This document shows positions 1 to 43,231 of a stretch of 43,231 nucleotides of DNA, one piece after another. The notes beneath the pieces are model-generated. The model worked only from the letters and a program-made list of their open reading frames with translations, was not told where the DNA came from and did no database searches. Numbering within the stretch: the first letter of the stretch is position 1; every line of letters begins with the position of its first letter. The position numbers were made by a program, and so were the translations under genes. The DNA is taken from the sequence record DRR723986_3159, one strand, 5' to 3'.

Positions 1-1794
1 GCGGACCTTGTAGTTGATCTTCTCATTGCGAAGATCCGTCTCCACGCGCAGGCCCGCCTTGCGAAGGGCTGCCGCCGCTTCCTCTGCATAATCGTTCGCG
101 GCATCCGTGATAGCCGCCACCACGACCTGAACCGGCGAGAGCCACATCGGGAAGGCCCCGGCATAGTTCTCGATCAGGATGCCCATGAAGCGTTCGAACG
201 TGCCGAACACCGCGCGGTGCAGCATGACCGGGCGGTGCTTGCCGCCATCGGATCCAGTATACTCCGCATCGAGACGTTCCGGCAGCACATAGTCCAGTTG
301 GAACGTGCCGCACTGCCACGTCCGCCCGATGGCGTCCGTCAGGTGGAACTCCAGTTTCGGGCCATAGAACGCGCCCTCGCCTTCCGCATATTCGAACTCA
401 AGACCGGCTTCCGTCAGGGCATCGGCCAGCGCCTTTTCGGCGCGGTCCCAGTTCTCATCTGTCCCGCCGCGTACGTCCGGCCGCGTGGCCAGTTTGTACG
501 AAATCTCCGTCAGGCCGAAATCATTGTAGACGCGGGAGAACAGGTTCAGGAAGCGCAGCGTCTCCTCACCGATCTGGTCTTCCCGGCAGAAGATGTGCGC
601 ATCGTCCTGCGTCATCTGCCGCACACGCATCAGTCCGTGCAGCGCGCCATGAGCCTCGTTCCGGTGACAGCAGCCGAACTCCGCCATGCGGATCGGCAGG
701 TCGCGGTAGGACCGCTGGGCATGCTTGAAAATCTGCACGTGAGCCGGGCAGTTCATCGGCTTCAGCGCCATCAGGCTCGTCTCGGCCGGGATCTTCACTT
801 CGTCCTCATCCGTATTCGGAATGAAGTCCGGCACCACGAACATGTTCTCGCGGAACTTGTCCCAGTGGCCGGATTTTTCCCAGAACACGGAATCGAGCAG
901 CTGCGGCGTTTTCACTTCCGTGTAGCCGTCTTCGTCCTGCCGGCGGCGGATATAGGCCTCCAGCTGGCGCCAGATCATGAAGCCTTTCGGGTGCCAGAAG
1001 ACAGAGCCCTGCGCTTCGGGCTGCAGGTGGAACAGGTCCAGTTGCTGGCCAAGCTTCCGGTGGTCGCGCTTCTCGGCTTCTTCGAGACGGTGGAGATGGG
1101 CCTTCAGGTCTTTCTCGTTCGCCCAGGCCGTGCCGTACATGCGCTGCAGCATCTCGTTCTTCGAGTCACCACGCCAATAGGCACCTGCCAGCTTCATCAG
1201 CTTGAACGCCTTCGGCAGCTTGCCCGTCGATGGCAGGTGCGGGCCGCGGCAGAGGTCGAACCAGTCGCCCTGGCGATAGACCGTGATGGCCTCGCCTGGC
1301 GGGATGATGTCGTCGATGATCTGGGCCTTGTAATCCTCACCGATCTTCTTGAACGTCGCGATCGCTTCGTCCTTGTCCCAGACTTCGCGCACGATCGGAT
1401 AATCGGCATCGATGATCTCGGACATCTTCTTTTCGATCTTCTCGAAATCGTCCGTGGAGAACGGCTCCTCGCGGGCGAAGTCGTAGTAGAAGCCGTCATC
1501 TATGACTGGGCCGATCGTGACCTGGGAGTCCGGATAGAGTTCCTGTACCGCCTGCGCCAGCACGTGGGCGGCGTCGTGGCGGATCAGTTCAAGACCTTCG
1601 GGGTCGCGGTCGGTTATAATGGCGACATTGGCATCGCCCTCCAGCGGGCGGACAAGGTCCCACATCTCGCCATCCACCTTGGCGGCGAGGGCCTTCTTGG
1701 CCAGGGATTTGGAAATGCTCTCGGCGACGTCCAGCGGCGAGGCGCCATCGGCATATTCTCGCTCTGAGCCATCGGGCAGCGTTACTTTGATCAT
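1..1794 (-). CDS. thrS: Threonyl-tRNA synthetase (3' end runs off the window)
   Basis: Manual translation from ATG at 1794: [13 protein letters not shown]... (TGS domain), [25 protein letters not shown], and [12 protein letters not shown] at the window edge. Absent from the ORF track because no stop lies in the window. Confidence 0.97.
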
Positions 1795-2171
1795 CGGTCT
1801 TCTTCTTCGATTTCGGTCGCCCGCAAGGGGCGCAAATTCCAACGGCCCGGAAAGCCTTGTTTGAAAGCCTTATGCGGCGGCTTGCTTAGCGCTTCTTTAC
1901 CGCTTTTCCCACCCTCAAAGCGGGCGGGCTGCAGTCAGGCGGCTTCCGGAAATGAGACGAGCCATAGATGGTCTGTATATCGTGTATATATCGTCCCGTT
2001 TATCGTGTTCCGACCAGATCTGGACGCAACACCTGGAGCTCGTTTTCAGGGCTTTTTGGCGGGTGCATGAGGCGGGCGCGCACAGAGGTGCGGGCCGAAG
2101 GCGCGTCAGGCACCCCGGCGGGTTCGTGTGGTCAGAGCGGTGATCAGACGAAAATGCATGGCGGCGATATG

Positions 2172-2531
2172 TCATGCCTCCGGGGATTTTTCAACCGGAT
2201 TGCAGGCCTGCCTCATCCTGTGCCCGCTCCAGTCACCATAGCGCCAGGGCTGCCAGAGCGGCACTTCGGGCTTCATTTCCGGCGGCGGGTCGCAGCCCAT
2301 CGTGCCGCCCGGGCGGCAGCGCAGGAAGCGCGCCAGCGTCATCCAGAACCCCGGCCACCAGCCGAAACGGGAGATGCATTCGGCCCCGTATTCACTACAG
2401 GTTGGCGTATGCTGGCACCGTGCGCCAAACGCCCACATCACCTGGCTCGGCCCATGTTTATAGACCCAGAGCAGCGCATAGGCCGCCCGGCGGCGCAGAC
2501 TGTTATTCGGCCCGCTACTTTGCTGTGGCAC
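2172..2531 (-). CDS. yidD: Membrane protein insertion efficiency factor YidD
   Basis: CQHTPTCSEY...RFGWWPG...RFLRCRP..G.DP matches the YidD three-Cys pattern; GTG start. Confidence 0.9.
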   Translation of the reverse strand: MPQQSSGPNNSLRRRAAYALLWVYKHGPSQVMWAFGARCQHTPTCSEYGAECISRFGWWPGFWMTLARFLRCRPGGTMGCDPPPEMKPEVPLWQPWRYGDWSGHRMRQACNPVEKSPEA

Positions 2532-2973
2532 GAGCTGTGGCGCGCTTCTGCAGCGCTTCCTCGATGGCGGCGACGGCGGCTTCGAAGGCGAGCATGGTGG
2601 AGGTGTGGCGGGGCGGGTAATCGGCCACCGGTTCCAGGTGGCGCAGCTCCCAGAAGCGGCCTTCTGGCGGCGGGCCGCCTTCTTTCAGCATGGCTCTCAG
2701 GGCATCCCGCGCGGCGATGATTTCGGAGACCGGCGCGCCGACGGCATGCTCTGCCAGGATCGCCGTTGCCGCCTGCCCAAGCGCACAAGCCTTTGGATCG
2801 ACAGCGATTTCCGTGACGGTCTCGCCCGCTTCGTCCAGCTTCAGGTCGACATGCACGACCGATCCGCAGACGCGGGAGACCTTGGTCACCGAGCCTTCGG
2901 CATCGCTGAGCCGCCCGACATGCGGGATCCCTGCAGCCAGTTCGAGAATGCGGTTGTGGTAAAGCTCGCTCAT
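2515..2973 (-). CDS. IscU/NifU N-terminal-like Fe-S cluster scaffold protein
   Basis: MSELYHNRILELA...SRVCGS...KACALGQA; start reassigned to the ATG at 2973; overlaps yidD. Confidence 0.85.
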   Translation of the reverse strand: MSELYHNRILELAAGIPHVGRLSDAEGSVTKVSRVCGSVVHVDLKLDEAGETVTEIAVDPKACALGQAATAILAEHAVGAPVSEIIAARDALRAMLKEGGPPPEGRFWELRHLEPVADYPPRHTSTMLAFEAAVAAIEEALQKRATARATAK

Positions 2974-3033
2974 CGCCGGCAAGATGGCCCTGCCCTTCCG
3001 CCAGCGCAAGACGGCGAAAGGGCCGGAAGCCCC

Positions 3034-4419
3034 CTAGACCCTGCGCCAGGTCGAACCGCCCGCCCCGTCCATGATCTCGATGCCTTCGGCCTCTAGCTCA
3101 TTGCGGATACGGTCAGCCTCGGCCCAGTCCTTGTTGGCGCGGGCATCGACCCGGGCCTGAACGAGGGCATCGATCCGGGCATTTTCGTCATTGTCCCCGC
3201 CCTGTTCCCAGTCTTTCGGGGTCAGCGTCAGCAGGCCAAGCAGCTTGCCGGCCGCCAGAAGATTCGCTTTCGCATTCGCCATCGCCGCTTCGTCTTTCTG
3301 GTCGGCAGCTGTGTTGGCTTCACCGGCCAGACGGGAAAGCTCGGCGAGCGCTTCCGGCGTGTTGAGGTCGTCCTTCAGCGCGCGCAGCACGCCGGTGTCG
3401 CGGGCCTCACCGCTGTCGGCGTCCCACACCCGGCGCAGGGCGCCATAGATACGGTCCAGCGTGGCCTTCGCTTGCTTCAGCAGGTCTTCCGTCCAGTCCA
3501 GCGGGGCGCGGTAATGCCCGCTAAGCATGGCAAAGCGCAGCACTTCACCCGGCCATTGCTTCAGCAGGTCATGCATAAGCACGACATTGCCGAGGGATTT
3601 CGACATCTTCTCCCCGCCCATGTCGAGGAAACCATTGTGCAGCCAGTAATTGGCCATCACCTCGCCGTGGGCGCACTCCGACTGGGCGATTTCATTCTCG
3701 TGATGCGGGAATTGCAGGTCGATCCCGCCGCCATGAATGTCGATCGTCTTGCCGAGATGCTTGGCCGCCATGGCGGAGCATTCGATGTGCCAGCCGGGAC
3801 GGCCCCTGCCCCATGGGCTGTCCCAGATCGCGTCTTCCGGCTCGCCGGGCTTGGCGAATTTCCAGAGCGCGAAATCGGCCGGGTCGCGCTTGTCGGCATC
3901 GACTTCGACGCGGGCGCCGGCCTCATTATCCTCCAGCCTGCGGCCGGACAGCTTGCCATAGTCCGGCATCTGCTTGACGGCGAACCAGACGCCCTCCTTG
4001 CCAACATAGGCATAGCCGCGGCGGACCAGTTTTTCGATCATGTCGATCATCTCGGCCACATGGTCCGTCGCCCAGGGCTCGATGCTCGGCGGCAGCACGT
4101 TCAGCGCGGCCGTGTCGGCATTGTAGATGCCGGCATATTTCTTCGTGATTTCCGCAATCGGCTCGCCGGTCTCCAGCGACGCCTTGATGATCTTGTCCTC
4201 AATATCCGTGATGTTGCGGGCATACACGACCGCGTCCGCGCCATAGGTGCGGATCAAGAGACGCCGCAGGACGTCGAACACGATGGGCGGCCGGGCATTG
4301 CCGATATGGGCGTAATTATAGACCGTGGGGCCGCAGACATACATCGTCACGCGTTTGGGGTCCTGCGGCTCGAAAACGCGTTTTTCACGCGCAGCGGTGT
4401 CGTAAAGGCGGATGGTCAT
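3034..4419 (-). CDS. cysS: Cysteinyl-tRNA synthetase
   Basis: YVCGPTVY, HIGN, GRPGWHIECSAM, HGGGIDLQFPHHENE and KMSKS motifs. Confidence 0.98.
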   Translation of the reverse strand: MTIRLYDTAAREKRVFEPQDPKRVTMYVCGPTVYNYAHIGNARPPIVFDVLRRLLIRTYGADAVVYARNITDIEDKIIKASLETGEPIAEITKKYAGIYNADTAALNVLPPSIEPWATDHVAEMIDMIEKLVRRGYAYVGKEGVWFAVKQMPDYGKLSGRRLEDNEAGARVEVDADKRDPADFALWKFAKPGEPEDAIWDSPWGRGRPGWHIECSAMAAKHLGKTIDIHGGGIDLQFPHHENEIAQSECAHGEVMANYWLHNGFLDMGGEKMSKSLGNVVLMHDLLKQWPGEVLRFAMLSGHYRAPLDWTEDLLKQAKATLDRIYGALRRVWDADSGEARDTGVLRALKDDLNTPEALAELSRLAGEANTAADQKDEAAMANAKANLLAAGKLLGLLTLTPKDWEQGGDNDENARIDALVQARVDARANKDWAEADRIRNELEAEGIEIMDGAGGSTWRRV

Positions 4420-4496
4420 TTGTGTCTCTGGATCGGGTTTGTTCGGGAAATGCCGGCAGGGTCAGCTTTTGACAGCCCTATTGGCGCGTTGTGGCC

Positions 4497-4547
4497 TCAG
4501 CGGCAACAACAACAGCGGCGACAGAAGGGAAAAGCGGGCGCGAACAT
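4497..4547 (-). CDS. Candidate cysteine-rich leader peptide MFAPAFPFCRRCCCCR upstream of cysS
   Basis: ATG TTC GCG CCC GCT TTT CCC TTC TGT CGC CGC TGT TGT TGT TGC CGC TGA; 5 of 16 codons are Cys, 4 consecutive; the stop lies 77 nt before the cysS ATG. Confidence 0.8.
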   Translation of the reverse strand: MFAPAFPFCRRCCCCR

Positions 4548-4554
4548 GGGCCGG

Positions 4555-4583
4555 GCGGTACCAGTTAACCCAGCGAAAAGCAA
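4555..4583 (-). promoter_or_regulatory. Putative sigma70-type promoter for the leader peptide/cysS transcript
   Basis: TTGCTT-17 nt-TACCGC followed by 7 nt and then the leader ATG. Confidence 0.55.
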
Positions 4584-4663
4584 CTGAAGGCTGATCCAGT
4601 GACGCGTCGTCACCGTAGAATCTGCTGGAAACCGGGGCTCTGGCCCCTTATGTTCCTCATTAT

Positions 4664-4766
4664 CGCCCTGAGGGTATCAACTCCGGGCGGGCGTTAAGTC
4701 CGGGCAGGAGGCAAGAAAGACCTCCAAGGGACGCCCCGGCTCGACCCCCGTCCCTCAGTCGAAGGA
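4664..4766 (+). promoter_or_regulatory. Structured 5' leader of folE (candidate cis-regulatory RNA)
   Basis: Hairpins CGCCCTGAG/CTCCGGGCG, GGAGG/CCTCC and AGGGACG/CGTCCCT; loop TCGAC is complementary to GTCGA next to the SD AAGGA. Confidence 0.45.
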
Positions 4767-4774
4767 CTCCACAC

Positions 4775-5398
4775 ATGGCAATGGACGCCATCACACCAAA
4801 GAATGAAATTGCGCGCGCGAAACCCGTGAAACGCCCATCCCAGGAAGAAGCTGAAGAAGCGGTTCGCACGCTGATCGCGTGGGCTGGCGACGACCCGGCC
4901 CGTGAAGGCCTGATCGATACGCCGAAGCGCGTCGTCAACGCCTACAAGGAATGGTTCTCCGGCTATACCGAAGACCCGGTGAAATACCTCTCCCGTACCT
5001 TCGAGGATGTGCAGGGCTATGACGACATCGTCATGCTGCGCGACATCGACGTGGAAAGCCATTGCGAGCACCACATGGCCCCCTTCCTCGGCAAGGCCTA
5101 TGTCGCCTACATGCCAACCGAAGCGGTGGTGGGCATCTCGAAACTGGCCCGCGTGGTGGAAATCTTCTCCAAGCGCCTGCAGACGCAGGAAACCATGACG
5201 TCCCAGATCTGCGACGCGATCACGGAAAGCCTCGCCCCCATGGGGACCGCCGTCCTGATCGACGCTGTGCATGAGTGCATGTCGACCCGCGGCGTGCACC
5301 ATAAGGACGTGTCCACGATCACGACGCAGTTTACCGGCGTCTTCAAATCGGACGCAGACCTGCGCAACCGCTTCCTGCGGATGACCGGCCGCGGCTGA
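4775..5398 (+). CDS. folE: GTP cyclohydrolase I
   Basis: REGLIDTPKRV, SHCEHHMAPF, GISKLAR, RLQTQE, HECMSTRGV. Confidence 0.97.
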   Translation: MAMDAITPKNEIARAKPVKRPSQEEAEEAVRTLIAWAGDDPAREGLIDTPKRVVNAYKEWFSGYTEDPVKYLSRTFEDVQGYDDIVMLRDIDVESHCEHHMAPFLGKAYVAYMPTEAVVGISKLARVVEIFSKRLQTQETMTSQICDAITESLAPMGTAVLIDAVHECMSTRGVHHKDVSTITTQFTGVFKSDADLRNRFLRMTGRG

Positions 5399-5418
5399 TC
5401 AAATTCAAAAAAAACGTC

Positions 5419-5448
5419 AAAACCCCGGCTAAGAAAGCCGGGGTTTTT
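5419..5448 (+). terminator. Intrinsic terminator after folE (potentially bidirectional)
   Basis: AAAACCCCGGCT-aagaa-AGCCGGGGTTTTT. Confidence 0.85.
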
Positions 5449-5746
5449 CATGTCTGGGCGAAGCCCAAGTCCTATACTTTTTCCTGCTACGGATTTTCAA
5501 CATTTACGCCGCACGCAGCGCATGGAGATTCTCCGTATAAGGGAATCCTCTTTTCGGAACGTCTGCCGCGCGGTATGGTAAATTTTACAGCATCGGGATG
5601 GTATGGGCGGCTCGCCATAAACCTGATCTAGCACCTCACAAAAAAGACGCCCGGAGCGACAAAAGAGCCAGACTACTGCGACAGGGTTCCATCAGGTTTC
5701 CGCACCCGGAAAATTTGGTGGCCATACTGACAGGAGCAAGTGAGAC

Positions 5747-6493
5747 ATGAGCTTGGCCAGGAAAGTGGTAGATAGTGTACGCTCGAGAGCCGGTGCCGCC
5801 AGGAATGCATTTCGCCGCTGGAAACAGCCAAAACCCATAAAGTCCGCCTGGACGCGGATCCGCTCTGAAAGTCTGTCATACACGACAGACGCGCAACTGG
5901 ACCAGCTGGTGCAGGAAGTCAGGCGATCAGCCCACAGCAATGCATTGATCGTCGAGGCGGGCTGCGCTCGTGGCGGTTCGGCAATCCTCATGTGTGTAGC
6001 GAAAGCGCCTGACCGTCCGCTGAAAGTCTACGACATGTTCGAGATGATCCCTCCGCCCTCAGATCATGACGGCGCGGACATGAAAGCCCGTTATCAGGAA
6101 ATCGCATCCGGACAGGCAACCGGCATTGATGGCGGCACGTACTATTTATACGAAAACGACCTGAAAGCCGTCGTCGAAAACAACTTCAAACGCTACGGAT
6201 ACCCGATTCAGAACCATTCCGTGGAATTGATCAAAGGCGATGTCACAAAGACTCTGAAAATATCCCAGCCCGTCGCACTCGCTCATGTAGATGTGGATTG
6301 GCACGAACCGGTTCGCGTCGCTTTGGGGCAGGTCGTCCCGAACCTGATTCCGGGCGGCTCAGTTGCGCTGCACGCCTATTTTGACTGGTCCGGATGCCGG
6401 AAGGCCGCGGATGAATTCTTTGAGCGTCACGGCCACGAGGGGTTCAAGTTCGACAGCTCTGCCGGGCACCTGCTGGTCACCCGCAGGCATTGA
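5747..6493 (+). CDS. TylF/MycF/NovP-family O-methyltransferase
   Basis: IVEAGCARGGS, VYDMFEMIPPP, LIKG, AHVDVDW and WSGCRKA motifs typical of macrocin O-methyltransferase-like proteins. Confidence 0.8.
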   Translation: MSLARKVVDSVRSRAGAARNAFRRWKQPKPIKSAWTRIRSESLSYTTDAQLDQLVQEVRRSAHSNALIVEAGCARGGSAILMCVAKAPDRPLKVYDMFEMIPPPSDHDGADMKARYQEIASGQATGIDGGTYYLYENDLKAVVENNFKRYGYPIQNHSVELIKGDVTKTLKISQPVALAHVDVDWHEPVRVALGQVVPNLIPGGSVALHAYFDWSGCRKAADEFFERHGHEGFKFDSSAGHLLVTRRH

Positions 6494-6546
6494 GCCTGTT
6501 CTGCCTCGCACCCTGCCAGTGATGACAAAGGTTCAGGGCGAATCCC

Positions 6547-7287
6547 TCAAACATGATTTCGAAGCAGACGCTCGTAACTTTCGAGCGCCTCTTTTTCAAT
6601 GTCTGCCGCTCTGCCCTGCAGTGCCGGGCTTTCGCCGGGCGGCGGGCCGAAACCGGATGACGTCCAGACCGCATCATACCAGTGCGGGGCCCAGGCCCCG
6701 TCTTCCGGTTTGGCACCCGGTGCCCAGCCCAGCATGGCCGGATCCCAGTCAATCCCGAGTGCATCGCAAAGGCGCGGCAGAACCTCCGGCGGATCAGCCA
6801 AAAGCAGATCCGAGTCCACAACCGGCGGCGCCTTGCCCGTCCGCTCCGTAATCTCCCGGTACAGTCTTTCCTGCTGGGGCACGCCGATCGCCTCAAGGCT
6901 CACATCGCCCATTTTCTTCGTGTAGGACGCAATCACCCTACAGGGATGACGCACCAGAAAGGCTTGGCGCACATCGCTGACCCAATCCAGCGGAAAAGCT
7001 TCCAGCATGTGGTGAGTCATCTGTTTCTGGTATTGCAGCGTCTTTCCGGGCGGCAGAGGGACCAGCAGCTCACGTGCGACGACAGCCGGGTCGGACGATT
7101 GCGAGGCGAGAATCTCTTCCTGCATCGGATGAACCTCGCCGCTGGCCGTCAGCCAGGCGGCATAGAATGGCTCATCGACGCAGACCGCTTCGGGGCGGGC
7201 GCCAAAACTGCGCATCATCGTCGTCGACATGTTACGCGGGCCAGACCACATGGCGATGCGGATCGTCTGCGTCATGTCCACGCTCAT
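6547..7287 (-). CDS. Sulfotransferase-like P-loop protein
   Basis: RIAMWSGPRNMSTTMMRSF, DEPFY, QKQMTHH, FLVRHP..VIASY, W..HWY; ATGA overlap with the upstream aminotransferase. Confidence 0.8.
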   Translation of the reverse strand: MSVDMTQTIRIAMWSGPRNMSTTMMRSFGARPEAVCVDEPFYAAWLTASGEVHPMQEEILASQSSDPAVVARELLVPLPPGKTLQYQKQMTHHMLEAFPLDWVSDVRQAFLVRHPCRVIASYTKKMGDVSLEAIGVPQQERLYREITERTGKAPPVVDSDLLLADPPEVLPRLCDALGIDWDPAMLGWAPGAKPEDGAWAPHWYDAVWTSSGFGPPPGESPALQGRAADIEKEALESYERLLRNHV

Positions 7288-8213
7288 GCGACCGGGGTCA
7301 GACTGCGCGCTTGCATTGCCTTGTAAACCTCACGGATCTTCCGGGAGATTGGTCCGTCAATCGCGTCGATGGAGCGTCCGTCCACCTCTCGCACCGGCGT
7401 CACACCGGCAAATGTGCCGGTGATGAACGCTTCGTCTGCCGAATAGACATCGAACAGGGAAAAGCGCTTCTCGAACACCGGGATGCCAATCTCGCGGCAG
7501 GTCCTGATGATGTTTCCGCGTGTGATGCCGCCGAGACAGTATTCCGGTGGACTGGTCCACACTTCCCCATCGCGCACGATGAAGAAGTGGGTGGAGTTGC
7601 AGGTCGCCACGAAGCCGAGTGGATCCAGCATCAGCGCTTCGTCGGCGCCAGCCTTGTCGGCCTGGATACAGGCCAGGATACAGTTGAGCTTCGAATGGGA
7701 ATTCAGTTTCTGGTCCTGTTCCGCAGGCCCCGTGCGGCGCACATGTACCGTGAACAGGGTGACCCCGGTTTCCACGACTTCCGGCACCGGCGTCTTGTAT
7801 TCCGGAATGATCACGATGGTCGGCTTGGTGATCGTGAAGCGCGGCCCCTGATAAGGCGTCTTCTTGATGCCGCGGGTGACCATCAGACGGATGTGGACAC
7901 CGTCCTCCATACCATTGGCCTTGAGGCAATCGACCAGCCGCGCCGTCAATTCATCCTTTGTCAGGCCGATATCCATGTCGAGCGTCTTGGCGCCGGCCCA
8001 GAGGCGTTTCAGGTGTTCCGGCAGAAAGGCAATCCCGCCATTCATGACGCGCAAACCTTCCCACACGCCATCGCCCAGAATATAGCCACTGTCGAAGACG
8101 GAGACGACCGCCTCGTCCCGCTTTTTCAGTTCGCCATTCACCGAAATCAGTATGTTCGCGTTGCGCGGATCGGTGAGGTAATCGTGCACGCCGTGCGCGT
8201 CTTCTTCCATCAT
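7284..8213 (-). CDS. Class IV PLP aminotransferase (BCAT/D-amino-acid transaminase-like)
   Basis: VSVFDSGYILGDGVWEGLR, HLKRL, DEALMLD, LGGITR, ADEAFITGT. Confidence 0.92.
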   Translation of the reverse strand: MMEEDAHGVHDYLTDPRNANILISVNGELKKRDEAVVSVFDSGYILGDGVWEGLRVMNGGIAFLPEHLKRLWAGAKTLDMDIGLTKDELTARLVDCLKANGMEDGVHIRLMVTRGIKKTPYQGPRFTITKPTIVIIPEYKTPVPEVVETGVTLFTVHVRRTGPAEQDQKLNSHSKLNCILACIQADKAGADEALMLDPLGFVATCNSTHFFIVRDGEVWTSPPEYCLGGITRGNIIRTCREIGIPVFEKRFSLFDVYSADEAFITGTFAGVTPVREVDGRSIDAIDGPISRKIREVYKAMQARSLTPVA

Positions 8214-8986
8214 GCATCTTCTTTCACGCGCGTGCGGGCAAGCCAGCCGGCGATGTCCGCCGCGACCTGATCCGTACCCGGCTCATCGACAATCCAGTGC
8301 CCATTCTTCGGATATTCCATGAAGTCTCCGGCCACCGCCGCGTTCTTGTACTTTTCGCCCACCTTGCGAACCGCCGAGGCCAGCGTCGCGCGGTCCTTTC
8401 CGGCGGCGATCGTCAGTGTGGGGATTTTGATCTTCGATTCATCGATCTCGACGCCATCGGTCAGATCGCCATAGACCTTGCCGGAATCGTAGAGCGCATG
8501 GGAATAGATCTCTTCCCGGAGGCGCTTCGGCACGCAATTGGTAACGCCGAAATCGAAACCCGTCCGCCAGACCTTGTAGGACTTCTTGCGGTTCTGCTGG
8601 ATCAGGATGTTCAGGAAGGTAATCGCCACGCTCGGCCCGATCACGGCGCAGCCTTTTGGCTGGGCGGGCGTCAGGAAAACCGCCTGGGACACGTCCCCTT
8701 TCTCCGCCAGCACCTGCGCGATCAGGCCGCCCATGGAATGGCCGATCACGGCGGGCTTCTCACCGGTCGCCTTTTCAATCTCATGCGCCTTTTTCGACAT
8801 TGCAGAGATGTAGTCATCAATGCCAAGCTCGCTGAGCGAGGCAGGCGGGTTCTCTTTTACGCGTCTGGCCGGAAACAGGGTCGGCGTCTCGCAGGTCCAC
8901 CCGTCGGCTTCGAAGAAGGGGATCATCCGGTCCCACACATCGCCGCCGCATCCGACACCATGAATCATCAGCAGGGTCTTCACCAT
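8210..8986 (-). CDS. Alpha/beta hydrolase
   Basis: LLMIHG, GHSMGG nucleophile elbow, GKD, GHW; start reassigned to ATG 8986 behind GGGGAG. Confidence 0.88.
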   Translation of the reverse strand: MVKTLLMIHGVGCGGDVWDRMIPFFEADGWTCETPTLFPARRVKENPPASLSELGIDDYISAMSKKAHEIEKATGEKPAVIGHSMGGLIAQVLAEKGDVSQAVFLTPAQPKGCAVIGPSVAITFLNILIQQNRKKSYKVWRTGFDFGVTNCVPKRLREEIYSHALYDSGKVYGDLTDGVEIDESKIKIPTLTIAAGKDRATLASAVRKVGEKYKNAAVAGDFMEYPKNGHWIVDEPGTDQVAADIAGWLARTRVKEDA

Positions 8987-9009
8987 GCCCCGTCTCCCCT
9001 CTTTCGGGT

Positions 9010-9525
9010 TCAGCCCTGTGGTACCTTGCCGGCGAGGACCGGCTCCGTCCAGCGCACGAAGCGTGTCGCCACTTCCGCATAGACCGCCCGCTTGAACGGC
9101 ACCACCAGCGAAGGCGTCTCTTCGAGCCTGGCCCAGCGCCACGCATCGAATTCGGGCGTGTGCCGGTCCAGCCGCACATCGCTGTCAGAGCCCTTGAAGC
9201 GGAAAGCGAACCATTTCTGCCGCTGGCCAAGATAAGGCCCCGGGAGGCGTTTCTTCAGGTCCGGCGGGAAATCGTAATACAGCCAGTCTTCGGTTTCCTC
9301 CAGCGTATCGACCAGCTTGGCCGGAACGCCGACCTCTTCTTCCAGCTCCCTCAGCGCTGCGACGTCGGGCGCTTCGCCCTTGTCCACGCCGCCTTGCGGC
9401 ATCTGCCACTGGAAGGATCCGCGCCCATTGATACGACGGCCAATGAAGACGTGCCCGGCCTTCGAAAAGAGGGCCAGGCCGACATTCGCGCGATAGCGTT
9501 CGGGATCTTGCTTAACTTGTGTCAC
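9010..9525 (-). CDS. rppH: RNA pyrophosphohydrolase (Nudix)
   Basis: YRANVG, WQMPQGGVD, ALRELEEEVG Nudix box, GQRQKWF, VVPFKRAVY. Confidence 0.95.
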   Translation of the reverse strand: MTQVKQDPERYRANVGLALFSKAGHVFIGRRINGRGSFQWQMPQGGVDKGEAPDVAALRELEEEVGVPAKLVDTLEETEDWLYYDFPPDLKKRLPGPYLGQRQKWFAFRFKGSDSDVRLDRHTPEFDAWRWARLEETPSLVVPFKRAVYAEVATRFVRWTEPVLAGKVPQG

Positions 9526-10841
9526 CCGTGGGGATTTACAGGAGCCGGCTCAAGACTGCCAGTGCGCACCGTATCATCGGCGGGATTTTCTGCCTTTGCG
9601 GACTTCGCCGCCAGCGCGGAAGCCGGCGCCAGGACTATGCCCTTCTGCTCAAGGCTTGCCGTCCAGGTTTTCACCATCTCGATCGTGATCGGGAACGCAT
9701 AGCCCGCACCAAGGGCAGCGCCATGCTCCAGCGCCTGGCTTTCCAGTTCCATGAATTCGGACGAGATGTCCTCAGCCGACAGTTTCGCGTCGATCGCCGA
9801 ATCCGCACGCACATAGCGCAGGCCTGTTTCGCCGCTGAGCTGCTGCATGTGCGCGGCATCGAGGCTGCCATCGTCGATGAAGGCGAGGCCACGGTCCGAC
9901 ACGGCCTTCAGGACCGGCTTCATGGCGGCATCATCATCACCGATCTTTGAGCCCTGCGAATTGATCAGGCCGAAATAGCCCGTGGAACGGCTGAGAATCC
10001 GATCGAGACGGGCCTGATTGCGCGCTTCATTGTCGCTGGCCAAAAGGGTCAGCGGATGCATTTTCATCCGGCCATAATCATAGGCTTCCATCGGCGTTTC
10101 GATCAGCACTTCATGGCCAGCCGCCCGGGCGCGGTTGATCCATGTCTGAAGGCTGGTCGCATCCGGCGCGAAGGACAGGGTCACTTCCGGCGGCAATTCG
10201 TCGATGGCGGATTTGGTATGCGTCGCATTGATGCCGAGTCCGCCGACCACAATCGCAACAACCGGTTTGTTACCCGGATTGATAAACGGCCGCGCATAGG
10301 CATCTGCCGGGACGCGGCCATCCGGGGAAATGCGCGGCAGGGTCATGCCGTTCAGGCGTTCGGTCATGCCCGCAATCGGTGCGCGGTCCAGTGAAACGAT
10401 GCTGGTGACATCGCCATAGGATTCGCCGGGCTTCACCAGCTTGCCATTGATGCGCACGCCCGCCGTTTCGGCATCCCCTTCCCCGACCGGCGCGCCGTCC
10501 GCAGACGCAACGCGCATGTTATCGGGCGACTCGACGCCAAGATCGGGACCATAATCCGGCAGGTCGCCGGATCCGTCCATGTCACTATAGTCCGGCGTTT
10601 CGATGGCCAGGCTTGCCGTGGCGATGTTCGTTTTCAAACGGGTTTTCAGCGGCGGGGCAGCAGTATCATGCGTGTCGAACAGGGCCAGTGTCTGCTTCGG
10701 GCTCGCTTCGGACGGATCGCCCATCAGGATAATGGCGGCGCCCAGCGCACCTGCAATTCCGCCAAACACCAACAGGCTGAGACCCGTATGCACAGCGCCT
10801 GCGCGCAGCGGTGATGGCTCAGCATCCCGGCGATTTGCCAT
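9522..10841 (-). CDS. Divergent polysaccharide deacetylase family protein
   Basis: N-terminal TM segment; AIVVGGLG, LPPEVTLSF, ARAAGHEVLIETPME; usual position between ctpA and rppH. Confidence 0.88.
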   Translation of the reverse strand: MANRRDAEPSPLRAGAVHTGLSLLVFGGIAGALGAAIILMGDPSEASPKQTLALFDTHDTAAPPLKTRLKTNIATASLAIETPDYSDMDGSGDLPDYGPDLGVESPDNMRVASADGAPVGEGDAETAGVRINGKLVKPGESYGDVTSIVSLDRAPIAGMTERLNGMTLPRISPDGRVPADAYARPFINPGNKPVVAIVVGGLGINATHTKSAIDELPPEVTLSFAPDATSLQTWINRARAAGHEVLIETPMEAYDYGRMKMHPLTLLASDNEARNQARLDRILSRSTGYFGLINSQGSKIGDDDAAMKPVLKAVSDRGLAFIDDGSLDAAHMQQLSGETGLRYVRADSAIDAKLSAEDISSEFMELESQALEHGAALGAGYAFPITIEMVKTWTASLEQKGIVLAPASALAAKSAKAENPADDTVRTGSLEPAPVNPHG

Positions 10842-10899
10842 GTGGCAACCTCGTAATCCAATCTAGTCGACTCTGAACGACCAGAATTGCATCATTCCG

Positions 10900-10926
10900 G
10901 TTAACAGGTTGCAAACGAAGGTTAAC
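10900..10926. promoter_or_regulatory. Two overlapping CtrA-like sites
   Basis: GCAA-N7-TTAAC on + (10911-10926) and TTTG-N7-TTAAC on - (10915-10900), each with two mismatches to TTAA-N7-TTAAC. Confidence 0.35.
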
Positions 10927-10935
10927 CGATTGCTG

Positions 10936-12267
10936 TTATCCGGCCCGCTTCAGGCCGGTGCTGGCGGTAATGGCGCCGTCCTTCAGCATCTGCTTTGCGC
11001 GGTCCAGCTGGAAGTCATCGCCCTTGTAATCTTCAGGCGGTTGCTCATCCGGCATGGCAAGGGCGCGGCGCTCGCCGCCTTCCTCATTTTGCAGCGCATG
11101 CGGCAGGTCTGCTTCGGAGAAGCGCTTGATCTTCGCAAGCTCTTCCTCGGTCAGGCGGGCCTGAGAGATCGTGACATCCGGCTCGATCCCCAGCGCCTGA
11201 ATCGAATGACCGGACGGGGTGTAGTAACGCGCCGTGGTCAGGCGTAACGCGCCGCGGTCCGCCCCCAGCGGGATAACTGTCTGGACCGAGCCCTTGCCGA
11301 AACTGGTCGTGCCGACGATGGTTGCGCGGCGGCGGTCCTGCAGGGCGCCGGCCACGATTTCGGACGCAGAGGCAGACCCGCCATTGATCAGCACGATCAT
11401 CGGCACGCCTTTGAACACTTCGCCATTGTGCGCCATGTAGCTTTCCATATCGACCGAGCGGCGCCCCTGCGTGGAGACGACTTCGCCGCCCGACAGGAAC
11501 ACGTCGCTGACCGACACGGCCTGATCCAGCAGACCGCCGCCATTGTTGCGAAGGTCCAGGATAATGCCACGCGGCCGGCCGCCGGTTTCTTCGGAAATGC
11601 CGTTCACGGCCGCTTCCAGCAGCGGCGTGGTGCGTTCGTTGAAAGTCGAAACACGGATGTAGCCGATGTCGTCGTCATCGAGTTTCCAGGTCACGGACTT
11701 CTGCTCGATCACTTCGCGGATCAGTGTCACATCGAACGGGTCTTCCCCTTCGCGCAGGACCGTGATCTCGAGCGGGGTGCCCTTCTCACCGCGCATCTGC
11801 TTGACGGCTTCATTGAGCGTCATGCCAATGATCGGCTGGCTGTCGATGGCGGTGATCAGGTCGCCGGGCTGCAGGCCGGCCCGGCTCGCCGGCGTGTCGT
11901 CCATCGGCGAGATGACCTTCACGAAGCCATCTTCCATCATCACTTCGATACCAAGGCCGCCATATTCGCCAGAGGTCTGCACCTGCATGGACTTGAAGTC
12001 TTCGGCATTGAGATAGCCCGAATGCGGGTCCAGTGAGGTCAGCATGCCGTTGATGGCGGCTTCCATCGCTTCGGGCTCGTCGATTTCGGTCACATAGTCC
12101 TGGCGGGCGCGGGCGAGGATTTCGGCAAAAAGTTCGAGTTGCTGGTAGGTAACGGTGCGCGGATCGCTTTGCGGCGCGGGTTCCTGAGGAGCGGCAATGG
12201 CGGACAGACCGACGGCGGTTGCTCCGAGTATCAAACCTACCCCGGTGCCAATCAGCAATGAACGCAT
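10936..12267 (-). CDS. ctpA: Carboxy-terminal processing protease, S41 family
   Basis: LDPHS, GLGIEV (PDZ), LDLRNNGGGLL, SASASEIVAGALQD, SFGKGSVQ. Confidence 0.95.
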   Translation of the reverse strand: MRSLLIGTGVGLILGATAVGLSAIAAPQEPAPQSDPRTVTYQQLELFAEILARARQDYVTEIDEPEAMEAAINGMLTSLDPHSGYLNAEDFKSMQVQTSGEYGGLGIEVMMEDGFVKVISPMDDTPASRAGLQPGDLITAIDSQPIIGMTLNEAVKQMRGEKGTPLEITVLREGEDPFDVTLIREVIEQKSVTWKLDDDDIGYIRVSTFNERTTPLLEAAVNGISEETGGRPRGIILDLRNNGGGLLDQAVSVSDVFLSGGEVVSTQGRRSVDMESYMAHNGEVFKGVPMIVLINGGSASASEIVAGALQDRRRATIVGTTSFGKGSVQTVIPLGADRGALRLTTARYYTPSGHSIQALGIEPDVTISQARLTEEELAKIKRFSEADLPHALQNEEGGERRALAMPDEQPPEDYKGDDFQLDRAKQMLKDGAITASTGLKRAG

Positions 12268-12294
12268 GTTCCAAACCTCTCCTCTTACGCGACC

Positions 12295-13530
12295 TTATCC
12301 ACGGCGCGGTAACCAGTCTGCCGGATTCATCACCGTATCGCCAAGTCTCAATTCCATATTGAGTTCCGGAGGCGGGTCAGAACGGTCCGGCATGCGGCCA
12401 ACTGGCTCGCCCGTGGCAACATTTTGGCCTTCGGTGACGTAAATTCGGCTCATCCCGGAAAGGATAACATGGTATCCGTCACTCGTCCGCAAAATTAGCA
12501 TCATGCCGTAGGAGCGGAACGGGCGGGCATATTCCACCACGCCGGAGATCGGCGCGGTGACCTGCGCCTCGCTCCGCGTTGAAAACGTGACCCATTCCGC
12601 CTTTCCGCCCGCGGGAAGCCTGTCGCCGAAGGAATGCAGCACATTGCCCGCGACAGGCTGTTGCAGCGCGCCGAGAGCGGCCTTGCCAAGCGGCCGGGTG
12701 GACGGGGAAATCGGCTTCGGTTTCGGCGAACTCGGCGAGGCTGCCACCAGCCGCGGCCGGAGCGCCGGTTTCACACCCGGCGCCGACGGAGCGGCAGATT
12801 CGAGTGCGCTCAGCAGGCCGCGCAGTGTATCCGCCTGCGCGCCCAGTTCCGCCGTGCGGGATCTCAGCCGCGCAATGTCGCCAGACAGGTCTTCAAAGGC
12901 GCCCCGCTTGGCGGCGGCGAGGCGTTCGATCTCCACCTGTTTCAGCGCAAGCGTCGCCTCAGCGGCCTCCAGACGGGCCTTTTCGCCGCGAATCCGGCGT
13001 TCCAGCGCATTCAACTCATCGATTTCAGCGCGCACGGTTTCCGTTCGGGCCGCCAGGCGCGGCGTCGTTTCGCTCATCAGGATGGCTCGGCGCACAGCCG
13101 TGTTCGCCTTACCAGGCGATATGACCAGCGCCGGTGGCTTGCGCCGGTTCGAGGCCGCAAGTGCTGCGAGAAGGTCTTCGAGCGCCTGCTGATCCTCCAG
13201 CAGGCGCATCTGGGCGGTGATGCGCCGCGTACCGAGATCGGCAAGGCTCTTTTCCGCTTCCGCAGCCTGCTCTTCGCGCCGGCGCGTTTCCATCGCCGCA
13301 GCGATCAGCTCCGCATCGACATTGTCGATGTCTTTCCGGGCATCCTCGCCGCTGGCCTGCAGCGCGGCGAGTTTCTGCTCGGCCACCCGCTTTTCCGACT
13401 CCAGCGCTTCCAGCTCCTCACGCGAGAATGTGTCCGGCGCAGCCGCTGCCAGCAGCAACAGCGAGACCGCCGGTGCCATGGCCCGGAAAACACGGGCGCC
13501 GAAGCTGTATGCGCGGGAATCGGGCATCAT
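12295..13530 (-). CDS. envC: Murein hydrolase activator EnvC-like (coiled coil plus degenerate M23 domain)
   Basis: Long coiled coil and C-terminal LytM-like domain lacking Zn ligands; lies upstream of ctpA; start uncertain. Confidence 0.8.
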   Translation of the reverse strand: MMPDSRAYSFGARVFRAMAPAVSLLLLAAAAPDTFSREELEALESEKRVAEQKLAALQASGEDARKDIDNVDAELIAAAMETRRREEQAAEAEKSLADLGTRRITAQMRLLEDQQALEDLLAALAASNRRKPPALVISPGKANTAVRRAILMSETTPRLAARTETVRAEIDELNALERRIRGEKARLEAAEATLALKQVEIERLAAAKRGAFEDLSGDIARLRSRTAELGAQADTLRGLLSALESAAPSAPGVKPALRPRLVAASPSSPKPKPISPSTRPLGKAALGALQQPVAGNVLHSFGDRLPAGGKAEWVTFSTRSEAQVTAPISGVVEYARPFRSYGMMLILRTSDGYHVILSGMSRIYVTEGQNVATGEPVGRMPDRSDPPPELNMELRLGDTVMNPADWLPRRG

Positions 13531-13565
13531 CCGGCCAGTCTTGCCGAAAGATCATGACCTGCACA

Positions 13566-14096
13566 TTAACCAATCGGAGCCAGCAGTCTTTCAAGTGCGG
13601 AAATCTCGTCCCGGATGAGGGCGAGGATCACCCCATGCCCTTCCACGGGAAAGGAGGGGTGGGTCAGGCAGATCTGTTGCAAAACGCGCAGGACAGAACG
13701 GAACGTACCGTTCACTTCCGGGATTTTCGCCCCATCCGGGCCGTGCAGCACGCTATTACGCGCAGCAACGACCGTTTCGATATCCCGCACCACGCGTCCG
13801 GGCAGTTCCAGCAATTCCGGTGGATTGAGATACTTCGTTGACCGGGCCCGGCGCAGCAAAAGCGCGATCGGGGCAAACCGGTCCGGTTGGGCGGGGTCTG
13901 TGACGTCCCCCTCCCCTGCACTTTCATAGCCGGAAAGGGCCGCAACCAGACCGGCCTGAAGCGCCGAGACGAGCGCAACAGGCACCCACCGGCAACGGGG
14001 CGGATCGGTCTGGCTCCCGGCAAGTTCCCGCCGGGCCAGCTTCAGCCCTTCCAGCACCGCTAAAAGGGCCGGGCCGATCCGCTCGCGCGGCGCCAT
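13566..14096 (-). CDS. Hypothetical protein
   Basis: 176-aa ORF filling the gap between co-oriented genes; no family recognised. Confidence 0.6.
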   Translation of the reverse strand: MAPRERIGPALLAVLEGLKLARRELAGSQTDPPRCRWVPVALVSALQAGLVAALSGYESAGEGDVTDPAQPDRFAPIALLLRRARSTKYLNPPELLELPGRVVRDIETVVAARNSVLHGPDGAKIPEVNGTFRSVLRVLQQICLTHPSFPVEGHGVILALIRDEISALERLLAPIG

Positions 14097-14102
14097 GGAC
14101 GA

Positions 14103-15533
14103 CTATTCTTCGGTTTCGGCCGGCTTGCGGAAATCCCAGCCGGCATCTGCCGCGATATAGGCGAAGGCCGCATAGACGCTGACATTCTGGCGGAAGGCAT
14201 CCGGATCGATCTTGTCGAACGTGTCGTCCGGCGTGTGGTGGTAGTCGAAATAGTCCCAGCCATCCTGCGCGGGGGTCACGACCGGCACACCGGAGCGGGC
14301 GAGCACGCCGATATCGGGACCGCCGCCTGCCAGATTGTCCCCCGGTGCCACGCCATACCGCGCAAGAACGCCCTGGATCTTCTTGGCATAGTCCAGCGCC
14401 CCATCGCCGAACTTCGTCTGGAACTGCCAGATATAACTCGCGCCATGATCGCTTTCAGCGGCGAGGACATGCTTGTCCAGCTCATCCGCATGCTGACGGG
14501 CATAGGCATCACCGCCGAACAGGCCGATCTCTTCAGACCCGTAAAGCACGACGCGGATCGTCCGGTCCGGCTTGCCGGGCAGCTGGTCGATCAGCTTGGC
14601 GGCGCCGACAACGATGCCGCAACCGGCCCCGTCATCGATGGCGCCGGTGCCAAGGTCCCAGGAATCGAGATGGCAGCTGATCAGGACAATCTCGTCCTTG
14701 TTCGCGCCGCCCTCGACTTCCGCGATGACATTTCCGGAAGGCGCGGCATCCGCCGTCTCGACACCGATGTCGAGATTGACGGTCACCGGGCCACGCTCCA
14801 GCAGGCGGGCCAGCTGGTCGGCATCCGGGGCAGACAGGGCCGCTGCCGGGATTGGGCCCATCGGTTTTGCCACGCCGTCCGGGCCGCGCCGGTCAATCCC
14901 GCCCGTATGAGGACGGCGGAAATGGTCTGTCCCGACAGAGCGGATCAGGCACGCCACTGCGCCTTTTGCGACCGCCGCTTTCGGACAGGCTGCGCGTTTC
15001 GCAACGGCCAGGCCGTAACCAGCGCCCGTCTGGGTACGGGTCATGTATTCGTCGATGAAGACGATCTTTCCGGCAACGTCCGCGTCATCCGCGGCCAGCA
15101 TGTCGACCAGGAGCTCGAACCGGACAATATCAGCTTCCAGCCCGCCTTTCGGTGTCGGTGCACTGCCGCCGAGCGCCGTGATGATGAGCGGCTGGGCGCT
15201 GGCCCCGACCACGCGTGCGGTCTCATGTGTGCGCTTCCAGTAAGGCACGGTGAAGTCTTCGACACGGACATTCGAGAAGCCCATTCCGGTGAGCTCCGCG
15301 ACGGCCCAGTCGCGCGCACGTTTCTCATCCGGAGACCCGGCAAGGCGCGGGCCGATCTCGGTCGTCAGGTCCTCGACGAATTGCAGGCCGACATTGTCCC
15401 ACGTGCCAGCGTTTGCCAGTGATGTGGCGGTTTCCAGGACCTGCGCCTCGCGGTCGGCAGTCTCCTCGGCGGTCGCGACAAATGTCTGGCTGGCGGCGAG
15501 CGCCGCGAGGGCGGCAAAGGCGATCAGTCTCAT
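14103..15533 (-). CDS. M28 family metallopeptidase (carboxypeptidase Q-like), secreted
   Basis: Signal peptide; IGPRLAGS, CHLDSWDLGTGAIDDGAG, GSEEIGL, ESD, YHHTPDDT. Confidence 0.92.
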   Translation of the reverse strand: MRLIAFAALAALAASQTFVATAEETADREAQVLETATSLANAGTWDNVGLQFVEDLTTEIGPRLAGSPDEKRARDWAVAELTGMGFSNVRVEDFTVPYWKRTHETARVVGASAQPLIITALGGSAPTPKGGLEADIVRFELLVDMLAADDADVAGKIVFIDEYMTRTQTGAGYGLAVAKRAACPKAAVAKGAVACLIRSVGTDHFRRPHTGGIDRRGPDGVAKPMGPIPAAALSAPDADQLARLLERGPVTVNLDIGVETADAAPSGNVIAEVEGGANKDEIVLISCHLDSWDLGTGAIDDGAGCGIVVGAAKLIDQLPGKPDRTIRVVLYGSEEIGLFGGDAYARQHADELDKHVLAAESDHGASYIWQFQTKFGDGALDYAKKIQGVLARYGVAPGDNLAGGGPDIGVLARSGVPVVTPAQDGWDYFDYHHTPDDTFDKIDPDAFRQNVSVYAAFAYIAADAGWDFRKPAETEE

Positions 15534-15603
15534 CAGGTCTCTCCGGAATGGCTTGCGCGGACGCTAGGCCATTCCGGTGAGACTTGGAACCCGTTGCGGA
15601 GGA

Positions 15604-16221
15604 TCAGAGCGCCGCGGCGAGTTCCATGATCGCATCGACGGCCGGACGGTCCTTGTAGCCTTCTTCCCGCACGACGGCCTTCACCGTGCCATCGGCCGCG
15701 ATGAAGATGATGGCCGGATGCGGAATACCGTCATAGCGCGAACCCGCCGGGACATCCGGATTGCGCAGGTCGAACGCGTCGATGGCGGCGGACCCGGCAT
15801 CAGAATAGAGGCCATATGGCAGGTCCTTCGCAGCTTTGAAGTCTGCGAGGGTTTCGGGTGGATCATAGGACACGCCGATCAGCGTCCAGCCATCATCGGC
15901 CAGCAGGACGGCCGCTTCTTTCAGGTCGATCAGTTGCTTCTTGCAGTAGGGGCACCAGTCGGCAGACCGGAAAAAGGCGACGACCGTGCCCTTCTCCCCC
16001 GCCAGATCGGTGAAGCGAACCTCCCCTTCCGGTCCGGTGACAGAGACCGCCGGCGCCGGCTGGCCAACGACGGGGCCGACGCGCATCTCCTCGGCCATGG
16101 CCGCGCGTTCTGCTTCGGCGGATTTTGCCGCCATCTGGGCATCGGAGGTTTCCTGCGCGGTGGCCGCAGCCGGCAGGAGCGCGAGGATTGAAGCGAGGGA
16201 GGCAGTGCGGATCATGGACAT
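15604..16221 (-). CDS. Exported peroxiredoxin-like (AhpC/TSA) protein
   Basis: Signal peptide; GQPAP, FFRSADWCPYC, GVSYD, PHPA; start placed at ATG 16221 behind AAGGA. Confidence 0.82.
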   Translation of the reverse strand: MSMIRTASLASILALLPAAATAQETSDAQMAAKSAEAERAAMAEEMRVGPVVGQPAPAVSVTGPEGEVRFTDLAGEKGTVVAFFRSADWCPYCKKQLIDLKEAAVLLADDGWTLIGVSYDPPETLADFKAAKDLPYGLYSDAGSAAIDAFDLRNPDVPAGSRYDGIPHPAIIFIAADGTVKAVVREEGYKDRPAVDAIMELAAAL

Positions 16222-16298
16222 TTCCTTTTCTTGCCCTCCAAGCCCTAACCGGGCCCTGCCTGCCTTGCGATGCACGAGCGCGTGAGCTCACGCAGGCG

Positions 16299-16838
16299 TT
16301 ACCGCCTGGCCCGCCACTCATCGGCGCTCTGGCCGTACACATCCCAGAGGATATCCTCGAAGGGCGCGGGCGCCTGCGCCTCCCGCAGTTTCCGCGCGCC
16401 GAGCCGGGCCGCGACTTTCAGGGACGCCGTGTTCTTTGCGTCGATGCAATGGATCACCTCGTCCCAGCCGAGGATATCGACCGCATAATCGATCGCTGCG
16501 GAGACACCTTCCAGCGCATAGCCCCTGCCCTGCGCCGCTTTGGTCAAACCGTAGGCAATCTCCGTGCCCGGCCAGCCTTCCGGCTGCCAGGGGCCAAGGC
16601 GCCCGATCCAGTCGCCGGTGGACTTCTCGATCACGGAGAACATGGAATAGCCGCGGATCGTCCATGCCCCGGCCAGCGCACAGAGCGAGCGCCAGACGGT
16701 GGATGGCGCCATCACGCCGCCGATGAAGCGGGCCGTTTCCTCATCCGCCATCATGGCGCACATGGGCTCGAAGTCCTCCGCCTGCGGCGGGCGCAGGATC
16801 AGCCGTTCGGTTTCGATGTTCGGGCCGAGGGTGCGCAT
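16299..16838 (-). CDS. GNAT N-acetyltransferase (RimJ/RimL-like)
   Basis: IETERLILRP, EIAYGL..AQGRGYALE, NTASLKVAARLG. Confidence 0.9.
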   Translation of the reverse strand: MRTLGPNIETERLILRPPQAEDFEPMCAMMADEETARFIGGVMAPSTVWRSLCALAGAWTIRGYSMFSVIEKSTGDWIGRLGPWQPEGWPGTEIAYGLTKAAQGRGYALEGVSAAIDYAVDILGWDEVIHCIDAKNTASLKVAARLGARKLREAQAPAPFEDILWDVYGQSADEWRARR

Positions 16839-16903
16839 GGGGCCTGCTCCGCGATGGCGATGAACTTCCGCCGATGTCACCGGATTCTACCCTTGCCGCA
16901 AAG

Positions 16904-16933
16904 AAAAAGCCCCGCCTTTTCGGGCGGGGCTTT
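16904..16933 (-). terminator. Intrinsic terminator downstream of the yccA-like gene
   Basis: AAAGCCCCGCC-ttttcg-GGCGGGGCTTT, with the A-run on + giving the U-tract on -. Confidence 0.8.
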
Positions 16934-16955
16934 CATGTCTCGTGCAATCAATGCC

Positions 16956-17732
16956 CTATCGGCGGGACAGGAGCGACAGGATCGTGACAAAGATGTTGTA
17001 GAACAGGATGAAGAAGTTCAGCGCACCCCAATTCGTCATCACGGCAAGGCCGCGTTCGTCGCCCTCAAAGGCGAAATAGGACCGCTTCAGGTTCTGGGTG
17101 TCGAATGCAACCAGCACGCCCGAAATCGCCAGCACGCCAACCGTGACCGCAGTTTCAAAGAAACCCGACGGCGGGAACAGGAAGCTGAGCAGCGACATGC
17201 CGATAATGCCCCAGAGGGCAAAGATGGCGACGACGCCGATCGGCTGCAGGTCACGCTTGGTCGTGTAGCCGTACAGCGAAAGGGCACCGAAGGCCGTGGC
17301 CGTCAGGAAGAAGGCCTTGGCGATGGTGATGAATGTGGTGCTGTAAACGATGCCCGCGCGGCTGGCCGCTTCGGTGTTCATCGTGGCCATGAGCACCCAG
17401 ACCGACAGGCTGAGGCCGAGCAACGTGACGATTGTCCAGTAGAGTACTGCCGTGCCCAGCGGCGAGGGCCGCTTCATGGCGAAGGCAGAAATCAGGATCA
17501 GCGCAATCGGGCCGAACTGCACAACAAGGCGGAACGGCGAGAACAGCACAAATTCGGTCAGCGCCGGGACGGAGTTGGATCCGACCAGGAATGCCAGGCC
17601 GCCTGCCAGCGCGATGCCGTAAGCGAGCTTCTGATAAACGCCCAGCATGAAGGCACGCAGGCCCTCATTGACCGACATGTCCATCGAGCCTGCGCCGGCG
17701 GACGGCGAATAAGCACGATTGAAATCATTCAT
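16956..17732 (-). CDS. Bax inhibitor-1/YccA family membrane protein
   Basis: GLRAFMLGVY, YGYTTKRDL, AFDTQNLK; multiple TM segments; start at MNDFNR. Confidence 0.92.
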   Translation of the reverse strand: MNDFNRAYSPSAGAGSMDMSVNEGLRAFMLGVYQKLAYGIALAGGLAFLVGSNSVPALTEFVLFSPFRLVVQFGPIALILISAFAMKRPSPLGTAVLYWTIVTLLGLSLSVWVLMATMNTEAASRAGIVYSTTFITIAKAFFLTATAFGALSLYGYTTKRDLQPIGVVAIFALWGIIGMSLLSFLFPPSGFFETAVTVGVLAISGVLVAFDTQNLKRSYFAFEGDERGLAVMTNWGALNFFILFYNIFVTILSLLSRR

Positions 17733-17788
17733 AGGTTTCAAGCCCTTTCTCTTAACCAGGTGGGTGATTTTCCCGGAACATGGGCGAA

Positions 17789-17817
17789 ATATGGGAGGGC
17801 TTGCCCCATTGTGCAAG
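17789..17817 (-). promoter_or_regulatory. Putative sigma32 (RpoH) promoter of the yccA-like gene
   Basis: CTTGCA-16 nt-CCCATAT on the minus strand. Confidence 0.55.
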
Positions 17818-18089
17818 CAAAACCGGACATTCCTTCAGCTTGTTCATGGACCCGGGGCAACCCACTCTGGAAAAACACTTCAAGCAACACGAATTTTTAC
17901 TTGAGGCGGGCATTTCATATACTTCAAATATTCAGATGCCGTGTAAGTATTCGCAAATTATTGGCCCTGTTTTCCGAAGCGAATGCACGCAAATCCGGAA
18001 GTGGATTGACTAACCTATGCTCAGATATAATCTTTGTAATCTGGCGTAGTTCCAGCAGTGGAGCCGTCAATGCACTAGGGGATACAATT

Positions 18090-18425
18090 ATGGCAGACGC
18101 ATCGGCTTACGCCGAGAATATCAAGAAATACGCAAATGGTGGGTATAACCAGGCAGCCGCAGAGAAGATCGTGGGACATCTCGGCATAGCCCTCCGCAAC
18201 AAGGACAGCTCCATCGTCGCCTGCAGCGACGCAGGCGAACTGGACCGCGTGCGGGAAAAATGGTGCCGGGGAAAACTGGGACTCGCTGAGAAGCAGGGAG
18301 AACTGGACGCAGCCATCAAGACGATTTGCGATCGCATGAGCGCCGAAGGCGGGCAGAAATCGCGGGTGACCTTCTACTACCTTCTGGCAGAGCATTTCGG
18401 AAAGCTCCCGGAACTGGGCAGCTGA
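18090..18425 (+). CDS. DUF2853 family protein
   Basis: MADASAYAENIKKY...LGIALRNKDSSIVACSD..EL.RVRE...KSRVTFYYLLA; SD AGGGG; it is the real C-terminal part of the 766-aa track ORF. Confidence 0.85.
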   Translation: MADASAYAENIKKYANGGYNQAAAEKIVGHLGIALRNKDSSIVACSDAGELDRVREKWCRGKLGLAEKQGELDAAIKTICDRMSAEGGQKSRVTFYYLLAEHFGKLPELGS

Positions 18426-18448
18426 TCCAGGCTGACAAGACAACGGAC

Positions 18449-18480
18449 AAACCCGGCCTCATATGGCCGGGTTTTCTTTT
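18449..18480 (+). terminator. Intrinsic terminator after DUF2853
   Basis: AAACCCGGCC-tcatat-GGCCGGGTTTTCTTTT. Confidence 0.85.
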
Positions 18481-18507
18481 GGCGCAGGCGAAGGCAGACA
18501 ACAGACC

Positions 18508-19044
18508 ATGTACAGACTGTTCGCCGCCCTGCCCGTGCCCGAAGAATTATGGGACGGCCTCGCCGCCCTTCAGGACGGGCTGGATGGCGCGAGCTGGCGT
18601 CCGGAAGAGAACTTCCACATCACCCTGCGCTTTTTCGGGGACCTCACCCACGCCCAAGCCCGGGACCTCGACGACCTGCTGGGCGGCATCCGCTGCCCGC
18701 CTTTTGAAGTGTCGATGGAAGGCACCGGCTGGTTCGGCCGGCGCGAACCTTCCGCCGTCTGGGCACGGGTGAGGGAAAGCGACGAACTGCGCAGCCTGTC
18801 GGCCCAGTGCGAACAGGCGGCCCGGCGCCTCGGTTTCGAACCGGACCGGCGCCCCTTCACCCCGCATGTCACATTGGCCTACCTGCACAATGCCTCGCTG
18901 GAAGACACGCGCCGCTGGGTAGAGGCCCACCACGCCTATCGCAGCGGTCCGTTCACGGCAGACCGGTTCCACCTCTATTCCAGCCACTCCGCCAAAGGCC
19001 GCCCCAGCCGCTACGAGGCGGAGGCGGACTATGTGCTGGAGTAG
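18508..19044 (+). CDS. thpR: RNA 2',3'-cyclic phosphodiesterase (2H phosphoesterase)
   Basis: RLFAAL, two HxT motifs (FHITLRFFG, PHVTLA), FHLYSS. Confidence 0.93.
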   Translation: MYRLFAALPVPEELWDGLAALQDGLDGASWRPEENFHITLRFFGDLTHAQARDLDDLLGGIRCPPFEVSMEGTGWFGRREPSAVWARVRESDELRSLSAQCEQAARRLGFEPDRRPFTPHVTLAYLHNASLEDTRRWVEAHHAYRSGPFTADRFHLYSSHSAKGRPSRYEAEADYVLE

Positions 19045-19048
19045 CTGA

Positions 19049-20578
19049 TCAGCTCGCCGGAACGAAGCGTAGGTCCAGTTCCTGGATCAGCGGCGGATGG
19101 TTGGGCGACATGAGCAGCCAGCCTTCCATCTTTCCGTTTTCGCAGGTCCAGATGAAGGTGCCGCTCATCTGACCGTTCGCCTTGAACGGCGCACCGGTTT
19201 CGCAGGCGCCCGCCTCTTTCTTCAAGTCCGCCAGAGCGCGCTCACGCACCGGGATGGACGCATCCAGAGTGAAGTTCATGGCGAGCTTGCCTTCTGCCGG
19301 CATGAAGCTGCCCTGATCGTACACCGCGCCTGCAGCCGCATAGGCATCCGCAAGCACTGTGCTGACCGGCCATTCGCGGGCGGGCAATTCGCCGGGCCGG
19401 GCGAGTTCGATGGCCGCATCGCGCACACTTCGCGATGGGGCCGCATAGGTCCGGTTCGCGAAGGCGAACACACCCATCCCGGCCTCTGGCAGGAGAAGCA
19501 CATTGGAGCCATAGCCCGGATATCCACCGGAATGCGTCATGGTGAAGCCAAGCTCGCACTCCTGCACGACGGAAAAGCCCATGGCGTAGGTGACCGCCAC
19601 CGCACAGGGGTCGCCATTTGGCTGATCTTCGCGCATGTAGACGCGCGGAAAATTCAGCCCTTGCGACAATTCCCGCACGGAGGAGCGCTTCACGGGGCCG
19701 GTTTCCGGGCCATCCCGCGGCGGCCAGGCGTCCAGCAGGAAGGCGACCCATTTCTGATAGTCATCGGCATTGGTCATCACGCCGCCCATGGCGCCGAAGA
19801 CCCCCGGACCAAGCGCGGGCTCGTCGGAAAACGCCCCCTCTTCCCAGCGATAACCGAGCGCGCGGCGGTCCTGGTCCACGGCATAGACATCATAGCCGGT
19901 CGAGGTCATGCCGAGCGGCAGCATGATTTCGGTGCGGATATAGTCCTCATACGGTATGCCGGAGACATTGGTAATGATCCGGCCCAAAAGGGCATAGCCG
20001 AAATTTGAGTATTCATATTCCATCTGCGGCGCCCGGCTGAACGGTACGCCCTGTTTCAACACTTCGGTAAAGACCTCCTCCGGCATGTCCTGCTGGCGGT
20101 CGCCCCAGGGATTGTCGGTGACGAGGCCGCTGACATGGGCGAGCAGGTCGCGCACGCGAATGCGCGGGGAGTCCGTGGTCGGATAGGTCCAATCCCTCAG
20201 CTCCGGCACGTAATATTCGGCCGGCGCGTCGAGATAGAGCTTGTCTTCATCCCGTAGCTTCAGGATGCCGAGCGCCGTGAAGGCCTTGCTCATCGAGGCG
20301 ATGGAGAACAGGGAATCTGCTGTGACGGGCGCATCGGTTTCGAGGTTCCCCAGACCGGAGGTCTTGAAGTGGACCAGTTCCCCATCCTTCACGATGCCCC
20401 AGACAAGGCCCGGCACATGTTGCTCCGCCTGATAGTCCAGGAAGCGCGCATCGATCCGGTCAGTCACCTCCGCTGGGATGGCAGGCTCCGGCGCCGCCTC
20501 TTCCGCAGCCGCTGCCATGGCAAGTAAAGCCAGCACCGATCCGGCAAGCAGGTTTTTCATCGGGTCGAGCTTCATCAT
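19049..20578 (-). CDS. Serine hydrolase, beta-lactamase-related (class C-like), exported
   Basis: SIASMSKAF (SxxK), YEYSN (YxN), HSGG; signal peptide. Confidence 0.9.
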   Translation of the reverse strand: MMKLDPMKNLLAGSVLALLAMAAAAEEAAPEPAIPAEVTDRIDARFLDYQAEQHVPGLVWGIVKDGELVHFKTSGLGNLETDAPVTADSLFSIASMSKAFTALGILKLRDEDKLYLDAPAEYYVPELRDWTYPTTDSPRIRVRDLLAHVSGLVTDNPWGDRQQDMPEEVFTEVLKQGVPFSRAPQMEYEYSNFGYALLGRIITNVSGIPYEDYIRTEIMLPLGMTSTGYDVYAVDQDRRALGYRWEEGAFSDEPALGPGVFGAMGGVMTNADDYQKWVAFLLDAWPPRDGPETGPVKRSSVRELSQGLNFPRVYMREDQPNGDPCAVAVTYAMGFSVVQECELGFTMTHSGGYPGYGSNVLLLPEAGMGVFAFANRTYAAPSRSVRDAAIELARPGELPAREWPVSTVLADAYAAAGAVYDQGSFMPAEGKLAMNFTLDASIPVRERALADLKKEAGACETGAPFKANGQMSGTFIWTCENGKMEGWLLMSPNHPPLIQELDLRFVPAS

Positions 20579-20756
20579 GGCAGTCCTTTTCCTTCTTCCC
20601 CGCAACACGCGTGAACGACGCCGAACCTAGCTGCGGTTCCGGACAGGCAGCAAGCGCAAGGTTCCAAAAACGCCTCAGGCGACGCCGGGTCAGGCTATAA
20701 AGCGGGCAACGGCCGCGATAAGGTGAGCCCGATAAAAATATTGCCCGGAGGAATTC

Positions 20757-21932
20757 ATGGACATTTCTGGTTATCCGCTCGCCGGATTGAAGGTGCTCGA
20801 CCTGTCGCGTGTTCTGGCCGGACCGTTTGCCACGCGCATGCTCTCCGACCTCGGTGCAGACGTGATCAAGATCGAGCCGCCAGAGGGTGACGTGACCCGG
20901 AATTTTGGCAAGACGGACAATGGCGTTGCTGGCTTTTACCTGCAGCAGAATATCGGCAAGCGAAATGTCTGCATCGACCTGAAGGCCGAAGGAGCCGGCG
21001 AACTGGTACTGGATCTGTGCCGGAAGGCGGATGTGCTGGTGGAAAACTTCCGCCCCGGTGTGATGAAGCGTTTTGGGCTCGACTGGGAGAGTGTTCACGC
21101 GGTCAACCCGAAGCTCGTCATGCTGTCCATTTCCGGCTTCGGTCAAACGGGCCCTGAAAGCGGCCGGGCAGCGTATGCACCGGTCGTCCATGCCGAAGCC
21201 GGCCTGATCGCCCGGCAAGCCGAGATGAGCGAAGGCCCGGCCTATGACCTCCAATACTCGCTGGCAGACTCCTACAGCTCCTTACACGGACTGGTCGGTT
21301 TGCTCGCCGCCCTGCGCGTCGCGGAGCAGACCGGTATCGGCCAGCAGATCGACATCGCCATGATAAACGTCCTGCACGCAACCGATGACTATGCCCATTG
21401 GGCGCTGGACAATAACTGGCCCAAGCCGTCGGAAAATCTTGTTTGGGATGCGCCGGAAGGCAAGCAGATCCTGATATCCTCGGACATGAAATGGCTGTGG
21501 CTCGTCTTGTCGACCAAGGGCGGTCTCGTGGACCCGACCCCCAAAGGCGCTGACCTTGAAACAAAGCTCGCCAATCGCCGCAAAGCCATTGTGGAACATA
21601 TCGCCTCCTATCCCGACTTCGAATCCCTGACCAAGGCGCTCGACCGCATGAACCTCGCCTGGGGGCTCGTGCGGAAATTCGGGGAAGAATCCTATGCCCA
21701 GCAGAGCGTCCGGCATAATGGCGTGCTGGTCGACGTCATCGACGACAAGGGCAATCCCCGCCGGACTGTTCAGTCGCCCTATCGGTTCTCCGCCTCGCGG
21801 AGCGGGATCGAACCCGGCGCACGGCCACCGAAGCGCGGCGAGCACAATCAGGACGCGCTGAACGACTGGCTGGATCTGCCGGCAGAGAAGGTTCAGGCCC
21901 TGGCCGAAGCCGGTATCCTGCTCAGCGAATGA
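20757..21932 (+). CDS. CaiB/BaiF family III CoA-transferase
   Basis: PLAGLKVLDLSRVLAGP, DLGADVIKIEPPEGD, ADVLVENFRPGV, ISGFGQTGP, GEHN. Confidence 0.93.
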   Translation: MDISGYPLAGLKVLDLSRVLAGPFATRMLSDLGADVIKIEPPEGDVTRNFGKTDNGVAGFYLQQNIGKRNVCIDLKAEGAGELVLDLCRKADVLVENFRPGVMKRFGLDWESVHAVNPKLVMLSISGFGQTGPESGRAAYAPVVHAEAGLIARQAEMSEGPAYDLQYSLADSYSSLHGLVGLLAALRVAEQTGIGQQIDIAMINVLHATDDYAHWALDNNWPKPSENLVWDAPEGKQILISSDMKWLWLVLSTKGGLVDPTPKGADLETKLANRRKAIVEHIASYPDFESLTKALDRMNLAWGLVRKFGEESYAQQSVRHNGVLVDVIDDKGNPRRTVQSPYRFSASRSGIEPGARPPKRGEHNQDALNDWLDLPAEKVQALAEAGILLSE

Positions 21933-22012
21933 GCGGGCGCCCTGACAGACCCGAATGGGCACGCAGCATTTGCGTTCCGGAGCAGACGTTGAGGGCGTTG
22001 GGAAAGAAATCA

Positions 22013-22032
22013 TGCCGCTAAGTTGGCTTGAA
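22013..22032 (-). repeat. Displaced 3' fragment of tRNA-Thr (att direct repeat)
   Basis: TGCCGCTAAGTTGGCTTGAA matches 27101-27120 TGCCGCTAAGGTGACTTGAA at 18/20 positions. Confidence 0.8.
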
Positions 22033-22272
22033 GAACACTATGTCTGGAAATCAGTCCGAATCAGGCGTTTCACTGATCGCCTCAACGGTCTGCTTTTTGT
22101 CATTTTGATTTCAACCACTCTCAAACCGCCTCAGCCAGTACTTGATGTAGAGATGGACCTGAAGGTGGAAGAAGATGACACGCACCCTGCCCTGCGCAAG
22201 CGACCACGAGGCAGATCGGCCAAATTGCTAAAGATGATTTCCGGCACATCGCAGCTCATTCGGGGAGCGAAG

Positions 22273-22585
22273 ATGAGACAGAGCAAGGACAACAGAAATT
22301 GGTCCGGCGGACCGATTTCCCGACGCGCCGGGCCGGACGAATCCGCCAAACGACTTGTAAAAGAGATCCGCGCCGGAAGACCCGGCGCAATTTCTCCGCC
22401 GAAGAGAAGATACGCATTGTGCTGGAAGGCCTGCGCGGAGAGTACTGGATTGCCGAGCTGTGTCGGCGCGTGGGGATCGCGCAGAGGCTATATTACACTT
22501 GGTCCAAGGCGTTCCTGGAAGCCGGCAAGAAGCGGCTCTCGGGCGACACAGAACGCCAGACCAAGTCCGGCGAAGCGTAAAGAGC
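22273..22585 (+). pseudogene. IS3-family transposase OrfA remnant
   Basis: MRQ...KRLVKEIR, then a frameshift to RKTRRNFSAEEKIRIVLEGLRGE..IAELCRR.GI...YYTWSK.FLEAGKKRL.GDT; truncated, no OrfB. Confidence 0.85.
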
Positions 22586-22766
22586 AGGTCCATCATCTGT
22601 AGCGAAATCTCCTTGACCAGGAACTCGTCCTCTTTGCAACGGACAGATCAAAAGCCCAGTCCGCCCCACCGATGTTCCGGTTCGTCGAGGCCCGGCCGGG
22701 TGTCTTCGAGCTCGTCATCTTCGGAATTGATGGTTTCGCTCTAAGCGCCCACGAAACCGGGGGACG

Positions 22767-22983
22767 CAAAGTTCAGCAACGAGCTTTTCAACCGGGGTTC
22801 TTCTCCTGGACCCGCTTCAGCTCCCGGACCCGGCCGGACTCCCGACCACCGTACTTCTTCTTCCATTAGTAATACGCAATCTCGGCAATGCCGAGCTTTC
22901 GGACCAAGCGAGCAACCCACAACCCTATCTCGACCTGTTCAGAGCCTCAATGATCTGTCAGTCGATTAGCGCTTTTTCTTCAC
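22767..22983 (-). pseudogene. IS3-family (IS407-group-like) OrfA remnant
   Basis: SD GGAGG then GTG; reconstructs as MKKKR*ST/QIIEAL/QVEIG...RKLGIAEIAYY*WKKKYGG...VRELKRVQEKN/LKKLVAEL, with in-frame stops and frameshifts. Confidence 0.8.
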
Positions 22984-23287
22984 TACGCCTCCCTTATTCA
23001 GGAATATCCAGCAAAAGGCCGGCATCATAACCGGACAACTTACACCCGGTCACGTTTGCTGCTGGCTTCTCGCATGCCATCATGGACACATAAGGTCACA
23101 TCCATTCTTCACGTCGCAGAGGGATATACACCAGTCCAACCTCCCAGGTACGTCGCGCTCAGTAAAAAGAAGCCCCCGCCTTCGCACGCAAGGCGATATT
23201 CTTGTTCGACGCAGTCAACCAAACGACCGCGGATAAAGCCATCAACGGCTCTCCCCCGAATGAATTCCAAAACTTTTCAAAAGTCTC

Positions 23288-23302
23288 TTTACCGCTTATT
23301 AA
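23288..23302 (+). promoter_or_regulatory. Putative CtrA box upstream of the PilZ cassette
   Basis: TTTA-CCGCTTA-TTAA, one mismatch to TTAA-N7-TTAA. Confidence 0.45.
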
Positions 23303-23478
23303 TCTCTTGGCGCACCAGCGCGACCGTTTTGGTCTGTACACGCTGAGTTGGTCCAATTTGCCAACCGACGCGACCACCCAGAAATCCCCTGATAGTGTTA
23401 CCCCAATCTGGTTGCATCACATTTGGGAGACTTGCCGAGTGCTGATCGCCTCGACTCAGGATCGACATCGGAGGAGAT

Positions 23479-23820
23479 ATGGACTTTCTGAAACCAAGAC
23501 CACGTGACAAGCGCCGCCGCGATGCGCGGCGAAAGCAATTCCTGCGCGGTCGCATCGCCTCACTGGAAGAGAAAAACTCCCTCAGTCTGTACACCACTAT
23601 TGTCAATATATCAGATAACGGAGCGAAAATAAACATGCCTTTTAAGTGCATCTTACCATCGAAATTCCTTCTGGAGATACGACATGCGGACAGACTATTG
23701 CCCGAACGACATCGCTGCGTTCTGATGTGGCAAAAAGGTGTTGCTGCAGGTGTTCAGTTCACCCCCCCTTCCGGAAGCAACCTGACACATCTCATGGGCT
23801 ATCAACTCATCAACGACTGA
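23479..23820 (+). CDS. Single-domain PilZ protein
   Basis: RRDARR (RxxxR) and NISDNG (D/NxSxxG) c-di-GMP-binding motifs, C-terminal W....AGVQF; SD GAGGAG. Confidence 0.88.
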   Translation: MDFLKPRPRDKRRRDARRKQFLRGRIASLEEKNSLSLYTTIVNISDNGAKINMPFKCILPSKFLLEIRHADRLLPERHRCVLMWQKGVAAGVQFTPPSGSNLTHLMGYQLIND

Positions 23821-23863
23821 ATAAGATCCCGAAATTTTCATTACCATAGAGAGAGGCAACGAA

Positions 23864-24139
23864 ATGCCTGATGCCGTCAAAGTTTCTGCAAGGGCAGGAA
23901 AAGTGAAAGAAGTTCTATATTCACTTCCGAAGAACTCTGTTCCGTACAGTGATGTTCGCGGATATCCGCAAACCCCTGGCCGGGTCATACGTGAGCCGCA
24001 CGCGCGCCCGATCCTGCCTCCGGATACAACTCCGGGAAGCGCTCGTGGACCCACCCGGATCGAACAGATCGCCATACCTGTACTTTCAGCTTTGCTGTGG
24101 GCAATTTTACTTGTGCCGGTTTTCTGGTTCTTTCGGTAG
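23864..24139 (+). CDS. Small Pro-rich protein with a C-terminal transmembrane helix
   Basis: SD GAGAGG; hydrophobic tail IAIPVLSALLWAILLVPVFWFFR. Confidence 0.55.
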   Translation: MPDAVKVSARAGKVKEVLYSLPKNSVPYSDVRGYPQTPGRVIREPHARPILPPDTTPGSARGPTRIEQIAIPVLSALLWAILLVPVFWFFR

Positions 24140-24276
24140 TCACACCCTGGCAGCTCAGAACACGTATTTTCTTGAAAATGCATTGTACGCCCGAATTCTG
24201 ACGCAACCGGCACCCCCCTGGGAAACTCACCCAACCCGAGCCGGGCTTTTATCAATGATAGTGAAGGAGACATGGA

Positions 24277-24633
24277 ATGGATTTCGGGAGCGACCAAGAA
24301 AGGATATTCTGGACTGAAGCGGCCAGAAGAACCCAAGGCCGTGTCGGAGGCGCCAACTTACGCAAGCTGCCAAGCGGTACTCGCAGGCAGGACCGAAGAA
24401 GCAAAAGTCTGAAGCGCGGCAGGATACATTTCAATCTCGCGCGTTCAACCCTGGATGTAACCATCCTCAATACGAGCTTGACTGGTGCAAAACTCATGCT
24501 CGCGAGCCCTTGGCCTTGCACGCAATTGTTCGAGCTCGAAGTGTTTTCGCCTAGCTCGGGGGAAGTGCAACGCCGTCGCTGTGAGGTTGTTTGGCAAAAG
24601 GGGGTTGAATTAGGAGTGCGCTATCTGAGCTGA
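24277..24633 (+). CDS. Single-domain PilZ protein
   Basis: RRQDRR and NTSLTG motifs, CEVVWQKGVELGVRY; SD AAGGAG. Confidence 0.88.
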   Translation: MDFGSDQERIFWTEAARRTQGRVGGANLRKLPSGTRRQDRRSKSLKRGRIHFNLARSTLDVTILNTSLTGAKLMLASPWPCTQLFELEVFSPSSGEVQRRRCEVVWQKGVELGVRYLS

Positions 24634-25099
24634 CTGATCTGCTCAATGCCCACCTCTAGCAAACCGTTCGCCTCGCTTTTCTTTTGGAGACGGACACCTT
24701 ACGATCGCCGCGGGATACCCCTTCCTCGAGCCGCGAGCTACCCCCGGCGCAAAAGCACCCTTGGCGAAACACAATAAATTAGACAGCTTCCGGCTTTGGC
24801 AACCCACGCAATCTCAGAACAGATGCATTAACCAGCCCGAAGCCATTCCTCGAGCGCACCCCCTTCCGGCACATGCATCAACGAAAGCATTTCCGTGCGC
24901 GATGAGCCGACCCAAAGGTAGCTGGGGAAGAAAGCCTTGCCGGGTGAACTGACGGGTCGAGTCCTGGAGTACGGGACGAATACGTAATTCCACGATTGTC
25001 GTTGTCTAGGAAAGCATCTATTTTGTAATTGGTTCTAAAAAAAATAGAAAATCAGAATTAGCCGCGAACCAAATCAACAACATCTTTGCAGAGTTCTGT

Positions 25100-26041
25100 A
25101 TGGAAACAGTGTCTCAATTGCGTTACCTTTCGGTGCTTGCACAGGAAGGTAACTTTCGACGTGCCGCAGAACGGCTCGGCGTCTCACACTCCAGCTTAAG
25201 TAGTGCTATTTCAAAGCTGGAAGAAAAATATGGCACTCAGATCTTTGTCAGGTCGCGAACGAGGACGGAGCCGACCCCTTTCGGAAAACTGCTGATTGAC
25301 GCAGCCGAGATGGCCTTGGGAGTCATCAATGAGGCTGAACGCGGAATTGAGAAACTCCTTAAAAAAGAGGGGGGCACAGTTGTGATTGGAGGCGACCCGA
25401 TCATCACATCCGGCCCAGTCGCCTACGCCTTGGCAAATCTGGTCCAGGAAACTCCAAACGCGAATTTCAGGGTAATGAACCGTACATGGCGGGTCATGGA
25501 AGACCTCCTTAGAGACGATCTGATTGACATATATGTGGGGTTTGCACCCGACGAACAGGCTACGGATCTGAACTTTTGGTCGTTTCATCTTCCCCCTCCT
25601 ATAGCCGTCGTTCGCACAGGGCATCCACTAAGTGGCGCCGGTGTGCTTTCCATAGATGCGCTGAGCCGCTATCCGCTTGCCGGAGGGGACGCACCGAAAT
25701 GGTATCTGGACAAGCTACAGGCCGCACTTTCAGATCATTTCGCCACTACCGAGGAACTTAAGGAGGTTTTCCTGTTCAGCCAGGATCCTTACCTCACACA
25801 AACCCTGGTTGGAATGACCGACGCGATCGGTCTACTGCCGGTGCATGTTGCAAACAGTGGTAAGTTAAGCGGACAGATTGTTCAGCTGGACGCAAGCGGC
25901 CTGGCCTTGCCGGAGACAGTCGAATTTGTCATTGCCACACGCGACTTACAGTTTTTGCCGCCTCTTGGAGCCGAATTCATTCGTCACCTGAAAATGGTGC
26001 TGGCACAGTCCGGAAGCAAAGTTCTGGTCTCTCCTCTTTGA
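25100..26041 (+). CDS. LysR-family transcriptional regulator
   Basis: LRYLSVLAQEGNFRRAAERLGVSHSSLSSAISKLEEKYG.QIF.R HTH; 313 aa with a substrate-binding domain. Confidence 0.93.
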   Translation: METVSQLRYLSVLAQEGNFRRAAERLGVSHSSLSSAISKLEEKYGTQIFVRSRTRTEPTPFGKLLIDAAEMALGVINEAERGIEKLLKKEGGTVVIGGDPIITSGPVAYALANLVQETPNANFRVMNRTWRVMEDLLRDDLIDIYVGFAPDEQATDLNFWSFHLPPPIAVVRTGHPLSGAGVLSIDALSRYPLAGGDAPKWYLDKLQAALSDHFATTEELKEVFLFSQDPYLTQTLVGMTDAIGLLPVHVANSGKLSGQIVQLDASGLALPETVEFVIATRDLQFLPPLGAEFIRHLKMVLAQSGSKVLVSPL

Positions 26042-26432
26042 CTCTGTAACGTTGCCGCGCACGCGCGTCTGGCTTTTTGCCCAAGGGGTCACAAAATCTA
26101 AAATACAACCCAAAGCAAATAACCTGCATTTCCGTGGAATAAACGGCGCCAAAGATGAGTTCCGTTTAGGCGCTACCACCCAAAACCTCCGGCGACCCGT
26201 CAAGCTGTCGATCCTGGGCGCGCTTCCAGTTAATGCATGAAATTAAAAGGCCCCTCATCTCGATTTCCCAATCAAAGACCTGAGATACTGATTACCGGCT
26301 TCTTAAACACAATCGGTGAGTTCGTGGCCTTAAGCTAGGAGTCTGCCAACATTAGTAGTCACCTATTTATCGGACATCACCGCATCCAGCCATCAATGAT
26401 TTTTTGACGCTCATGGGGCGACTCATGGCTGA

Positions 26433-26821
26433 ATGAAGCAACCGTAAAAACGGTCGCAGTTCGGACGGAACCTTGGCACAGGGCAATGCGGGCAAGCTGC
26501 GCGGTGCCGACACAAGGCGATCAAGGCGGCGCCTGCGCTGGTCGATGGTAAAGGCGAAGCCCTGACCGTAAGGTCATAGACATGGCGCTGGCAGGTGACA
26601 GTGTTGCGCTCTGGCTTTGTCTCAAACGCCTTGCCAGACATGGAAGGTGCCGAGAGCGCTGCTCAGGCAGTGCGGTCGCTCCTTGCCGGTGTCACGAAAG
26701 TTGAACTGACACCCTCCGAGGCCGGAGCATTGCATTGTGGAATGCTTACCGCAAGACGATAGCGTTGACTGAACTTGAAGCGCGTTTGGGAACCCTGAAG
26801 GCACAGCGTGTACGCGACTGA
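26433..26821 (+). pseudogene. DUF5681-like protein pseudogene (phage/satellite-associated)
   Basis: Read across frameshifts: RKNGRSSDGTLAQGNAGKLRGA / HKAIKAAPALVDGKGEALT / KVIDMALAGDSVALWLCLKRL / PDMEGAESAAQAVRSLLAGV..ELTPSEA / AYRKTIALTELEARL. Confidence 0.7.
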
Positions 26822-27093
26822 GGCACAGGATAGATCGACTTGAACAAGAGCTTGCTTCGCGTCAGCCGCCTGTCACTATTGATCCTATTCAAGAAGCCGC
26901 TGCCTTGGAGTGGCTTGATCTCTTCGCTCGGCTGAAGGAAGCCAGCATCACGCCCGGTTTCAAGAAAGCGGATGCTGCAAGGCTGGCGAAATGTGAGGCG
27001 CTAGCAAGCAACCAAGCATGCACCGAAAACCAACGGGCGGACCAGTATATGGACCAAAACCTTAGTTCTCTGTCCAATACTTTGATTTTATGA
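26812..27093 (+). pseudogene. Small ORF whose start codon appears mutated to ACG
   Basis: ACG CGA CTG AGG CAC AGG ATA GAT CGA CTT GAA = (M)RLRHRIDRLEQ..., open to 27093 and overlapping the stop of the DUF5681-like gene. Confidence 0.45.
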
Positions 27094-27097
27094 AGAA

Positions 27098-27173
27098 TGG
27101 TGCCGCTAAGGTGACTTGAACACCTGACCCCCGCATTACGAATGCGATGCTCTACCAGCTGAGCTATAGCGGC
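27098..27173 (-). tRNA. tRNA-Thr (anticodon CGT)
   Basis: GCCGCTATAGCTCAGCTGGTAGAGCATCGCATTCGTAATGCGGGGGTCAGGTGTTCAAGTCACCTTAGCGGCACCA; 76-nt cloverleaf with encoded CCA. Confidence 0.97.
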
Positions 27174-27195
27174 CTAGACCATTCTGAAGGCCCGC

Positions 27196-27224
27196 CTAAT
27201 ACCGGCAGATGCCCTGCTTCGCAA
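27196..27224 (-). promoter_or_regulatory. Putative sigma70 promoter of tRNA-Thr
   Basis: TTGCGA-17 nt-TATTAG followed by a GC-rich discriminator. Confidence 0.6.
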
Positions 27225-27263
27225 GACGCTTTTGCCACCCGGATCAGCCCGCAGCAGGCGCGA

Positions 27264-28706
27264 TCAGTCGTCGTCGGAGGCGTAGTCCAGCGGCGGGCTG
27301 AGCGGACGGTCCGGTGCCTTTGGCGCGTCGAGCCGGGCATCTTCCTCCAGCTCCGGCCCTGGCAGCGCGGGCACGCGGCCTGCTTCCAGTTCGCGGCCAT
27401 AGGATTCGTAGCGTGGGTGCACGAGGTCGCCGACATCGCCGAAAGCATAGACGAGGCGTGCCCAGCCCTGCTTGTCGAAATCGAACGCATTGCCCTTCGG
27501 GTCGATGTCCGACCAGTCCGGTTCGCGCGACGCAGACACGGCCATCCGGCCCCAGCGGGCCGCTTCCGACTGATCGCCATAGCCTTTCAACGCCCGCTCC
27601 ATCAGCAGGCAGAGCCGCGCGGTCGGATTCTCTTCCACAAGCAGCGCCAGCGAGCGGATCGCGCCGACCCAGTCGCCTTTGTCCATGGCGATCTCGGCCA
27701 TCAGGATCTTGCTTTCTCGGTGGTTCGGCTGGGCCGCGATCAGCGCCTGCAGGCGCTGGGCGATATTGGCCTGCGTGTCTTGCGGCACGAGACGGCGGGA
27801 GAGCTGCGCCAGTGCCGGGTGCGGACGCGCTTTCCAGCCAAGTTCCAGAACGCCCTGCGCCGCCTTCGCCTTGCCATCCACCATAAGCGCCTTGGCGCCA
27901 TGGAAGGCTGCGGGCGGGAAGCCCGGCGCGGAGCGGATCGCTTCGGCGAGCGCCTTCTGGGCTTCGCTCTTCCGGTCATGCGGCATACCGACGGCATGGG
28001 CCGTCAGCAGGACGGCGCGGCGGCGGCGCAATCCGTCGCCCCTGATCATGCCCCGGCGTTCGCCGGTCGTGAGCGTATCGAGTGCTTTCTCCCACTCCCC
28101 TTTCGAAACCTGCAGGTCGAACAGGGAATTGAATGGCCAGTCGGCGGAGGATTTGAGGCCGAGGGCCTCGCGGGCGCGAGTCTCTGCCGTCAGCTGGTCG
28201 CCGCGTTCGGAGGCTGCCATGGCAGAGCCGCGCAAGCCGGCAAGCTGGCCGCCCGGCAGGCGGGTCAGCTGGCTCCAGGCCCGTTCAGCCCCGGCCCAGT
28301 CATCATTGGCTTCAGCCGCGCGCGCTTCCAGCAGCAGTTTCAGGCGTTCGTCTTCGGCATGCTTTGCCGCCTTGCGGGCGAGCTTCAGCGCGGCTTCCGC
28401 GTCGCCAGCCTCTGCAGCCAGCAGGCCTTCGGTCAACGCGGCATTCGCCTTGCGCGATTTCGACTGGCGGCGCGACCGGGCGATCCGGCCCGGCAGCACG
28501 AAGATGCCGGAAATGATCCACCAGGCTGCGGCCATGATCCCCGACAGGGCCAGAACCAGCGCCACGGCAGCGCCAGACTTGATAGAAATCTCTTCCGTCC
28601 CGATCGGCACGGTCACCTTTCCGGGGAGCGTATAAGCCCACCAGCCGAAAGCGAGAGCCGCGATCAGCACGATCAGAAGCACGAGGAACACGATGATCCG
28701 GTTCAT
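27264..28706 (-). CDS. hemY: HemY-domain/TPR membrane protein
   Basis: Two N-terminal TM segments, GLLAAEAGD, TPR-like helices; last gene of the hemC-hemD cluster; start MNRIIVF overlaps the upstream stop (ATGA). Confidence 0.82.
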   Translation of the reverse strand: MNRIIVFLVLLIVLIAALAFGWWAYTLPGKVTVPIGTEEISIKSGAAVALVLALSGIMAAAWWIISGIFVLPGRIARSRRQSKSRKANAALTEGLLAAEAGDAEAALKLARKAAKHAEDERLKLLLEARAAEANDDWAGAERAWSQLTRLPGGQLAGLRGSAMAASERGDQLTAETRAREALGLKSSADWPFNSLFDLQVSKGEWEKALDTLTTGERRGMIRGDGLRRRRAVLLTAHAVGMPHDRKSEAQKALAEAIRSAPGFPPAAFHGAKALMVDGKAKAAQGVLELGWKARPHPALAQLSRRLVPQDTQANIAQRLQALIAAQPNHRESKILMAEIAMDKGDWVGAIRSLALLVEENPTARLCLLMERALKGYGDQSEAARWGRMAVSASREPDWSDIDPKGNAFDFDKQGWARLVYAFGDVGDLVHPRYESYGRELEAGRVPALPGPELEEDARLDAPKAPDRPLSPPLDYASDDD

Positions 28707-29866
28707 GGTGTCTTGGCGCCCCCATCCGCCAGGGCGAGGCGCACGGCCTCCAGCGAGTTTTCCAGTGTGATGCGGCGTTTCGCATCGTCGGTCCATCCGG
28801 ACATTGCCGTGCCTGCCGGTCCGTCCAGCCGGCTTGTATAAGATACGGCGTCTTCGAGGTCACCTTTTTCCAGGGCCTCTGAGGCACGCGAGAGAAGCGC
28901 GAACGGGTCTGCGCTCGAGCCATCCGCCTTGCGCACGGTGACCGCGCCACCAAAGAATTTGTTGATCCAGCCCCAGCGCCCGGAGTCTTCTGTGGGCACG
29001 GTGCGCCGCGCGGCATCGGCAGCCGCGCCGAAGCGGTCTTTCAACTCAGCCAATGTCGGCACACCCGCCGTCGCCAGCGGCCCGAGCGCGCGGACATCGT
29101 CCACGGTCGGCAAGGCAGAGCGCAGCGAACGGTAGTCCGACTCAAACGGCTCTCCCCGGCGGGACGCGGCCTCGATGGCAGACAACGCCAGCGCCGCTTC
29201 AGCCACCGAACTGGCAGACGCCGCCTCAGCGCGGGCATCGCTCTGCTCGGTCTGCACGCGGGCCAGCATGTCGGCGAGCGAGCGGCCCTGTTTCGTTTGT
29301 TCGAGCGTGGAATCGCGCAGGGTCTCGATCTCGCGCTCCAGCGCCACAACGCGGGCACTTAGGTCAACTGGCAAGGGCCGGGCCTCCAGCACGTCCAGCC
29401 GATCAGACAGGGCACCCAGCGCACGGGCAAGGTCTTCCGGGGCAACCGTGTCACCGACTTCCACAGATTCGAGAGCATCCAGCCGGGCAATGATGCCCGT
29501 CAGGTCCACCTGCTGGCTGTCACCACCGCCTGTGGGGAGGTTGTCGATCCGGTTTGCCAGTGCATCGATCCCGGCCTTGAGCGCGGCGCGATCGTCCGGC
29601 GCGGACTGCTCCAGCTTGCCGATCCGGTCGTTCAGCGCGGCGACTTCCTCACTTGCATCGCCGAGACCGCTGGGCAGCACCATGTGGGCGCCGATACCGA
29701 TCAGGCCGCCGATTCCGGCCGCCATCATGCTCATCACGCCAGCGCCCAGCCAGCCGGGGCCGCTGCCCGTCTTTGGCGATTTCCCCTCTTCGGGGGCCAG
29801 TTCGAAATCCGCGTCGATCGGTTCGCCCGGGTCGACGGAGCTTTCAGGGATAGAATCGTCTGTCAT
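28703..29866 (-). CDS. Mitofilin/Mic60-like (COG4223) membrane-anchored coiled-coil protein
   Basis: N-terminal TM, coiled coil, G.PF...., GVPTLAEL..RF, ALEKGDL..AV, W...A..R; lies between hemD and hemY. Confidence 0.8.
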   Translation of the reverse strand: MTDDSIPESSVDPGEPIDADFELAPEEGKSPKTGSGPGWLGAGVMSMMAAGIGGLIGIGAHMVLPSGLGDASEEVAALNDRIGKLEQSAPDDRAALKAGIDALANRIDNLPTGGGDSQQVDLTGIIARLDALESVEVGDTVAPEDLARALGALSDRLDVLEARPLPVDLSARVVALEREIETLRDSTLEQTKQGRSLADMLARVQTEQSDARAEAASASSVAEAALALSAIEAASRRGEPFESDYRSLRSALPTVDDVRALGPLATAGVPTLAELKDRFGAAADAARRTVPTEDSGRWGWINKFFGGAVTVRKADGSSADPFALLSRASEALEKGDLEDAVSYTSRLDGPAGTAMSGWTDDAKRRITLENSLEAVRLALADGGAKTP

Positions 29867-29914
29867 TTCGAATCCGGTTTCTACCTGCGCACACTCGCAC
29901 AGGATTCCGGCTGC

Positions 29915-30631
29915 TTAAAGGCCGTCGGCCACAGCAGCGAGCGTGGCGAGCAGCGCATCTTCGTTCGGCGCCTCGGCAACATGGATCGCCGCGACTTCCC
30001 GGCTCTGCAGCGGACGGGCGGCGGCCTCCGAGATCGCCACAACAATGGCCTGATCCAGGTCGCCCGCCGCCCAGGCAAAAGCTGCAGCGCCTTTTGCAGA
30101 ATGGATCAGCACGCAGGCTGGACCGGCTGCCAGCGCCGCCTCGGCCTCAGGCGTCAGGTCTTCGGAAGGCCGGGTTTCGTAGAGGGCGAGGAACTCCGCC
30201 GGGAGACCGCCCTCTTTCAGCCGGGCGACGAGATCGCCTGCGGCCGCCTCGTTCGCAACATGCAGCACGCCTTCCGTCCCTTCCGGCAGGGCGACCAGGA
30301 TATCCGCGGCCAGCGCCGCCGCATCACCTGCGCCTTCATAGACCGCCGCGAACCCGGCCTCCCGCGCAGCGGCGGCTGTGGACGGGCCGACACACCAGGC
30401 CTTGGCCGCCCGCACGGAGCTTGCCTCTGTGAAGAAGCGGACGCCATTGGCGCTGGTAAAGACGAGATGCTGCACGCCGGAAAGATCCGGCATGTCCACA
30501 TCCAGCCGGGCAAGCGACAGCATGGGAGACGCGATCGGTGTTACATCCATTGCCGCCAGCCGGGCCATGGTTTCGGAGGCGCCGGGTTCGGCCCGGGTAA
30601 CGATGACCGGCAGGCTTTTTGAGAGGCTCAC
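29915..30631 (-). CDS. hemD: Uroporphyrinogen-III synthase
   Basis: [35 protein letters not shown] overlap with hemC. Confidence 0.93.
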
Positions 30632-31584
30632 CAGTCCCCCTCGAAGGCCGGCAGACTGCCGCCTGCCTGCTGGCGGATCTCATTCGCGATGTCCTTGCCG
30701 AGGGCCTGCAACTGTACCTCGGTTGCGCCTTTGCGGCAGGCGCCTTCGGCGCGCCACCGGGCGCTGCCATCCATGGCGAGGACTTCACCGACGAGGTGCC
30801 ATTCCTCGCCCTTGTCAAATGTGTGCGCTGCAATCGGTGTGCGGCAGGATCCATCCAGCGCCAGCAGGAAGGCCCGCTCGATCATCGCGGCGGCGGCCGT
30901 CGGCACATGGTTGAGCTTGTGCAGCACCGCCGCTGTGTCCGCATCGGCATCCTCGCGCATGACCACGCCGACAATGCCCTGGGCCGCTGCCGGCAGCATG
31001 TCGGTCAGCGGGATCGGGGTCGCCACTTCGGGCTGGCCGAGGCGCGTCAGGCCCGCCATGGCCAGATAGGTGGCATCGGCAAGCCCCTCGTCCAGCTTGC
31101 GCATGCGGGTCGCGACATTGCCGCGGAAGGTGACGATTTCGAGGTCCGGCCGCAGTGCGCGGGTCTGCGCTTCGCGGCGGAGCGACGCCGTGCCGACCTT
31201 GGCGCCCTTTGGCAGATCCATCAGGCTCCTGGCATGCGGAGAGAGGAAGCCCTCGCGCGGGTCTTCGCGTTCCGGGAAGGCCGCAAACGCCTGGCCGGGT
31301 TCCAGAACGGACGGCACGTCCTTCAGGCTGTGGACAGTCAGGTCCACCTCGCCGCGGGTCAGCGCCGCATCCAGCTCGCGGGTGAACAGGCCCTTGCCGC
31401 CGGAATTGATCAGGCGCTCGGTCGTCAGCTGGTCACCTGATGTGGTGAAGGTGACGATCTCACCCTTCATGGCGCCATCGGAGGCGGCTTCGATTCCGGC
31501 TGCGATCTGATTTGCCTGAATCAGGGCCAGCGGCGAACCACGTGTCCCGATCCGGAGCGTTCTGGGGGTATTTGTTTCAGTCAT
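30628..31584 (-). CDS. hemC: Hydroxymethylbilane synthase
   Basis: [52 protein letters not shown]. Confidence 0.97.
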
Positions 31585-31689
31585 CTCCCTCCCCTAGCGC
31601 CGGGCGTGCCGCTTGCCAATTGACAGAGCGACGCGGAAGCGGCTACCACACTTTATCGTTTATCGACAAATTCCTTTTCGGAGACTCCT

Positions 31690-33564
31690 ATGATCAAACC
31701 TGCCGTGTCAGCGCTCGCGCTGGCTCTCGCGCTCGCTGCCTGCGGAAACCCCGCCGAAACGACCGCTCCGCCCGCCGCCACTGAGCTGACCGCCGACCAG
31801 AAGGCCGAGGTCAGCAAGGAACTGAACGAGTGGTTCGATGTGAAGTTCGAGGAGGCGCTGCAGGAAAGCCCGATCACCATGACCTTCCTCGGCCGGAAGG
31901 ACCTGAACGACCAGATCGACTGTTTCACCTTCGCCTGCGCCGATGAACAGCTGGCCCGCCAGAAGGCCGCCGTCGAGGAGATGAAGACGAAGTTCAGCTA
32001 TGACGACCTGTCGGACGCCGACAAACTGTCCTGGGACCTCTTCGAATACCAGTATAACCAGGCCGCAGAAGCTGCGAAGTTCCGTTACAATGGCTTTGTC
32101 TATGACCAGATGAACGGCCCGCAGGGCTTCATCCCGCAATTCCTGATCAGCTTCCATCAGGTCGACAATGCCGACGACATGCGCGCCTATGTGTCCCGGA
32201 TCCGCGAATCCGCGCGTGCGCTGAACGAGGGGACGGACGTCGCCCGCGAGAGCGCCGAACATGGCACCCACGCGCCGAAATTCGCTTATGAAGGCGTGAT
32301 CGACCAGTCGAAGAAAGTCATCACCGGCGCGCCGTTCACCGACGGCGAAGACAGCGATCTGATGGCAGACGTGAAATCCGAACTCGCCACGCTGGTCGAG
32401 AATGGCGAGCTGACCCAGGAAGAGTCCGACGTGATCCTCGCCGATGCGACCGATGCGATGACAAACGAGTTCCTCGACGCCTTCGAGAACATCATCGCGT
32501 TCGCGACCGAGGACATGGCCAATTCACCGGATTCCTCGCAGCCCGTCGGGGCCTTCCTTCAGCCGGACGGCGAGGCCTATTACAATGAGCGCCTCGCCAA
32601 CAACACGACCACGTCGATGACTGCTGACGAGATCCACCAGATCGGCCTTGCCGAAGTGGACCGCCTGCATGGCGAGATGGAAGCCATCAAGAACAAGGTC
32701 GGCTTCGAGGGCACGCTGAAGGAATTCTTCGCTTTCCAGCGCGACTCCAAGGACGATGAACGCTTCTACTATCCGGACACGGATGAGGGCCGCCAGGCCT
32801 ATATCGACGACGCCACGGCGAAGATCGAGAATATCAAGGCCAAGCTGCCGGATTTCTTCGGCATCCTGCCAAAGGCAGACCTCGTCGTGAAGCGCGTCGA
32901 GGCCTTCCGTGAGCAGCCGGGCGCAGCCCAGCACTACTTCCCGGGCACGCCGGACGGCTCGCGCCCCGGCGTCTATTACGCCCACCTCTCGGACATGAAA
33001 TCCATGCCGAAGGGCGAGCTGGAAGTGATCGCCTATCACGAAGGCATTCCCGGCCACCACATGCAGATCTCGATCGCGCAGGAGCTGACCGGCGTTCCGA
33101 AGTTCCGGACCCAGATCAACTTCACCGCCTATGCCGAAGGCTGGGGCCTCTATTCCGAATGGCTCGCCACGGAATTCCCGGGCACCTATGAGGATCCCTA
33201 TTCCGACTTCGGCCGTCTCGGCTCCGAGATCTGGCGCGCCATCCGTCTCGTTGTGGACACCGGCCTGCACTCCAAAGGCTGGACCGAGGAACAGGCCGTC
33301 CAGTACTTCCTAGACAATTCGGCCATCACCGAAGGCCAGGCCCGCTCGGAGGTCCAGCGTTACATCGTGATACCGGGCCAGGCGACGGCCTACAAGATCG
33401 GCATGATCAAGATCCAGGACCTGCGCAAGCACGCCGAGGAAGAGCTGGGCGACAAGTTCGACATCCGCGCCTTCCACGACACCGTGCTCGGCGGCGGCGC
33501 CATGCCGCTGGAACTGCTGGAGCGCCGCGTCGACCAGTGGATCGAGGAAGTGAAGGCCGCTTAA
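31690..33564 (+). CDS. DUF885 family lipoprotein
   Basis: Lipobox LAAC; HEGIPGHHMQ, AYAEGWGLYSE, RLVVDTGLH, PGQATAYKIG, FDIRAFHD. Confidence 0.92.
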   Translation: MIKPAVSALALALALAACGNPAETTAPPAATELTADQKAEVSKELNEWFDVKFEEALQESPITMTFLGRKDLNDQIDCFTFACADEQLARQKAAVEEMKTKFSYDDLSDADKLSWDLFEYQYNQAAEAAKFRYNGFVYDQMNGPQGFIPQFLISFHQVDNADDMRAYVSRIRESARALNEGTDVARESAEHGTHAPKFAYEGVIDQSKKVITGAPFTDGEDSDLMADVKSELATLVENGELTQEESDVILADATDAMTNEFLDAFENIIAFATEDMANSPDSSQPVGAFLQPDGEAYYNERLANNTTTSMTADEIHQIGLAEVDRLHGEMEAIKNKVGFEGTLKEFFAFQRDSKDDERFYYPDTDEGRQAYIDDATAKIENIKAKLPDFFGILPKADLVVKRVEAFREQPGAAQHYFPGTPDGSRPGVYYAHLSDMKSMPKGELEVIAYHEGIPGHHMQISIAQELTGVPKFRTQINFTAYAEGWGLYSEWLATEFPGTYEDPYSDFGRLGSEIWRAIRLVVDTGLHSKGWTEEQAVQYFLDNSAITEGQARSEVQRYIVIPGQATAYKIGMIKIQDLRKHAEEELGDKFDIRAFHDTVLGGGAMPLELLERRVDQWIEEVKAA

Positions 33565-33597
33565 GGCCAGCAAATATTCGCAAACAAGGCGACGTCG

Positions 33598-33628
33598 GGG
33601 CAGGGCTTGTCATGGACAGGCCCTGCCC
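33598..33628. other. GC-rich hairpin between DUF885 and the acyl-CoA dehydrogenase gene
   Basis: GGGCAGGGCTTGTC-atg-GACAGGCCCTGCCC, 14-bp stem with one G-U and no adjacent U-tract. Confidence 0.6.
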
Positions 33629-33661
33629 TACGCTTTTGGGGTGATCGCTACGGAGCCAAAA

Positions 33662-34846
33662 ATGGACCTCGCCTTCAGCCCCGAGATCGAAGCCTTCCGC
33701 AAAAAAGTGCGGAACTGGTTCGAAACCGATTTCCCGGAAGACATCATCCGGAAATACAAGGCCGGCCTGCCGCTGACGACGGCGGAAGTGCGCCGGTCCG
33801 AAATGGCCCTCGGCAAGAAGGGCTGGCTCGCCACGGCCTGGCCGGAGGAATATGGCGGACCCGGCTGGGGGATCGAAGAACAATACGTTTTCGACGAGGA
33901 GCTTGAACGCGCCGGTGTGCCGACGGTCACGCCCATGGGCGTAATCTATGTCGGCCCGGTGATCTACACCTTCGGCTCGGAAGAACAGAAAGCGCGCTGG
34001 CTGCCCGGCATCCGCGACGGATCGGTGGGCTGGGCGCAGGGCTATTCCGAGCCCGGCGCAGGGTCTGACCTCGCCTCCCTCCAGTTCAGTGCGAAGCTGG
34101 AAGACGGCACCTACACGCTGAACGGCCATAAGATCTGGACCTCTGCGGCCCAGCATGCCGACTGGATCTTCCTGCTGGCCCGCACCTCGCAGGAAGAGAA
34201 GAAACAGCAGGGCATCAGCTTCATCTGCTGCCCGATCGATGCGCCGGGCGTGACGGTGAAGCCGATCATCACGATCGACGGCAATCATGTCCTGAACGAG
34301 GTCTTCTTTGAGGATGTGAAAGTGCCCGAAGACAATCGCATCGGCGAAGCGGGCCAGGGCTGGACCTATTCGCAATACCTGCTCGGCTTCGAACGCACGT
34401 CTTATGCCCGTATCGGCGGCAAGCGCGCCATGCTGCGCCATATCCGCGACGTGGCCATGTCCACGCCGGACGGTAGCGGTGACCGCCTGATCGACGATGA
34501 AGGCTTTGCCCGCCGCCTGACCGAGGCGGAGATGGCGGTCGACGGGCTGGAGATGACAGTGTTCCGCGTTCTCTCTGCGGCCGCTCAAGGCGGGTCCCCG
34601 GGCGATGCGGCCTCAACGGTCAAGATCCTCGCCACGACGACCCACCAGCAAATCACCGAACTGATGGTCGATGCGGCCGGTGCCTATGCCCAGCCGCATT
34701 TCAGTTTCTGGGTCGGCCAGAACGAACCGGGCGGCTCGCCGGGGCGCGACATGGCGACCTATTTTGCGGGGCGCGCCCAGTCCATCTATGGCGGCACGAA
34801 CGAGATCCAGCGGACAATCATTGCACGGAAAGTGCTGGGGCTTTGA
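33662..34846 (+). CDS. Acyl-CoA dehydrogenase (PimC/FadE26-like)
   Basis: WPEEYGGPG, QGYSEPGAGSDLASL, NGHKIWTS, NEVFFEDV, LGFER, SIYGGTNEIQR; start at MDLAFS behind GGAG. Confidence 0.93.
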   Translation: MDLAFSPEIEAFRKKVRNWFETDFPEDIIRKYKAGLPLTTAEVRRSEMALGKKGWLATAWPEEYGGPGWGIEEQYVFDEELERAGVPTVTPMGVIYVGPVIYTFGSEEQKARWLPGIRDGSVGWAQGYSEPGAGSDLASLQFSAKLEDGTYTLNGHKIWTSAAQHADWIFLLARTSQEEKKQQGISFICCPIDAPGVTVKPIITIDGNHVLNEVFFEDVKVPEDNRIGEAGQGWTYSQYLLGFERTSYARIGGKRAMLRHIRDVAMSTPDGSGDRLIDDEGFARRLTEAEMAVDGLEMTVFRVLSAAAQGGSPGDAASTVKILATTTHQQITELMVDAAGAYAQPHFSFWVGQNEPGGSPGRDMATYFAGRAQSIYGGTNEIQRTIIARKVLGL

Positions 34847-34850
34847 GACG

Positions 34851-35081
34851 TCAGAAATCGTAGGCGATGCCTTTTCTTTCCCAGTCCCCATACCGGGTCG
34901 GCTCGATGCTTCTTGGCCCGCCATGCTCATCTTCCGGCAGGGCGGCGGCATCGGCGGCCTCTTTGGCCTTGCGCGCATCGGCCTCTTCCAGCGCGCGGCG
35001 CGCCGCTTCCGGCAACGCCTTGCGGCGCTCGATTTCCTCCTCCGTCAGCGCAGGGATTACAGCTTTGTCATCGCTGGCCAT
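34851..35081 (-). CDS. DUF1674 protein (SDHAF4/Sdh8-like)
   Basis: AARRALEEA..R...E.GGP...EPTRYGDWERKG...DF. Confidence 0.9.
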   Translation of the reverse strand: MASDDKAVIPALTEEEIERRKALPEAARRALEEADARKAKEAADAAALPEDEHGGPRSIEPTRYGDWERKGIAYDF

Positions 35082-35183
35082 GAAGACTCCTCTTTTCGTT
35101 AACGCTCGCCATATAGGTGTGGCGGCTGGGGAGTGCTAACGCACCGCGTACATACGCGGAGAAACGACTGGAGTTAAGGCCCG

Positions 35184-36083
35184 ATGGGCACGTTGAAAAC
35201 TTTCATCCTTCTCGCGGCAATGACCGCGCTCTTCATGGGCGTTGGCTATCTGATCGGCGGCGTACCCGGCATGGCCGTCGCCTTCTTAGTGGCGGCCGCG
35301 ATGAATATTTTCTCCTACTGGAATTCCGACAAGATTGTCCTGTCGATGCAGGGCGCGAAAGAGATCGACCCGAAGACCGCCTCCCCCATGCTGCGGACCT
35401 TCGCCAATGACGTCGCCATCATGGCCGACCGCGCCGGCCTGCCGCCACCGCGCGTCTACATTATCGAGACACCCCAGCCGAACGCTTTCGCCACCGGCCG
35501 CGACCCGCAGCATGCAGCCGTCTGCGCCACGACCGGCCTGCTCGGCATGCTGAACCGGGATGAAGTGCGCGGCGTGATGGCGCACGAACTTGCCCACGTA
35601 AAACACCGCGACACGCTGACCATGACCGTCACCGCCACGATTGCCGGTGCCATCGGCATGCTGGCGAACTTCGCCCTCTTCTTTGGGCGCGAGCGCACGG
35701 GCCTGATCGGCTCCATCGCGATTATGATCTTTGCGCCGCTGGCCGCCGGTCTCGTCCAGATGGCGATCTCCCGCTCGCGCGAATATGAAGCCGACCGGAT
35801 GGGCGCGGAAATCTGCGGCAACCCGCTCTGGCTCGCTTCTGCCCTCGCAAAGATCGAGCGCGGCGCGCGCTCCACGATCAATGTCGCCGCCGAACGCAAC
35901 CCGGCCATGGCGCACATGTATATCGCGAACCCGCTGAACGGGCGTGGGGCGGACAATCTCTTCTCGACCCACCCGGCCACCGCCAACCGGATCGAGGCCC
36001 TGCGCCGTCTGGCCGCCGACATGGGCGTGACCGCGCCGCAGGCCTCCCCGGCCATGCGCCGCGAAGCTGGCCCCTGGGGCTGA
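35184..36083 (+). CDS. htpX: Zinc metalloprotease HtpX
   Basis: [17 protein letters not shown] (HExxH), [16 protein letters not shown]. Confidence 0.96.
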
Positions 36084-36093
36084 GGAGAAGAAC

Positions 36094-37416
36094 ATGAGCG
36101 GCGCACTGGTGCGGCGGGCTGCCGCCGATCTCCTGTTCCTGACCCTCGAAAAGCGCCGCACGCTGGACCAGGCCATGGCCGAGTCCCCGCCCTTCAACGA
36201 CCTTGACGGGCCGGACCGCGGCTTTGCCCGCGCCATCGCCTCCGCCGCCCTGCGCGAGCTTGGCCGGATCGACATGGCCCTCGCCCCCCTCCTCTCCCGT
36301 CCGCTGCAGGCCGCGAGCCCGGCCATTCGTGCGCTGCTGCGTGTGGGTGCCGTCCAGCTCTGGCGGATGGATGTGCCGGAACATGCCGCGGTCTCGGAAA
36401 CCGTCGAAGCGGCAAAGGACTGGCCGGATGCCCGCTCGGGCGGCGCCTTTCTGAACGCCGTGCTGCGCCGTGCCGCCGCCGAACGCCCGGACCTGGACGC
36501 CCTGCCGCTCACCGCGATCTGGCCAGACTGGCTGGCCGCAGCCTTCGAGGAAAGCGTCGGGGTCGATGGCGCCGCCGCACTCGCCGCCGCTCAGCTTGGT
36601 GAACCCGGCATTTACCTCACCGCGAAGGCCAGCGCCGCCGCCGTCGCCGAAGTGACTGGCGGGGAGCTGCTGGGCAACGGTTCGGTCCGCGCGCCGGGCG
36701 GGCCGGTCGAGACCTTGGCGGAGTATGGTAGCGGAGACTGGTGGGTGCAGGACCCGGCCGCCGCCCTGCCCGCAAAACTGCTCATGGCATGCGCATCTGG
36801 TGATCCGGACAAGTCCGATATGGTCATGGGTAAGTCGTCCGAAGTCACGGCGATTGACCTCTGCGCGGCCCCCGGCGGCAAGACGCTGCAGCTCTGCGCG
36901 GCGGGTTTCGATGTCATCGCCGTCGACCGGTCGAAGCCGCGCCTGAAACGGCTGGAAGAGAACCTCGCCCGCACCGGGCTTTCTGCTGAGATTATTGCAG
37001 CAGACGCCGAAACCTGGCGCCCGGAGACGCCTGCCGACCTGCTGCTGCTGGACGCGCCCTGTTCGGCCCTCGGGACCCTCCGCCGTCACCCGGAAGGCGC
37101 CTGGATCAAGCGCCCGGACGACATCGCCCGCTTCCCGGATGTGCAGTACCGGCTACTGAAAGCAGCAACCGGGATGGTCCGCCCCGGCGGCACGATCCTC
37201 TATTGCGTCTGTACCCCGCTGAAGGCCGAAGGCGTCGATGTCGTGGACCGCGCCATCGCCGAAGGCCTCGTCATCCGCCTGCCCGTGACGCCGGAAGAGG
37301 CACCGGGATTTGAAGCCTGCGTGACCGATCAGGGCGATCTCGTCACCCTTCCGGCGACAAATTCCGAACATGACGCATTCTTCATGTCACGGCTCACCCC
37401 TGCACCGCTAAAGTAG
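36094..37416 (+). CDS. rsmB: RsmB/NOP-family RNA cytosine-C5 methyltransferase with an N-terminal NusB-like domain
   Basis: FLNAVLRR, WWVQD, DLCAAPGGKT, LLDAPCS.LGTLRRHP, YCVCT. Confidence 0.85.
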   Translation: MSGALVRRAAADLLFLTLEKRRTLDQAMAESPPFNDLDGPDRGFARAIASAALRELGRIDMALAPLLSRPLQAASPAIRALLRVGAVQLWRMDVPEHAAVSETVEAAKDWPDARSGGAFLNAVLRRAAAERPDLDALPLTAIWPDWLAAAFEESVGVDGAAALAAAQLGEPGIYLTAKASAAAVAEVTGGELLGNGSVRAPGGPVETLAEYGSGDWWVQDPAAALPAKLLMACASGDPDKSDMVMGKSSEVTAIDLCAAPGGKTLQLCAAGFDVIAVDRSKPRLKRLEENLARTGLSAEIIAADAETWRPETPADLLLLDAPCSALGTLRRHPEGAWIKRPDDIARFPDVQYRLLKAATGMVRPGGTILYCVCTPLKAEGVDVVDRAIAEGLVIRLPVTPEEAPGFEACVTDQGDLVTLPATNSEHDAFFMSRLTPAPLK

Positions 37417-37507
37417 GCTAACGCCCTGAAATTGCCGCTGAAGGTTCATCTGCCATTCAGCGAATACATGCCAGAAAGTCCCCATACATTGTGCAGGGAG
37501 CACTAAA

Positions 37508-38005
37508 ATGACCGTTGTTTCTTCCATCCGCACCTCGACCGGTAAGCTGGCCGCCGGTGCCTTCCTGGCGCTCAGCCTGTCTCTGGCAGGTTGCGCCTCG
37601 ACATCCGGCGTTGGTACGGCCAGCCCGGGCGCTGTCGGCCAGGCGTCCACCGTCTATCACGGCACCGTCACCTCGGTCCGTGAAGTGACCATCAAGCGTG
37701 ACAGCTCGATCATCGGCACCGCCACCGGCGCCGTGCTTGGCGGCCTTGCAGGTTCTGAGCTTGGCGGTGGCGACAAGGCCCAGACGGCTGGCGCCATTGG
37801 CGGCGCAGTCCTCGGCGGCATCGTCGGCAACGAAGCCGGCAAGGCTGTCGGCACGTCGAAAGCCTTCGCCTACATCGTCCGCTTCTCCAGCGGCGAGAGC
37901 AAGGAAATCATCCAGGGCGCAGACGTCTACATCGCCCCCGGCACACCGGTTGACATCATCGCTGGTGCCGACGGCTGGAAGCTGATCCCGGCGGCGGCGT
38001 ACTAA
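37508..38005 (+). CDS. Glycine-zipper 2TM outer-membrane lipoprotein (SlyB/Pcp-like)
   Basis: Lipobox LAGC; GAVLGGLAGS..GGG...GAIGGAVLGGIVG. Confidence 0.88.
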   Translation: MTVVSSIRTSTGKLAAGAFLALSLSLAGCASTSGVGTASPGAVGQASTVYHGTVTSVREVTIKRDSSIIGTATGAVLGGLAGSELGGGDKAQTAGAIGGAVLGGIVGNEAGKAVGTSKAFAYIVRFSSGESKEIIQGADVYIAPGTPVDIIAGADGWKLIPAAAY

Positions 38006-38036
38006 GCGCAACCCGTTCAATCGGAAGCAGATGCGG

Positions 38037-38066
38037 AACGCCGGGCGCCTTGTGTGCCCGGCGTTT
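38037..38066 (+). terminator. Probable terminator hairpin after the lipoprotein gene
   Basis: AACGCCGGGCGC-cttgt-GTGCCCGGCGTTT with a short U-tract. Confidence 0.6.
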
Positions 38067-38084
38067 CCCATTTAGGGAGTCTCT

Positions 38085-38753
38085 ATGCGCGACGTACTGA
38101 TTTCACCTTCGATTCTTTCCGCAGACTTTGCCTGTCTCGGTGAGGAAATCCGGGCCATCGACCATGCTGGCGCCGACATGATCCACATCGATGTCATGGA
38201 CGGCCATTTCGTGCCGAACCTGACCTTCGGCCCGCCCGTGATCGAGAAGCTCCGTCCGCATACGAAGAAGCCGTTCGACGTGCACCTGATGATCGCGCCC
38301 GTGGATCCGTTCATCCACGCCTTTGCCAAGGCGGGCGCCAACATCCTGACCGTGCATCCGGAGGCAGGCCCGCACCTGCACCGCACGCTGCAGGCGATCC
38401 GCGCAGCAGGCATGAAGCCGGGCGTCGCGCTGAACCCGGCCACGCCAGCCAGCATCATTGAGCCGGTCATCGACGATATCGATCTGGTCCTTGTCATGTC
38501 GGTAAATCCCGGCTTTGGCGGGCAGGCCTTCATCGAAAGCCAGCTGCGCAAGGTCGAGCAGCTACGCAGAATGATCGACCAGACCGGACGCGATATCATT
38601 CTCGAAATCGATGGCGGCCTGAACGCCGAAACCTCTCCCCGTGCCATCGCCGCCGGAGTCACGGCCATCGTCGCCGGGTCTGCCGTGTTCAAGGGCGGCC
38701 CGACGGCCTATGCCGATAATATCCGAGCCTTGAGACCCAGCGTACACGCTTAG
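38085..38753 (+). CDS. rpe: Ribulose-phosphate 3-epimerase
   Basis: [47 protein letters not shown]. Confidence 0.97.
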
Positions 38754-38771
38754 GAAGATTGGACGCGTCCC

Positions 38772-40502
38772 GTGTCAGGTGGAGACAGCCAATACGCTGC
38801 TGAACGGGCCCCGCGATCGGGAGCGGACGATGCTGCGCTCTGGCGGCGCTTCCGGGGCGTTGGCGGGGAGGATGCCAAGATCGGTGCCGTCCAGCGCCTG
38901 AAACAGACCAGCCCCGTCCCGCAGGGCTTCACGCTTCACCTGGCAGATATCGTCCCACCCGACACGCTGCGCGGCGAAGCGCTGATGCGCGATGTCTGGC
39001 GAATTGGCATGTCGCGCATGACGCTGGAGCCGGGGCAAAGCCCATGGTCGGTGCCCATGCCGTCCAAACATGTCGCCGACAGGCTGCACCGGTTTGCCTG
39101 GCTGCCGGACCTTTTCTCGCAAGGCGAAGAAGGCGCTGTCCGGGCACGGGCCCATGTCGATTCCTGGATCGAGATGTTCGGCGGGTTCAACGGCTTTGCC
39201 TGGCGCATCGATCCGACGGCTGCGCGCCTCTGGCACTGGCTGCGCTGCGGCGAAGACCTGTTCGAGGAAGGTCCGGAACCGGCCCGGCAGGCGCGCCTTG
39301 CCTGCCTGCTGCACCAGCTGCGCTACCTTGAGAGCCAGTCCGATGCCGCCGTCGATCCGAAAGCCCGCTGGATGGCCGCCATTGTGCAGGTCGCAGGGGC
39401 GCTTTGTTTCAACAACCGGCCCGCCCTTGGCCTTGCCCTCGACCGGCTGGATGCGGAATGCACCGCGCAGATCCTGCCGGATGGCGGGCATGTCAGTCGC
39501 GCCCCGTCTCGCCTCCTGTTCTGCCTGTTGCAATTGCAGGCCCTGGAGGAATTGCTGAACCGGGCCGGGATCGAGCCGCCCGACTATTTCGCCAAATGGA
39601 TTCCGCGGATGGGCGCCATGCTGGCCTTCTTCCAGACCAGTGACGGCGCGCTGAACCCGTTCAATGACGGCGATGAGTCCCGCCCGGAAGTGGTCGAAGC
39701 GGCGCTCGCCCGCCTGCCCGCCCCGCCACGGCGTTTCACATTCGCCCCGAAATCCGGCTTCCAGAAGCTGGAGAAACAGGGGCTTCGCCTCGTGCTCGAT
39801 TGCGGCGAAGCACCGGGCCTGCCGTTCGGCGACCAGGCCCATGCCGGCGCGCTGGGGTTTGAGCTGTCAGATGGCAATTCCCGCATCGTGACCTCCTGCG
39901 GGTTCAGCGCCGAGGTGAACATCGACTGGCAAGCTGCCGTGCGCCGCACCAGCGCGCACTCGACGCTCATTCTGTCCGGCCGGGATTCAGCAACATTTTC
40001 GCTGAACGAGGCGACGCGCCTCCTGTCGGCCAGCGGACCGGACGGGATTTCGGCCAAACGGCTCGAAGAGTCGGATGAAATCTGGCTCGATGCCCAGCAT
40101 GGCGGATACAAGCCGGCCCACGGCCTGCTGCACCGGCGGCGCCTGTTCATGGCCGGCAACGGACGGCGCCTTGCGGGTGAGGATTCGCTGGTCCGACCGA
40201 TTTCTCAGGCCCCGGCAGAAGACCGGAAATTCATAAATTTCGAAATTCGCTTCCATCTGCACCCAACCGTGGAAGCGGTGATGGGAAAAGATGCGATTCG
40301 CTTAATATGCGAAAATGGGGCTGTATGGCGCTTCAAAACGAGTCATGAAGGGGCAAGACTCGAACGGACGGCCTATCTCGCCCGAGGCGTAGTTGAACGC
40401 CCCGAGCAAATTGTGATCGCTGGCTTTGCGGATCCGAATAGTGACGGAACCGAACCGCCAAACTGCGTCCGCTGGGCCTTTGTGAAGGAACCGAGTGCAT
40501 GA
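38772..40502 (+). CDS. Heparinase II/III family protein
   Basis: QILPDGGHVSR, F..SDGAL..FN, HAGALGFELS, R.TSAHSTL, H.RRL, IRFHLHP. Confidence 0.85.
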   Translation: MSGGDSQYAAERAPRSGADDAALWRRFRGVGGEDAKIGAVQRLKQTSPVPQGFTLHLADIVPPDTLRGEALMRDVWRIGMSRMTLEPGQSPWSVPMPSKHVADRLHRFAWLPDLFSQGEEGAVRARAHVDSWIEMFGGFNGFAWRIDPTAARLWHWLRCGEDLFEEGPEPARQARLACLLHQLRYLESQSDAAVDPKARWMAAIVQVAGALCFNNRPALGLALDRLDAECTAQILPDGGHVSRAPSRLLFCLLQLQALEELLNRAGIEPPDYFAKWIPRMGAMLAFFQTSDGALNPFNDGDESRPEVVEAALARLPAPPRRFTFAPKSGFQKLEKQGLRLVLDCGEAPGLPFGDQAHAGALGFELSDGNSRIVTSCGFSAEVNIDWQAAVRRTSAHSTLILSGRDSATFSLNEATRLLSASGPDGISAKRLEESDEIWLDAQHGGYKPAHGLLHRRRLFMAGNGRRLAGEDSLVRPISQAPAEDRKFINFEIRFHLHPTVEAVMGKDAIRLICENGAVWRFKTSHEGARLERTAYLARGVVERPEQIVIAGFADPNSDGTEPPNCVRWAFVKEPSA

Positions 40503-42391
40503 CGCCTCAACGTGCCGCACGCAGAGCCATGTACCTGACCCTGGGGTTCGACCTCAGCGCGGCTGCTGCGGCCATGGTCCTGTCCAATGTGTTGTTCTGG
40601 TGGACCGGGGAACCGCGTGGGGAATTCCCGGTCAGCTCCACCCTACTCAGCACCGTGTGTTTCACCGCCGCCGTCGCCACCGGTTTCCTCGTGCTGCGTA
40701 TCCAGACGCAGGTGTGGCGGCATATTGGCTGGCCGGATGCCGTGCGGATCATGCAGGCCATTGCACTGTCAGGCCTGATCTTCCTGCCGATTGCCGGCCT
40801 GCTCAACGGCGCGCTGTCCCAGCCCTGGGGCATCCTGCTCACCGCCTTGCTGATCTGGACGATCGGCCTGTTCACCGGGCGGATGGTTGCCTTGTCCCGC
40901 TCGACCCGTAAGCCTCTGCAGATATTCAGCCCCGTCGCCCGGGATGCCCGGCAGATCCTGCTGATCGGGGACGTGCCGAGCTGTATCGGCGTGATACGGC
41001 GCCTGCAGACACCGACGGAGACCCAGAACTTCCGGCTGCTGGGCCTGATCGATACGGACGGCAATGATCCGGGCCGGGCCATTCGCGGCGTGCCAATTAT
41101 GGGCGGTCTCGATGAATTGTCGAACGTGCTCGATGTGCTGACGGTCCGTTACGGGCATACGCCCTGGGTCGCCGTCACGGGCGCGGCCCGTGACCGCAAG
41201 ACCATGATGCAGATCCTGGAAACGACCTCTGCGCACGGCACGCAGATCATGGCGCTTTCCGGGGAAGAAACCGCCCAGCTTCTGGAGAAGGTGCGCCCGG
41301 CGGACCTTCTGGCCCGGCCTGAGCGCCGCCTGAACATCGCCCCGGTCCTCAACAGGATCGAAGGGTCGCGTGTCCTGATCACCGGTGGCGGCGGCACGAT
41401 CGGGTCCGAACTTGCCCGCCAGGTCGCAGGCCTGAAACCCAGCCAGCTGACCATCATCGATTCCTGCGAATTCAATCTCTACAGCATCGACATGGAACTG
41501 ACGAAACAGTTCCCAGACATGGCGATCTGTTCGCGTCTCGGTGATGTGCGTGACGCCCAGCGCGTGCGCGACATCTTCCAGACGGCCCAGCCCGAATTCG
41601 TGATCCACGCCGCCGCGCTGAAGCATGTGCCGTTGATGGAACGCAATGTCTGCGAAGCCATCCTGACCAATGTGGAAGGCGCCGTGAACTGTGCCCGGGC
41701 CGCTGCAGCCGTCGGCGCAGGCAGCTTCGTCTTCATCTCGACCGACAAGGCTGTGGACCCGGACAATGTCATGGGCGCCACCAAGCGCCTCGCCGAGATC
41801 GCCATTTCCCGCATCGCCGAGGAATCCGGCATGGCCGCCGCCATGGTCCGGTTCGGCAATGTGCTTGGCTCGTCGGGATCGGTGGTGCCGCTGTTCGAAA
41901 AACAGATCGCCGATGGCGGCCCGGTCACCATCACAGATATGGGCGTGACCCGCTATTTCATGACGGTGGAAGAAGCTTCTTCCCTCGTCCTGCAGGCCGG
42001 TGTCCTGCAGCATACGGGCGGGCATTCGGACATTTACGTCCTCGACATGGGCGAGCCGATGCCCATCCTGCAGCTGGCCGAGACGCTGATCCGCCTGAAG
42101 GGCCTCATTCCCGGCGTCGATATTGAAATCACCCAGACCGGCCTGCGGGCGGGCGAAAAGATGCACGAGGCGCTGACCTACGAACACGAGACCGTGGTCC
42201 GTACCGATGTCGATGGCGTCCTGCGCGTTGTCAGCCGGACGCCCACATCGGAACTGTTCGACAAGCAGCTTTCCGTCCTCGTCGAGGCCGCCAGCCGCCG
42301 TGAACGGTCTGAGGCGCTGCGCATGCTGGGCATGATGGTGCCGGAGTATGGCGTGGAAAGGGCTGCAAAAGCCTTCAAGGACATCGCTTGA
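40499..42391 (+). CDS. Polysaccharide biosynthesis nucleotide-sugar dehydratase (CapD/WbpM/PglF-like)
   Basis: N-terminal TM segments; ITGGGGTIGSEL, HAAALKHVP, ISTDKAV, MGATKR, VRFGNVLGSSGSVVPLF, GLRAGEKMHE. Confidence 0.93.
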   Translation: MTPQRAARRAMYLTLGFDLSAAAAAMVLSNVLFWWTGEPRGEFPVSSTLLSTVCFTAAVATGFLVLRIQTQVWRHIGWPDAVRIMQAIALSGLIFLPIAGLLNGALSQPWGILLTALLIWTIGLFTGRMVALSRSTRKPLQIFSPVARDARQILLIGDVPSCIGVIRRLQTPTETQNFRLLGLIDTDGNDPGRAIRGVPIMGGLDELSNVLDVLTVRYGHTPWVAVTGAARDRKTMMQILETTSAHGTQIMALSGEETAQLLEKVRPADLLARPERRLNIAPVLNRIEGSRVLITGGGGTIGSELARQVAGLKPSQLTIIDSCEFNLYSIDMELTKQFPDMAICSRLGDVRDAQRVRDIFQTAQPEFVIHAAALKHVPLMERNVCEAILTNVEGAVNCARAAAAVGAGSFVFISTDKAVDPDNVMGATKRLAEIAISRIAEESGMAAAMVRFGNVLGSSGSVVPLFEKQIADGGPVTITDMGVTRYFMTVEEASSLVLQAGVLQHTGGHSDIYVLDMGEPMPILQLAETLIRLKGLIPGVDIEITQTGLRAGEKMHEALTYEHETVVRTDVDGVLRVVSRTPTSELFDKQLSVLVEAASRRERSEALRMLGMMVPEYGVERAAKAFKDIA

Positions 42392-42415
42392 CGCCCTGCC
42401 CTGCCGTGCTACCCC
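42388..42415 (+). promoter_or_regulatory. Putative housekeeping promoter of purH
   Basis: TTGACG...GCTACC, resembling the Caulobacter sigma70 consensus TTGACG/GCTA. Confidence 0.5.
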
Positions 42416-42451
42416 GCGCGGCAACAAATTGTCCTTCCTGGAGAACTTCTC

Positions 42452-43231
42452 ATGTCCGACGCCGCCAGCGGAGCCCCCGTCCGTATTCGCCGTGCCCTCC
42501 TGTCCGTTTCCGACAAGACCGGCCTTGTGGAGCAGGCGAAGAAGCTCGCTGAAAAAGGCGTTGAACTTGTGTCCACCGGCGGCACGTCGAAACTGCTCAA
42601 GGAAGCGGGGCTCGACGTGAAAGACGTCGCGGACCTGACCGGCTTTCCGGAAATGATGGACGGCCGCGTGAAGACGCTGCACCCGGCGGTGCATGGCGGC
42701 CTGCTCTATCTGCGCGACAACCCGTCCCATGTGAAAGACGCCGAGACCCACGGCATCGGCGCGATCGATCTGATCTACGTCAATCTCTACCCGTTCGAGA
42801 CGACGGTCGCTTCCGGCGCGGACTTCGAGACCTGTATCGAGAACATCGACATCGGCGGGCCGGCCATGCTGCGCGCGGCGGCCAAGAATGGCGCCTTCGT
42901 CGCGGTCTGCACCGATGGCGGCGATGTCGACAAGGTGCTGGCAGAAATGGACGCGAATGACGGCGAAGTCAGCGTTGCACTCTGCCGCAAGCTCGCCGCC
43001 AAGACTTATGCCCGCACCGCCGCATACGACGCCGCGATCTCCTCCTGGTATGCGGACCAGCTGGGCGATACGGCGCCGGACTGGGCCGCGCTCGGCGGCA
43101 AGCTGCAGCAGAGCCTGCGCTATGGTGAGAACCCGCACCAGAAGGCCGCCTTCTATGTCACCGGCGAGAAACGCCCCGGCGTCGCCACGGCGAAACAGCT
43201 GCAGGGCAAGGAGCTTTCCTACAACAACATC
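42452..43231 (+). CDS. purH: Bifunctional AICAR transformylase/IMP cyclohydrolase (3' end runs off the window)
   Basis: [64 protein letters not shown]. Confidence 0.97.

Follow-up and report, generated by a model that had tools for sequence, protein, structure and literature searches.

In the trpL and pheST leaders of E. coli, cognate codons in a short upstream open reading frame (ORF) control the downstream gene, and in E. coli tnaC and Salmonella mgtL factor-dependent termination in a C-rich untranslated leader without an intrinsic terminator hinges on a ribosome held where a short ORF ends. The cysS gene, which encodes cysteinyl-tRNA synthetase, is usually controlled by a T-box riboswitch in Firmicutes.

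For the uORFC-8-2 motif, Brewer et al. (RNA Biol 2021, PMC8632094) give 145 examples, all of them from Rhodobacterales and all preceding cysS. These leaders have a conserved AUG, a pair of tandem Cys codons, "usually at positions 14 and 15", with UGC dominant, a first stem that holds the Cys codons and a U run in all cases, and they are read there as ribosome-mediated attenuators (PMC8632094). In mycobacteria, mutation showed that polycysteine leaderless ORFs lift a duplex by which the Shine-Dalgarno (SD) sequence of the next gene is covered (Canestrari et al., bioRxiv 10.1101/834739). In Deinococcus deserti, the cysS mRNA starts at the AUG of a 10-residue leader with two Cys, for which attenuation was proposed (de Groot et al. 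2014, PMC4007540).

The window analysed here is a single stretch of DNA of 43,231 nucleotides (record DRR723986_3159). Its initial annotation, made from the sequence alone, had proposed that a polycysteine ORF directly upstream of cysS acts as a cysteine-sensing attenuator that feeds back on cysS, and had known of no description for an alphaproteobacterial cysS. Such a description exists, namely uORFC-8-2 in Rhodobacterales (PMC8632094); for the cysS leaders of Hyphomonas or Caulobacter, no description of the present element was found in the literature searched.

The leader ORF upstream of cysS and its conservation

The cysS gene occupies positions 3034..4419 on the minus strand and encodes a protein of 461 aa with the Pfam domains tRNA-synt_1e (E 1.8e-124), DALR_2 and CysS_C. 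The encoded CysS was 96% identical to that of the nearest genome compared, and Hyphomonas beringensis is among the loci of that genus (its contig range is identical to that of L004), so that, as judged by protein similarity, the host genus is Hyphomonas (Hyphomonadaceae; order Hyphomonadales in the current NCBI taxonomy).

The leader ORF lies upstream of cysS on the same strand (4497..4547, minus) and encodes MFAPAFPFCRRCCCCR in 16 codons, followed by a TGA stop. Its codons read ATG TTC GCG CCC GCT TTT CCC TTC TGT CGC CGC TGT TGT TGT TGC CGC TGA. Four consecutive Cys codons at codons 12-15 (TGT TGT TGT TGC; 4503..4514, minus) and a further one at codon 9 (TGT; 4521..4523, minus) give a total of five, four TGT and one TGC; the tandem run is followed by CGC and the stop codon, which is separated from the cysS ATG by a gap of 77 nt. 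In the window's long frames with high GC3, Cys is encoded less often by TGT than by TGC (43 vs 145). A run of at least four Cys occurs only once in the six frames of the 43-kb window, in the leader ORF. In first-order Markov simulations such runs averaged 0.06, and 6% of the 200 simulations contained one or more; by itself, the rarity of the run is only suggestive against chance. The decisive evidence is conservation at the orthologous place, because of which the ORF can be taken as not due to chance.

This conservation can be read directly from the upstream regions of cysS, which were examined in 45 Hyphomonas genomes (25 and 20 further ones); one is cut inside cysS, leaving 44 usable. An ATG ORF of exactly 16 codons was found at the same place in 36 of the 44 (19/24 and 17/20, respectively), ending 71-86 nt before the cysS ATG. 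One genome (G159, locus L130) has the same 16-codon frame intact with ACG replacing ATG, and its downstream motif reads CCAUCAGGGC; it may be a decaying copy or use a non-canonical start, and may serve as a natural control. The ORF is absent from the remaining seven genomes (L017, L019, L021, L023, L024, L124 and L125). The entire leader differs in these seven, so promoter, ORF and downstream motifs are gained or lost as one unit.

Codon statistics were compiled from 37 leaders, i.e. 36 from Hyphomonas (window included) and one from genus g23. Codon 14 is TGT in 37/37 leaders and codon 15 is Cys in 37/37 (9 TGT, 28 TGC); codon 16 is Cys in 24/37 (11 TGT, 13 TGC) and Arg otherwise, and extra Cys codons are found at varying positions within codons 7-13. 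The leader peptides are nearly wholly different between lineages at constant length, e.g. MFAPAFPF.., MKLFRTLLALPKG.. and MDMNRRACRLPKG..; by lineage, the peptides include MFAPAFPFCRRCCCCR, MFTGTFTISCCCCCCR, MKTTRFPCPSACRCCC, MKLFRTLLALPKGCCC, MDMNRRACRLPKGCCC, MSMIAINASGCCPCCC and others. As read from these alignments, the pattern is one of selection on cognate codons, frame and length only, with an N-terminal part that varies freely.

The polycysteine ORF had been described correctly in the initial annotation in all its details (length, number, tandem order and codon choice of the Cys codons, and distance to cysS), and its view of TGT as a disfavoured codon agrees with the counts given above. 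It had also suggested looking in relatives for Cys-run short ORFs upstream of cysS with TGT/TGC variation: the ORF is indeed present in 36/44 usable Hyphomonas genomes, and synonymous changes are seen at codons 15 (9/28) and 16 (11/13).

A model of the Hyphomonas leader matched strongly (65.8-110.6 bits) at a single place per genome, next to cysS in every case, in 26/28 Hyphomonas genomes, many of the scanned genomes having been members of the training set. For this reason the informative result is the absence of second copies: none was found above 24 bits elsewhere in 151 family genomes. When a wider set of Cys-run leaders was sought in three complete relatives, CCC-stop and CCC-codon-stop patterns were no commoner than the reversed-pattern control. 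The 16 CCC candidates of the nearest genome were inspected and set aside, as they lie mostly inside longer open frames (e.g. a coding region in another frame); one candidate of this genome, MLKCCC (6 codons), is clearly intergenic and precedes a small ORF, and looks incidental.

For the relatives outside Hyphomonas, 151 genomes were included in a family search, and CysS was found at E up to 1e-100 in 142. From 114 genomes, 58 main-copy upstream regions of other genera were chosen (12 or fewer per genus), together with two second copies, and a Cys-rich ORF was called when an ATG start was combined with at least two Cys in the last eight codons. Such an ORF is present in genera g23 (1/1 locus; 15 codons, CCCCC end), g14 (8/12 loci, one more being doubtful) and g13 (1/5 loci), in 0/40 loci of the 14 genera other than g1, g13, g14 and g23, and in none of five loci from other families of the order. 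The leader ORF is dispensable, since it is missing in 7/44 Hyphomonas genomes and in all 40 loci of these 14 genera. Two copies each of cysS are carried by Paracoccus homiensis (G185) and by two family genomes (G078 and G175); the second copies of the latter two (L186 and L187) are without a Cys leader ORF.

The common form in g14 (L133, L135, L136, L137 and L188) is a 13-codon M..ICCVCICG ORF preceded by GGAG, and is therefore SD-led rather than leaderless; a 9-bp hairpin spans the last codon and the stop codon. In Rhodobacterales, 16/29 cysS loci have an ORF of 13-14 codons whose core, I-C-C-I-I, lies at codons 8-11 and uses mostly TGC. The promoter of these 16 leaders ends about 7 nt before the ATG, a stem spans the stop codon, and there is a U-rich run. 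A covariance model (R1) was built from the 16 leaders: it finds 18/29 Rhodobacterales loci and one more weakly, and gave no match at E up to 10 in 36 Hyphomonadaceae/Caulobacterales sources, window included.

Promoter geometry and RNA elements of the leader

The geometry of the leader promoter is directly apparent. A -35 element TTGCTT (4578..4583, minus) and an extended -10 element TGgTACCGC (4555..4563, minus) precede the ORF, and the -10 element ends 7 nt upstream of the ATG. In alignment A4 (34 leaders), the TTG, the TG and TA of the extended -10 (TGnTA) and the ATG are all invariant. The arrangement of TTGnnn, a 17-nt spacer and TAnnnn before the ATG is found in 36/36 Hyphomonas leaders, with a gap from the -10 hexamer to the ATG of 7 nt in 28/36 and 6 nt in 8/36; an SD-like tetramer before the ATG is seen in only 6/37 leaders. 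Given how far downstream of a -10 element transcription usually begins, initiation should fall at, or next to, the A of such an ATG. With a TTG-17 nt-TGnTA promoter ending 6-7 nt upstream of the ATG, transcription therefore probably starts at or adjoining this A, and we infer a leaderless mRNA. Leaderless translation is established in a relative, Caulobacter crescentus (bioRxiv 10.1101/2020.05.06.081141).

Contigs of four metatranscriptome runs were compared with the region, and contigs of relatives cross the leader in two of the runs (4208-4658 and 4216-4762); contigs show no start, end or strand. A second promoter, with TGTTGC as -35 and the CCATTAGGGC motif as -10, was considered and dropped, its spacing of 19-20 nt being wrong. 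Inspection by eye of the 16 Rhodobacterales leader ORFs (within L195-L219) found TTGAC-like and GCTA-like elements, the latter ending about 7 nt before the ATG, and no SD in many of them. These Rhodobacterales leaders also look leaderless, a point absent from the available text of PMC8632094.

The last Cys codons of the leader ORF are predicted to take part in a hairpin, H1 (4488..4510, minus), in which GUUGU and GCC pair with GGC and ACAAC just 3' of the stop codon. The stop codon sits in the loop, and UGUUGY pairs with (R)CAAC(R) 5-12 nt past the stop. This pairing potential is a direct property of the leaders: an H1-type hairpin is found in nearly all of them by per-sequence folds, which were used because the variable hairpin is misaligned in the full 37-leader alignment A1, for which RNAalifold returned no consensus structure. 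The native H1 was stabler than versions in which its 3' arm had been shuffled (mean z -1.6; z<0 in 35/37 leaders). In the H1 register of A4, 85% of cells pair, compared with 31-32% when the arms are slid by 1-2 columns; slides of three columns still give 58-73% pairing because the Cys codons repeat. Among 28 distinct sequences, the third base of codon 15 pairs in H1 as C:G in 16, U:A in 5 and U:G in 2. Covariation in H1 is weak, as most of its positions are invariant (both sides vary in 2/7 pairs, and values as high as those observed arise in 38-66 of 500 shuffles). The fold of the whole 201-nt region was no stabler than that of shuffled sequences (z +0.56).

The nearly invariant CCAUUAGGGCUG comes next after H1 in A4. 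The conserved motif CCAATAGGGCTG (CCATTAGGGCTG in most relatives) lies at 4473..4484 (minus), with C, A, T, A, G, G and C (nearly) invariant in A4. Constrained folds predict a second hairpin, H2 (GCC..AGGG..GUCA/UGAC..CCCU..GGC; 4452..4485, minus), with no U tract after it; the conserved motif forms its 5' side, and is retained even where the H2 partner differs between lineages. The spacer from there to the cysS start (4420..4451, minus) is C-rich, G-poor and mostly unpaired (unpaired probability 0.84 at the start region). The last 45 nt before cysS contain 17 C and 8 G in the window, and over the 37 leaders 35% C and 21% G, compared with 30% and 33% in the cysS coding region.

Two further readings of this part of the leader were discarded: an RNA polymerase pause consensus after the stop fits the window only and not its relatives, and a T-box-like or tRNA-mimic interpretation of the motif fails on the lack of a conserved UGG. 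The Rfam scan of the whole window gave no match at gathering score to the leader and no T-box; at E up to 10, positions 4300..4900 gave no known family and four chance-level matches, none of them a T-box. The Rhodobacterales cysS leaders have no Rfam match either (the uORFC-8-2 motif is not in Rfam 15), and the silence of Rfam is therefore uninformative on membership. The sole Rfam match at gathering score in the whole window is a tRNA gene at 27101-27173 (minus strand).

The gene folE (GTP cyclohydrolase I, Pfam E 9.3e-71) is divergent from cysS, with its ATG at 4775 (+). The region upstream of it (4667-4760, +) holds a 5' leader that is conserved, structured and laid out like a riboswitch of the THF-II type (folE motif). 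CUGAGGG/CCCUCAG form its P1, and the joining segment UCAACUC is identical to the Rfam THF-II consensus; a long P2 (GGGCGGGCGUUAAGUCCGG ... CCGGCUCGACCCCCG) with a variable apex is followed by a single U, the 3' strand of P1 and an AAGGA ribosome-binding site. Across 16 Hyphomonadaceae loci this core does not vary, and that of P2 is unchanged in 3 loci of other families as well. Rfam RF02977 matches an Aminobacter folE leader (60.2 bits) and not the window. Reports of THF-II are so far confined to Rhizobiales or metagenomes (PMC6800512); the folE leader of the window is probably an extended-P2 variant of THF-II outside Rhizobiales. In two runs, RNA-library contigs of high depth begin at 4673 and 4679, a weak hint for this leader. 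As a point for annotation, the 355-nt spacer between cysS and folE would be filled entirely by two divergent regulatory leaders.

Candidate read-outs of the leader

The reading that accounts best for these observations, and that we regard as probable, is a leader peptide that senses Cys-tRNA and controls cysS, with factor-dependent (Rho-like) termination as the favoured read-out in the window. As placed by its promoter, the cysS mRNA would begin at the AUG of the 16-codon leader ORF, and ribosomes loading on the leaderless 5' end would have to read Cys codons 12-15 (of which 14 and 15 encode Cys in every relative). Under a shortage of Cys-tRNA(Cys), these ribosomes would stall on the 5' arm of H1, adjoining the stop codon, and the stall would alter the fate of the downstream leader, resulting in more cysS mRNA that is full-length and translated. 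With ample Cys-tRNA(Cys), the ORF would be completed quickly, H1 and H2 would fold and less cysS would be made. Translation of the ORF, stalling of the ribosome and the direction of the regulation are what we infer from this layout; the invariant ATG at the predicted 5' end and the fixed frame speak indirectly for translation. Sensor feedback on cysS, as put forward in the initial annotation, is strongly backed by the comparison (ORF in 36/44 genomes, Cys fixed at codons 14-15), and the analogues found before cysS in Rhodobacterales (16/29 loci) and in genus g14 (8/12 loci), like those described in PMC8632094 and PMC4007540, support it.

The attenuator of the same proposal is not visible in the window, whose leader has neither a terminator-like site nor a predicted masking of the cysS start, and the read-out is the weakest step of the mechanism. 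Terminator-like sites are absent from the leader of the window and from 28 others (29/37). A strict terminator-like site was found in 6/37 leaders, all within one eight-leader sublineage (sublineage B: L009-L012, L014, L015, L116 and L123), in which GUGCCC/GGGCAU, AGGGC/GCCCU and GCCCUG/CAGGGC, together with a U-rich tract, are predicted to form the competing hairpins 1:2, 2:3 and 3:4; by these folds, one Hyphomonas sublineage has gained a classical intrinsic terminator with competing hairpins. When a ribosome footprint was masked at codon 14 or at the stop in constrained folds of the window, H2 persisted. No structural switch is predicted, since footprint masking alters neither H2 nor the accessibility of the cysS start (values given below); with no terminator site and with accessibility unchanged by masking, a terminator switch and a mycobacterial-type mask are both unsupported for the window. 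Because a terminator is lacking, the spacer is C-rich and the Cys codons adjoin the stop, the read-out favoured for the window is one in which a factor such as Rho would terminate transcription early on the leader. Such Rho-like premature termination on a C-rich, G-poor leader appears the likeliest of the read-outs, at a chance that we place below even.

A wider version of the sensor would dispense with both an intrinsic terminator and start masking. The ribosome on the last codons of the leaderless ORF would govern a step that depends on a factor (e.g. Rho loading, pausing or endonuclease entry) at the invariant CCAUUAGGGCUG, and one family would have at least three read-outs, i.e. that of the window, the terminator of sublineage B and the start pairing of g14. 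We put this forward tentatively and consider it rather doubtful; if true, the family would be a natural series for the evolution of attenuator read-outs.

Translational attenuation of the mycobacterial type, in which the leader without a stalled ribosome masks the ribosome-binding region of cysS and a stalled ribosome frees this region, is unlikely in the window. Masking of this kind was demonstrated by mutation for the polycysteine leaderless ORF Ms5788A (bioRxiv 10.1101/834739). Within g14, 3 of the 5 leaders of 13 codons (L133, L135 and L136) are predicted to pair their Ile-Cys codons with ACAGAUGA immediately upstream of the cysS AUG, an arrangement that resembles the mycobacterial read-out. 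In the window, however, the cysS start is mostly unpaired without a ribosome (unpaired probability 0.84) and becomes no freer when a footprint is masked (0.75 and 0.71), the means over 26 leaders being 0.58 free and 0.61 and 0.63 masked; moreover, the Cys codons pair directly after the stop (H1), 60 nt from the cysS start.

Control of mRNA stability is very unlikely. Here the single-stranded AUUA between H1 and H2 would be an entry site for an endonuclease (e.g. RNase E), shielded by a ribosome at codons 14-16 or at the stop. It would explain why CCAUUAGGGC is the best-conserved non-coding stretch and the only A/U-rich spot of a GC-rich leader, located between two hairpins and 13-18 nt past the stop, and why it is kept beyond the needs of H2 pairing, as the H2 partner varies by lineage. 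The nuclease site is purely putative, however, and a ribosome footprint that begins at codon 14 would stop about 10 nt short of the motif.

The least likely explanation is that an RNA hairpin, a promoter-proximal element or a Cys-rich peptide with a function of its own is conserved, the Cys codons being a by-product: the invariant TGTTG and its partner CAAC could persist for pairing alone, and codon 14 is always TGT, beyond the needs of amino-acid coding, but pairing explains neither the invariant ATG at the predicted transcript start, nor the fixed 16-codon frame through near-total sequence turnover, nor the additional Cys codons that lie outside H1, variably placed within positions 7-13, while four separate designs (Hyphomonas, g14, Rhodobacterales and Deinococcus) all share the specific link to cysS, and a functional peptide is disfavoured because the N-terminal residues are not conserved.

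Comparison with known systems

The favoured reading, a Cys-tRNA sensor with a Rho-like read-out, was compared with the described leaders. As in leader-peptide attenuators of the trpL and pheST type, a short ORF with cognate codons lies on the same strand upstream of the gene that it would regulate, and the ORF and its cognate codons are conserved among relatives (36/44). Sublineage B has the full set of hairpins 1:2, 2:3 and 3:4 with a U-rich tract. By contrast, the window and 28 other leaders are without a terminator hairpin and U tract, the window has no mutually exclusive terminator and antiterminator, and these leaders appear leaderless rather than SD-led. The likeness to tnaC and mgtL lies in a ribosome that would be held at the end of the ORF and in a C-rich leader without an intrinsic terminator, a comparison based on composition and on the Cys codons beside the stop.

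Older NCBI taxonomy placed the Hyphomonas family in Rhodobacterales, and if it was used, a few Hyphomonadaceae sequences may be among the 145 examples of uORFC-8-2. As that motif is described, the two leaders have in common the cysS gene, the Alphaproteobacteria, a conserved AUG of the upstream ORF, tandem Cys codons and the location of the Cys codons in the first stem. The stated positions of the Cys codons, 14 and 15, fit Hyphomonas exactly, whereas the 16 Rhodobacterales leaders extracted here have them at 8-11. The Hyphomonas leader differs in its 16 codons, C-terminal Cys run, codon 14 that is always TGT, CCAUUAGGGC motif and lack of a U run; the U run or intrinsic terminator given for all cases of uORFC-8-2 is thus missing from the leader of the window. 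Compared by our own model R1, rather than by the published alignment, the Hyphomonas leader has no sequence or structure match to the Rhodobacterales representatives.

With the mycobacterial ORFs, the Hyphomonas leader shares a short ORF with a Cys run (leaderless in mycobacteria, and probably so here to judge by promoter placement), a putative role as sensor of charged tRNA-Cys and Cys codons located in a duplex. The mycobacterial targets are cysteine-metabolism operons at several loci, whereas the Hyphomonas element is found at cysS only. The mycobacterial duplex covers the SD sequence of the next gene; in Hyphomonas the duplex partner lies directly after the stop and no masking is predicted, and in the window the Cys tract does not pair with the downstream ribosome-binding region. 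The Deinococcus deserti leader belongs to another phylum and its transcription start was mapped by RNA-seq (PMC4007540), whereas the Hyphomonas start is deduced from the promoter.

The principle and the gene are already known, also within Alphaproteobacteria, and the Hyphomonas design is distinct from that of Rhodobacterales. It enlarges the growing collection of Cys-codon leader ORFs that would control cysS by an example that is well conserved and specific to one lineage, and would mean that the sensing of amino acids through stalled ribosomes reaches a further aminoacyl-tRNA synthetase gene family, in marine Alphaproteobacteria. The Hyphomonas leader is a useful test case beside the systems described so far, because its ORF is apparently leaderless and strictly fixed in length and most versions have no terminator or start-site mask that can be recognised.
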